Source: Cystobasidiomycetes sp. EMM_F5
Lineage: Eukaryota
Direction of reading: 5' to 3'
Assembly (NCBI GenBank): GCA_051047955.1
Contig: JBPGPT010000002.1
Coordinates: forward strand, 558,001-622,000
Length of the DNA stretch: 64,000 nucleotides
Shown piece after piece: positions 1 to 64,000 of the stretch (the stretch's first letter is position 1; every line of letters starts with the position of its first letter). Under the pieces are notes generated by a model. The model was not told where the DNA came from. It was given only the letters and a program-made list of their open reading frames with translations, and ran no database searches. The translations under genes were made by a program, and so were the position numbers.

Positions 1-675
1 AGTGTTCGTATCCGATGCATGCGGTCCTCGGATTGCGCGGCCAACTGGGGTTGTGTCAAGTCAGGCGCATTTCGAATCAAGGGGGTTATGTGGCTCACAT
101 CAGCGCGAGTATCGCGCAGGCTATCCAGCCTTGCGAGGAGCTTCGGCATGACTGTCGCTCTTATAGCCAATACGGGATCGCGCCCTTGTCTAGAGAACGG
201 TCTGTCAATATTGAGACGCGCAGCTGTGCACGCGTAAACAACGCACTTCCACGCATCTTGCGGTGCTTCACGCCGTGATAAACGTTGTGTAGCAGCAGCG
301 TACACCCTGTCCACCTCGTTTGCTCGGGCGATAAAGTCTCTGAACTCGCTATCTTCAAAAAATGTCTGCCAGGCTTGCTGTGTTTACCGGTTCAGCTCAG
401 CAATTCGTCCGAAACGTCGGTGAATACAAGCCTACATCGAACCCAGCCTGCAGGTCTGACCTTGTCTTGTCTGTCAGCGACTGTATAAACTCTGCGTCCG
501 AGTCTGCAAAGTCTGGGAATGATTGCTGCATCGCGTCCAGAGTGACGCGCTCGATGACTTTCTGGCTGGCTTTTGTGATGATGGCTCGAGTCGCGGCTGC
601 TCGGGAGCCTGGCGCTACCACTGCTGACGACGTGGAAGCTCCTGCATTCTGATAGTGCGACATTGCTATCGCCAT
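1..675 (-). CDS. NNF1: Kinetochore MIND/Mis12 complex subunit Nnf1-like (3' end runs off the window)
   Basis: Spliced translation MAIAMSHYQ...QSFPDFADSDAEFIQSL...QAWQTFFEDSEFRDFIARANEVDRVYAAATQRL...QDAW..DPVLAIRATVMPKLLARLDSL resembles basidiomycete Nnf1 (DAW motif then coiled coil). GT-AG introns. Confidence 0.65.
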
Positions 676-750
676 AGTCTGGTTAGATTGAAGAAGTCCT
701 GCTTTGAAACTGACCGACACGATGATGGCTCGGTGACAGGAGGAATCAAG
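676..750. promoter_or_regulatory. Very short divergent (bidirectional) intergenic region between NNF1 and POP5
   Basis: Head-to-head start codons about 75-90 bp apart. Confidence 0.5.
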
Positions 751-1436
751 ATGGTCCGCTTCAAGGCGAGCTCCCGAGCATTGACATGTATTATTGATAG
801 GCGCTGACGTTTTTGTTGCAGAATCGCTATCTGCTCGTCGAGCTTATATTCCCTGATGATACTGACAGGCCAAATCTGAGCGAAGGGCTGATCCACTCGA
901 TAATCCGCGAATCACTCGCAGCAAACTTTGGTGATGTCGGCTGGGCCCAGGTTGGCGGGACTCTGAACAGTCCGTGTTTTGCGTGTTGCCCATACCAGAA
1001 TCAGCCTGACATCCAATACCATCTATTCCAGTCAAATACCTGTCTCAGACAACAGGATTGATGATAATTAGAACTTCGAGGCAAACTCTATCTCTCGTCT
1101 GGGCAGCTTTGACGCTGTTACGGTCCATTAAAGGCGTGGAGTGCTGTACCCGCGTGGTGCACGTAGGCGGTACGTGGGACTTCTCAGGTTGTTATGCGTT
1201 GCTCAAAACCTCCGATAGGCACTATCCGCAAGACGCAGCAAGCGGCTATCAAGTACGATAGGGCTCTCATCATGTCGGCACATCCTGGAGCCCCTGGTAA
1301 GGTCTTCATGGGCATACAGGTCGAGGCCTCTGAGCAACAAGCTACCACTGACACGCACTCCATCAGTGACTCAACTGACACAAACCAAAATACTCCAATC
1401 CCAGCAGGCTCTATCCGCACTGGAAGCCTGATATGA
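751..1436 (+). CDS. POP5: RNase P/MRP subunit Pop5
   Basis: MVRFK|NRYLLVE N-terminus, ESLAANFGDVGWAQV, KYLS..TGLMIIR and VVHVGGTIRKTQ are Pop5/Rpp14 hallmarks. First intron 766-821 is GC-AG. The 3' end is approximate. Confidence 0.9.
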
Positions 1437-1757
1437 CCACCAGAATCCCAGGCAATGTAGTGCATCCGCCAATATTAAGCAGAGTTTTGTTCTCCACGGG
1501 CAAAAAGGATGCTACAACAAGCATTATACGCGGTACCAAGGCACAATTGGATACTATCACCACGTTAATGAAAGTCTACCAAGACGATCCATGTCAGCCA
1601 ACGACGAGAAGCCGAAGACAGATTATGCTGCTATAAAGGCGCAAGAAGGAATTAATGAGCGAAGCACTTGTATGTTACATCTAAAGGGTCCATGTTGGCA
1701 TCGTGCACTTCCTTCGCCATCAAGCTTTCCCTTCACTACCATCCCGACTGATTGAAA

Positions 1758-4476
1758 TTAATGGATCTCCTGCTTATATTGCGCAACACGTGCAGCAACG
1801 GTTTTCCAATGGGGCGACCAATGGCCTGGACTTTTGGATAGGTCATCCAGGCTCGTCGGAGTATTCTTGTCTAGCATATCGTATGCGGACGAAAGAGAGT
1901 CTAGGCCGGAAGTCGAGCCAAAGGTGGAGGCACTGAAGCGGAAAGGCGAGGGAGCTGTAGAAGGTCTAGCTGCGACGAGTGCTTCGTTGGGCGAATCCAA
2001 GAAGGTTGCATACGATATAGGTGGCGCATATGGCTGATGTAGGGGTAGCGGTGATTGCTTTGCGGGGTGTGTAGATCCAGGCGAGGCATCCTTGACTTGA
2101 ACGCTCGGAGTAAGAGCCGAAAGATGTGACGGACTCAAGTGAGGAGGCTGTTCCGGTGTCACAGAGTCTGCCTGGAGGTAGGTACCAAATGAAAAGAGGG
2201 AAGGATCAGAGTCATTGTTTGAATCTGTTGAGTCTTCTTCCACTATACTCGCAAACGGAGGTGCTACGCTCGACAGACTTGATTTGCGCTGACCGAGGTA
2301 ATTATTGGGCACAAGAACAGGGTTGGGCGCGGCGATAATGAAGCCGTTTGGTCCCATTGCGCCAAAAGCATGATTGGGCACGTGGCTTGGTGCAGTTGAA
2401 GGACGTTGATAGGTCCCCGGTGAATTGCCATAATTCTGCATCCAAGGAGCGTAACCGAATGTACCATTGCTAGCTATAGACTCCCCGCTGAAGGTGGGTG
2501 TTTGTAAGATGGATCCAGACGTTGGTGGAGTGACCTGGGACGGTTTGACAGAGATATCTGCACCATCCGTCGCCTCGCCTTCTGCTTGCGGTTCTCTACT
2601 CTCGTCATCGTCTTCATCTATATCTTCGTCATCTTTATCCTCCAACGATCTGTTGGCGGCTTGCTTGTCGTGCTCCTTCTTCCGCTGCCGCCACGCTTTT
2701 CGCACCTCTTTGAACTCTGCCGGCAGCCGTTTCGGCCCATGCTTCTGCATGCTCACATGCGCGTTGAGATGATTCAGTGTACCGTACGCCTTTGTGCAGC
2801 CTGGATAACTGCAGTCGTAAATACGCTCAATCTCCTCGAACCGCCTTCTCGGTCGTTTCTTGGTGAGAGTGGGCAGGGGAATATAGTTGAACTTGCCGTC
2901 TGCTCGTTCAGCGGGCTGATGGTCGGATGAAGGATGTGCAGCCTCGCTTCGGGTATTGGCGCTACCATTAGGCGTGATGGGAGCAAGCGGGTGTGGCCCG
3001 ACTGTATTATAAAGAGCAGGATGATACGTGCTTGGTCCGGCGAACGCAGTTGAAGCATTAGAGTACGTCGAGTATGTCGAAACCGCCGTATCGGGTCGAG
3101 CAGTGTCAGGTCGCACTGTATCAGCTGTACCCGGTCGGAGACCATGTGAAGAGCCAAGTCTAGGATGATCGTGCGTTGAGTACCCAAATTCACCGCCTAT
3201 GGCATTTATGCCGGTTGCGCTAGCCAGAGTGGCGAACCTTGCGTGTTCGGCGGTGCCGGTACGTGGTCGAGCAGGATTATGGGAAAGATGAGGATAAGTC
3301 GGCATAGATGGCTCGCGATTCACAGGCATTATACTGCCGGGTGCTGCACCAAAGGAAAAGCCGGGGTATCCGCCAGCAGAGGTTGGTGGAGGCTGATGCG
3401 CAAAGATGCCTGTATGTGCTGGTGCAGAGTGACCGACATGACTAGCAATAGAAGAAATATGTCTAGCGTTTTGTGGCGCATTTGCAAGGCCACCACTGCT
3501 ACCTGGCGGTCTCATGTTATAAGGTGCTCCGGGCTGATACTGATAGGTGCCCGGAGCAGTCGCGTCCATGGGCCTCGGTCTATGCATTCCAATAGCAGTA
3601 GCAGGTGGGTGTAGAACTGTATGTCCACCCATGGGCATGCCATCTGAACCCATCGAAGCTAACGATCCTGGGCTTATATTCCGACCAGCCAGGGACTGCG
3701 GAAAGCCCGCGACACTGTATGTTGAAGCTGGAAACATACCGCCATACTGCGATGAGTGGTAATAAGCTTGCGGGTGCATTGTGCTTGGAGCAGTCATGGG
3801 TCGTCTGTATTATCGGGGTGTATTGGTCAGCGGGACCGCTTGGCGTATAAACTCAACCCAAACTCACGTATTGGAGGCGTTGAATCCCGAATATAGGGTA
3901 TGACCGGCGTAGAAGTGCGTGGAAGACTGTGGCATAGCCATCATGCCGTTTGCCAGTTGCTCTTGAAACTGGAAAATGTCTGCGCTTCCTGCGGGTGCTG
4001 GAGTCGTAGGCAGAGCCGCTGCATGAGGAGGTGGACTGGGCACAGAGTATGACCATGGATCGTTGTTGATGTGCGTAGATGCACTTGCGCTGGCCGAGGC
4101 GTGTTGCTGTTGCCCATGCGGGGCATACGGGCTGTGGTCATTCGATGCCGTCACTGCACGAAAAGAACAGTCAGTCTGACGGCGGAGAGTGCCAATGCAA
4201 AGTCTCGTAATACGCACGAGGTCTCTGTTGCAGACTAGGCTGAGCGTTACCTCCAACATACGCTTGCTGCTCGCCAGTGTTTCCACGACCGTGTGAAGAT
4301 CCAGGCGGACGAAACTCGAACGGACTGCTATAGTCTGGTGTATGAGCATCTGAGGGCATCCCAGGCTGCTGTGCTGGAGTCGCGTATGCTGTTCCAGAAA
4401 GCCCAAACGGTGCGGCTCCACTGCGACTATTTGCTGTTCCCGGTCGGCTGCTGCTGCCGTTGTCGACGTACGACAT
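1758..4476 (-). CDS. C2H2 zinc-finger transcription factor, Con7-like
   Basis: KKRPRRRFEEIERIYDCSYPGCTKAYGTLNHLNAHVSMQKHGPKRLPAEFKEVRKAW matches the Con7 family finger. Two upstream exons are joined by GT-AG introns. Confidence 0.85.
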
Positions 4477-4947
4477 GGCTGTTGGGACTTGGTGGTCCCC
4501 GTTGACGTTGCCGGTTCGTGTATGCGACCGTCAATGCGCTCCACCAATGCAGCTCTCTCGCTTTTGCTGCTGATATGCCCGAGGCGTTTCCCGAATTTCG
4601 AATGACACCACCAAGTTACCGCCGGAGTGTCGACTCAGTAGACTGCAAAGAAGGCGGACTCTGAAGCTAGATCCAGCTCGGCAGTTGTGCTGAAATGCTC
4701 AAGCTCTTCCTTGCCTCCAGAATGCTCGCAGGCTCCGCTCACTGACACACGCCTGGTTGCGAGATCCGCTTCGCAGCTGTCATGCGAAGGCCGATCAGAC
4801 ACCGCAAGCTACCGGAATATCGGGTGAGCGAGTAAAGGGGGAGGGTCGATTAGAAATGGCAAGGTGGATTTGTAATGCCACGATGAAGGCTGATTAGAAA
4901 ATGATAATCACCTCCTACCACGCTTAAAAACTGACATTTCCTCAAAA

Positions 4948-5998
4948 ATGCCCGCAGCGGTCAAAGCCGCAGATATTCATGTCATATCTCATCTGACGGG
5001 TCTGTTGCAGTCATTCATGAATGAGCTCCCGTACTGAATCTCACATCCCAGAAAATGAAAAAGACTACATCAGCGACTACATGGCACGCGCTTTTGACAG
5101 ACATGACCTCGGAAGCTTCGTTGCGACGGGCTGTCTGGTGAGTCTGTCCATAAAGACTTTCACCTTCCAAGAAATCAATACCACCCTGCCGCACATGACT
5201 TTCTCCGCTTACACCGCCGTCCACTTGCTCCCACAGTACGAGAAAGATCCTCTGTCCCATCGACTCTTCTTCAGATCCATCATGGATCGCACGCCGCTCG
5301 CAGGTGGCTTGTTTACAACGACTACCAATAGAAACGTGTTTGCGACGAGGTGGCCTCCTGGTGTGGCAGACAAGACGATGGACTTTGATTGGCGAAGCGG
5401 CAACGACGCTAGCTTCGACACTTGGGTAGCTAGGTGCGGTGGCAGGGAAGCCGTTCAAAACAGGCTAGAGAAGGTATGGGACAGCATTTTCATCAGATTC
5501 CAAACTCTGATGCACTGCTTCTGCACGGATACTCATCACCACAGTACGCACAACCTTGGGATACCGAGACGGACAAGATATACGGCAAAGGAGGCACACT
5601 CCAGCATATCCGTGGCATGTGGCTGGGTTGCAACCCAGATAATCAGCAAACGGGTCATGCAAGAGCCATACACGAAGCCAACGTGAACGAGGTAATATAA
5701 CAGAGTAGAACTAGCCAAGAAATTTCCTGCTAATAAGCGCTTATTGCGTATACAGGCAGACAAACTTGGCTGCAAAGTCATATTTGGGTCATATCGAAAG
5801 AATGTTTGTGCAATCATCGTCTTACTTTTCACGAAGACTGAATCCTCTTCTTAGGTACCCATCTACAAGCGTATAGGGGCTCGTCCTGTGGGCAACGAAT
5901 TTCACGTAGACTATCCCGCTCCTCCGGAATATGGAACAGATTGGCAAGACGTGCACGTCATGGAGGGCGGAGGCAAGAACGTGCCGAGCAAACTGTGA
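4948..5998 (+). CDS. GNAT-fold acyl/acetyltransferase-like protein, tandem copy 1, C-terminal PTS1 (-SKL)
   Basis: 6 exons. YMARAFDRHD, WLGCNPDNQQTGHARAIHE (GNAT motif A-like), KN|VPIYKRIG (motif B-like). Ends KNVPSKL*. Confidence 0.7.
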
Positions 5999-6209
5999 TG
6001 CGCTAAAGTCCGGTGATTTTCGCCAGCCCTTACAGCAGAGGGGCCGTACTGTACACGAACATTCAAGAACCGCGATAAGCCCAATTGCGTGGGGGAACAT
6101 ATTGTTGGACCGTTCAACGTCATGTGTTACGATGCATGAAGGATTCAACTCGCTCGACAGTACTGTACCGGCCGTGCTTCTTTTCCCAAGTACACTAGAA
6201 ATCTCCAAA

Positions 6210-7235
6210 ATGCCGACTGCCAACATTGAGATTGAGGTCATCACGCATCTGACCGGTGAGGCAACCAGCTACTGTAACTCGTGCGCATACGGCGACAAGA
6301 TGGTACTGATACGTCATTCCAATATGTAGAGGATGAGAAGGAATACATCAGTGCGTACATGGCAAGAGCATTTGACCGAACGGATCCCGAGTCGTATGTC
6401 GCCACCGGAAAGCTGGTAAGCAAGTCCCGTATAGATACCGCTTGTACTACGTAAACTCACACATCCGAAATACAGTACGAGGAAGATCCACTATCTCACA
6501 AGCTATTCTTTCGCTCCATAATCGACCGCACAATTCTTGCTGGCGGTCTCTTCACGACCAGCAAAGATCGGAACGTCTTTGCAACGCGATGGCTTCCCGG
6601 TGTTGCGATGAAGACGCTTGACCTCGATTGGCGCAGCGGAAACGACGATAATCTCGACACTTGGGTTGCTCGATGTGGTGGAACTGCACACGTCAAGGAT
6701 AGACTGGAAAGGGTGATTACACAAGTTGCACATAGAGATCAAAGTGCTAATGCGAATCGTACTAGTTCTACGGTCCCGGACGGAAAGAGTCGGACCGTGT
6801 CTATGGTCCAAATGGAAGCCTCAAGCATCTTCGCGGGAATTGGCTGGGCTGCAACCCGGATTTCCAGCAGAATGGGTACGCAAGGGCCGTTCATGAATCC
6901 AACATACGCGAGGTGAATTGCTATTATAGCGACCACGTTAACTCTCTGTACTGATGGCTGCCATTGCTCCGTACGGTAGGCAAATAAACTGGGCCGTAAG
7001 GTCCTGTTTGGCTCTTGCAGGAAAAACGTGAGCAATTTTCCGCGCCTTTGAGTTGGGAATGTGTATCTCTGACGTCTTCGTATCGAAACAGGTGCCCATC
7101 TACAAGCGGATTGGAGGCCGTCCTGTAGGCAATGAAGTTGAAATAGAGTACCCTCTCCCAGCACAATACTCGAAGGATTGGCAGTACGTCCAGCTCATGG
7201 AGAGCGGAAGTGACGGCAGAAATAGCAAGTTGTGA
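6210..7235 (+). CDS. GNAT-fold acyltransferase-like protein, tandem copy 2, PTS1 (-SKL)
   Basis: 6 exons collinear with copy 1. WLGCNPDFQQNGYARAVHE, VPIYKRIG. Ends DGRNSKL*. Confidence 0.7.
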
Positions 7236-7643
7236 TCATAACGAAACGGCAGAATTCGTAGTATGCTTTTTTTTATGGGCGTAGAGATCCAATGAGCAGC
7301 TTCAACGTATACTAACGTCGTCTGGATGACATCTGACTACCTTATTGCCGTCATTCCGTTCATATACAAGCGAGTAGGCATTGCACCGATTGCGTGTCAG
7401 TCTGCGCATCCCTACGTCCGCTCCGCTGCCATGCTGAACACCTCCACGTTCGTTTGCGCTGACATCTTCTCACGGCTTCTCGCTCGGCTATGCATGTTTC
7501 ACCAACCAAATAGGCGAGCGTTGGACAGCTTCGATTGGGGAATGCAAGATGGCCAGGTCCGATGTGCGCTGATGTACCACTGCTTCTTACGCTCCAAATT
7601 ATCCCATTCAGCCAAGTCTGACCACATTATTTTCAATATTATC

Positions 7644-8618
7644 ATGAGCCAACCTGCCGAGATCGAGGTTCTCACGCAGCTCAGTGGTGCGTGCTTACTG
7701 TAGCGAGACACCTCTGCTGATTTTTGCTTTTGCCTTAAGATGCGGACAAGGATTACATTAGCGACTACATGGCTCGGGCTTTTGACCGGCATGACATTGG
7801 AAGCTATGTAGCCACTGGCTGCCTTGTAAGTCGATAGCCTTACCTCGGCGATGATTGCTACTGCGACTACCTGCGCATTAACAGGCTGACATGTCATATG
7901 CGCCCAGTATGAGGAGGATCCTCTTTCCCATAAACTTTTCTTTCGGTCAATCATGGACCGAACGATTCTCGCGGGCGGGTTCTTCACGACTACGAAGGAT
8001 CGCAATGTCTTTGCGACAAGGTGGCTTCCTGGCGTCGTCGACAAGGCTCTCGATCTGAGGTGGAGAAGCGGGAACGATGATAATCTGGACGCATGGGTCG
8101 CTAGATGTGGAGGATACGAAGCTGTGCAGAGCAGAATTGACAGAGTACGCATTGTTCATCAAATGCAAAGCTACGCATAAGTAAACTACATGTTTGACAC
8201 TCCTCAACAGTTGACATCGCCATGGGAAGCCGAAGCAGACCGCGTCTACGGGAAGAATGGGCAAATTCAGCATCTCCGGGGGAACTGGCTAGGATGCAAT
8301 CCGGATTATCAGCAAAGCGGATATGCTCGGGCAGTGCACGAAGCAAATATCCAGGAAGCCGAAAGATTAGGTGTCAAGGTCATTTTCGGCTCGTGCAGAA
8401 AAAATGTATGTCCCGTTGTTCGAGGCTTGTCGCCAGCCAATGACCCATCTGACGTTGGACCCATTATCGCAAAGGTTGCCATCTACAAGCGCATTGGAGG
8501 ACGCCCAATGGGCAGAGAAATCAAGATTGGCTACCCTATTCCTCCCGAGTATGGCAATGACTGGCAATACGGGTGGATTATGGAAAGTGGACATACTACT
8601 GGTGGTAGTAAGCTTTGA
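7644..8618 (+). CDS. GNAT-fold acyltransferase-like protein, tandem copy 3, PTS1 (-SKL)
   Basis: 5 exons. WLGCNPDYQQSGYARAVHEANIQEAERLGVKVIFGSCRKN|VAIYKRIG. Ends TGGSKL*. Confidence 0.7.
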
Positions 8619-9154
8619 TCTCTTTCGCCTTGTACGTATGCCCGTATCTGCCATGTCCTCGGAGATTCATCAAGAAATTCCTCACAGTATGGATTGATGC
8701 GGGACAATTAGGTGTTGCTCTCCAGTCGTCAGAGTCCTGGTGCTTAGCTGCCATTGTCGTACATTCCTACTTGGCAGTCCCAGACCATTCATTTTTGTCG
8801 ACCATGTCGTACTGCAACGCGCATGTGTAAAATGCGAGCATGAATGATATGCCCATACTGGAAGCGTCAGCTTCGGCTTGCTCACTGGCTGGACGGCCAC
8901 AGACCTCCATATACGTTGCCAGTAGTCCGTTGCGCCAACGTCTTCGTACGGCTCAGCTGTATATCTGCAAGCGTTGGACAAGGTGACCCTGGAGAGACTC
9001 GGCTACCGGTACTGCGGTTGGGCAGAGTACAGGGTGAGTCCCGATTGCCAGCTGATGCCTCGTCCTTGTTGGGTCTTGCTTGCGCGTCCAATTTTTCACT
9101 AAAGTCTTTGCCGCTGTCTTGCCCGGCCCCTATAGCTAAGACTCTACTGCAAGC

Positions 9155-10111
9155 ATGACCCTCGAAATCGACGTCGTGACCCACCTTACTGGTAACTCCG
9201 GAGTATCTGATTCAGTGTCATGGCTCCGCTCACCTATTCTGCATTTTGATATGTTTTTAGAATCGGAGAAGGATTATATAAGCGACTACATGGCTCGCGC
9301 TTTTGACCGCCATGACATCGGAAGTTACGTTGCTACTGGCTGTCTTGTAAGCGCTGAAAGGATACGTGAGGCATCAAACAGTTGATCGCTGAGAACGGCA
9401 TCAGTACGAGGAGGATCCTCAATCCCATAGACTCTTCTTCCGGTCAATCATGGACCGAGCGCCATTGGCAGGTGGTCTGTGCAGGTGGTCTGTTTACAAC
9501 TACACAAAACCGCAACGTTTTCGCAGTAAGGTGGCTCCCTGGTGTGGTTGACAAGACACTTGACCTCGAGTGGAGAAGCGGAGACGATGCAAATTTGGAT
9601 GCGTGGGTAACTAAATGCGGAGGCCAGAAGGCTGTTTAAGACCGGATTGAGAGGGTACGCACATTGATATGATGACGGTGCTATTAGACCGGCCCGACTA
9701 ATGCGCTACATCAGTTGATGGCGCCATGGGTAGCTGAAGCTGATCGCGTGTATGGCAAAGATGGCATGAACCAGCACGTTCGGGGTAATTTCCTGGGATG
9801 TAATCCAGACTACCAGCAAAATGGCTATGCTCGTGAAGCCAACCTTCGAGAGGCCGAGAAGTTAGGCGTCAAGGTCATTTTTGGCTCGAGCAGAAGCAAT
9901 GTACGAATCCTCGGACGAAGTTTGACCTTGATTTTCGTCAGTCTGACGCCTGCCAATTATTCCAAAGGTTCCAATCTACAAGCGCATCGGAGACCGCAGA
10001 GTGGGCACCGAGTTTGGCATCGACTACCCTATCCCTGCTGAGTTCGGTCATGACTGGCATTTCGCCTGGATCATGGAGAGCGGTCATTCGATTGGCGATA
10101 ATAAGCTTTAA
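9155..10111 (+). pseudogene. Disrupted fourth copy of the GNAT-like family
   Basis: Same exon plan as copy 3, but with a 13-bp duplication frameshift (9468-9493), an in-frame TAA at 9637-9639 and a 3-codon deletion after GYAR. Ends DNKL*. Confidence 0.8.
9468..9493 (+). repeat. Perfect 13-bp tandem duplication (gcaggtggtctgt x2)
   Basis: Seen directly. Paralogs have a single copy encoding AGGL/AGGF. Confidence 0.95.
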
Positions 10112-10245
10112 GCGAAAGCAAGCCCCTAAAGCTCAGCGCTCGCATCAGCGTTTGTCATTACGTGATGCTACACAGGCATGCTGTATCCTCATCGTTCGCG
10201 TAAATTATGAAGATGTGTCATATACAGAAGCGTAGACCCTTCCGC

Positions 10246-12664
10246 TCAAGCAAGGGAATTTTCCAGGCTTTGCCATATCTGCGCAATTCTTTTCGCATGC
10301 TGTCAAACGAAAGTCGTTAGCAGCCTCCTCAGAGCGAGTGCATTTTCTACCAACTTCACTGCCTTCGGTCGACCACTTTCCAAGGATGACTCGCAGCGTT
10401 GTGCTCTCGCGCCAGACCCACCGCAGTTCTTGCGTGAGAGCGTACCTCAAGAATGTCCGTCTGTCGAGACACGCTTTGACATCCGCCTCGTCTTTCGCGA
10501 TCGCATTCAGTAAGCGCTTTCCTTCTTCCTCGTAACCGGTCTTGCGGTTTTCCATTACGTTGGAGTACGCTCGTTGTGTGGTTCCAATCCGCTTACGTAA
10601 CTTGTCGACATTATCGTGACGGAGCTTCGAGTCGTACCGTTCTAGAAGTCCAGCAAAGGCGCGCCACATTTCTCTCTGACTCTTCAGCTCCTCCAGAGTG
10701 GTGTCAATCGACGCAGCACAGTGTCGCTCTTCTGTGTCGGCCAGCATGGACAAACCATGTCCCAGTACACCTAGGTCACGCACTATGAGCGTAGTTTCCT
10801 CTTCGACCTCGGGGTTCCTCCCGCCAGCACCTCTGGCTAACGAAGAGTACACCTCCGTGAAGCTATCCAGACCCATTCGCGCACGAATCAAGTCCGCTGC
10901 AATAGCTTGCTGACGGTGCAGTATCCGCTCGAGTAGCGCACAGAAACGGGTCTGTGCATCTATAACGAGCGGGAGAGAGTCACGCATTGCCACGATCGTC
11001 GTTTCCAATGAGTTGGGTATTGCTTGCTCCTGTATTCGTGAGGTGCTGCTGGTACTACTTTCGTCCACAAGCACGTCTGTGCTATGACTTTTCCGCCACG
11101 TCGAAAGATCCTGCCATCGCACTATCAGAGAGTACCTACCGAACTCACATGGCGGCCACTCACACCAGGCTCGGTCAAGAACACTCCGACGAGGTTATCC
11201 TTGCATAAGATGTGATGATTTGCCACAAAATTGGTATATCGGGCAAGCCCTCGCCGCCTTCGGTCCAATACTTGTTCATCATTGGCTATATGGACGTGCC
11301 TCGCCGATACTACACATCGATCAGCTGGATGCTTAAACCAAGCAAGGCCAGTACACGTACTGCCCATCCTTTTCGGCGGAAGATTCAGGACCAATCTGGC
11401 TGGGTACTTCTGCGCCAGAGCCTCATGGAGCCATAGCCAATCCGAATATCGACGCATTACACTTGCACCTCTCCGACTGCTTTCGACGCGATATACAGTA
11501 TGCCGCGAAAGAAAGCTGCCAGCTAGGTCTTCCTGCTGTATGACGGCAATGACATCTCGGCCTTTGGCCAGGTCGCTACTTGTGGTGAAGCCCGGTAAAC
11601 CAAGGTTTCCAGATGAGTAGCTTCCGTCATGGGCATCTTGCGCGTTCTCGTCGTTTGCGCCATAAGCGGCGCTTGACGGATGACCTTCTGAGATGCCGTA
11701 CGCGTGCCCATTTGCAGACCGCCAAGGATCGTTGCCGGAACTGCCTGAGGACAGTTTTGTACGTCTTCTTGTGGATAGCGATGCAAATCCTGAAACGCCA
11801 GGCGATGGCAGTGGTATGTATTCATTTCGCGAAAGAGTCAGACAGGACATATCAAGATTTGGGCTTGGCAAAGCATCGCGCTGATTCATCAGCAATGCTA
11901 CAGATGGTACTTGTGAGCTTTGAGCCAGTGCTGCAAGCGCAAGAGCGGCATAGAATTCCTGCTTTGAAATTCTTGTAGAATTGGAAAGGGGCGCGGTGGA
12001 CGGAGGACCGGTATGATTTCCGTTGCCGAAACCCAGATTGATGTTGGCGAGATTGAAAGGTAATGTCACACCAAGTATCGAAGTCGGCGTGCCAGCATCA
12101 GCAGCCGCAGTAGGGCCATTACTGGCGATGTTTATAATCTGTCTTGACGATTTCAGCCTCTGACTTTCCCAAAGGCGACAATTGACTAGTCCCAACCTTC
12201 TCAATAGTACTGGCGGGCAAACCTGCTGCCCCGCTTAACAGATTATGGAGTGTTGATATAGATATGCTGTTTGTGAATGAACTGCCATTCCCGTTGACTC
12301 TGGCTGGCCACTCGTTCGAGGCGGCGGGGTCGGAGACTGCCTCCCAAGTCTGCGAATAGACAGGCGGCAGGGTAGCCTCATCGATAATGTTTGACCAGGA
12401 ATGACTTGAATTCCCACTTTGGGCAAGTCCGCCGTTGCCGGACACGATGCTGGATGAAGTGCTGCCGCTAGGACTGTCTAGACGTCTTGCGGATGTCGAT
12501 GCGAAAGAGTCTGCGGCGCTGAAACTCCGCCCAGCAGCATTTCCGTCAGTCCGGCTACTATCGCCGTTTGAACTCCAAGGGTCGTCATCGTAGAAGGAAG
12601 TCTGGCCATACGATGCAAACGGGTTTGTGGTGACCACGCGCGGCGTATCGAAGGACGTCTGCAT
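10246..12664 (-). CDS. MVP1: Sorting nexin Mvp1/SNX8 (PX-BAR)
   Basis: PX motifs HTVYRV, VMRRYSDWLWLHEALAQKYPARLVLNLPPK and RRRRGLARYTNFVANH, followed by a helical BAR region. Last exon HAKRIAQIWQSLENSLA*. Confidence 0.88.
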
Positions 12665-12821
12665 GGTTGCCTGAAGGATTAGTGGTACATGTTGTTCAGA
12701 GTTGGATGTGAGCGTGATAAGTCCTGAGACAATTGCTGGTAGCCGATCAGCGTTATTATAAAGACGAGCAATACTTTAGATATTTATTTCAGCCCAACTA
12801 CTTGTTTATTCTGCATACATC

Positions 12822-14009
12822 ATGCAGAGAACTCTGCAGCAGACTGTGCGTCAATGCATCGCCGGCCCTTCCACGCCCGCCTCGTTTTGCCGTGCATGTA
12901 CGCCAAATGCCCTACGATCCATCATTCCCACAAAACAAAGACTTGTACACACATCGACTCCGCGCAAGGTCAACACGGTCAATGCGGAAGAGATCAATCA
13001 CTTCTCTTCCTTGGCGGCGCATTGGTGGAATGAGTCTGGCAGCTTTGGGGTGCTACAGCGTATGAACCGCGTCAGAGTCGAGTTTCTGCGAGAAAGACTG
13101 CTGGAAGCGGCACTCTACGAATCGAGAGATCCAGAAGCGGATCGGCAAAAGATAAATGGACCCCGAATGTTGGAAGGGCTGAGGGTACTGGACGTCGGTT
13201 GCGGCGGCGGCCTGTTCTCAGAGGTTAGCGCGAGCGAGAGTATGCAAGACTGGCCATACATCTGACACTATATACACCTTTAGCGCTTGTCTAGGCTCGG
13301 AGCGCGTACATTAGCCGTGGACGCATCTAATGAAAATGTACAAACTGCCATCCTACACGCCTCACAAGATCCGCAACAGGCTGCTTTAATGGCAAACGGA
13401 AACTTGGAATATCGCAACTGCGCAGCAGAAGATCTGCTGCCAGGGCCAGACAAGTCTACGGAGCAGTTCGACATCGTCTTTGCTATGGAGATCCTCGAAC
13501 ATGTCGACGATCCGCAAAACTTTCTGAGATGCATTGCGGATTTGACCAAGGTATGCAAAGCTACAATAGTCATATACAGCTCGTCTGACTGTTACAACGT
13601 TCAGCCCGGCGGTCACATCATACTTTCTACGATTTCGCGAACGCCCCTAGCCAAGTTCTTAACGATTAATTTCGCCGAGTCTCCTTTGGTCGGCTTTGCG
13701 CCAGCTGGATCACATACATACGAAAAGTTCATCAAATCCAGTGAACTTGTCAACTTCTTCCGGTCCGAGCTGGGATGGGGAGCGTCAAGGCCCGTTTCCC
13801 CCGCTTCTGAATCAGCCACATCATACGCAAACGATCTGAATTCCAGGCATCGGAGCTTGAGATATGACATGGAAGTACGTGGTACTACGTACCTGCCCTG
13901 GAAAGGAGAGTGGACGCTCTTTCCCAAAGATCAACCGCAAAGCCTCCGTGCCGAACTCACAAAGAGCTGTAATTACTTTTTCGGAGCACGAAAGCCGTTG
14001 TCCGCTTGA
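12822..14009 (+). CDS. COQ3: Ubiquinone biosynthesis O-methyltransferase Coq3
   Basis: TVNAEEINHFSSLAAHWW, LQRMNRVR, VLDVGCGGGLFSE, MEILEHVDDP, STISRT and HTYEKFI. Mitochondrial-type presequence. Confidence 0.93.
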
Positions 14010-14287
14010 TAGGCTCTTACATATCGTGTATATAGTAACATCGTTGAAGTTCGCTGCTAGGAGGATCATCGACGAGACTTTCGATATTGAACATTTGGCA
14101 GAATCCGGATCCAGCACACCGGCCTGCAGTCCGTTGCTTTCATCTGCAACATCCGCTTACTTTTCAGCTGGCACACCGCAACAACGTCGCAGGAAGACGT
14201 TCAACCATTCGACTTAGCCAACGCGCTGCCTGGAACGTGCCAACCTCCGACAGCTGCACTGAGCGATAAGCGGGGTTTCCAGCAACA

Positions 14288-16831
14288 ATGGCTGCGCCTT
14301 TAGTGAGCGTCTCTCAGCCTGTAGACAGTGCATAGCTGTACTTGCTGACAACATGGACATCTACTCTGCCCCGCAGTTCACGACAGAGTCTGGCAGACTG
14401 TCAGTAGCATGAACAGAGGAATAAGGTGCCGATACTGACATTTGTCCTGGATTCCCATTGACGATGCAGCTACCATGCTGGCCAGATCCTCGTTCGTGGT
14501 TGAATGATACCCTCACGCCAGCCTGCATGCTTACGCCTACTTGACAGGTATCGTGCGTCGGGCTTCCGGCTCGCGGCAAGACCCACATCGCCAGATCTCT
14601 CTTGCGTTATCTGCGATGGCTCGGCGTGAAGAGCGAGGGTGAGTCACTTTGTCACCATAACTTAACGTATACTCCCCTCTTACTACTGTATGGCGCTCTC
14701 CAGTCTTCTCGCTCGGGGACTACCGCAGGAAACGTCTAGGCGAAGCATCCTCGCTACCGCCAGACTATTTTTCCACAGGAAAACGTTCTGCCGAGTCGGA
14801 AGGGCTAAGAGCGCAAGTCAAGCGGGAAATGACCGAGATTATCCTCCGCTATTTCAGCGAAGGCGGTCAGGTCGCAATATACGACGCGAACAATACGACG
14901 ATAAATGAAAGGCAGGACCTGCGCAATCTATGCGCCGAGAACAAGATGTGAGCTGTGAAGGCTACCATAGGCTTACTCCTGCACTGAGCCTTTGTGTGTT
15001 TGCGGAATTTTCATACAGTAACATAATGTTTATCGAAACCATATGTTCTGACGCCATTGTCGAAAAGAACATTCGCGCAGTCAAATTGCAAAGTCCCGAT
15101 GTAGGCTGCTCCTCTGATGTTGATGCAGCATAAGCTTACACTCTCCGCTCATGCAGTATAAAGGGTGGGACGCTGAAGCAGCCGTGAAGGATTACTGGAA
15201 CCGGATACAGATCCAAGCGCAAGCGTATGAGCCCATTGAGAATCCCTCGTTCCCTTATGTCAAGGTATTAGACGTTGACGAGCGGATCATCGTGAACAAC
15301 ATCAACGGCTACCTGCAGAGTCGTACAGTCTTTTTCTTGATGAACGCAAGTCTGCATAGCGTGTGGTTCGAGTCATGAATCACGGATGCTGACGCTCTTG
15401 TGCAGATACACAACAAGTACCGCTCGATTTATTTCGCAAGGGTGAGTCGGAACCTCGAGGAAGCATTTGCAGACATGCTAACACACATCCACAGTCGGGC
15501 GGATCGTATGCAGAACACTCTTACAAAGCCGACGCTGGTCTTTCCGAGGTCGGCGAAAATTATGCTACAGCGCTGCGAGACTTTGTGGTTTCCAAGCGAG
15601 CAAAGGACAGGCAAAACCCTGAGGAGCGCGCTCGTCAAAGACGCCTTGTGGTGCGTTACGGCTAGGATCGCAGATGCAGTAGTGCATGGACATTGATATT
15701 CTATGGGCTGCAGGTTTGGACCTCCTCCCGGCGACGCTGTACCGGAACTGCAAAGCCGTTCCTTGAACGCGGCTACAAGGTTATCGAAAGAGGCCAGATG
15801 ACAGAGATCAATCCCGGTTGCGTGGACGGCTTATCTCGACACGAGATCAGGGCATTGTATCCAGAAGAGTACGAGAAGGCTATCAAGGAACCGTACTCTC
15901 ATCGCTTCCCGAGAGCCGAAAGCTACCACGACCTAAGTGTCCGCTTGGAGCCCAGTATCTTCGAATTGGAAAGAGACAGAAATGACTTGCTCATCATAGG
16001 TAAACAGGGAGATGGGTAATCGTCAAGCTTGAAGCTGACATCAGACATGCTTCCAGGCCACGGCAGCGTCTTGCGGTGCCTATTTGCATATCTGAAGGGA
16101 CTTGCGCCAAAGGACATCCCGAAGGTGATGATCGAAAGAGGAGACCTCGTCGAGATTGTACCGGTAAGTTTGACGGACTGCATACACTGTTCACATAGCT
16201 TGAGGCAATCGTTCTGATCTGAATTTCGCTACAGTCGGCGTACGGCGTAACTAGCAAGACGTACACCTTTTGGCGTCCACCTGTTGGGCACGAAGATCTG
16301 CTCATTGAACCAGGTACGAAGTCAGGCGTCTACGGCAGTCCAGTAGCGCCGTCAGCCTCTATACCGGCCCTATCGCTTGCCAAGAACCATTTGTCAATGT
16401 CTAGCCCTCCGACATCGCCACCAGGATTTGCGCAAAGCACACTTGCCGATCACACACCGCGTCTTCGCAACATGACTCTCAGTGACAGATTTGCCGATGA
16501 TTCTCGTCCCACATCAGCTCTCGGAGTACCTACTTCCATTCGGACACCGTACTATGTCGACCAAGCGCCAAAAGGTCCAGATGGCAACGTTCTGATTGAA
16601 CAGGATCCAGGCACGCCCCAAGCTGGACGAAAATCCGACTTGCCGCCAAGCCGCGATGGACTGCGAGACGACGAAGAACAAGGCGAAGACGAGGATTCCG
16701 ACAATCCAGACAATACTTGTGAATGGACCAAAGCGAAGCCTTTGCTAATTCAGCAGGTTAGTCAGAGGCATATTTGGCAGCACGACGGCGAGCAAACAGC
16801 AAAGCCTACGTTATCGAAGCCTCCACAATAG
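14288..16831 (+). CDS. 6-phosphofructo-2-kinase/fructose-2,6-bisphosphatase family protein (YLR345W-like)
   Basis: VGLPARGKTH P-loop, RYLRWLGVK, VAIYDANN, GYLQSRTVFFLMN|IH and HRFPRAESYHDLSVRLEP. Many short exons; 3' end approximate. Confidence 0.88.
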
Positions 16832-16948
16832 GAGCAAATCTAATAGTTTCGTGATTGGATGTACTCTACGCTATAGCTACAAGTTGTTTGGATTATACTG
16901 CTGCGAGTATGATTGGTCTTTACGCAACGAAGGAAGCGGCTCTTACTC

Positions 16949-18268
16949 TCAGGCAATCATGCAGCCCTTCACTGTGATTCTTGAGATCTGCTGTTGGGGA
17001 TGCGGGTTTGCTGTGAAGTTTGCCCTTCCTGCCCAGAGACCTGCTACCCAAGGGCCAAAGCGGACGTGCAAAGGCTGCGTTGGCCATTTTTGTGCTGTTG
17101 ACAATCGATTGACGCTTAGCATCTTGTTGCCGTCAGCAAACCATGTTAGATTGCTGGGATTCCAGTCTACCTGTCAACGTGTAAAGAAATCGATATTGGC
17201 GCGACATCAATCCAAAAATCTAGATTGGACGCTGCGTAAAACACTCACAGCCCAGGTATGCAGCCTTTGGAACGGCACAAGTCCATCGGGGCCAGAGTAT
17301 ACCCAGCTTGTATGGTTACGAACTCCTTGAGCCAGGCTACCTTTAGCATCTTTACCAAACTCGACACGCTGAGCCTTCTGCCAGAGCGGTACCTGCCACG
17401 AGTTCTCCACGAGTTCGAGATCTATCTCGTCGCTGGCGTCTGCATTTTTGAAGATTGCACAGCTGACAATGCCAGGTGCTTGTGCGCTCTTCATCGTGAC
17501 GGACATTGAAACCGGAGCGACCCATTGCTTTACACTCTGGTAGACGATGTTTTGCTGTCATGCGGGGAGGAGTCAGATACCGCATGCTGTGATCAGAAGT
17601 TGTGTCCTCTTACGTTTGATTGGCTCAGCGTCATGATCAGACCATCTTTGCCGAAAGTTGAAGCTTCCTGAGGACCAGCTTCCCGTGTCCACTTGGTGGT
17701 ATCAAATGTTGCCTGCGCATATACATCTATCAGCATGTTGTCTTTTTCAATGAGAGTAGCCGAGACATACAAAGTTGTCGGTCATTGTCTGATAAGAACT
17801 TCCAGGTGGACAAGCCAAAGCTGGAGTTGGAGTGGCCGTTGAGGAAGATGAGGTGGAACTGACAGGCGAAGAAGATTTTGTCGTAGATTGCGAAGTGTTG
17901 TTTCCAAGCAATGTTGCGGTCTTCGTAACTGTCACATTCACAATTTTTGTTGTAGTTGTGGACGCGCTGGACTTGCTTGAAGAAGACGGTTTAGAGGTGG
18001 TCAAGTTGATGACGACGCTGCTGCTGCTTACAGCAGAGCTTATTGTACTTCTGCTGATGCTGCTGCTGCTGGAAACGCTTGTATTGGGAGGATGGGTAAT
18101 CGATATCGTAGTCGAAGTCGGAGCCGACAGACGTTTAGGACATTGTTGCGCCCTCTTGGACAGACCTCCTCTCCTTGTCCGGCGTAATGGAAAGTGCGAA
18201 TCGACAGAAAGTGCATCTACTGTCACGATGGCTGCGAGAGCGGAGAGCAGGATCGGAGAGGTTCGCAT
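16949..18268 (-). CDS. Secreted glycoside hydrolase family 16 protein with Ser/Thr-rich N-terminal region
   Basis: Signal peptide MRTSPILLSALAAIVTVDA, dibasic sites, S/T tract, then MKSAQAPGIVS, DEIDLE catalytic motif, DWNPSNLTWFADG and WPTQPLHVRFGPW. Confidence 0.75.
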
Positions 18269-18793
18269 ATCAAGGTCAAGGATGGACGAGGCGAGGGGTT
18301 AGCTGCGGTGACAGTGAGGTAGGTATGGGATGATGAGAGAAGAGCAAATCGAGCAGCTGTACCATTTTCAATTTGTCTAGACCTGACATGTTTCGTACAA
18401 CGGCTTTTGTAGCCTTCGCGACGAGGCGAAAAAGAACGCCAGTCAAAAGCTCGAGAAGGTTGGAAAGGCAGGCGAGGACAGCCTGTGACGTGAACAAAGT
18501 GTGATGGAAGCTCGCTCTAATCGTCCCGCTAGTCGATGTGGAGCAGCTTTTGAGTTGATAAAGTGCCATTGATAACGACGTCAATGATATCGATGGCATT
18601 TGGGCGAGACAACGTCGAGCCAGCAGTTCCCAGCCACCTAGTGCAGGATATGCTACATTCATGCACAGTGTCCTTCGTCTCTGACGGGAGCTCAGGCTTG
18701 AAAGTAGTCCGCAGTCGATGTCGATTGCTGGGAATTGATCTGGACTACGGACTCTGTTACATTTTGCTTGACGAAGCTGACAACCTTCCACAC

Positions 18794-19684
18794 ATGCTAC
18801 GGAGCCTGACTCACACCCTACATCGTTCTCTTCCACGCTCCTCCAGTCCTCTGAACCGCCGCTCTTTTGCGACAATGGACGTCGGAACCTCGTCATCGAG
18901 CGGGTCTTCCCAAAAGCTGCATAGCATCACGACGCATCAACAGTACGAAGCCCCGCCTCTAGACATTCCATCGTTGAAGCCATCACCCATCGAGCAGTTC
19001 AGCGTCTGGTTCAGCGAAGCGCAAGAGCATGGCGTTCCAGAGCCGGAAGCCTTCAGCGTTGCGACCGTCGATGCGGCAACTCTGTCACCGAGCGTGAGAA
19101 TGGTACTCTTCAAGCAAGTAGACGAGACGGGCTTTGTTTTTTTCACAAACTACGAGTCGCGCAAGGGAAAGGAGCTGGGGATGAGCCCGGACCTCGACAA
19201 AGAGTATGGTAACCGTGTAGCCGGAGCTTGGTACTGGAAGGAGATGTCTCGCTCGGTTAGAGTCGTAGGGAGAGCACAACGTCTGTCTGCATCGGAAAGC
19301 AACAAGTACTACTCTACACGGCCAGTCGGATCCCAAATCGGAGCACACGCAAGTCCGCAGAGTCGCGTAGTCGCATCAAGGAGAGAGCTCGAGCAATACG
19401 TAGAGCAATGCGAGGGGAAGTACGGGATAGCAGCGGGCAGCGCGAGCAGAAAGGCAGACGATCCGCAGGACCACGGCAAAAGTGTGCCGCTGCCCAAGAA
19501 TTGGGGAGGCGTTCGCATCGTTCCAGACGAAGTGGAATTTTGGGTTGGGCGGCCAAATAGGTGAGTCATCTGCGCGTATTCTTCATTGAAAATCCCTGAC
19601 GCGTTCAGCAGACTTCATGATAGAGCTCGGTATACCAAGCCAGCCGGTCAGTCTGACTGGAAGATAGATAGACTGGCGCCGTAA
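18794..19684 (+). CDS. PDX3: Pyridoxamine 5'-phosphate oxidase
   Basis: PSVRMVLFK, GFVFFTNYESRKGKEL, YYSTRPVGSQIGAHASPQS, WGGVRIVPDEVEFWVGRPNR|LHDR and WKIDRLAP*. Confidence 0.93.
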
Positions 19685-20008
19685 GCGTCAAAGGTGATTG
19701 TTGTACCACAAGGAGTCCATAAATCGAAAACCTTTGAGCTGAACGTCGCTTGCTGGTTCCACTGCGACTTCGCTAATACGTCCAGGCCTTTCGGTTCGCG
19801 GGTGCTGCCGGAACAGCATGATCGACTTTTTGGGCTGCGGGACCCCGTAGATCTAATTTTAGACACGCTAACCGCGTGTGCGGGAGTCTGCCAACTCCCC
19901 GCCGCAAATCGTGAAGAGGGCGTCGAGGATTTGCGTCCTGCCTTCAGCGCTGACTTGGACTCCTTCGCTGACCTTCAAGACAGCTGCAGTACTGCAGCTC
20001 AAGGCAAG

Positions 20009-22163
20009 ATGGCAGAACAACACTCGGCGAGGTTTGCTTCTTCTTCCCTCGATCAAGAGAAGGGCGACGCTCTGTACAAGGAGAATACTCTGGCGACCAC
20101 GGACCGCTCCTCGACTGGATATGCAGCAAGTACGGCTGGCTTGGACCACAAGCACCAAAATGCAGTTTCGGAGAGGAAGCTCCTCTTCAAGCTCGATATC
20201 CTCATCCTCCCGCTGTGCATGATGCTCTACCTCTCCGCCTACCTGGACCGAGGTAATATGGGTAACGCAAAACTCCAGGGTTTAGAGGCCGGTGTATTGG
20301 GCGGAGACGATAACCTCTACTCGGGTATGTTCGAGTCTCCTTGAGCTGTTCTGTGTGTTGCTGAAGAGATGCCTTCTCCCTCGTCCCACGCGTACTCCTA
20401 AAAGTCGCTCTGGCACTATTTTTGTAAGGAGGCGTGAACTTAATAATGCAATATACCGTCTGAAATGTTTTATGATCACGCAGCGTAACATACGTTATCT
20501 TCAATATCCCTGGCACTCTTCTCGCCAAGCGGCTGTATCCTTCGCGTTCAATTGCTCTTGGAGCTATGATCTGGTCTATTGCTGCCACTTGTCAGGCTGC
20601 CACGACTAATCCTGCTGGACTTTTCGTCTGCCGTCTCTTCATCGGTATCGGAGAGGCAGGATTCGGACAGGCAGTACCATTTTGTGAGCTTGCTGCGATC
20701 TTCCACTTATTCCGCGCTTATAGCGCAAGCCTTGGTGTCCAGACTTTACCTACTTTTACCGCAAGCACGAGATTGCTAAGCGCGTTGGTCTTTATATCAC
20801 ATGCGGAGCACTTGCCGGCGCGTTCGGTGAGGAGGAATAATAAACTCGCACGATGATTGATTCTAATGCGCCCTTCAGGTGGTTTGATTGCGTTTGGAGT
20901 GTCGCACATCAGTAACAGCAGTATTGCTCAATGGCGCCGTAAGCAGGTGTACACGCCAACCCAAAGCACTATACTGAAGTGTGCTCTTGATCTGCAGTGC
21001 TATTTATTATCGAGGGGTTGCCGGGTGTCATCCTGGCTATTGTGGTTTTCCTGGTTCTTCCAGCCAGACCGGAGAAAACACGATATCTAACGCAAGACGA
21101 AAGGACCCTAGCATGTACTCGCCTTAACGCAGACTCTTTGGGTAACGAAACAAACCAGATCGATTGGCGGGCAGTCAGACACGCCTTTAAGGATCCCAAG
21201 ATGTATGGTATGTACATTCGTAGGAAAACAATTCCGAAGATATACTAAATTTTAGTTGCAGTTGCAAGCGTGATGTACTCCTGCATGAATCTTGGTCTCG
21301 GCTCTGTTGGAGGATTCCTTCCGACCATTATCAAAAACTTGGGTTACTCGAATGCCGGTTCGTCCTTTGCAGAATCCTACCCGAACAATCGATCTGATAC
21401 TTCTTTGCGCCGCAGACGCACAGCTCTTTACGGTACCCCCATACGCGGTCACGGTCCGGGCCGCCCCTCTTATCATCTGCATCCCCTGCTGACATATTAT
21501 AATATATATTTTTACGCTTCATCGTCCGAAGGTGGTCTTCATGTTAATTATTACGACCCTGTCCGATCGTTTCAGAATGCGAGGGTACGTACAGGATCTT
21601 TGCTGATCTTTTACGATGGTCTGATGATGTTGTGCCATGTAGACCCTTCGCGGCAGGCGTCTACCTCATCGGCCTGGTGGGCTGGAGCATACTTTACAGT
21701 GTCGACGCTGTCAAGGGCGATCAGCACGTGCGCTACTTTGCATGCTTCTGCGTCGTCATGGCAGGCTATGCTTGTATACCTCTGATTATATCTTGGCAAG
21801 CAAATAATGCCACCTGCGAATCTCAGCGGGCTGTCTATCTCGGCATGTTGAACACGTAAGTCGGTGGAGCTACACTCCTATCCGAGTACGCATCCTTAAA
21901 AGCTTTTGGACAGTATTGGGCAATGCCTCTCGATCCTCGCAGCCTTCCTATTCCCCAGCGTTGAAGGACCGCAATTCAAGAAGGGTTGCTCGGTCAACTT
22001 GGCTTTCCAGGGACTTGGATTTGTCCTTGCGGTTGGTCTTGTTCTATGGTATCGCCGGGAGAATGCGCGTCGCGATGCTGTCGAAGGAAAGCCTGTCAAG
22101 GGCGAACGTCTCGACACCTCCGAGCTTTACGATCTCACTCCCGGCTTTAGATACACCTTGTAA
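20009..22163 (+). CDS. MFS transporter, anion:cation symporter (Tna1/Dal5-like) family
   Basis: KLDILILP..YLSAYLDRGNMGNAKLQGL, RLFIGIGEAG, WR.LFIIEGLP, AQLFTVPPY and FRYTL* C-terminus. About 11 exons. Confidence 0.88.
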
Positions 22164-22509
22164 TGCGCAATGCGGCTTCGTCGGAGGATGGGCGGTGACG
22201 GGACAATTTCAGAAGACGCAATTGCGTCTGGCCAAGTGCTGCTAGCATGCAAGATTTTCAGGCCAACGTTATGCGAAAAGCATTTCTCGACTTGTATCTG
22301 CAGACTAGGTTTAGTGTAAGGAAAGCGAAGGGAGAAAGTCTTGTGATGGGGTGTAAGCAGGACTTGTGCTATGTTGACGTGCATTTCCGAGCCGCAATGT
22401 GGAGATTCTGCACCGGACGTTTCGAGCTACACTTCACTCACGCGAACATGCATATTGCGAGGCTGTAATATGCACCTTAGCAACCAACGCACATGCATGC
22501 GTCCTATGA

Positions 22510-25500
22510 ATGCATGAAATGACTATGCCGCGTGAACGAAGTCCCCCAGGTCGCCGGTCAAACATACAAGGACACAGTAGCGACAGCAGCAGCAACAGCG
22601 ACCAAAGCCTGAGCATTCTCGATGCACTATCGGATAAGGACGACGACGGTCTGGCTGTCGCAAGTCATGATTTGTCAGCTTTGCGCAAACAGCCTGGAGC
22701 TGCGTTCGAGCAAAACAGATTGAAGTCCTCATCGTCATCGTCAAAGCCCACGGCCAATACTGACTACGGACAAAGATACGCTGAAGCTGCAGCGTATGCC
22801 CTCAATGCGTCGCAGAAATTGGCAATGCAGTCGCTTCCAAGTCCTCCTGCAACTACGCATAACAGCGGCAGCACTGGTAGCAGTAGGGCAATGACGGAGT
22901 TTGCGCAACCGTCATCCCACGTTGCGGAAGACAGTGATATACGGAGCAGCCGACCGCGTTCCTCGCGCGATTCCGCCGGCTTACCGACTGGCCTCGACCG
23001 TTCGTACAAACACATCAGTGGCAGACAACAAAACCAACTGAAAGCACACCACATACCATTCGACGTCACAGAGGATGGCGATGTTAGCCATCTTGATTCG
23101 GCGGAAGTATCTATGTTTGCCAGCCCATCGCCCGCTCCCAGGCTGTCCTCAGGCAGATCCAACCGAGACTTCCAGTCAAGCGATTACAATGTCACGAATG
23201 TCCGTGACTCGCTCAGCTCTTTTACACCTGGCCCAATGCCTTCCACTTCGAAAGCCTCAGCTGATACTCGTGGCTATCTACCACATCGAGACACAAATGC
23301 CATTCTAGCCGATAATTTGGCCAGGATCCACCTATCCCGAGAAAACAGTACATCTACGGATCTTGCGTCACAGGACGGTACAATCGCAATTACGGACAGA
23401 GAAAAGCCTCATTCGACAACCAACATAGGCATCAAGGGCAACAGCAGGTTGAGGTTGAAAGAGGCAGCCAAAAGACGGGTAGGAATATGCGATCACTTGC
23501 CTCTACTTCCTGCTTCTGACAAGTGTGATATATTATTCTCGAATGCAAATGCAACTATGGCAGGTGTCGAAAGGCGATAGGCTTGATGTGGCCAATGGCT
23601 CATCCGCTGCGTCCATGAACCGCATTGCATCATCGTCCTCGTCCAGCGCATCTGGTCTAGCTTACGACACAGCGCGATCGCGAACCGGAAGTCTATCAGA
23701 TCACGATGATGCTGATTCGCCGGATGTAGGCAATCGCACCAACGGTATCAATAGCCAGTCGGAAAGCAATGCAAACGCACACAATCGACTTCCTGTCCTC
23801 ATCGAGAATGTACAAGAATACCGTGCATTGACCCCGTACGGCGAACTTGAAGAAGGCGAGTTGTTGGAGGAGGTGCCGCCTGTAGGAATGACTCAGACGA
23901 TCATACGAAGCAGTAGAGACGACTTGAATCAGTATCCAATACACCCCACTACCGATACGGTCTACCTAGCGGCTGCTAGTCCCTCACTGAATGAACGTCT
24001 GAAACCCCATCTGCTGCCGAATGGTCGAGCGCCTGCCACGATCAGCGGAATGTACCATAAGCCAGAGCATCTGTACGTGGGGGGCGGAAATGGTAATTCA
24101 GCACTGTCACCTGGTCCACACTCCTTACATAAGCGCAGTTCTCAAAGCCTGACCAGCACCAGCCGATCGATGTCGCCGACGCTGTCTGCTGCGCAGCGCT
24201 TCGTGACTGGCAATACGCGTGTTGGCGAGACTAGCAGATCTCGGCATATAGCGCACGATAGGACTGGAAGCTTAGTGGTGCAAAACCCATCGAATTCAAG
24301 TGCAACTGTGCATTCGTACGTGTCGCACTCAGCTTTAGCACATACTTCTCGTGCAGACATACGCTATACGCGGTCGCAAGACGGGCGGCCTCGTGAGCGG
24401 CATGAATACCGCACGTCCACTCCAGACCTGCGGCGACAGTACGTTCAGCAGCACGCAAAGGCGACATCTGTAGACGATACCTCCGCGTCCGCATCGATAT
24501 CAGCAGCATTAAACGGTTCGCTTCGTGACCAGACTAGTTCTAGTCGGTACGGCCCGCGCTCCAGTGCTACTGTAGCCTCCAGGAGAAGCAACGCAAAAAG
24601 CACAGGCAGCAGATCACCAATTGACAAAACAAGTGACATTTCTTTTCAAGAGGATGCTCCTGCGTCTTCGGACCCACATACACAAGTGGCTAATGCAGCG
24701 ACGAGCTCTGGACGCGGTGGCATGCAGCAGTCGGCCCTACGTCAACTTCCCGCCGCGCAACATGGACGCGCCAGTGTTGACCTGTACGGACCGACAACGT
24801 CACAGCGTAGTCGCTTTCCGCTATCCGCCAATGCCGTGGATACTGTAACGGAAAGGGTGCGATCGTATGGCAGTCCAACACGGCGGGTGCGACGGAGTAT
24901 ACAAAGTGGAGACGGTGAATGATAGTGCTAGTCTGTGATACTAGCCCGAGAAGGCTGACTGCTGATGTGTGCAGTGTTTGACATGGATGCCGAGAGTCCG
25001 CGACACCTTCGGAATCCTGCTACTGCTCGACCACATACTTCTATGTCGTTGCGTACATTACCCGTCGGGAGCAAGGAGTGGTGGGCGGAAGTCAGTGACA
25101 TACGCAATTCAGTGAATGAGAACGTCACGGAGCGGTCTTTCTCGAGGGCGTGTCCGTCTCCACATGCATTAACGAGTAGCGTTGACGAGTACGAGGACAA
25201 TCATCGGGCGCCGCATCACAAAGTCGCCACAGTATCTGAATCCTCCTATTCTAGTGTTCGAACTGCCTCTCAAGCCGCTGCCGCACGAAACAGCAGGTCG
25301 AACACTCCGCTGGAATCCAACCATTCGTCAGGCACAAAATGTGCACATGCTGCGAGTGGGAAACGAAGTCCGTATATCGAGAACCACAAAGGGTCTCCCT
25401 CAACGCTTCGTAATTCTAGCGACAGGGTCAAGAGCAGTCATGAAACCATGCTGCTGGAGGCGAGTCAAGAAGGCTTCAATCCATGACGTTCATACTGATT

Positions 25501-26431
25501 TCATGCGAGCTTGTAGGCCCTGCAGGTGTGGAGTAATCACATCGGCATTTCGGCATTTGCAGAGAATGATACGCTTTATACCGAGTCTCTGAACGTGATT
25601 CAGCACTGCATACAACTGAATCGAGGGCTGAAAGATCTGCGCAGCGAAATGCAAGCTGAACAAGTGAAAGCAGAGATACACTCGGAAAGCGAGACGGAGG
25701 ATGCTGTGTCATATAGGCGCCGCGAAACGTCACGCCTGCAGCGACAAACCAAGAACATTGCTGATCTTCAACAGTATGCCGATCAGCAGGTGCGCAATCT
25801 AACACAGCTGTTCCTAACCCTTTCGCAAACAAAAGAACGCGTAGTCGGATCGCGCGTTCAGCACATGCCTCGAAATACGATCTCACCGTGGAATGGCCAG
25901 AGGAGCCCCGTGGATCGAAATGTGCCGATTGCCACGACCAACGCAGCAGCGCCTACAACAGGCAATTTCGTGAATGAAGCAAATGTTCAGGGTTACACGC
26001 AGTCAACGGCGGATGTGAGACGCGGAATTGACACCGTCATCAGCCCTCCTCGATCTTCACCTCAGTCTCCTCGCGCATTACGTAGAGCGAAAAGCTCTGT
26101 CAGTAGCTACATTACGTCGGTTGAAGCAGTCTCTGACGCTATATTACAGAGTACATCGCAAATATCCATGTCAACAGTCAAAGGGATGGTCAGTTTCCCA
26201 TCCTCGGCAGCGGACATCAGCAGACAACTGAGCACAAAGCGGCACTCGTTCGATCACGGGCGGTCACATTTTGAGGAGACATCCAAATCACAGGCTGCTA
26301 CAGCCAGACATCAGAGCGTCAGTGCTACAGAATCGCTTGGCTCGCAGCTTCTCTCGCGCGTCTCCACCAATTCTAGCGATACAGGTAGCATTTCGCGTTG
26401 GCGCCTTCTGACAAAAGGCTCGTCTTCCTAA
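22510..26431 (+). CDS. Large Ser/Arg-rich low-complexity hypothetical protein with a short coiled-coil region
   Basis: Four long same-strand ORFs (356, 465, 173 and 301 aa) separated by plausible introns. No recognised domain. Confidence 0.6.
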
Positions 26432-26452
26432 TGCACATCCAGCTAGATGTTA

Positions 26453-29298
26453 CTATATGATGCAATGAACTCTGCTCATCACGGGCAATTTGATCTTGAA
26501 CTTCTTTGCAATTGCCTCAACTAATGCCGGCGTTATCACGATCTCCATCTCCCCATCATAATTAGAGGAGTCTGAAGCATTGTACTCCGTCCCAACTGGC
26601 ATACGATACTTTGCGAGTCCCGAATAGAGAAGTGCGAACGCGACATCATCATCGCGAAGATGCGTCGCGTGAGCTATCTCTGCCAGCGAAAATTGCATGG
26701 AGAAATGGCTGTAAGGGGCAAAAAGCTCCTCATCAGAGTTGGGCTGGAGAACGCTAATGGGTGACTTTTCTGGCTCGACTTCGCCTTCAAAGCCCTTCCA
26801 GTTCTTCTTCTTACGCTCCTCTGGCTTCTTCTTGGGCGTGCTGGCGTCTTTGTTCTTTGTCCTGGCCGAGATGACCAGGCGTGGGTCGTTGCGCGCAATG
26901 AACACCAACCGGAAATAGCGAACTAGAATAGAAGTCCAGTACTGAAGGTAACTGCGCAACCCGAGGTCTGACAAGGGCCGTTCGGGTGTCCCGGCACGAT
27001 GACTCTCGGCTCGAGACGACAGCTCATAACCTTCACGGTGACGCTCGTTCAGCCGTTCAGCGACTTTACAATATGGCAAGATTACTTACTAAACTCGATC
27101 ATGAGCGTGCCAAATCCTCGTTTTTGGTAGGGCGGGAAAGTCACGATACAAGCTAGATTGTAGTCGTTGTATGAGATTTTCTCCTTGCTGAAAAAGCCCA
27201 GGACATGGTCGAAAGATGGCCTAGCCTCGGAGAGGATGTAGAATACGAAGCCCGATGGCTCGAAGAAGACGTACTTATGGTCGATAAACAATTTGCCGAA
27301 CAAGCAGAGGTTTTGACAGAACAGCTAAACTTTTGATCAGTGTGAATTCGCTTTCGATGGACACGAGCGGCAGCCTTACTTTTGCTGTTGCTCCGTCGAC
27401 TTCCCAGATCGTATGCGCGCCACGCTGATATACTTTCCTGCCAGGAGGATGGTTGACTTTGCATTGTTTCTACGAGATTAGTGTGAAGAAAATTGTCAAA
27501 AGGTATGCTAGACATCCAGAAGTATATAAAACGTACGAGATGAAATGAGTAGACCGGCATATGGATAAAGTACTTGAAACATCCTTCACAGACGTATAAC
27601 AGCAAAGGCTGAATTGACTTGTCTTTACCGTCTTTCCGCGCTGATGTTGAGGCTACAACACCAGTTTCGGCTGTTTCTGTAGAGTACTTCTTGTCCGGAG
27701 ACGTCGCGGAGTCCTTCCGCTCATGTGCAGGATCTCTCATCGAGGCGCCTGGTATTGGTGCTTGCGACGGTGCATGTATAGGTAGCGGCATTATCGCAGC
27801 CTGATTTGATATCGGCATGCTTGTGCTTGCCAACCCCGCGGGTTGTTGCTGTGGCTCTTCATCTTCCGTCTCAGACGATGTATAAGCCCCGTTCTCATCA
27901 TCCGCATATGCTGTGGCATCTGGTCCTTGCTTTGTCGTAGTCAGATCGTCGGCGTTTCCATTGAGATTGGCGAACCCCGGTAAAGTGGGCATGGAGTTCG
28001 CCGCGCCCCCTTTCAAGCGTAAAGGATTATTGGAGGTCTGCTTTTGGTACGTTAGTCATCGAGCAGTATTAGCACGCCACTAGATAGCGTACCGTTTCCA
28101 CATAACTCAACGTAGTATTCGGAGTTCCATTGGTAAATCTGGCCTGCTGGTGGCTGTCAACAGCCACCGAGCTAGGCCTGCCATCCGCCATAGGTACAAT
28201 TCGGTTTGTGTTTTCGTAAGTCGGACTCGCCGCAGCCGGCTGAGCCGCTATAGGCATGCCGCCAGGAGGCAGCCGCGCATCCATAGTATGCAAAGCTGTT
28301 TGCGTTGGTGTTGGAATGTTTGCTGTCAAGCCATCGGAGTGCGGTTGGGATTGCTTAAGCGGGCTGTTAGACAAGGAACGCGCAATTGGTGCCGAGGCAG
28401 TCGCTTGAAAGCTGATCATGGCAAGCGCCAAAGTTTCAACGATTAGCTACACATTTCCACAACGTGACTGTGGTCGCCACATACCGAGGCTGTGGTGCTG
28501 GGGAAGAAGATCCTATCGATGACGCTGACGCATAGGCGGTATTTGCTGTGGCAGGTGCAGGTCTTGCGGATGCAGTCTTTCGTGCAGCCGGAATGTTTGT
28601 AGTGCTGCTGGATGCCTTTTCAGCTGCTGCTGCGTCCTTTAGAATATCATCCAGAGGGTAAGGCGAAGAGTACCAGCATTTAATCCTGATAACGACAACA
28701 CCGACATTTAGGAGGGGGTGTCGCGCATGCAAGGAATACATACTCGTAGGAGCCGAAAATGACGGTCGAGATTCGGCGAGGCTGGAGAGCGGTAGTGGGA
28801 TTATCAGCCCCAGAAGGTATGAGAGTGCTAGGAACGGGCTGTACATGTAGAAGGTCAGTGTTGGGAAACCGGATTATCAATGCACAAAAACGCCGAGCTC
28901 ACGGAATGAGAATCCCGCTCGCGCTTCCGTTTTTGACCAGCTCTAACATCACTAGCAGGGTTGCTGAGCAATGGTCCAGCTTGAGGAGCGCTACTGTCGC
29001 TGCCCTTTTCGAAGACATCAGTGTCTACGGGGCTGCAAAATAGATCCAATTTGAGCCATTCATCGAGGCGGGAGTCGGCTTCAACGGGATGGCAGTAGGC
29101 TTCCAGACTGCCTTCGCCTGCAGGTCGCGCCTCTGCCGCAGCGCCTCTGCGATTTTCGAGGGAGGGCCCGTCGTCTCGATTGACCCGACGGACGGCTTTG
29201 ACGATAACGTGGCCTGTAGGAATCGCATCGTCAGCCGGCCAGCCCATTCCGTCAGCGCAGTAGGATCTCACGCTTTGCACCATGCCAGTCGACGACAT
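26453..29298 (-). CDS. MYST-family histone acetyltransferase with a Tudor-knot-like N-terminus
   Basis: DSRLDEWL, IKCWYSSPYP, LYVCEGCFKYF, HPPGRKVYQRG, CQNLCLFGKLFIDHK, YNLACIVTFPPYQKRGFG and GTPERPLSDLG. Confidence 0.9.
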
Positions 29299-29709
29299 AT
29301 TTGTGGCCCTCGACTACCTTCATCATGGTGCCCGAATTGACAGGTAGGCGGGGTGAGTGGAGACGGCGCGTCACATGCAACAGCAGGCTTTCATGTTGTG
29401 GGCAAAGTTCTCAGACGTCGTTCTGCTATAAGGTGAGACGGCGTGTATTTCGTCAAGAAGAGCTCTACGTCTACGAGGTGAGCCAAACCTAAAAGACAAC
29501 GGAACAGCGGCAACTGCTACTGGGCATTACTGCGGAAAGATCCAGAATATGGCCAGAATATGCGCGTGTATGTGCGATCTGGTTTCAAGTTTTGGTTGGA
29601 ATGGGAGGTAAGATTTATGATCAGCAGAAGCAAGGGTCTTTGATGTCCTGCTGTCGAAATGCACATCAAAATCCTACGCCCATAGATATGCAGTGAGTCT
29701 GCCTCACCA

Positions 29710-32700
29710 TCATAGCACTGTAGGATCTCGCCAAAACAGCTCCAGAAGCTGCTGACCCACCATAGGCTCTAGCTCAGTACCATCGCGGCTGATTTTGATC
29801 TCACGATTGCCATTGAAGCTATTGCGGAGATGACGTGTGCGGTGAAAGGCCAGCTTTTGACTGTCCACATGTGCAATTAGACATGCCGCGCCAGAAGTAT
29901 ATTCAAATGCTTACACCCGAGTCCATTCCACCTTGAAAGGACGTCCTCCTCCAGCGACTTCCATAGCCGTGCGAAGGCTTGTGTCGGCTGCTTTGGCTGC
30001 AATAACCTCGCGGTCCTGCTCTAGTTGATCGAGACGAGCATTTCGCTCCTCGGGACTGAGAGCAGTATCCTTATGATGTACACCAAACTCGTCTGCCGTA
30101 CCTGGGCGGTCCGACCCGCCCGCAGCTAGCTGGTCTGCCACGCCGGTATCGGAAGCCGCTGACGTGACATTAACATCAAGTCCCTTCATACCAGCCAGGA
30201 GTTCAGGATCTAGTGAAGCTCCTTTTTTGGCTGCTGCAAATGGCGAAGGCGATCGAGCCGGGTACGTGTCATGATGATGTGGGGACAGATAATCTCCGCG
30301 AGGTCCGTCCGACTTGGAATGTTGGACTGCCGCAGGGGACGGGCCCTCCGAGATCGGCTGAGGCGAATTAGCTACCTGATGTCCTGAAGGACTGAAGACT
30401 ATTGGCACGTCTAGTATGTTCTCTGCTTTACGATCAGGTAAGGCAATCTTCGGAGGCGGTTCCATCTGGGGCTCCTGTTCTTCAGGTATTGCCGCTTCCA
30501 GCTTACGGATATTGCCGGAAGAGTGCGATTTCGCACCAGACGACCCAGAACTTTCACCATGGCTTCTGGATGCCCAGGACAATCTGCTCTCTTGCTTGAC
30601 GATTGGACCAGCCATCGTTGCGTATCCGAAGAACTCTGTAAGTAGTATGCGGAGTAAGGGCACAAGCATCGACTATAATCGTCATCACGCAACGCACCTC
30701 CACTTTTGTTGGCACCGAAAATCAAGAAAACAGTACTGGAGGTTCTGAAAGCTTGATCTAATACTGGCTCATTATGACTTTGCGTAGCCCACATTCCCCT
30801 CTCAACCGAAAGGTGAAGATCGTCTTCTGTATGTGACTGATAAGATAAGATGTCGTACCAAAGACCCGAGCTCAGCCCAATACGTATGCGAAATGGCTGT
30901 AACGACTGCAAGTGCTCACCTTTAATATGAAGTATCGCTTGGGGAAGTGCCGACCCAAGAAGCTAGAGTTCGTTGAACTTGTACTATTCGAGTGTGAAGC
31001 TGACCATGCTACACCAGGACTAGGCTCGGATGGCGCGACGGTACCCGCGGTGTTGGCCGGATCACCTAGGGATGTGTCCAGCGGCGGCAAGCCTTGTGCT
31101 TTGCGGATGCGCTCTTGCTCATTGAGCCATTCCCGATGAAAGCCTTTACCGCGCTGAGCACCCACGCCCGTCTTAGTATCGTCATCCTTCTTCCGCACTC
31201 TGCATACTAATGGCTTGCATCTGGCATCGTGAGGCCTCAATGACAAGCCATTGCACGTCACGATAGCATGATCCAGGTGGCGCTTAGACGCCATATTGAC
31301 AAAACAGCAATTAGAGCGACTGATTAGGTGTATTGATTCTACTCCGCAGGTAGTATAATCTGGTCGTTGAGTTGCCTCTGTTTGCGGTCCTTCCGCAAGG
31401 ATGGCCTCCTGTTCCTCGATACTACCAGGCTCCGGAATGCCGGGAGGTGGTTTCGTGGAGAAAAATCGCCACAACTCCGCTTGATTTGCATCCGCCGGGA
31501 CATTGCCAACCCACAAAGCCCAAGGTGAGTGCGATGGTGGACGCGGTAAGCGCTGCTCCCCGGTGTTTCGCTTCCTATCTCGTTCGCTCTGGCCTAACGG
31601 CAGCCTTGTGATCGGATCATGAATTCCTGCAGCTTCTCGAAGCTTGGCTTGCGCTAAATGACCCCTCGCTAATTCAGTTGGAAGTGCCTCGACGTTATTG
31701 GGGCGCTGTGTGCTGTTTGTAGATGTGCGCAGATGCTGAGTGTATTCTGACGCAGGTAGTCCAAAGTCATGTCGAGCTTGTTCGGGTCTCGGAGCTTGAC
31801 GGCCGCTGGTGAAGTGCGCAGGATAACGGTCGTGCGGTCCCATATATGCTTGGTACGTACTGGATGATACTCCAAACGGCCCACTCCTGTATGTCGAACT
31901 GGAAAGATCGATAGAATGACGGGGACTGTGGTGGGTCATAGAGTATGGACTTGAAAAAGTAGGCGACGCTTGCATCACCGGCGACATTGCATTTGGTGGA
32001 TACATATAAGGCAAATGTCCCGGATAGACTGGCTGCTGATGACCATACGGCACATACTCGGACGGATGCTGATGCATATGCATGCCGGCAGGGTAGCCCG
32101 TTGTAAGCAGCGCTGAATGGCCGCCTGGCCCAGCATGGTGTTCTCCGGTTCCAGACGACTCACCAGACAAGCTACCGCGATGATCATTCACAAAAGGACT
32201 TTCTACCCCATTACTGGAATAATACACAGGTCCGGGAAAGGCAGCTGAAGCAGCATGAGGCGAAAATGGCCCACTGCGACTGGCCGGAGACTGCATACTG
32301 GTGGAAGCCGTCTGCGAAGGCGAGCCTATGCCACCGATTTGCGGTGTATGCTGCGCTTGATTCTGGCTCATGGCAGCATACAAACCTAGCGTACCGTCAT
32401 GCGGGGGAGGGTACGGGTATTGTGGAGCGTAGTATTGCGCTGTTGACAGAAGTGAAGTACACGATGTGTCAGCACGCACTGCACGTAACAGGACTCAAGA
32501 GTACATCCTCGGTACCCCTTTTGTACTTGAGTGATTGTAGTTCACAGCTCGAATGTATCGACTTACTATGATATGCATACATCGGCTGTTGATGATGGTG
32601 CGGAGTAATGTAGACAGGACTACTGCCTGTACTAAATACTCCTGCAGCAACGGAAGAGGGCGAACGAGGATCGGCATCTTCAGCATTATCTTGCTTGAAA

Positions 32701-33402
32701 GACTGGCGTAGATGCTCTGGCGTTATGTGGTCAGAGTTTTGGGACTGCGGCAAGGGATCTTTCTCCAATGGCGACGGGCTTCTCCCATGTACATCGCCGA
32801 GCAACGTCGGAGTTGGCATCGCTTGTATCCCGTCATTGTTTGCACGAAAGGGCGGATGCGAGTAGTATTGGGAAGCCAGAGGAGGGTACAGTTGTCTGTC
32901 ATCCGCTGGCAGTGGCATGCTCGAAGAATTGTTGAAAGCATGCGTGTCGACTGTATCTTGAGCTCGCTGTACGGAGGCGTAGACTGCAGCTTCTGGGGGA
33001 GTGGAGGTTGATCGTGTAACTTTGCCTGCGGTCAAGATGCGTGCATTAGTATGCTTGTACATACACTAAGTACTTCGAACGTTCTCACTCACCTCTGTCT
33101 GAACCGCCGCCTTGCTGTTTCTGCGCATTTTCGCCGTCTCGGATAGCGCGCTCGTAGAGATCGACAGCGGAAGCACTTCTTTCTGCTGTTCTATCATTTA
33201 CGACCGTCCTGCTGACATTTGCGGGGGCAACAGGGACGGGTTCGAGTATGCGTGGGACCGAGAGTACATGGTGGTCACCGGACTGATGCTCGGTTGGCGC
33301 GGAACCCGACTTGTGGTGGCCTGCTGTACGACTAGCTTGATTGCCGTCCTCTAGTGCTGGTCGTACGCCTGCCTGACGAGCAATCTCTCCCAGGCTGACC
33401 AT
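29710..33402 (-). CDS. YTH-domain RNA-binding protein with an upstream RRM-like domain
   Basis: ALWVGNVP..LWRFF and SNCCFVN (RRM-like). FPKRYFILK|S, GMWATQSHNE, VFLIFGANKSG|EFFGYA, PFKVEW, LPFHRTRHLRN and IKISRDGTELE (YTH). Confidence 0.88.
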
Positions 33403-34502
33403 GGCTGTTTGCTGGCTCCAAGGATCCTAAAAATGACCAGAATGACGGCGACTTTTGTAAGACTTGCTTCTGCAGCGTGAAGTGCAGTCACAAGGTAGTG
33501 TGTTATAAACGGCGAATTACACCTTATCTTGCAAATTTTCTCTCGAGCTATGCTGTTTTGACCAAAATCCCAGCACCTTGACTTGAGGTCTGCTGGAGGC
33601 CGTGAAGGATTGCCAGTTCATGAATGCGGATAGGGCACAGAAGACAGCGTAGCAGTAGGAGCGAGCCTACAGGTGCTTCCAATGTCGTTGTGGCATGTAT
33701 CTTGGTATTTCGGTAGATCTTTGCAAAATGCAGCGTCCAGAGAGGCCTTCGTTGCGTTTCTCCAGCTTTGCAGGGTTCCGGTCAATGCGCAATATCCAAA
33801 ATGCTGCTACAGCAGAATGAGACTTGACAGCAGCCTGGCAGGAGTTGCAATCCAAGCAGCCCGCAAGATTCGTCTACCACGACCCGCTGTCCAACTCTGA
33901 TTTCTGTCCGATTCCGGAACCGTGTTTGGCAGGATCCTCGTCGATGATGCCAGACTGCCGTCAAGGGTCAATACTGCAGACTGGATAGTCTACAGCGCTC
34001 AGGCGTCGCAGCGATACCGTCTCGACGGTACCCTCGAGCTTTTGTTGGCAATATCGTTTGCTGAGCTCCCGAGCTCCGAGTTCTGCAAACCACAAAATGG
34101 TGACCGACGATCCTCTGCAGCCGAGACTTCAGAAAGCAGGCCCGTGGTCAAGCTTAAGCAGGCAGGGCTGTGTGTGCTTGTGGAGAACCTGTTGCACAGC
34201 TCGTGGTGGGCCATACGCAGGTTGCGCATGACAGCGGGCGCACGAAAACTAGACTACTATCGTTGTCGAATCTACGCTCGCGAGCGAGTCGAAAGACGTC
34301 AATAACTTTGCCATTCAATTGAACATGGCTGCATTGTTTAAGGCCGTGTAATGGATCCCTCAGCCCACCTTGCTTTGCATCTACGTAACCACTCTGCGCG
34401 TCCATTCCTGAGCGCAACTTAGGGGTTCTGTACCTCTGACGACTTCCAATTCAAAACAAGCCTTGTATATCCAACTCGGCAAGCCTTGAGAGACAATCAG
34501 CA

Positions 34503-35966
34503 ATGAGCTCGCTCCAAAGTCTCGGACCGTCACTAGCATTCTCGCTCGCCGTCGCGTACAATGGCTACGCTAAAGGTTCTCTGTCGGGAGATGGCGCACT
34601 GCTCGCAGCCGTCTTTGCAATAATCACGCTGGTAGCCTGTCCAACAAAAGTTTTCGCGGTGCGTCTCCAAGGCTGCGAGTACTGCTTCGGATGGACCTAG
34701 AGCATAGCTTGGTCTGACTTGCGTACCGATTCTTTTGCTTGGTCTGCTCTCATCTTGGTGGGGTATACTCTTTGCACGCCCTGCAGACGGCTCTGCTCGT
34801 CTTCTTCTTCGCAGGTAGGCGCACAACCTATACGCACAGCCACTAGACCAGCTTCATGCATCAGAGAGAATTGCAATAGTCGTTTTCAGCAAAGCTGACT
34901 GTTCGGCTCGTATTGGCCTTTGTATTCGAAGGCTCTCGCGCAACAAAGTACAAGCACGCACTCAAAGCCAGGCTCGAAGAGTCTGACGCGGGACCAGCTG
35001 CACCAGGCTCCGTCAAAGCGGGCGCTGGTAACCGTGACTGGAAGCAGGTAGCTTGCAACGGTCTTTTCGGAGTCGCAGCATGCTCCGCGTGGATCTATCG
35101 ATTTGGCTCCACCATCTCCAACAATTACAGCGCGACCGCCAGTCAAGTATGTCCAATTGCTGTTGGGGATGTAGAGGTACAGAGAAGCAGCAATACGCTG
35201 GTGTTCGCGGCAGTAGGGTAAGCTTTCATTCGTGATGATCTGCGTACCGGCCCTTATCTCTTGCGTCATCAAGGTTCTGGTCAGCCTGCCTTGGCGACAC
35301 ACTGGCTAGCGAGGTTAGCACAAGTATCCACTATGCTGCACCGTGTTCTGCAGCTGACGTCGAGTAATGGGCAGCTCGGTATACTCTCACGCTCTCGACC
35401 ACGACTCGTTACCACCTTTAAGCGCGTCGTTCCTGGAACAAATGTGCGCGAGAAAGACTGCTGAGCGCAAGGTAGCGCACTCTGACACGCTCTTGACTTG
35501 TGTCTTAGGGAGGTGTGTCGGCCTGGGGCACGCTCATGTCCCTTGTCGGCGGACTAGTCGTATCTGCAGCGGCCGTTGCGGTCCTGGTTGCCGAGAATCA
35601 AACTTGTCGGAGCGCAGCCTGGGCAGCGAGTCCCGACGATGCCTACGCCTTCCGAAGCCTGTTGCTGGTAGGTGCAGGGGCTGGCGTGTTTGGTAGCTGG
35701 CTGGACTCGGTACTGGGAGCCCTGTTTCAAGAAACGCTCTTTTCCAAGAAACGCGGAATGGTCGTCCATAGTCGGTCCACAAATCCCAGTGAGAACAAGG
35801 ACATCATCTCCGTTGGTGGTCGGAATCTACTATCGAATAACGCCGTACGAGTCTGCCAATACTCAACCAATTATATGTAGCCGATGCCTTTATCTTTCAG
35901 GTGAATCTTCTGGCTAGCGTAGCGACGGGTCTCGCCTCGGGATACATCGGTTATACGTCGCTCTGA
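34503..35966 (+). CDS. TMEM19/DUF92 integral membrane protein
   Basis: KGSLSGDGA, GSRATKYK, RDWKQVACNG, GDTLASE|LG, PGTN|GGVSAWG, LDSVLGALFQ and LSNNA|VNLLA. Confidence 0.88.
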
Positions 35967-37262
35967 ATTTAGAAAAGTGATGCCTGTCAATGGGGCGGAG
36001 GGCCGGGTTAGATGCTGTCAGTCGAAAAAGTGAGCATCGTCAGCCTCTGCTTGGAACTCGGTACAGTTCGGCGAGTACAAGTACATCCCACGCAGCGTGG
36101 TGCTTCAGCAGCGAGAGTCACACCCGATAGACCTTGTTGTCGAAGCGGGAGCCAGTCCATCCAGTTTTCAGCGGGTAGAGCCAGTCTCGCCATTGGAGTA
36201 TGCGCAAGCTACAAGCAAGTCACGCTTCATTGGAAAGTGTGCTTTCTATCTGATTCATACATAGTCCATACTTGCTCCTTTCCCCATCTAACGGACGTTG
36301 AAATGCTGCAACCCAGCGTCGCTCCGGTCATAAAGCAATGAAAGCTTCAAAAGCTGCCTTTTCACCTTTAACTCCTGGTTGGACTTTGACGATGCAGCGT
36401 CCTATGGCGACTGATGCGCCCAGGGTGTCTTCAATACTGCCCGAGCTGCGGCTGTCGTGGCAGTTGACGGTCCATCGCTTCCGCCTGATGCCAGCTTCGT
36501 AGCTTCTTCCCAGATTGCCGCTGCTCGACATGCACGTGCTGGCGTGTGACTGATTTCTTGTCTGGCTCGTTCTTTGTGAAGAGCACAGGCAGTCTGCAAG
36601 TGCTCAGTGCGCCCACTTTTTCAGGCACAAGAGAAAGAAAACTTGCAGATCCGAAAAATGCAGATTTTCGGGATCGCCAAAACAGAGCAGAAATGCTGCT
36701 GGCTCGCTGCATTCGGCGCCATTGCATTCTCGTAAAGTGTGCAATACCGGAAATTGTAGCATTGTCCGAGCGTCAAGCGGGCGAGCGACAGGAAAGCTGT
36801 TGCAAAGTCCGACTTGGTTTAAAGCAACCTCGCTGTCACGTATGCTCCAGAAAGGGCAAAGCTGTGACACACATGGGCATGAGATGCAGCAAAGACATCT
36901 CTGCCGCCCCAACTTCACCGGCTGGTCCGGTATAAGGTGCTGGAACGGCGATATCAAAGCTTCCCCAAATTACATCACGCTACAACTGTCTTCCTACAGC
37001 GGGAACTTACGCTGCAATGTGGACGCTAAACAGCCTCCTCGTGCCCCAGGTCGCTGTCTGCCTACTGCTGCTTGCCTTGACCCTTGCAGCCCACGCCGTC
37101 CTGTGCCGTCAAAAGCTAAAGCGCCTGCCTCCAGTCTGCCGTCGACTTCGTTCCCTCACCGACTCCAAGGCAATACAACTCCGACGCCTCCGCATTCAAG
37201 CAAATGCGACCACGGTCGGCAACACGCAACATAGTCTTGGCAGCTCTGCCATCTCAGCTGGG

Positions 37263-38933
37263 ATGACACTGCCGTCGCGTCCGCGTGAAGGCCTGACGGT
37301 AGATGTATGGGCAATCATCTTTGAAAGCGCGCAGGACTTGCCAGATGAACTTGGACGATACGCTAGGATATCACGTAACGCATCTAGAGCAGCCAACAGT
37401 CTGCTGTACCGAAAGCTATCGCTGAAACAGGGCATGGGAGTTGATAGGTTACGGCTACTACGTCGCACTCTGGAGAAGTCGCAAGAGATTGCGGATCAGG
37501 TGTTATCTGTCGCTAGAGAAGTGTATCTTCGCGATACGGAGAAGGGCGTTAGCGATGAGGAATTACAGGATGGTCTAGAATATTTGACATGCGAAATGGA
37601 TGTATTGGGTGAGCGAGTCCGTTGCCCTGTGCCCGGCAGATTGTGCGGAGGTATACATGAGCTTGACTGACTGGCCTACGCGTGTATCCACTGCATGTAG
37701 ATCTCTGTAGGCGGGTGGTCTACTTCGAAAGCACCTACAGCCCAATATCGGATTCGAGCATATCCTTCTCTGTCGAACTGGAGTTAGGCGCTCCCGATGA
37801 CGATATTCGACGTCTCAATGATAGGTTGTCAAAGCTATCCTTCGTCCCGAATCTACGATGCTTGGTCGTGCGCTTCATCCATCATGATGGATCTGATATT
37901 TCAGCATACGGAGAAATGCTACGGTCAACAACACAGCTCGAGGAGCTTTTGTTTGTGAACTGCGCACTCGAAGAGCATCCTACCTGGTCGGAGCGAATGC
38001 GCAACTCTTCGAGCCAGATATCAAAATCCGTAGAGCCGGAAGATTCGCCATGCTTACCACAGTTGACCAAGCTTGGCTGCATCTTTGATTGCAAAAATGT
38101 CCGTACCCCTATGGGTATCCTTCCTATAGGCTGGTTTAGTTGTCCGTCGCTCCGCCTTTTACGATACCACCGTGCTGCAGACTTTACAGTACAGGAAGAA
38201 TTCAGCGAGCTCATGTACCTGTTCAACGAGGCTATCGCGTCCTTCGATTGTGCTGGATCCTTGGAGACTTTCATCTGCGCGATCTTATCAACGAGGACCA
38301 CGTTAGTGGACGAAGGGAGTCCGGGATCGGCGGAAGTGGAGGGTCTGTCTTCAGAGGCATCGATCACAGTTTCCCAGCATGAGGGTTTCCAAGAAGGAAG
38401 ATACCTCGACACATATAGCAACGTCTATCCGAGATACTGGACGTCCAAGGGATCCCCGTTGCAAGATGCAGTCACCGTCACCATTCGCGAATTTATCAGT
38501 GCATTCCCAAACCTTCTGCACGGCGATATTCAATACGACTTTGTCGACGTGGCTGACGGCAGCCATTTGCCTGAAGCCCTTCACGCCTTCGTGCCCGAGG
38601 GCTCTTTCCATACGTGGACGATCAGACCTTGGATGGGCAGCAATCTGGTATGTGCTCAATTTCCAACGTGGAATATTCCATGATAGCTTTGCTGACGACC
38701 CCTCTTATTCGACTTAGACATGCATGACAAAGTATACCAGAGCTCTCAAAGATCTCAGTGGTAGATTGCTGGAGCTGCGAATATTCCAACAGCTCGACCA
38801 CGGGCAAAGTGCAAGTGCGCAGGATCTGGTCGATATCGAAGTCTTGACTGGCGTCAAAGTGCGTTGCGTCGGTCCTTCAAGTCTTGAATTTGGATACTGC
38901 GACCCCCGATTTGCTTGGCGTCATCCATCTTAA
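37263..38933 (+). CDS. Hypothetical protein with an F-box-like N-terminus and LRR/RNI-like region
   Basis: LTVDVWAIIFE..LGRYARISRNASRAANSLLYRKLSL resembles an F-box. PNLRCL, LEELLF, LPQLTKL and CPSLRLL are LRR-like. Confidence 0.5.
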
Positions 38934-39419
38934 GCACTCACCTCAAGACAGCTGGACTCATGCGCGTGCTGTTCACGATCGTTTTTTGCGACATAAGCTT
39001 GCGGGTCATTTCAGGCTAACATAACAATCGGTATCATTGTATCACTCAAATGAGTCTAATGCTCTAAGTTTCGCTATGTTGTCGAGATGCGTTGAAGATG
39101 AAAATATATAAACGAGGAGGATTTGCTTGCTGCCCCTGAAAGGCCACGCATATGGTTAATGCGAAAGTTGTGATCAGCAAGAAGCAACGCAGACTGTTCC
39201 TCATATTGACGATTGCAGGAAAACAAGGTGACAGAGTACTGCTAGCCGGCATCGTAACTAGATTGATATCCGTACAAGTGACATGACTAGTAGTCAGAGG
39301 CTTGGTCGCAATAATGGCTTGTTGAGTGTGACTGCCTGCCCGCCTTCCTATCTCTGTCATGACCATAAGCGACCAGGCCGACTATTCACTAGCAGGAACC
39401 ACGTAATGGTCTGTGCCAT

Positions 39420-40259
39420 TTAGACGGTAGAGCGCTTTGCCTTGGTAGCAGTGTCTCGCGACTTCTTCTCGCCTAGTCGCTTGTTGAGGATGGACTTGTA
39501 CTCTTCGACTTGGACCTTTTGAGCTTCAGTCTTTCTGCGAGCGAGGGATCGGAGGTGACGACGTCTTTGCAGACGTTCTGGTGTAACGAGACGTTGGATT
39601 TTTGGTCTGTGGTAAACGAGGCTGTCAGAACAAGAGTAATAGAGTGAATATAAGACGACGCCAACTCACGCCTTGGTGTATGGTTTGGCATCCTCTCCCT
39701 TCTTTTGAGATTTTACTTCACGGCGAATGACAAATTTGCGTACGTCGTCCTCCTTGCTCAAGTTGAAGAATCGGCGAATCTTGGTCGCACGTTTGGGTCC
39801 GAGTCTCTTTGGCAGGACGGTATCGGTCAATCCAGGAATGTCATTGTCGCCAACTTTGACAATGGCAACGGCGAGTACGGCAATGTCGGAAGCTACAATA
39901 CAGCCTCGTACAGACTTGCGCTTGCGCTGTCCGTCCCTCCTCTCTCTGAAGCATGAGTGCCCCTTCTTGAGCAACAGACGGACACGGGTCTGCTGGAGTA
40001 CACCCTGTTTCATCGGGAAACCCTGCTTGTCATTTCCGCCGGTGATTTTGACTGGGTAGACAGTGCCGAATCAGCGATACTGCATAATCTTGTAAATGCG
40101 TTCCCACTCACCAACGTAGCCCTTGAACTCGTCGCCGAGCGCGTCAATGGCGACCTCCTGCGACATGCGCTTCTCGTAAAAGATGCGGACTTTGCGCTCG
40201 TCGTCGATATCAAACAGCTTCTGCGTCCCCGCGGCGGGGTGCGACATGTTGATCTTCAT
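39420..40259 (-). CDS. RPS6: 40S ribosomal protein S6 (eS6)
   Basis: [55 protein letters not shown] and PKIQRLVTP. Confidence 0.97.
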
Positions 40260-40448
40260 GGTTGCAGGTTGGCGACTGAGCGTAGGCAGTCTGCTCGCTG
40301 TCTGGCTTGGGCTGCAGTTCTCGGAATTGCCAAAAGTTGAATTTTTATCTCGATTGGAAGACGGGAAGACTTGAAAACGCCAGAGGGGTCAAGGAGACCA
40401 AGGAGAGAGAGACTGCGCACACTCTGCTAGTCATACTCCACTGCAAAC
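40260..40448. promoter_or_regulatory. Bidirectional promoter region shared by RPS6 and RPS13
   Basis: Two ribosomal protein genes head-to-head with 189 bp between start codons. Confidence 0.7.
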
Positions 40449-41424
40449 ATGGGTCGCTTACACAATCCCCACAAGGGTATCGCTGGCTCGTCCCTCCCGT
40501 ACTCGAGGACCGCCCCAAAATGGTTGAAGGTGAGGAATCGATGTCGAGTTTGAGGGTGCGGATTGGACGGGCAAAGGCGAGCAAGTGCTGGATCGACTCG
40601 AGGATCGTTTGGATGGCCCACTTTATCGAAATGCGCCATGGCTACGTGCGCTGGGGAGAGTTTGAGCGAAGTTGGAGGGAATGCATCTGGACAGACCGAC
40701 TTCGTGGAAGAAGCATTCAATATGCGGCGTTGCGCTTGGTACTTAGCACGGCTACTGGCCAGCACTTGGAACCTTACGGATATCCAAACCGCGTCCGGTA
40801 TTCGTTCAATTGCGACAAATCTTGCAGCCATGCAAGTCCGACTACGACCAAACCGTCCCAGACGTATTCGGCATGTGTCTCTAGCAGCTTTTATACGACC
40901 TACGCCAATACCGCACCCTTTGACTGCGTTGTTGCGCAGCCATTTTGCTGATTGTTGATATCTGCGCTTTGCCAGGCCACTCCCGAGGAGGTCGTTGACC
41001 AGATCTACAAGTTCGCCCGCAAGGGTATGACCCCCTCACAAATTGGCATTGTCCTCCGTGATTCGTACGGTATCGCTCAAGTCAAGCAAGTCACCGGTAA
41101 TAAGATTGTCCGTATCCTGCGAACACAAAACCTGGCGCCCGAATACCCAGAGGATCTCCACCACCTCATGAAGAAGGCCGTCGCTATCCACAAGCACCTT
41201 GCCCTGAATCGCAAAGATATGGATGCGAAATTCAGAATGTTGCTCATTGAGGCTAGAATTCATCGGTACGTGCTCCATCAACTTCATCTGGCTACGTTCG
41301 CCTCAGAGCCATTCTCACGTGTATCATCTGTCTTTTCAGTCTCGTGCGATACTACATCCGTGCTGGTCAACTAGCGCCGACTTTCAAGTATGAGGCAGAC
41401 AAGGCGTCCGCTATTGTCGGTTAA
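40449..41424 (+). CDS. RPS13: 40S ribosomal protein S13 (uS15)
   Basis: [57 protein letters not shown] and [18 protein letters not shown]. Intron 1 is 40530-40975. Confidence 0.97.
40547..40925 (+). other. Long-range complementary stem inside RPS13 intron 1
   Basis: agggtgcggattgg (40553-40566) pairs with ccaataccgcaccct (40905-40919) with one bulge, and extends outward with G-U pairs. Confidence 0.6.
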
Positions 41425-41734
41425 GCGGGGTAGACTTTAGGAAGACCTTGGCTTTGTGTTTTGTTAGCCTTTGTGTTGAATGAGCAACGAAATGCAGTAG
41501 TTGGGAATCTCTCTCTACATTGAGATTTGTGTCTTCGGCTTCATTTGTTTCTAAGACATTGTCCGACTTGTCTGACACTTCTGAGCTTGCACTACGCTAA
41601 CATGACATTAATATTGCGGAGCACGCCCATCATGCACTGTGCGCTCGGTAGCCTGGACTGGCTGTGATGAGCATCGTCCTGGAGTACTTCAGTATACCTG
41701 TCGGCTTTAACGAGACAATCGCTCGTTCAAGCAT

Positions 41735-43662
41735 ATGGCAATGTCTGCGCAATTCAACCTTTACGGGTCTTCTGGGTCTTCGCACTCCGCTGCCAATTGT
41801 ACCATTCCATTCTGTCGCCAGCATGCCCATCTCCGTCCTCAGCCCAAACCAATCATACCTCCATACGGTGACGGATACGTAGCCGAACCCACCGTCGACG
41901 TTGACCCAAATGAATTCGGAAGCATACCTTACGTGCCAGAGAACCTTGGAATTCCTACGGTCCCAGTCAAGAAGAGGAGCGCTGAACCCCAGACTTTTTA
42001 CGCCGTGTCATACAGTGAGTGGCAACGCTTGCACTCAAGTCGTGCTCTCCGTATCCTGTATAGCTCATGAATGATGTGATGTCTCGCTGCTCTAGTCCGC
42101 GATGTATGGATGAATAAGCTGCAGAACGTGGGGATAGGTCGCAAAACGATTCGCTATTTCCTGAGTGACGAAACACTATGCCTAGGGACGAAAGAAGCTC
42201 CACCGACTTCCGACTTTTACAGGCCGCTCGTCTTCCACGAAGCATACTTCCCGCAGGAGACGCCAGACAAAGCCAAGGTGTACATGACGGAATTTCAGGT
42301 CGACTGGCTTGTAGACGAGCTGTACGCACGAATTGCTGGTAAAGGCGGAAATACACCCTTTTCGCAAGTGGACGTGGATAGAAGTCAACGTATCCATCGT
42401 AACAGTTTTGCTGCCATCCGCAAAATCTCCTTTGCCAATAACGTGGCTAGCTTCAGAAGGAAATGTGGTTTATCCGTGATCACGAAGCCCATCACAGCTC
42501 CGGCTGGGGTACCGGTGATTCCAGTGCAACCTCTCCTAGCTCTCCCTAGCGATTCAACTTCCACTCCTCAAGATGTTCGCACAGCCAGCTCCTCCAAAAT
42601 CTCCTCACCAGCATCAAGTCATCCCACAGCTGCAGCTTTCCACCACCAGAGCAGGTCCAAGATTATTGCGTTACCAGATCCGCCTCGGGCGGTGCCTCCC
42701 GCAGTAGTATCCTTCCAAGGCTTGTCACGAACGGAACGTCAAGCTTTCCAGCGCGCATACAGGGAAGCCAATCTGGTACAGCAAATTGCGTACCTCAAAG
42801 CCTGCCTGCCAGTCTATCGACAGCTTTACGAGTACATCGTCATGAATGGTGGAAGCGTGCTGGCTTGCGATGTGGAAAGCTGGACAGAGGATGCCGATGT
42901 TCTCCTCGAACTTGGGTTGGCGTGGAAGCAGTGGATGGTGGTCGATGGAGCGGGTTCCGTACAGAGCGGGAACGATCATTATAGTGAGATTCTCCTCCAC
43001 GGAAATTGTCAAACGCTGCTGAGATCTGTGGTCACAGTCATAGAGGAAACTGTCCAATACCGAAACGAGGAGATAGAAGCTACTCGCTACGTAAGATATA
43101 CTAGGTGACAATCCCGTCGTATGCAGCGATAGCTGAGGATTATCTCCTAGGATTATGGCCTGGGCTCCTCGTTGACCTTGCCGCAAAGCGAGGTATCAGA
43201 CCGCTTGCGAAGTATCATAGCTCGTTTTTCGAGTGCGGGACCGCTGATAATGGTGCGGCAAGCACGTCTCCTACGTCTGCGCCTGACACTTACATACCAC
43301 ATGCTGTATAGGTCTTTCACGACGCGTCCGCCGAAACGCGCTACTTCCAGAGACTAGGCATCGATCCGACCGGCTATCATACAACAATTCCTCGTGAGAT
43401 GTTTTCTGGAGGTGCAGGGGGTATAAGTAAAGGGGACCAGATCATTATGATACAAGACACACAAGACCTATACTGCGGTTGGAGCGACCCGCCTGTCAAG
43501 CAGATCAATTTAGGGAAGGCGTGCGCTGTGCTGGGCGTCGAGGCATCGAAACTGCATAATGCAGGAAACGACGCGGATGCTACGCTGCAAGTTTGGGAGA
43601 AGCTTCTCCGTTCTGAAGGTACGCAAGGGGAAGCGCGAATCTCTAACGGCGTCGAACCGTGA
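41735..43662 (+). CDS. Gfd2/YDR514C/QIP-like DEDDh (RNase H-fold) exonuclease-domain protein
   Basis: VLACDVESW..VLLELGLA, VFHD, IQDTQDLY, LGKACAVLGV and LHNAGNDA. Confidence 0.8.
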
Positions 43663-43982
43663 AGGTCGGATTCGACGATCTTTCTCTTCAAAGGAGGAAC
43701 AGCGGGCTGCGCGCACTATTGTCAATCTATATCGTAATATGCTGTAGTACTGCCGTTCAGATTCACGTCATGTTGCAGAAATTTCGCGCAATCAAGTGAC
43801 TTTGTGCCATTTCGGTCTCGCTCGGGCTGACTTCTGACACGTCAACGCTGACCAAATTGCTGCTGCCCAAACATGCTATGAATTAAGAAACGCAAAGGAT
43901 TATTGGTCTGCAGCGTTACACATAACGATACTGGTGCATAAATACTCCGCCAAAGCTCAAAGACACAGCATTCTCTGCCAAG

Positions 43983-46262
43983 ATGCCAGGCCGTGACGAG
44001 GTGGCACGGTCAAAGAATGGTCATGCAGTTCCTCTGGCTGCAGAAAGAAGCAGACGAGAGCGCAAGATTTCGCATACTTCGGTCAGCAGTCATGACGATG
44101 CGGCTGTAGCGACGCCGGCTTCGTTGACGGATGCCGAGGTTGAATTTGACGAAACAGAAGACAGCGACGTATCCGCAACGGCACTTTTGGGCAGCAAGTC
44201 CGGAGTAGATGTGTCGCCGTCGCGTCAGAGGACAACAGTCACTACGACAGCAGTCGAAACAACTGGCTTGCCAAGCCGGAGTACCACGGTCCAGTATACC
44301 GGCGCGTCATCAGTTTCTTCTCACGTCGGACGCGATGGTGTCCTGCACATCCGACCAGTACAGGCTCGCAAAGGCCGCAAGGTTAAAGTCAAGAAGATTG
44401 TGAATTTTGTTCCCCGCATTTCAACTTTCGACCGCTTTCAAACGGCCGGTCAAGGAGACACATTCTGGGGCTTTTACGTTCTGTTTTGGCTTCTGATGTC
44501 ACTCGCACTGCTGCGGATGTTCTATCATTCATATCTCGACACTGGTGTGATAGTCGGGGTGCGGTTCGCCAAGCTGATCAGCGCAGACGGTGTCGCTTTG
44601 GCATTGACCGATGCAACCTTGGTCGGAAGCACATGTCTGGCCGTTCCATTTGTCCAGGCAAGTTCAGCTCGTCACTCTGCTTGCATGTATCGCTGATCAG
44701 TCGTCACAGGCGATGGAGCGGGGTTGGTTTAGGTATTACTACTTCGGACTGGTCTTGCAACATGTAGGCCAGTCCCTTCTGCTGGCGAGTGCTATAAGAT
44801 GGACATTCTATAAAGAATGGTACTGGGTGCAAAGGTAAATTGCTTCGCATCCCGTCAAGCTTATTCCCGGCTGATAGCCAATCGATCCGACAGCGGGTAT
44901 CTCACCCTGCACACGCTCGTCATGCTGATGAAGACGCATTCGTACATTTCTTTCAATGGTACAGCTGCCGAAAAGCGGAGACAGCTGCGCAAGAAGACAG
45001 CTCTGCTGGATACCGCCGTGAAGGAAGCCGGAGGCTGGCAAAAGGTGCTCGCAACTGTAGCCAAGCAGCACGGACAGGTCCAGGAGGATGCCGAAAGTGC
45101 CGGATCTGCCGTACAGACTGGGTCCGCACCAGTACGTCGTTTTTCGACCGGAGATATCGCACTTGGCACATCTAGTAGCCTCAACGCACCTCTCATTCTG
45201 CAAAGACGGCGTCGATCGGCTTCTAAAGGCGGCGTGATGCAGCCTTCGTCAGTACCGTTACCTTCCAACGAAAGCATACAAGATCCCCGATTATTAGTCG
45301 AGTTCGGCGACGAGAACATCTACAACTTGGCGAATGACTGTGTAGACCTGAAGGAAGATCTCTCCATCGCTGATCAAGTCGACGCGCAGTGGCCGGCCAA
45401 TTTGACATATGCAAATTATGTTGATTATTTACTTGTCCCCACCCTTGTCTACGAGCAGTCATATCCGCGCACCTCGACTATACGCCCAATCTATGTACTG
45501 GAAAAGACCCTTGCCACCTTTGGTACCTTTTTCGTAGTGTATGCCATCACGGAGCATGTCATCTTTCCCACTCACGAAGCTGCTCTCGCAAACCCCATCA
45601 GAGCAAACAACTTCCTGTTGACAGCTCTGGATTTGGTCTTGCCATTCATCATCAACTACCTGCTCATCTTTTATATCATCTTCGAATGTGTTTGCAATGG
45701 CTTTGCGGAATTTACTCGCTTCGCGGATCGCGGGTTCTACGATGACTGGTGGAATGCCGTTACATGGGACGAATTTGCCAGGAAATGGAATAAGCCGGTG
45801 CACCAGGTAAGCTGGCATCGCTGCATGTTCTGCTATCGCGCTAATTCTGGTATCTTAGTTTCTCCTCCGCCATGTTTACGCATCGACAATCACAGCGTTC
45901 CGGTTGAGCAAATTCCAGGCTTCCTTTCTGACATTCTTGCTCAGTGCATGCGTACACGAGCTCGTCATGGTGCGTAGCGTTTACCTCTTGCTCTGGTCAG
46001 ATACTGACCTTTTCTTATGTATAAAAAGGCAATCGTCAGCAAGAAGTTCCGCATGTACCTCTTTGCCATGCAGATGATGCAGCTGCCGTTAATGATGATG
46101 GGGCGGATACCTTTCATGCGCAAATATCCCGTGCTTGGAAACATGTTCTTTTGGTTTGGTCTGATCTGGGGATTCCCCCTGCTGGCTATAGGGCAAGTCG
46201 AATGATGTTTCCAAACCGCAAACATAGCTGACAGGCCATTCATTAGATACCTTCGGTTCTAA
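43983..46262 (+). CDS. Sterol O-acyltransferase (MBOAT, Are1/Are2-like)
   Basis: LVMLMKTHSY, YLLVPTLVYEQSYPRT, FADRGFYDDWWN, WNKPVH.FLLRHVY, SACVHELVM and GNMFFWFG. Confidence 0.92.
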
Positions 46263-46563
46263 GGAGACTGAAGGAGCAAGACCAGCTCAGACAATGTAGC
46301 ATAGTACACCGGAAGTGCCATAAGGGGCAGAATATAGGATTACATACGCGAACGATTGCAATTGTACTCGATGCTGCGACGACTAATTCTCCACGGGAAC
46401 AATGCGCGAACGTATGACGACAATAACAACAAAGCAGAAATTACGAGGACTGGAAAAGACGTTGTTAGATTCGATTCATGGCTGTCAGCTGCAGCATAAA
46501 TGACCATCGCTTACTGGAATCACCCACAACGCCCCGAACACCCACAGAACAACTTCGCCTTCT

Positions 46564-46946
46564 TCAACAAGTCTTGCAACCCTGAAATTCCACCTCGTCC
46601 ATCGGAGCTGCCTTCTGTTGTGGCGATAATTGCGGGCGTGAGAATTCGGAGGCGTTGCTGACAGACTGTTTACTCTCCAAGAAAGCTCTTCTTCTAGCTT
46701 GCTCCTCAAAGTCTCGCTCTCTTGCCTCCCGCTCAGTTTTCTTGGCCGCTTGCCGCTCCTCGTCTCGCAACACTCCAGCATACATGGTCTGTAGTTGTAC
46801 ATTGTGTCAGCATGCGTCTATCCTAGGAAAGAGAGTTCGGGATATCTCACATCGCGTTCCATTTGCTGCAGATAATGTACGCCCCAGACTGTGAAGGTAG
46901 TCAAGCCAATTGATGACGCCAGAAAGATTTTGGAAGCCCGCGACAT
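46564..46946 (-). CDS. PET117: Cytochrome c oxidase assembly factor Pet117
   Basis: MSRASKIFLASS..TVWGVHYLQQMERD|TMYAGVLRDEERQ. Confidence 0.88.
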
Positions 46947-47173
46947 GCTTTCGTGGGTTTTTGGGATGTGAGCCGGGGTTGAAAAGCGGACTCTAGTACT
47001 CGTCAAGGATTGTGCATAGTCATGATTGTTGTTGCGTCAAAGAGCTGATCCAGCTACTTCGCGAATGCGGTACTATCGATCGCCTTGCAGGTCAGCTTGC
47101 AACGAACAGCTGTCTGATTGTGAACACCATGCTCATACGGATATCCAAGAGAAGCTCATGATACACGACCACA

Positions 47174-48255
47174 ATGGCCTTCTCCTTCCTCCCCCATTCA
47201 GCATTTCCGTCTGCATCCCTCGCCATACCGAAATCCTTTCATGGCCCACTGCGCTCGCTGCTGATTAGAGCGCTACGACTCCTCCCGCTTCCGCAGCATG
47301 CAGCGTTCATCATGGACGGCAACCGTAGGGCTGCTAGAATGGCCGGACAAAAAGTGATTGTTGGGCATGAGAAAGGTTTTGAAGCACTGAAAGGAGTAGG
47401 TTCCGTGTCGCGTCAAAACAAGCTGTGTACGAGTGACTAATCGGTGATATGCTGTCCGCTCTGTTGACGTTATCTATCGAATTGCTCCAGCTTCTCGAAT
47501 TTCTATTGGCGCTGCAAATCCCGAATGTGACAGTGTACGCGTTCGCAATTGACAATTTCAATCGACCATCAGAAGAAGTCGACGGGTTGATGGATCTAGC
47601 TAGCCGAAAACTGCTAGAATTGGGTGCAAATGGCAATATCTTGGACCGATACGGTGTGCGCATCAACGTTATCGGACGTAAAGATCTATTGCCAGAAGAG
47701 GTGCAGAGAGCAGTGGCACACGTCGAGAAGAGCACAGAAGGCAATACTAGGTTGGGGGGTGCCGGAATTCTCTGCAGCCTGTTTGATTTCTGACCGTCCT
47801 GTGCACCACAGGGGCACGCTAAATGTATGCTGCGCATACTCTTCGCGTGAGGAGATGACTTCGGCTATCAACAGTGCTATCGACAAGGTCGAAGCTGGCC
47901 ACATTTCTCCAGCGTAAGGCGAATACTACTTCCGAGACGGCAATGGCACGCTAATTCACTATATCATAGCGAAATCGATGTAAAGCTGCTGGAATCTTGC
48001 TTGTATACAGCTCCGGACAATCTCAGGGGCTGGCACCTGCCGGAGCCTGATATACTTGTCCGCACTAGCGGCGTCCATCGCATGTCGGATTTCCTCCTGT
48101 GGCAGTGCTGCACCAAGACATCCCTACATTTTATCCCGCGACTCTGGCCGGAAATTGGTGTTGCAGATCTGCTGCCAGTCATGCTGGGATGGCAAGCAGA
48201 GGAATGCTGGCGAAGGATCAAGCGCGAGTGGATTGGATGGGAGAAGCTGAATTGA
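47174..48255 (+). CDS. RER2: cis-prenyltransferase (dehydrodolichyl diphosphate synthase catalytic subunit)
   Basis: PQHAAFIMDGNRR, VTVYAFAIDNFNRP, AYSSREEM and PDILVRTSGVHRMSDFLLWQ. Confidence 0.9.
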
Positions 48256-48734
48256 GGGTTATATGTCACGACAAATAATGGACGCTGGAACGGGGATGAG
48301 ACAGGTGTAACGCATAAACTGGACGTTCAACTTGCTGTAAATGGGGAAAACAAGCACATACTGACTGCTCCGCTCCCGGACACTCATTTCGAGAATCTGA
48401 AAACGATCTAGGTTGCGTTTGCTTCTTATTGTGTGCGACCCCGCAATTCGGCTGCTCGCAATATCGCGGCAGAATTTTCCTAGTCAGGCACGCTGTCAAT
48501 TTGCCCGCTCACTTCCTTTGCACGACCCCAATCACTCCGACGCCAGTTGCAGCCTTTGATTAGGACTCGCACAGCGCAACAGCACAACACACAATCGCAG
48601 CTACACCACGTCTCGCATCCGATTTCCGTTCGAGCGAGCCTACCAACGGTCCTGCACAACACCGCTTTGACAGCGTCAATAACATCGCGCAACAAGTCTA
48701 AGGCCATTCCGTTCTCATATCCCAATTCGTCACG

Positions 48735-49614
48735 ATGGGCAGAGTCGCATACACTTCCAAAACGCTGGCGCAGATGACTGGCAACTGGCTGTCGCAAGGA
48801 TCCAACTCCATGCAAGCCGAAAAGCAGCAAGCTGCAAACGATGGCCCAGCTACGCCCTTTACGGTCCGCAACAAGGACGCGCCCGCTGTGCTGCCATGGA
48901 GACAGCTTGCATTTGATCCGGACGACGAGAGCTTGCCTGTGGTGACCGAGGTAAGTAGCTCGAGACCTCCCGTCAAAACACGGTGGCACTTGCGTGGCAA
49001 TCTGCAATGCATGCTAACATGTTTTTATTCTGTAGCGCTTCGTTGGCTCAGACGAGGTCGTCATGCTCGAAGTCGAAGTTGAGACTATAGAGGAGATGCT
49101 GGACGATGCACCGCTGTCGTCGGCTCTACCACACTTGGAAGGGCACGTCGAGAACGAATACGACGAGGATGATTTCGACACCTTGCCAGAAACCGGGCAT
49201 GACGATGACGACGACGATGAGGTGGAGGATACTGCCGCTACATTGCGCTTCAGATCAAGGCTACGCGAAGCCGTAGAGGAACAATATGATGAACCGGCTC
49301 ACGGTAATGGGGGTTACTACGATGCTTGGAGTGGAGAAGCAAGTGAAGCAGACACCACACATCATCCTCGTCAGGGAGATTCAACCCCCGCAAGGAGAGC
49401 ACAGACACTTCATGTGAACATAGGAGACGACTTATCGGGCACCCGTTCCCGTTCATCACTCGACTTTTCGCCCTCTTCAGCTGTGTTCCATCAGCATACA
49501 CTACCATTCTCCCTGCCAGCCGCTCCCATCAGACGTGTCTCAGGGCAAAGTAACCCTGCTCGGGACTCTGCAGAAACACCTCGAAACAGTTCTTCCTCTG
49601 GCTTCATGTTCTGA
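48735..49614 (+). CDS. Acidic low-complexity hypothetical protein
   Basis: Two exons joined by a GTAAGT...CTAAC...TAG intron. D/E-rich; no recognised domain. Confidence 0.5.
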
Positions 49615-49875
49615 TCGCACCGTATAGCCGTGTGGGATCCCAAACCGGATGTACTCACATCCTTTGCAGTAACACTCGTTTAGTTTCCTTGTCCCTCGTC
49701 GAATGTAGCCTTCGTGTATTTGTAGGAAGGGAGGTTCGGATGTTTTCTGACAACAAAGCAAGTTCCGCTGTAAATGCATCGATGCGCATGCTGACGATAT
49801 TGGGAGAGCGCTCGCGACCCATGCACCAGCTCTACAATAGATTGTATGAATGGCGGAAGCAGGCCTTACATGATA

Positions 49876-51427
49876 CTACCGGTATTCAGCAAACATCACG
49901 AGTCGTTGAGAGGGTTTGCCATCGACAGACATGCTTTCATCTGATGCTGACGTGATGGCTGTCCACCCTTGCAGTAAAACACTCTGAGTATCGCGCTCAT
50001 CGCAGCGATGTCCTTTCTTTGCAGTAGTGGGTGCTGTGACAGCCGCGCGCGTTACTGGCGCGTGGGAGAAGGGGTGAGCAGTAATGCATGTTTGACCAGG
50101 CATTGTGCTAGCGGTGTGCCAAAACGGTCAGTACAGTCTCGAGGAAGTGTCCTTTGCGTCACCCACCGCAATACGCTGAGGATCCGCTTGACAAGCGGAC
50201 TTGGCAGCAGTCCCTGAATGCTGAATATGGTAGTAGATTGACTGTTGGTGCTCGCGTTGGAAGTATTAGAGCGGTTGACAGCAACTGGCTTTGACGGAGA
50301 AGAACCTACCCAGGCTCATGATCCGGCATTGTTGCCAACTTTTCGAGCAGCTCACTTGCTTCTTCAGCCAAGTCGCCGGCCGTCATTGACAGCTTACGCT
50401 TCTTGCCGACCTGTGCCAGAAATAGCTCTTGCAGGCGAGACAAGCTGGGCTGAGCGTCGTAAACGGGTCCGCTTTCGGCAGTAAGGCGGAGCTTGAAGGT
50501 CTGCCCGCTTATGCCTTCCGGCAGATCAACAGGTTGGGGGTAGTCTATCCTGAAGAGTCAGCAAATGGAAGGAGACCACAGAAGTTGCTGTAATTCACCA
50601 AAGTCATTATTGTAGGCCATTATGAAATCCATCTCTCCCAGGCGATCCAAGCAGACTTTGAGCCTTTCGTAGCCCGGCTTGCCATCTCGCATATAGTCTT
50701 CTCGTAGATTGATCTCCACAACTGATGTACAGCAAGCAAAAACGAAGATGAATATAAGCGAAATGAACTTGCCTTGTCGAATGATTGAATTTACATGATC
50801 TTTGACGGTCGGAGACAAATTGAGATACCCGACCCGTGATGCCCAGACTCTCATAGATGTCCTTGTCGAGAGTCAACGTCATATTGCCTGGGTGAGACAG
50901 TAAGGATTTCAGCCGGATCATCATCGAGCCCTCGATACCGCAAGTCACGAACCCGCTCCATCGAGTGCGACAACCATGCCTTGCGGATTCATGCAGGACA
51001 GCAGGAGCAGGCCACCTTACCATTGTATGCGTCAGCCAGGCAGAGCTGCTCTAGCATGCCTGCAAATACCTGTTCGGACATGCGTATTCATGAATTTAGC
51101 TTGAAGGAATTGCGATGGTCTCATTCGAGCATGCTGGAATGTATAGTCGACAAGGAGTTCGCTCAATTCAGTCGGCAAACGTTCAATCAGGTTCGGTCCT
51201 GCATCATCGCTAGTTGGGATTTGAATATCCAGCTTCGCAGGTGACAAAGTATAAACATTTCACACATTCAAATAGATGTACTGCATACTGACTTGAGCAA
51301 CGAATGGCTGTTTGGTCATTGCCTTGAGTAAAACGTTGTATGCCTTTTCGTCATTTGCATTGGCGAGCTGCAGATACAGCTTGTCATTAGGCGGGAGAGG
51401 CTTGACGGGCTTCTTGTGGTGCGACAT
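49876..51427 (-). CDS. RPP40: RNase P/MRP subunit Rpp40-like
   Basis: QPFVAQ|LDI, GNMTLTLDKDIYESLGITG, VVEINLR..GKPGYERL, IQGLLPS and HPFSHAPV resemble the Ribonuc_P_40 family. Confidence 0.72.
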
Positions 51428-51608
51428 CCTGTTATCATATTGGACATTCAAAGGACAGCGGTGAGATTGTGCGGTAGCAGAGTCAAGATGCGTCGGATTT
51501 AGTAGACCCATCTAACAAGGTGATCGAGACCATGCGAGTATACTATTGCGACTGAGCTTGCGGGACTTCTGCGGCTGCTATTTGCTGTACATATTGTCCT
51601 CGGAGCTT

Positions 51609-52065
51609 TCATTTCCGCTTCCTGCCCTTGCTGCCGCTCGCTGTTCGCTGGATGTGCTGTTGTGGAATCCATTCCTCCTTGAAACGAAGCATGTCAATGA
51701 GAAGTCCTGCAAGGCTGCACATACAGCATGCCAATATAGCATTGGACATCCGCTCACATTGTACACGCCGCCCTCTTTCGTTCGAACAATCTTGGGCCCT
51801 TCTGGCTGAACTGCTCTTGGAACAGCAATCCGCCGAACAGAAGTCTGGAAGCCTGGAGCCTACAACAGCAAGGGCGGTATCGACGGTGCAGAGACATCAT
51901 CAGACGCAGGAAGTAGTACTTGTCCAAAGAAGCTTGTCAACTTACGCCTCTACCAAAGCCAGTCTTGCTAGGAGGCCGGATATATTTGTTGTCAACAAAA
52001 CGCGCCACGAAATAGACTACGGGTAGGAGGATAACTAGCAGCGGCAGTAGCACAGAGAGCTCCAT
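51609..52065 (-). CDS. Small single-pass membrane hypothetical protein
   Basis: Three exons: MELSVLLPLLVILLPVVYFVARF...GFGRG|APGFQTSVRRIAVP...GVYN|EEWIPQQH...KGRKRK*. Confidence 0.6.
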
Positions 52066-52210
52066 AGCGAAGTGTAGCACGAGCAGGCAAGTCGCAAAAT
52101 CGCCCAGTAAGGTTCGTTGATTGAAGCACAACAACAGGTGCCGAATTTCGGCTCACTACGTACATCGTGGATTTCCCCGCTTCGAGCGCCGGGGATCCTC
52201 TATTTGACGG

Positions 52211-54023
52211 CTATCGTCTGCGTTCGTCGTAGAACAATCCTGCTCCAGCATAACGGATCGCGAAAGCTAGTACACTGCCGGCTGCCTGAATGGCCATGAT
52301 TGCCATCGTCAGGCGATCTTCACGCAAGGGTCCGCATATACACAGGACCGTATTGATGATTGTCAGATTTGTCGTGGATATGATTGTCCTTCCGTCTTTC
52401 GAATATTGCACTTTGACCAAGCCAAACAGTGCCAGAATGCGCAAGATGAGCGTCGTGACTAAAGAAGGCGGCGATGTGAAAGTCGCCGTGGAAGGGTACA
52501 GGAGACCCGTTGCCGCTTCGAATCTATGCATGAGAAGGGGGAAATGGCGATTAGATATGCTGAATACGAGTACACCTTTTCATTCTTACCTTGGCACCCG
52601 ATGTCTGGGACAAGGTACTAGGCCAAACAATTGGGGGCAAGACAGTATAAAGTTGAAGACTTGAGGGATGAAGAACAGAAGTAGAGTCTTGCTGAAATGC
52701 CCGAGTATGCCGACGACTGCAAATGCCATACCACCAAAGTAACAGAATGTATCTCCGATGAATGACCGGGCGGGATACCTGGTCATGTACAGCCTCAGAC
52801 GAACATACTTCCTCAACAGGAGTATCCAAGACTCACCAGTTCCACTTGAGGAGACCTAAACAGGTGCCAATCAAAGGTAGCATGAAATACAAGCTAAAAA
52901 GGTGGCGATCCGCCAACGCTTCGCTACCTCGAGCCATCCCAAAGCCGACAATGTGCGGCTGGTCACTTCCGTTGGTCGACCAGATGTGAGGGACTATATT
53001 GATGTTGAACGGTACGTATAGCAGATCGTTGAATGCGATGGACACCGCTATCACCAAAGCTTGGCCAACCTGCGTGAGGATCTGATGAGCCTCCATAGGT
53101 AGACGTCATGCAGATCTAGCTGACCTCAACGCCATTGATGCCAGCCAATATGTTTATGCTATTAGTGCAGAAAGTTGACAGCATTGACATGTAGATATAG
53201 TAAAAGGCGCCTGTTTGCCAGACACAATAAACATCTCAGCTTTGAGTAGTCGTCATTCGATGAAGAGGTGCACCTAGTGGCAGAAGGCCGTGTTCTTCGT
53301 TAATTCCGAATAACCGCCTCAAGCCAAAGACCTTGGGTAAGATGACATCGGTCACGCCTGATCCGGCAAAGTACACGACCAGGAGCGGGATGCTTGCAAT
53401 GACTGTCAAGTACAGCAGTCACATCAGCAAGCACGCGAAGGCGGGCGAAGTATTAAACACTCACTTGGTATGGGTAGCTTGTACCGCCAGCGGATATCAA
53501 ACAGATCATCCAAGAATCCTAGAAAGGTTGCAATCAACAGGCTGAGCAGGCTTGCCAAATACGTCGAGAGGGAATGATGAGGAAAAGCAACACCCGCATC
53601 TGCCGTAGGTATATTTTTGATGTGTTCCGACACGGTCGCGGAAAGAAAGTGGGAGTAGTACGGCAACGGCGCAAAGAATGTGAGGAGGAGGAGGTAAACG
53701 GCAGCCCCTATCAAGCCAGTCGATTCCATGCTGCAGTTTTCAGAAAATTCGACAAATGAGCTTTCCTTGACCACGTTGTTGTCGGTTATGCCCATTACGT
53801 ACAGCGCGGGCCCGCTGAGCTTGCCCGTCTTTGCGTCTCTGCCATTTCCTTTCAGCAAGTCGATGCCCTTCAAGCCAACCGCGATAAAGTCATCCTTGAG
53901 CAGCGGTACCAGCGCTGCTGTCGCATGATACGCGACTACCGAAATGAAGCCAGAGCCGGCGATGGTGAGCAGCGGTTCTGGCAGACCAGGCTGCGGACTT
54001 ATCCGCAATTGCGGGTCGCTCAT
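52211..54023 (-). CDS. ALG7: UDP-GlcNAc:dolichyl-phosphate GlcNAc-1-phosphate transferase
   Basis: [64 protein letters not shown] and NLTIIN. Confidence 0.95.
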
Positions 54024-54229
54024 ATTCTAGGTCAGGCTTGTTGGCATTGAGAGCTACGCGAAAGTAACGAAGGCTGAATGTTTTCGGAAGGTGCACTCGA
54101 CTTTTGGCACTGTTCCTGAAAAGGCAAGCCGGACATTCTAGACAGCAGATTCAGGCAGACAGGCGTACTCAAGCAGCCGCGTAGAAGTCAAGTTATACAG
54201 ATGCTATTCCAGCAAAGAATCGCGGCTTC

Positions 54230-55901
54230 CTAGCCTTCGCTTTCCCGCTGTTCAGCTGGAACGCCTGACAACAAGTCTCGGACGTAACGGACAACGCCCC
54301 GCGTCTGGAGAAGCAAGCAAAGGCGAATTGTCAGCATATGCGCTGAGCATGGATTGCAGCGCAATACACCTCACTTGATCAGTGAACTGAGTTCGCGCTT
54401 GATCCGCTACCCATTGCTCAGTGCCTCGTTCTGACGATATGTCCCGTATTTCGAACATAATGCACCCATGCTCTTGCGCCGCCTCACGGTAGCCCGGAAA
54501 ACCTTCATATATATCGACGCCTTCATCGACCGTTTCGACGCCCGGTAAACACAATGATAGCATGTTGTCCGTTTCGAGCATTTGTCGGAAACCATCGAAG
54601 CGACGTATATTTGAAACAGCCTTTCTGAGAGTGTTCTCCTTCCTGTCGGCTTGAGTGAAGAACAAGTGGTCTCCGATCCGCACATCCCGCCATTGACCGC
54701 GATAGCACCGTCCTTCCCAAGTTTTCTCTCCACTATTGATGAGATCGAAGAAGCGTTTCTGAAGTGTTGCTTGGAACGTCCTTGTCTCGTTCTCTTCGGG
54801 CCGCGTTGCTATCTTCATCGGTTGAGGCAACAAACTCGTACCCGTAAGAACAGCTACCAGAGCTTTCCAGCCCGCTTGACTGTATTCCGGCGGACATGCT
54901 GTAAGGTAGGCGCACCAACGTCGATGAGTTGTCTCAACATTGAAGGTTTTGGGCTTCGCAAGCTGGCCGCTGTCATGGCTGACTATGATGCGTCTGCAAC
55001 AGTACGAGCATCTGATGATCAAGCGAGAGGATCCTCCTGCTTCGGACGGAACGTGGTCCTGATCTGCTGTTGCCCAGCCAAAGACGGCGATTATCACAGC
55101 TTCGAAAGCCGGCCTTGCTTCTGTCCTGTCTGTTTCAGCCGGCATCTGGCTTGAATGAGATTCGACTGCTTGGTGCAATCCTTCAGATTCCTGCAGCGAA
55201 AGAGGACTCTGCAATTGTACTGTTCCACACCATTGTAGAGCAGTGGCCTGTTGAGACAAGCGATCCAGCAAATTACGTTTAGGGTGCGATAAGGGCAGTC
55301 GGTATAACGAGGCTAAGGTGATATACGTTAGTTGTCATCGGCTTGGAAAGCGTGCATTGGGAGCAAGCGTACAGGAGCATGGTTTGAGCCTCCACGGACA
55401 TGATTTATCGTGCTTCTCGAGTATGTTCCGCTTCAGATCTTGAGCAGCGCTTTGTCCCTCAGAGCTCCTCCAATCCTTGACATGCGAGACCAGCCATGTT
55501 CCTCCGCAATACGAACATGAAACTTCTTCTCTCTTGCTGGCAGTACACGACCAGCCGTGACGAGCAAAGTCGACGGCACTGCAATCTGCTGGTTTGCTGT
55601 CGTTCCACCACAGGAGCGTGAAGGTCGCCAATCGTTCAAGCAGGTCTGGCAACGATGATGGGCGATACGATGGCCTGCTATCGGAGTCCGCGGTGTCGCC
55701 TGATGCCGCATTAATCACTCGCGCGAGCTCGAGCTGATACTTCTTGCTGGCTGGCAGCAGTGACATGAGCGCGTCTGTGCTCACCGGTGCTTCCCGACGA
55801 CGTCGCTTCTTCGACGGAGTGAGCGGTGCGAAGATGCCGTCCAATGCAGCAACAGCCTCGTAGACGGCATTCTTGCGAGCGGTGTATGGCGCATTTGCCA
55901 T
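54230..55901 (-). CDS. Rsm1/NIPA/Pml39-type C3HC zinc-finger protein fused to an ASCH domain
   Basis: RLATF..W..KP..AVDFARHGW.C..VSCSYC..H...CPW, a second module FGW..IRCSYCCRR..FNV...H..WC, then FFDLINSGEKTWEGR..IGD.L.F (ASCH). Last exon VVRYVRDLL. Confidence 0.8.
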
Positions 55902-56237
55902 GTCGGAAACAAAGGTTTGGGCCAAGTGGTCAGGCAAAATGGCTGCAATCTGGACAGATCTTGTGTTGCCTGGGCATTACATCGAGACGCAATGGCATAC
56001 AACATCCACCTGATACGCAACGTAATCGCCCTCTTGCAGTACTTCGGCTTGCACGCTTCCGCTGTTTATAAGCGCAACAGCTACATAGCATTGATCCACG
56101 GTATTTCGTGACTCGCTCTTATCGCAATCACTTTGCAATTACTTATCTCACTGACACTTTCCGCCTTCCGAAGCGGATGATACCTTATTATCCAAACCCT
56201 GGAGCTTTTCGCTGACGTGTAGCCTTGATTTATCTCG

Positions 56238-58920
56238 TCAAATTTCGTCGGCCGAGAGTTGCCGTAATGCCCAATCGTGAGCTGAAGCAATCTCTTCCGT
56301 CATTGTACTGCGTTGCTGTACGTACTGAGGCATCTCTACAATTTCCGTTGTGAATACCAGCCCAACGTCCTCAACAATGGTCCTACCGTAGGTCCGTGTA
56401 GGCGGCTCAAGCTCGTTCAGTTGCTGCGTTGACCCACTTTCGAAAGATTCTTGTAGCTCCGTCGGACTTGTCTGTCGAACAGGTGCTGGCATGTCAGGAT
56501 TGTGCGCATAGCTCTGCTGAGGTCGCATTGGTGTTGGTGCATCCGAGCTGTCCTGAGAGTGCCGCTGCTGCAGTTCTGACATTGGAGGACCGTGTTGAGC
56601 TGGTTGGGGAGGAGTCAGGCTTTCTGTGTCGGGAGCCCGAAGTTGCGAGTCTTGGGCTTCCTCGCTGCGGCTGTACAAACTCTTGTCGAGCGCTGTCGGG
56701 CACGGCGCCGATGAAGTGGGCATTTTGGCAGCTGATGCTTTGCTACCTGAGGTACGATTCGCTGTGCTGATGTTCAATTGCTTGAGACTTTGCGCTGGTA
56801 TGCCATTGAAGGGCTGAACACTGGCAGCAGCATTTAAGGGCTGACTACTTGCAGTAGTCTGCTTTTCGGATGGTCCTGCTAAAGTGTAGGCTGTTGAAGG
56901 CCCAGCTAATGTGTAAACACTGTGATTGTATTCCGGATCCAGTATGTCCGTTGCATTTTGTGAATATTCTGCCTGATTCAGCATACGCCCCAGGCCAAAC
57001 TTGCTGGGATCAATCATCTCCTTCACCGGTCTCATCGGTTTTGGCGTTCGGACCGAAGTCGCATTGTGACTGAGTCCTGACGTAGTCGTATGCGTGCTGT
57101 TGACGTAAGACAGGTTCCGACGTGGCCTTTGCGGCGGTACTGTAGCGGCAGGCGCGGAAAAAGCTGCGTTTGAAAGGAATGATGATTGTTCGGAAGGCAA
57201 GGCAATTATTTCTGGCCTCGTTGCAGTCACTGCTGCACTCTGTTGACCAGGCGCTACAATTTCTGCGGCCCGCTCAGTCTCCGTAGCGTTACGAACGAAG
57301 AGACGCTTCGACAATGTTTTTGATTGTCTTGTGTCTCCCGGCCTCGAGCTTGCATCCTGGGGCACGTCTGCATAGGTGTCTCTAGCGTACGATGTTCCCA
57401 GTACCAATCGACGTTTGCGAGACTTCCTGCCTGTGACACCTGCCTCGCGCTGGCGCTTCTGGCCGCTCTTGACTAGTGCTGGCGGACTGCATATAGCGTC
57501 AGTTCAGTCACGTAAACAGATCTTCTTGGCTCGGAATAGCTCCTTACGGTACTTCGGATGCTCGTGTCTCGTTCATGTTTGCAAACGCAACTTTCAAAGG
57601 TTTGTGGCCTTTGAGTCTCGCAATCTGCGGCCTTGTGACACGTAGGTTGCCTGTCTTCGGAGGCTTTCGAAGAGCCAACCTGGCGTCAGTGGCCTTGCCA
57701 TCGTCGGCTTCTGCAATGGCGTGCTGTGCTACTGCTGCCAGCTTTACGACGGTGCGGAGCGAGTTGAGCGGTTTCCAGGATCGGGATCTTCGGATTGCAT
57801 TACGTATTGGCCTGACGCGAGGCTCCTCAGTAGCTGCGGGTTTGTCGATTATGTCTATGAAGTCGGTCTGCGATATCCGACCTTTGATGGGCACTGTTGT
57901 GAGGAAATGAATATCCCGCTCATGCACATCGTCATGGGCCTGGGGCGTCGGAACAAGATATCCGAAGGACAGAGGACGTTTGCCGTTGCGCGCGGCTTGT
58001 TGCGGAAGTCTATTATCAGGAATCAGCTCCAGATAAGCATGGCTTTTACCACGCATATCTTCAGTGGGCATTGGCACATCCGAGGAATCCTGCCGAGTGA
58101 TGAGGTTCGACCTCGTCAGTGGGTCCACATGAAAAGCCTGGTCCGGTCTCTCGATATGGTCTGGCCTGCCCACTGGGATGTCTGCGTCAAACAAACAATT
58201 TGCTGCAGAAGCCACATTAAGGCAGAGGGCATTTTCCATATACGAAGGCGAGCGGCGAGGGGTAACGACATCGTAGAAATCATTATCTGGTATATCATAA
58301 CTCGCGTGAGGCGGGTAGTCGACTGGCAAGGGAGGAACAGGAATGTCTGTCGAAGTATCTTGAGCGCCATTCGAAATTCGTGAACGACTTGTACGTTGAT
58401 GAGATAACCGAAGTGGAGTGCCTGGGCGTCTCTCCCAGCTGCCTTCAGCTACACCAGACGAAGATGCCTCTTTCTGGGTGCCGTCCCCGGTACGTGCAAA
58501 AGCGGAACTTTGCCGTCTCATGGTACCTTGATGTTGGTTTCTGAGCGTCGGGAGGTGCGTCGAGCCGTCAAATCCAATCTCATATTGAAACAGACGCTCC
58601 AAAGACGGCACATCCTGAGGCAATTGCAGAAGGTCAGCTGTCGAAGCATATTGAGCGGGATGTGGCGGTTCGGACGGAGCATGTGAGGGTGCTCGAAACA
58701 GAGGGAGTTGCCTGCGCGGTATTGCTTCAGATACAGCGGGAATTCTGTCAATGCGGTATGGCTTCGGATGACGGCTCAGCCAGGCTGCTCCCTTCAGAGG
58801 TTGGTAAACGCCTGGCGTTGGGGGAGTCGGCAGCATAGCCGACGACCATGACGCATGCTGATTCGGGGAAGCCGACGATGTCAGCTGTGGAGCGCCCTGT
58901 GGACTACTCTCGGACCACAT
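56238..58920 (-). CDS. Pro/Ser-rich low-complexity hypothetical protein
   Basis: ORFs of 458 and 389 aa joined by a canonical GTAAGG...CTGAC...CAG intron near 57490-57548. Confidence 0.6.
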
Positions 58921-59052
58921 TCTTGGTCATGATGCGCATCTGATCTGCGGTCCATTGGTTGGTACAAGCCGGAGTCAAAGCAAGATTATCAGAAGCATCT
59001 TTTCACGATGCCGCATAGTGGACAACATTTCACACTATCTAGCATTACGTTA

Positions 59053-61620
59053 TCACGTCCGCGATGACCGTCTAAAGAATGCAGACAATGTTGCAGTGGC
59101 GCTGCTCTTGCGACGTATCGTCAGAATAGGCTTGTGAGAATGGCTTTGAGTGCCAATTGACTTTGCAGATATGCTTCTCTGCATGTGCAGGCGTGCTTCG
59201 TCGACATCTAGTGATGAATCCCTCCCGAAAGGACCAGCCTCTCGCAGTGGCGTGTAGGAGGGAGAAGCGCCGTGCTGAGGCAAATCGCCATGCGTCATTT
59301 TGGGTCCAATGCAGTCATCACCGAAAGTGAAGGGGCTGCTGGCACAGTCAGGAGGTGGTTGGAGAGTGAAACCGGCAAAGTTTGCGAAGAATCCCTCAGC
59401 AGCTGGCGGAAGAACAGGCGAATTTTCGTCCTTGTCGACATCTCGGAAAAGCGGCGTGGAATGACCCAATGCTGGGCTTCGAGCAGGCCATTCGTTTGCT
59501 GGAGTGGTGATAGATGATGTTACGCTCATGTCGGCAAATGAGCTCAGACGCGACGATGTCTGCGACTGCACGGATCTGATGCTCCCAGAACGAATGCTTG
59601 CGCTTGATCTACATGCTCCCCCAATATGAGCCCTGCTACTACGATACGAATGTGTTGAGGATTGCGGACGGCGATGAGCGGACCGCACTCGGCAAGTGCC
59701 GTTGGAGGATGTCATGGATATTTGTGGAGATGCATGTATAGGGCTAAGGATATCAGAATTTGGGTCACTGCCGAAGCGAGGTCGGGTTCTCGGGATATCG
59801 ATAGCTTCGAGCTGTTCAGATCTTCTTCTGACGCTCCGAAGTTTTGTAAAATCTGAATCCATTTCAGGTGTGTCGATTGCATCTTTGTTGTCCATGGCTG
59901 AGTCGGCAAGGTACGGCTCGATCAGGCGTTTCTCAGCGCCCTGAATAGCGAGCACGCGAGGCAGTTCGTAGCAGGCTCTGCGACGTTCTTCGAGCGAAAC
60001 ACTCGTGATGCAAATGTCCTTTGGCGGCAATGGCAAAAAGTGCCCTTTCTGACGTAGACAGACCTGCATAGCGAGGGCGAGTGCGTAAGCTGACCGTGAC
60101 CGCTACATCGCGTGCCTTTACACATACCTTCAGTACCAAGTAGAATCGTGCAGTCGCACTCGGCGTAACGCACGTCTCGCCTAGAGCGTAGTGATACGTG
60201 CTTTTCGATTTGGGGACTGTAGCGTGAATTTCCCCTCGATATGTTCCATCAGAAGTCATACGCAAGTCTGACTCGAACGTTGCCAAAGAGACGTCGTCTA
60301 CACATGGCTTCAATGCAGGCGGCGCCAGATAAGCCGAGTGACCTGCACTCTTGCATAGATCAGACTCGAAGAGGCCCGAGTAGGACGGTGATGCGAGGGC
60401 ACCAATTCGCAGAGGCGTATGATGCTGAGAAGTGAAAGATGATATGCGGTGGTTATCGAGCTGAGGGGAGTTCCTACCGGACGAAACGGCAGACGGACTG
60501 ATCGCTCGTTCCGCTTTCCTCTTGACCGAATGAGAGCGGCTTCGTTTTTGAAGCAGTTTTGGAGACAGCCTATATCCAAGGCTCATCTGAGGAGGCGATG
60601 TGCGAGGCGATGTTGTTTCGACGTGCGACAGCCAAGTCACCTCGCGGCGCAATTCGACAGTGATGCGCCTGGGAGCGTCAGTGGGGTTGTGCGATTGCAG
60701 CTTGTACGATATCGTAAAGTCATCTCCAGATCCGAGGGCAGAAGCTGAGGTCTGAATGGAGTATTGAAGACCTTTGTTGGCATGCGGATCTGACGTCCAC
60801 GAAGGGGTTCCGGCAGGCACGCTTGGTGCAGAGTAGATGCGCAGACCCAGCTGCTGCGAGCGGATTAAACGATCACCGTGCAGTCCAGATGGTGTGTGAA
60901 AGACGACTATTGTCAGTAACGTCAGCAAGGCCTCCGTCATCGACGTGGTAGAAGTGTGCCCTTACTCGCTTCAACGGCCCACCATACACGCCAATTTTTA
61001 AAGGTCATAGCGCTTTTTGCGCCTTGATGCACAGCCTCTGTTGGTATAACTAGACGCCATTGGGATGTAAAGTCGCCTAGATATTCAAGAGCGGCAGCGC
61101 TTTCTCGCCGCCTTGGACGCAAGGCTCCTCCTGCACTGGCAGCGCTTGTGTCTTGGGGTGAAGCTTGCCATACTGTCGTAGAAGTCTCCCACAAGACTAC
61201 ACCCTTGCTGTGTGCATGTCTCGAGTAGAGTTCAGCGGAGGGGCGGCTGGGATGGTGGATGGAAGAGGATGCCAAAGAAGGGGACGAGGAAGACGAGGAA
61301 GAAGCTGAAGAGGATGCGGTGTTGTAGCATGGATGTAGTTCGTGGCAGCTGTCACTCATAGCATGTCTTGCCCCGCTATTGACAGATCCGATCGGTTGCG
61401 GTTGCGAACCTGCAGCGGCATTACTGGCTGAGAAGCTGTCTGTTGTCTCGTAGCAGCGGACTCGGACGACGATAGAGGAAGCTAGCAATGGACGAGCATC
61501 CTCTTCAAGCTTGGTCTGAACAGTGCCAGCTATTGAGACTGGACTGAGACCGAGGAAGCCAGTCGACGGAAAAGTGCGAGCGCTGTTGCCGCGATGGGGC
61601 GTCATGGTGAGGACGACCAT
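59053..61620 (-). CDS. Arrestin-like (beta-sandwich) fungal hypothetical protein
   Basis: FP..GFLGLSPVSIAGTV, IVVRVRCYE, WRLVIP..A.S.MTFKNWRVWWAVEA and ITVELRREV. Three exons. Confidence 0.55.
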
Positions 61621-62926
61621 GTTGCGCCCTTGGAAAACACGGCCGTAGCCAGCAGACCTCGACGAATTTCTTGAGAGCGTACAGATGAGCAGGCAGACGC
61701 TGAGCTGCTGCAGCTCGTCCTGCTAGGTCCCTCTGAGAATCTGGCTTTAGGCTAGCGAGTACCCCCAGGCACTAATCGAGGCTAGCCAATTTACGCCAGA
61801 CTCTGCAAATGGATAGTCGTGAGATGATTCTGAGATGCTCAGCAGCTGATGTTACACATGACACATGAGTGATGTGTGCAATCGCTGCAACGGGGAAGCT
61901 CACCAAGTAGGCGCGTCTGGCCGCTTTCACCACTGGGATCTTCAAGTCTCCGTTTTAGGCAGTATATCGACGGTAGCGATATTGACCACGTATCCCCGGC
62001 GGAAGCCTGTCGACGCGCTGGATAGGCGTATCGTATAGACCCAAGCTGCTGTGCTGTAGCAGTCGGCTCGCAATGCAAGACCCTTCACGCCTCGGTGACG
62101 AGACCCTCCGAGTCTTCAACCGAGCTCAGACCCTCAACGAGCGAGGCGTCTCGTGAACTTATTGCAAATGTCGATGCAAAAGGAATACTCCAAACATTGG
62201 CAGCGTGTGCTCGCATTAATCCTGCGGTGCCGGCGCCTTTGAAGGCTTCTCCATCTAATCTTTCCTCAAACGCCCGGATTCAATTAGCAAAGAGCGTCAC
62301 CCCGCTGAAGCCCTCCGCCCTTTACGAATCGCGCCGCGATGGTCATCATGCGACCATGCTGTTGTAATAAACACACCAGAAACAACGCTTCTACTACGTA
62401 TGTGGTGCCTCTCTACAGTGACAACTGCTGAGAACACACAGCTGGATGGTACATCGCTCATCCTGACTTGCAGCTTGCAAAAGCACCTACTCCATCAGCC
62501 ATCGCGTAACTACGTACACGCGCTTTATATTGTTCAAATGCCATCGCCTCTCGACACGGCAAACCTCACGTGCGCATCGCATGCTGCCAAATTTCGCATT
62601 TGGCAAGACGCCGTTCTCGACCGGATCTGCCCTGAGACGCGATTTATTTGTTTATTTATAGATTCATCAACATGCATATGGACGAGTCTTTGCAGGTTGC
62701 CCGTGTATTGGCACTTTGCGATCCATCTGCAGCTGAACGCACAACTCCATATATATGCATGCCAAAGCTTACCGCTATGTGACAAGGCACAGCTGAATAT
62801 TCGCTGACTGTAACTTCTGCACATCGGTTCGCAAAGCAGTCTTCGTGTGAATCTCGTCAGCAGTCCCATGCCTGATAGACTGCTGGTCGAGCGTTCTCTT
62901 CCTCCGCATACTCTTGCTCCTCCTCG

Positions 62927-64000
62927 TCAAACCCAGTCATCACCACCCAATTCTGCTTCGCGTTCCGCGTTCAGAACGCGCTCCTCGTACTGCAGCACAA
63001 TCTGCAACAATCACAGCCGGCAATCCTTTCTTTAGCAGAAATTATGGAAAGGGAAGCGTCTCAACGCTCCTTACCGCAGCAGTCTCCGGTTGGCCCCAGC
63101 TGCCATAGTCCCAATGACAACCCTCAAAAGGCTGCATGCAACGTGGCCGTTTGTGAGGCTTCTTCATACTCCCATAACCAGACCAACCGAATGCCGCACG
63201 GGTCAAATCCAACAACGTGATACCAGTTTCGTTGTGAAGATTGTCATTTACCCACCAATCGTGGTCCCACACGCCCAGAGGGGGGTCCGCATCATCGCGG
63301 ACGACAAGCTTGGCGCTTTCGACTGGCAGTGTCAGGGCGAAGAGGCTAGAAACGACAATGTGCGAGTCGATTCTGTACTTCTTGCTAAAGTATTGATCGG
63401 ACAGCCGCTGATCAGACAGCTCCGTGCTGACTTCCTTGGTAAGACTATGGATGAATCGGCGTGCACTGTCATCATCATGTCCATCTTGTATCAGATTCAA
63501 CATGGTGGCTGGAATTGAGAGCCTGCATCTGTCTTCGAAGGCCAGTGCCCCAAAGACCGCCAGCAAGGGACAGCCTGGTCGATAAACTGCGTCGATGGCA
63601 GCGGTATTGTATTCGAGTCTGATGTTGGATGGACCAGCAAGGTTGCGAACAGCTTTTAGCCCATCCATCACATCGACAAACGGATGCATTACTGCATCGA
63701 GAATGGGCATCGCTTCGAATGATGGCGGTAGCGGCTCTGGTTCCTCTTCAAGGGGATTGTGGGGCAGTTTCCGATTATCTTGCATCTACAGTCAGACATC
63801 GACCCAGCGCAGTAATTGGATAGACTGACCAATCTCTCGCTGCTTTGTAGTGTACTCCTGCATTATCGTTCGACAGGCTCGACAACGGTCAGAATGGTAA
63901 ATGATTGCAAGAGAGATCGACTTCCACGTCTTCGAGGTATCGATAAGGGTCCTCCCGAAGCCTCGTGTACGAAGCGCAGCCTTCCAGGCAGTCTCGAGGT
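62927..64000 (-). CDS. Hypothetical protein (5' end outside the window)
   Basis: 247-aa ORF plus flanking exons (WKAALRTRGFGR...; IVLQYEERVLNAEREAELGGDDWV*) with plausible introns. Confidence 0.55.

Follow-up and report, generated by a model that had tools for sequence, protein, structure and literature searches.

The analysed window, a 64-kb stretch of DNA, appears to carry on its minus strand, at 54230-55901, one gene of a fungal-type eukaryote with a predicted product of ~513 residues, in which a NuBaID module is followed by a linker and an ASCH domain. The features of this gene are the following:

55373..55901, minus strand: exon 1 (ATG at 55899-55901; 176 codons plus 1 base), with the N-terminal region and BLD1 (zf-C3HC)
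55794..55811, minus strand: KKRRRR basic stretch in the translation (residues 31-36), a likely monopartite NLS
55313..55372, minus strand: intron 1, 60 nt (GTACGC donor, ACTAAC branch, TTAG acceptor), with an in-frame TGA
54906..55556, minus strand: span of the full NuBaID signature (spliced residues 116-312), with intron 1 inside the span
54375..55312, minus strand: exon 2, 938 nt, with BLD2/NuBaID_C, the linker, ASCH and a C-terminal helix
54786..54860, minus strand: linker of ~25 residues from the last BLD2 helix (..QAGWKALVAVLTG) to ASCH, free of stops
54435..54785, minus strand: ASCH domain, 117 residues (exon-2 residues 176-292)
54708..54731, minus strand: ASCH octapeptide GEKTWEGR (GxKxxExR, 'GKER' type; spliced residues 371-378)
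54305..54374, minus strand: candidate intron 2, 70 nt (GTGAGG .. CTGAC .. CTCCAG), from its sequence signals
54230..54304, minus strand: candidate exon 3, 24 codons (TRGVVRYVRDLL...) and TAG, holding VVRYVRDLL

Because of its in-frame TGA, intron 1 must be removed by splicing, which gives a BLD1-BLD2 spacing of 84 residues, as the NuBaID signature requires, and a frame of 489 codons with 0 stops over exon 1 and exon 2. The initial annotation had described an uninterrupted ORF at 54252-55271. The frame is indeed uninterrupted, with a stop-to-stop ORF at 54252-55334 (minus strand, 360 aa) that contains IRCSYCCRR...HRRWC followed by LQKRFFDLINSGEKTWEGR...HGCIMFEI, but its start had to be corrected, since coding begins at the intron-1 acceptor (exon 2 = 54375-55312). 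The final exon with VVRYVRDLL that was proposed at the same time agrees with the candidate intron signals at 54305-54374 and the 24-codon candidate exon behind them; with intron 2 unspliced, translation would instead stop at the TGA of 54252-54254. A splice-signal scan of the whole gene region gave just three donor/branch/acceptor candidates, with none in the linker. A candidate intron at 54343-54487 was rejected because its removal would cost conserved ASCH strands. No second copy of the NuBaID or the ASCH part was detected within the 64-kb window by tblastn.

The zf-C3HC domain (PF07967) is matched in the upstream ORF with 70.1 bits (E 2.5e-19; gathering cut-off 22.2) and NuBaID_C/Rsm1 (PF08600) with 19.7 bits, slightly under the Pfam cut-off of 20.2; the PF08600 region of the window aligns to the relative P0107, which itself scores 37.9 bits for PF08600. 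The NuBaID signature, G-W-x(9,14)-C-x2-C-x(31,34)-H-x3-C-x-W-x(77,96)-G-[WY]-x(10,89)-C-x2-C-x(16,183)-H-x3-C-x-[WY], as printed in PMC10162418, was used as a regular expression and is found in its full bimodular form at residues 116-312 of the spliced exon 1 plus exon 2 product. The NuBaID upstream of ASCH is, in this predicted product, complete and has both zinc modules. AF2 returned a pLDDT of just 50-69 for the NuBaID_C part, and the BLD2 fold is therefore left unasserted.

In the translated frame, ASCH is joined to NuBaID without a candidate intron, a stop or space for a second promoter. The linker that connects ASCH with the final BLD2 helix has an AF2 pLDDT <50 at exon-2 residues 155-171, and its alternative frames have 3 stops (+1) and 0 stops (+2). 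The open linker frame alone is weak evidence because 2999/20000 shuffles (15%) also gave a stop-free 40-codon linker. ASCH had been described as inserted into the protein; the NuBaID signature and the final BLD2 helix finish upstream of it, so that a reading with ASCH inside NuBaID was rejected and the domain is seen to be appended behind a complete NuBaID.

The ASCH domain

The ASCH assignment of the initial annotation, placed at about 54440-54780, is borne out at 54435-54785 by Pfam, PDB and fold matches. PF04266 is matched with 26.2 bits (gathering cut-off 21.2; E 1.3e-5) over profile positions 2-98 of 103. Compared with PDB structures, the ASCH part matches 2z0t (PH0355, Pyrococcus) with an E-value of 5.4e-13 and 1s04 (PF0455) with 5.3e-12, and the alignment to 2z0t covers the whole domain (query 27-138, chain 4-108) at ~32% identity. 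These E-values, together with the 167 library proteins that match the ASCH part at E<=1e-10, put the match far beyond chance. Additionally, a profile of 30 subfamily members matched 2z0t with an E-value of 1.3e-33; NCBIfam gave 0 matches for the ASCH part. AF2 modelled exon-2 residues 176-292 with a pLDDT of 96-98, and comparison of the model with 2z0t by Foldseek gave a TM of 0.90-0.91 and an rmsd of 2.0-2.1, the best 10 matches being all ASCH entries. As modelled, the ASCH segment has a PUA-like beta-barrel fold.

The GxKxxExR signature that had been pointed out in this segment is present as GEKTWEGR, which keeps the Lys, Glu and Arg that are invariant in an alignment of 30 sequences (A2). 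All five invariant columns of this alignment (K23, E26, R28, F68, Y95) and 10/10 near-invariant columns are kept in the window, and the domain is an intact 'GKER'-type ASCH of the PH0355/PF0455 subfamily. YqfB-type proteins have Thr/Ser in the octapeptide, GK[T/S]R, according to the available part of a preprint (bioRxiv 10.64898/2026.02.27.708502), and the window domain is not YqfB-type because the sixth position of its octapeptide is Glu. It does not belong to the TRIP4/ASC-1 type either, as seen from the poor TRIP4 match and from the Pfam scan, in which an N-terminal zinc finger of that kind is absent.

Relatives and distribution of the fusion

Among the 149 non-self proteins listed, the sole match that covers BLD2 and ASCH in one stretch is P0004 (query 85-294, E 6.3e-45), an ORF call on a 6167-bp metagenome contig with a continuous BLD2-to-ASCH frame as in the window. 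Its BLD2 signature lies at 44-102 and its octapeptide, GAKLWEGR, at 158; the sole Met between them, at 154, falls ~14 residues inside the ASCH alignment, and P0004 is thus devoid of a start Met for a separate ASCH. The ASCH domains of the window and P0004 are 52% identical over 117 residues, against 35-43% for other relatives (maximum 43% among the 13 other blastp matches listed), and they are sisters in the tree (SH-aLRT 97). By motif, NuBaID and ASCH marks occur together in 3/152 proteins, two of these three being the window's own. A fusion of this kind may escape architecture searches that rely on thresholds, since P0004 scores under both Pfam cut-offs, NuBaID_C and ASCH, and the window under that of NuBaID_C alone.

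For NuBaID_C, identity to the window is 33.5% for P0107 over 170 residues, 28% for P0148 over 163 residues and 28% for P0004 over 95 residues. The P0107 and P0148 ORFs have NuBaID without ASCH, and the N-terminal layout of P0107 is like that of window exon 1. Because the window NuBaID_C is nearer to P0107 and P0148, one ancient fusion needs later losses, fast evolution of P0004, or ASCH exons that were missed. The second lineage with the fusion rests on one sequence, P0004.

A word-indexed protein search with exon 2 matched the window's own ORF alone, a word-indexed profile search with exon 2 and P0004 gave nothing beyond those two, and a word-indexed search of longer proteins with exon 1 gave 0 matches. 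The whole exon 2 had 0 usable matches in the ESM Atlas, a result that shows neither absence nor novelty. Among 75 longer ASCH relatives, domain partners include GNAT (7/75), an AAA_30-type helicase (2/75) and single cases of Fra10Ac1, DUF5710, BRCA2 OB1 and PPTA, and NuBaID is found in P0004 and no other. ASCH together with ZC3HC1, zf-C3HC or Rsm1 was not found in the literature searched, and the term 'asch' has 0 occurrences in the available parts of the family-defining papers (PMC10162418, main text and bioRxiv version, and PMC9586977). The suggestion that the fusion is undescribed holds within this scope, and its junction is conserved in P0004. NuBaID-ASCH is a real, rare architecture, with one other sequence (P0004) seen to have the combination.

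Possible role at the nuclear basket

The part of the nuclear basket in RNA quality control is unsettled, and NuBaID proteins are so far known as structural linkers of TPR/Mlp in which, to our knowledge, no enzymatic or nucleic-acid-binding part has been described. The reading that we favour, and consider reasonably probable, is that of one gene encoding NuBaID, linker and ASCH as a fusion of single origin, anchored to the basket and acting on nucleic acid. The fusion would have arisen once, in an ancestor common to the window and the organism of P0004, most likely when a NuBaID gene became joined with an ASCH gene that was already resident in the eukaryote. NuBaID would anchor the protein to the TPR/Mlp filaments of the nuclear pore basket, where passing nucleic acid could be the target of the tethered ASCH. 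Its most likely action would be to recognise or deacylate N4-acetylcytidine (ac4C), or a comparable N4-acyl modification, in tRNA, rRNA or mRNA. That the protein acts on RNA or N4-acetylcytidine at the basket is an inference only.

The view of ASCH domains as ac4C erasers is a very recent proposal (bioRxiv 10.64898/2026.02.27.708502). According to the available part of this preprint, which is not peer reviewed, 19/19 ASCH proteins tested cleared ac4C from E. coli tRNA in vitro, three GKER-type proteins required both the Lys and the Glu of their octapeptide, and TthASCH (2DP9), EOLA1 and TRIP4 ASCH are GKER-type proteins reported as tRNA ac4C deacetylases (bioRxiv 10.64898/2026.02.27.708502). 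In the same part of the preprint, fungal members are absent from the proteins tested and the word 'fungi' has 0 occurrences (bioRxiv 10.64898/2026.02.27.708502). The window ASCH has both of the octapeptide residues, Lys and Glu, reported as essential in GKER-type proteins. Additionally, the GNAT acetyltransferase domain present in 7/75 longer relatives is an associative link between the ASCH subfamily and acetyl chemistry. The most specific version of this role, a fungal lineage with an RNA N4-acetylcytidine eraser or reader hard-wired to the pore basket that checks or deacetylates tRNA, pre-40S subunits or mRNPs at export, seems rather unlikely; if true, it would be the first RNA-modification turnover enzyme built into a nuclear-basket structural protein.

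The fusion may also be real with ASCH as a non-catalytic binder that keeps DNA ends, chromatin or RNA without modifications attached to the basket, a possibility of some weight, although we doubt it. A non-catalytic binding role has been proposed for TRIP4/ASC-1 and EOLA1-type domains. TRIP4 ASCH-dsDNA structures (8yfi, 8yfj, 9kyl) and ZmASCH are among the Foldseek matches of the window domain; the ligand could be DNA, since the PDB titles show that TRIP4 ASCH was deposited with dsDNA. The PDB titles of PH0355 and PF0455 name no activity. Also consistent with a binder is the behaviour of ZmASCH and TRIP4 ASCH towards the free ac4C nucleoside, which neither hydrolyses according to the available part of the preprint (bioRxiv 10.64898/2026.02.27.708502). 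On the other hand, the window domain retains the octapeptide Lys, Glu and Arg as well as every conserved aromatic position, removal of ac4C from E. coli tRNA was reported for every one of the 19 proteins tested, and the TRIP4 ASCH chains are poor matches to the window domain in the Foldseek search (TM 0.33-0.40, 9% identity).

It is improbable that the fusion is absent or minor owing to a gene-model artefact or an isoform, with NuBaID and ASCH made separately or with a main mRNA that skips ASCH, for instance through a long intron that runs from near 54842 (GGTACGAG) to the 54305 acceptor. An in-frame Met does lie upstream of the window ASCH (PQPMKIATRPEE), a linker without stops is no unusual chance event, the NuBaID ORFs of two other organisms stop without ASCH, and the junction is known here from sequence alone. 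However, a separate upstream gene requires a stop, of which there are 0 in the window or P0004, the ~25 codons between the domains are too short for a terminator and a promoter, and P0004 is without a Met upstream of ASCH. Skipping by a long intron also fits poorly with the other introns of 60-70 nt and with the linker, which has 0 donor/branch/acceptor sets. The 52% identity and the retention of the invariant residues show that ASCH is clearly constrained, and it must therefore be translated.

The source of the ASCH segment was considered from its composition, its prokaryotic relatives and its tree. Its GC is 0.496 and its GC3 0.538, with a window background GC3 of 0.516 +/- 0.036 (21 long ORFs), and there is no step in GC. 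A genome scan with a 5-sequence alignment gave five prokaryotic loci, 28-36% identical to the window ASCH, and a metagenome DNA scan gave one locus (L001) on a bacterial contig, 32% identical, none of them closer than the 35-43% of the other relatives. L001 consists of two adjoining ASCH genes with MlaE and ABC transporter neighbours, without NuBaID. In the tree, which the initial annotation had proposed as a check, a 6-row clade with the window ASCH (SH-aLRT 84) includes ASCH fused to Fra10Ac1 and to PPTA repeats. A recent horizontal transfer of the segment from a prokaryote, landing behind the NuBaID gene, would agree with the archaeal origin of the nearest solved structures and with the mostly bacterial ASCH clusters found for the segment in the ESM Atlas (whose own output cautions against reading this as transfer), but it is highly improbable in view of the ordinary composition, the prokaryotic relatives that are no closer and the tree neighbours, which include eukaryote-type fusions, and the earlier suggestion of horizontal acquisition is not upheld.

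As for the favoured single-gene fusion, a natural joining of NuBaID to ASCH would hint, in the manner of a 'Rosetta stone', that nuclear RNA at the pore is what this ASCH subfamily acts upon, and it is a directly testable construct.

Comparison with known systems

Like ZC3HC1/NIPA (human), Pml39 (S. cerevisiae) and Rsm1 (S. pombe), the window protein possesses a pair of BIR-like zinc modules and matches the full signature; the zf-C3HC Pfam match is common to all of them, and the window protein has its predicted basic, NLS-like stretch near the N-terminus. It differs from these proteins by the 117-residue ASCH added behind NuBaID, by a BLD2 without a long disordered insertion and by a NuBaID_C score marginally under the Pfam cut-off.

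On the ASCH side, the G-x-K-x-x-E-G-R motif and the LPGV..EGV.xY..FPxY block of PH0355 (2z0t) and PF0455 (1s04) are also found in the window, whereas these two are standalone archaeal proteins of ~110 residues with the PDB title 'hypothetical protein' and the window ASCH forms the C-terminal portion of a predicted nuclear-pore protein of a eukaryote. TthASCH (2DP9), at Foldseek rank 15 (E 4.4e-3, 14% identity), has the octapeptide Lys/Glu/Arg and the PUA-like beta-barrel in common with the modelled window domain; its aromatic pocket residues include Tyr14 and Tyr81, and the likeness of the window to TthASCH rests on the octapeptide and the fold. EOLA1 (5y7d) is 11% identical to the window ASCH in the Foldseek search, and E. 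coli YqfB (9kyf) has a common fold (TM 0.74). ASCH domains of this subfamily are likewise C-terminal add-ons in the GNAT-ASCH, tandem ASCH, Fra10Ac1-ASCH and helicase-ASCH fusions.

Gene structure and completeness of the NuBaID module

The gene at 54230-55901 was modelled on the minus strand from two open reading frames: an upstream stop-to-stop ORF (55335-55976) with an ATG at 55901 that encodes MANAPY...CPWRLKPCS, and a second ORF (54252-55334) that encodes the remainder of the protein. The features of the model are:

54230-55901, minus strand: NuBaID-ASCH gene (ORFs and splice signals)
55373-55901, minus strand: exon 1 (translation)
55313-55372, minus strand: intron 1, 60 nt, joining both ORFs (GTACGC donor, ACTAAC branch site, TTAG acceptor)
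54375-55312, minus strand: exon 2 (translation)
54305-54374, minus strand: candidate intron 2 (GTGAGG, CTGAC 25 nt before CTCCAG)

Intron 1 contains an in-frame TGA, and exons 1 and 2 together form 489 codons without a stop. Splicing of candidate intron 2 would give an extra 24-codon last exon with a TAG at 54230-54232; without it the frame ends at a TGA (54252-54254). A scan for donor, branch and acceptor sets across the whole gene region returned only three candidates, namely these two introns and a third inside the ASCH domain that was rejected since it would remove conserved strands; the stretch from the zinc modules to the ASCH domain has no such set. Short introns with such branch-site motifs are found in filamentous fungi. 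The related ORF P0107, which has NuBaID and no visible ASCH domain, reads PCPRKPLCNRCNLFWLMKRVRSASLYQLPL at residues about 183-203; this looks like in-frame read-through of an intron placed as intron 1 and suggests that the intron position is conserved between both genes.

Exon 1 carries the NuBaID N-terminal domain (Pfam zf-C3HC, 70.1 bits) and exon 2 carries NuBaID_C (54861-55310) with 19.7 bits, slightly below the cut-off of 20.2. Gunkel et al. (2023; PMC10162418) give a NuBaID signature that covers ZC3HC1 of human and Dictyostelium as well as Pml39p of yeast. Used as a regular expression on the spliced product, it matches residues 116-312, and the 84 residues between the first (BLD1) and second (BLD2) zinc modules are obtained only with intron 1 removed as modelled. 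After the H-x3-C-x-Y of BLD2, the segment QAGWKALVAVLTG aligns with matching segments of P0107, of P0148 (another ORF without visible ASCH) and of P0004 (a metagenome ORF with BLD2 and ASCH), and it probably corresponds to the final BLD2 helix in PMC10162418. Because this helix and the signature precede the ASCH domain, NuBaID is complete before ASCH starts; the domain is appended and not "inserted", as the initial annotation had it. Additionally, residues 31-36 (KKRRRR) resemble a nuclear localisation signal.

Among the neighbours, the next gene downstream (53424-54026, minus strand) starts about 200 bp past the NuBaID-ASCH stop; its first ORF has a weak Glycos_transf_4 match only (E 0.022, 15.2 bits, below the cut-off), and its product may resemble the N-terminus of ALG7/GlcNAc-1-P transferase. 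Two long upstream ORFs on the minus strand, 56238-57503 (421 aa, with many S, T, P and Q residues) and 57544-58926 (460 aa), gave no Pfam match at E ≤ 1e-3.

The ASCH domain and its fusion to NuBaID

The ASCH domain proposed in the initial annotation is borne out by Pfam (26.2 bits against a cut-off of 21.2, with E 1.3e-5 over 97 of the 103 profile positions) and by end-to-end matches to the standalone Pyrococcus ASCH proteins PH0355 (PDB 2z0t, E 5.4e-13) and PF0455 (PDB 1s04, E 5.3e-12); in the search of solved-structure sequences, a profile built from 30 subfamily members reached E 1.3e-33. A library of 1.84 billion proteins yielded 1270 matches at E ≤ 1e-3, of which 167 reached E ≤ 1e-10. 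The AlphaFold2 model of the exon-2 product has pLDDT 96-98 over the ASCH domain (residues 176-292), below 50 over the linker (residues 155-171) and only 50-69 over NuBaID_C. The best ten Foldseek matches in the PDB are all ASCH entries, led by 2z0t (TM 0.90-0.91, rmsd 2.0-2.1), and YqfB matches with TM 0.74. The domain has the octapeptide GEKTWEGR and, in a 30-sequence alignment, retains all five invariant columns (K23, E26, R28, F68, Y95) along with each of the ten near-invariant positions; it looks intact, not decayed.

About 25 codons, with no stop and no plausible intron, separate NuBaID from ASCH. A stop-free linker taken alone is weak evidence, since a 40-codon stretch was also free of stops in 2999 of 20000 shuffles. 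P0004 (296 residues, encoded on a 6167-bp ENA metagenome contig) is the only protein among the 149 non-self ones listed that aligned over both parts in one stretch (query 85-294, E 6.3e-45). The BLD2 signature spans residues 44-102 of this ORF and GAKLWEGR lies at 158; its ASCH domain cannot be translated alone because the sole Met between these motifs (residue 154) lies within that domain. Both motifs occur in 3 of the 152 proteins collected, namely P0004 and the two ORF forms of the window. Over 117 residues, the ASCH domain of the window shares 52% identity with that of P0004 (blastp), against at most 43% in the 13 other blastp matches listed, and the two are sisters (SH-aLRT 97) in a tree of 165 segments, which came from 149 proteins plus 7 translated locus stretches (i-E ≤ 1e-5 and more than 85 query residues covered, segments below these limits being excluded), although only 121 of 196 columns were used and many forks are thus unresolved. 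Taken together, the uninterrupted junction, the P0004 junction, the motif counts, the ASCH identity and the sister placement argue for one fusion event retained by selection. The NuBaID_C identities to the window (P0107, 33.5% over 170 residues; P0148, 28% over 163; P0004, 28% over 95) cut against a single fusion, as P0107 and P0148 are closer than P0004 and show no ASCH domain. However, both are raw ORF calls that may end at an intron, and the P0107 ORF runs in frame through the equivalent of intron 1, so ASCH may still be present in their source organisms. The predicted gene joins two known domains in a real and rare combination.

In the literature searched, "ASCH domain" was not found together with ZC3HC1, and no relevant paper joined ASCH to zf-C3HC or Rsm1, the matches being NuBaID papers without ASCH or chance occurrences of "NIPA". 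Neither PMC10162418 nor its bioRxiv version contains "asch" in the main text, and a term count for PMC9586977 gives 0 occurrences. The latter mentions 934 Pfam proteins in which zf-C3HC and Rsm1 modules stand in tandem, and the passages on them name no additional domains. The protein searches gave no annotated full-length fungal orthologue, and the architecture may exist, annotated or not, in genomes beyond those searched. Standard domain annotation would not show it and threshold-based architecture searches could overlook it, because NuBaID_C is below the Pfam cut-off in both fused sequences (12.9 bits in P0004) and the ASCH domain of P0004 (20.5 bits) is below its own.

Origin of the ASCH domain and its subfamily

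The horizontal acquisition initially considered finds no support. The ASCH part has GC 0.496 and GC3 0.538, inside the window background (GC3 0.516 +/- 0.036, 21 long ORFs), and five taxon-labelled prokaryotic loci (two from Chlamydiae, one each from Rhizobiaceae, an alphaproteobacterium and Verrucomicrobia) are only 28-36% identical to it, as is a bacterial metagenome locus with MlaE and ABC neighbours (L001, 32%). The smallest clade that holds further sequences beside the window and P0004 (6 rows, SH-aLRT 84) includes P0007, P0020, P0015 (in which a Fra10Ac1 domain and a stretch rich in arginine and serine precede ASCH) and P0111 (PPTA repeat), with K-[TL]-W-E-G-R common to all members; Fra10Ac1 and PPTA domains are eukaryote markers. 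The simplest explanation is a resident eukaryotic ASCH gene joined to a NuBaID gene, an ancient horizontal transfer being conceivable.

The subfamily is very promiscuous as an add-on. Among 75 longer relatives, seven carry a GNAT acetyltransferase domain, an association that may tie the subfamily to acetyl chemistry; two carry AAA_30-type helicase domains (P0016, 3129 aa, and P0125), one each Fra10Ac1, DUF5710, BRCA2 OB1 and PPTA, and several have tandem or triple ASCH (e.g., P0005, P0006, P0011). In L001 (2422-3799), two ASCH genes overlap by about 75 nt next to the MlaE and ABC transporter genes. The first shares an identical SGEKTWEGRC motif with the window and has an N-terminal region of roughly 190 residues, a layout like that of the GNAT-ASCH proteins P0012 and P0013; its ORF gave no Pfam match to GNAT at 1e-4.

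Proposed function and relation to known systems

According to PMC10162418, the bimodular NuBaID domain binds TPR/Mlp1 and puts the protein at the nuclear basket. A 2026 preprint (10.64898/2026.02.27.708502) reports that GKER-type ASCH members are active, several of them from Pyrococcus kukulkanii, and that TthASCH, EOLA1 and TRIP4 ASCH each require the Lys and Glu of the octapeptide. The best reading is that the fused protein would be a module anchored at the basket whose ASCH domain could recognise or deacylate RNA that carries N4-acetylcytidine or a related mark as it crosses the pore. The main functional rival is a role in RNA or DNA binding only, in line with the TRIP4 ASCH entries bound to dsDNA listed among the Foldseek matches. 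With its transcript and function predicted, the fusion offers a useful lead between nuclear basket and RNA-modification biology.

The spliced product fits the same bimodular NuBaID signature as human and Dictyostelium ZC3HC1 and Pml39p. Its BLD1 zinc finger (CSYC, 55515-55526) has C-x2-C spacing, unlike NuBaID proteins of Eurotiomycetes and Dothideomycetes, which are mostly C-x3-C according to the bioRxiv version of PMC10162418; as a weak hint on taxonomy, the gene probably does not come from a typical representative of either class. The ASCH domain resembles PH0355 over its whole length in sequence and in fold; it is GKER-type, unlike the YqfB-type with Thr or Ser at the sixth octapeptide position, and has both the octapeptide Lys and Glu, like TthASCH, EOLA1 and TRIP4 ASCH.
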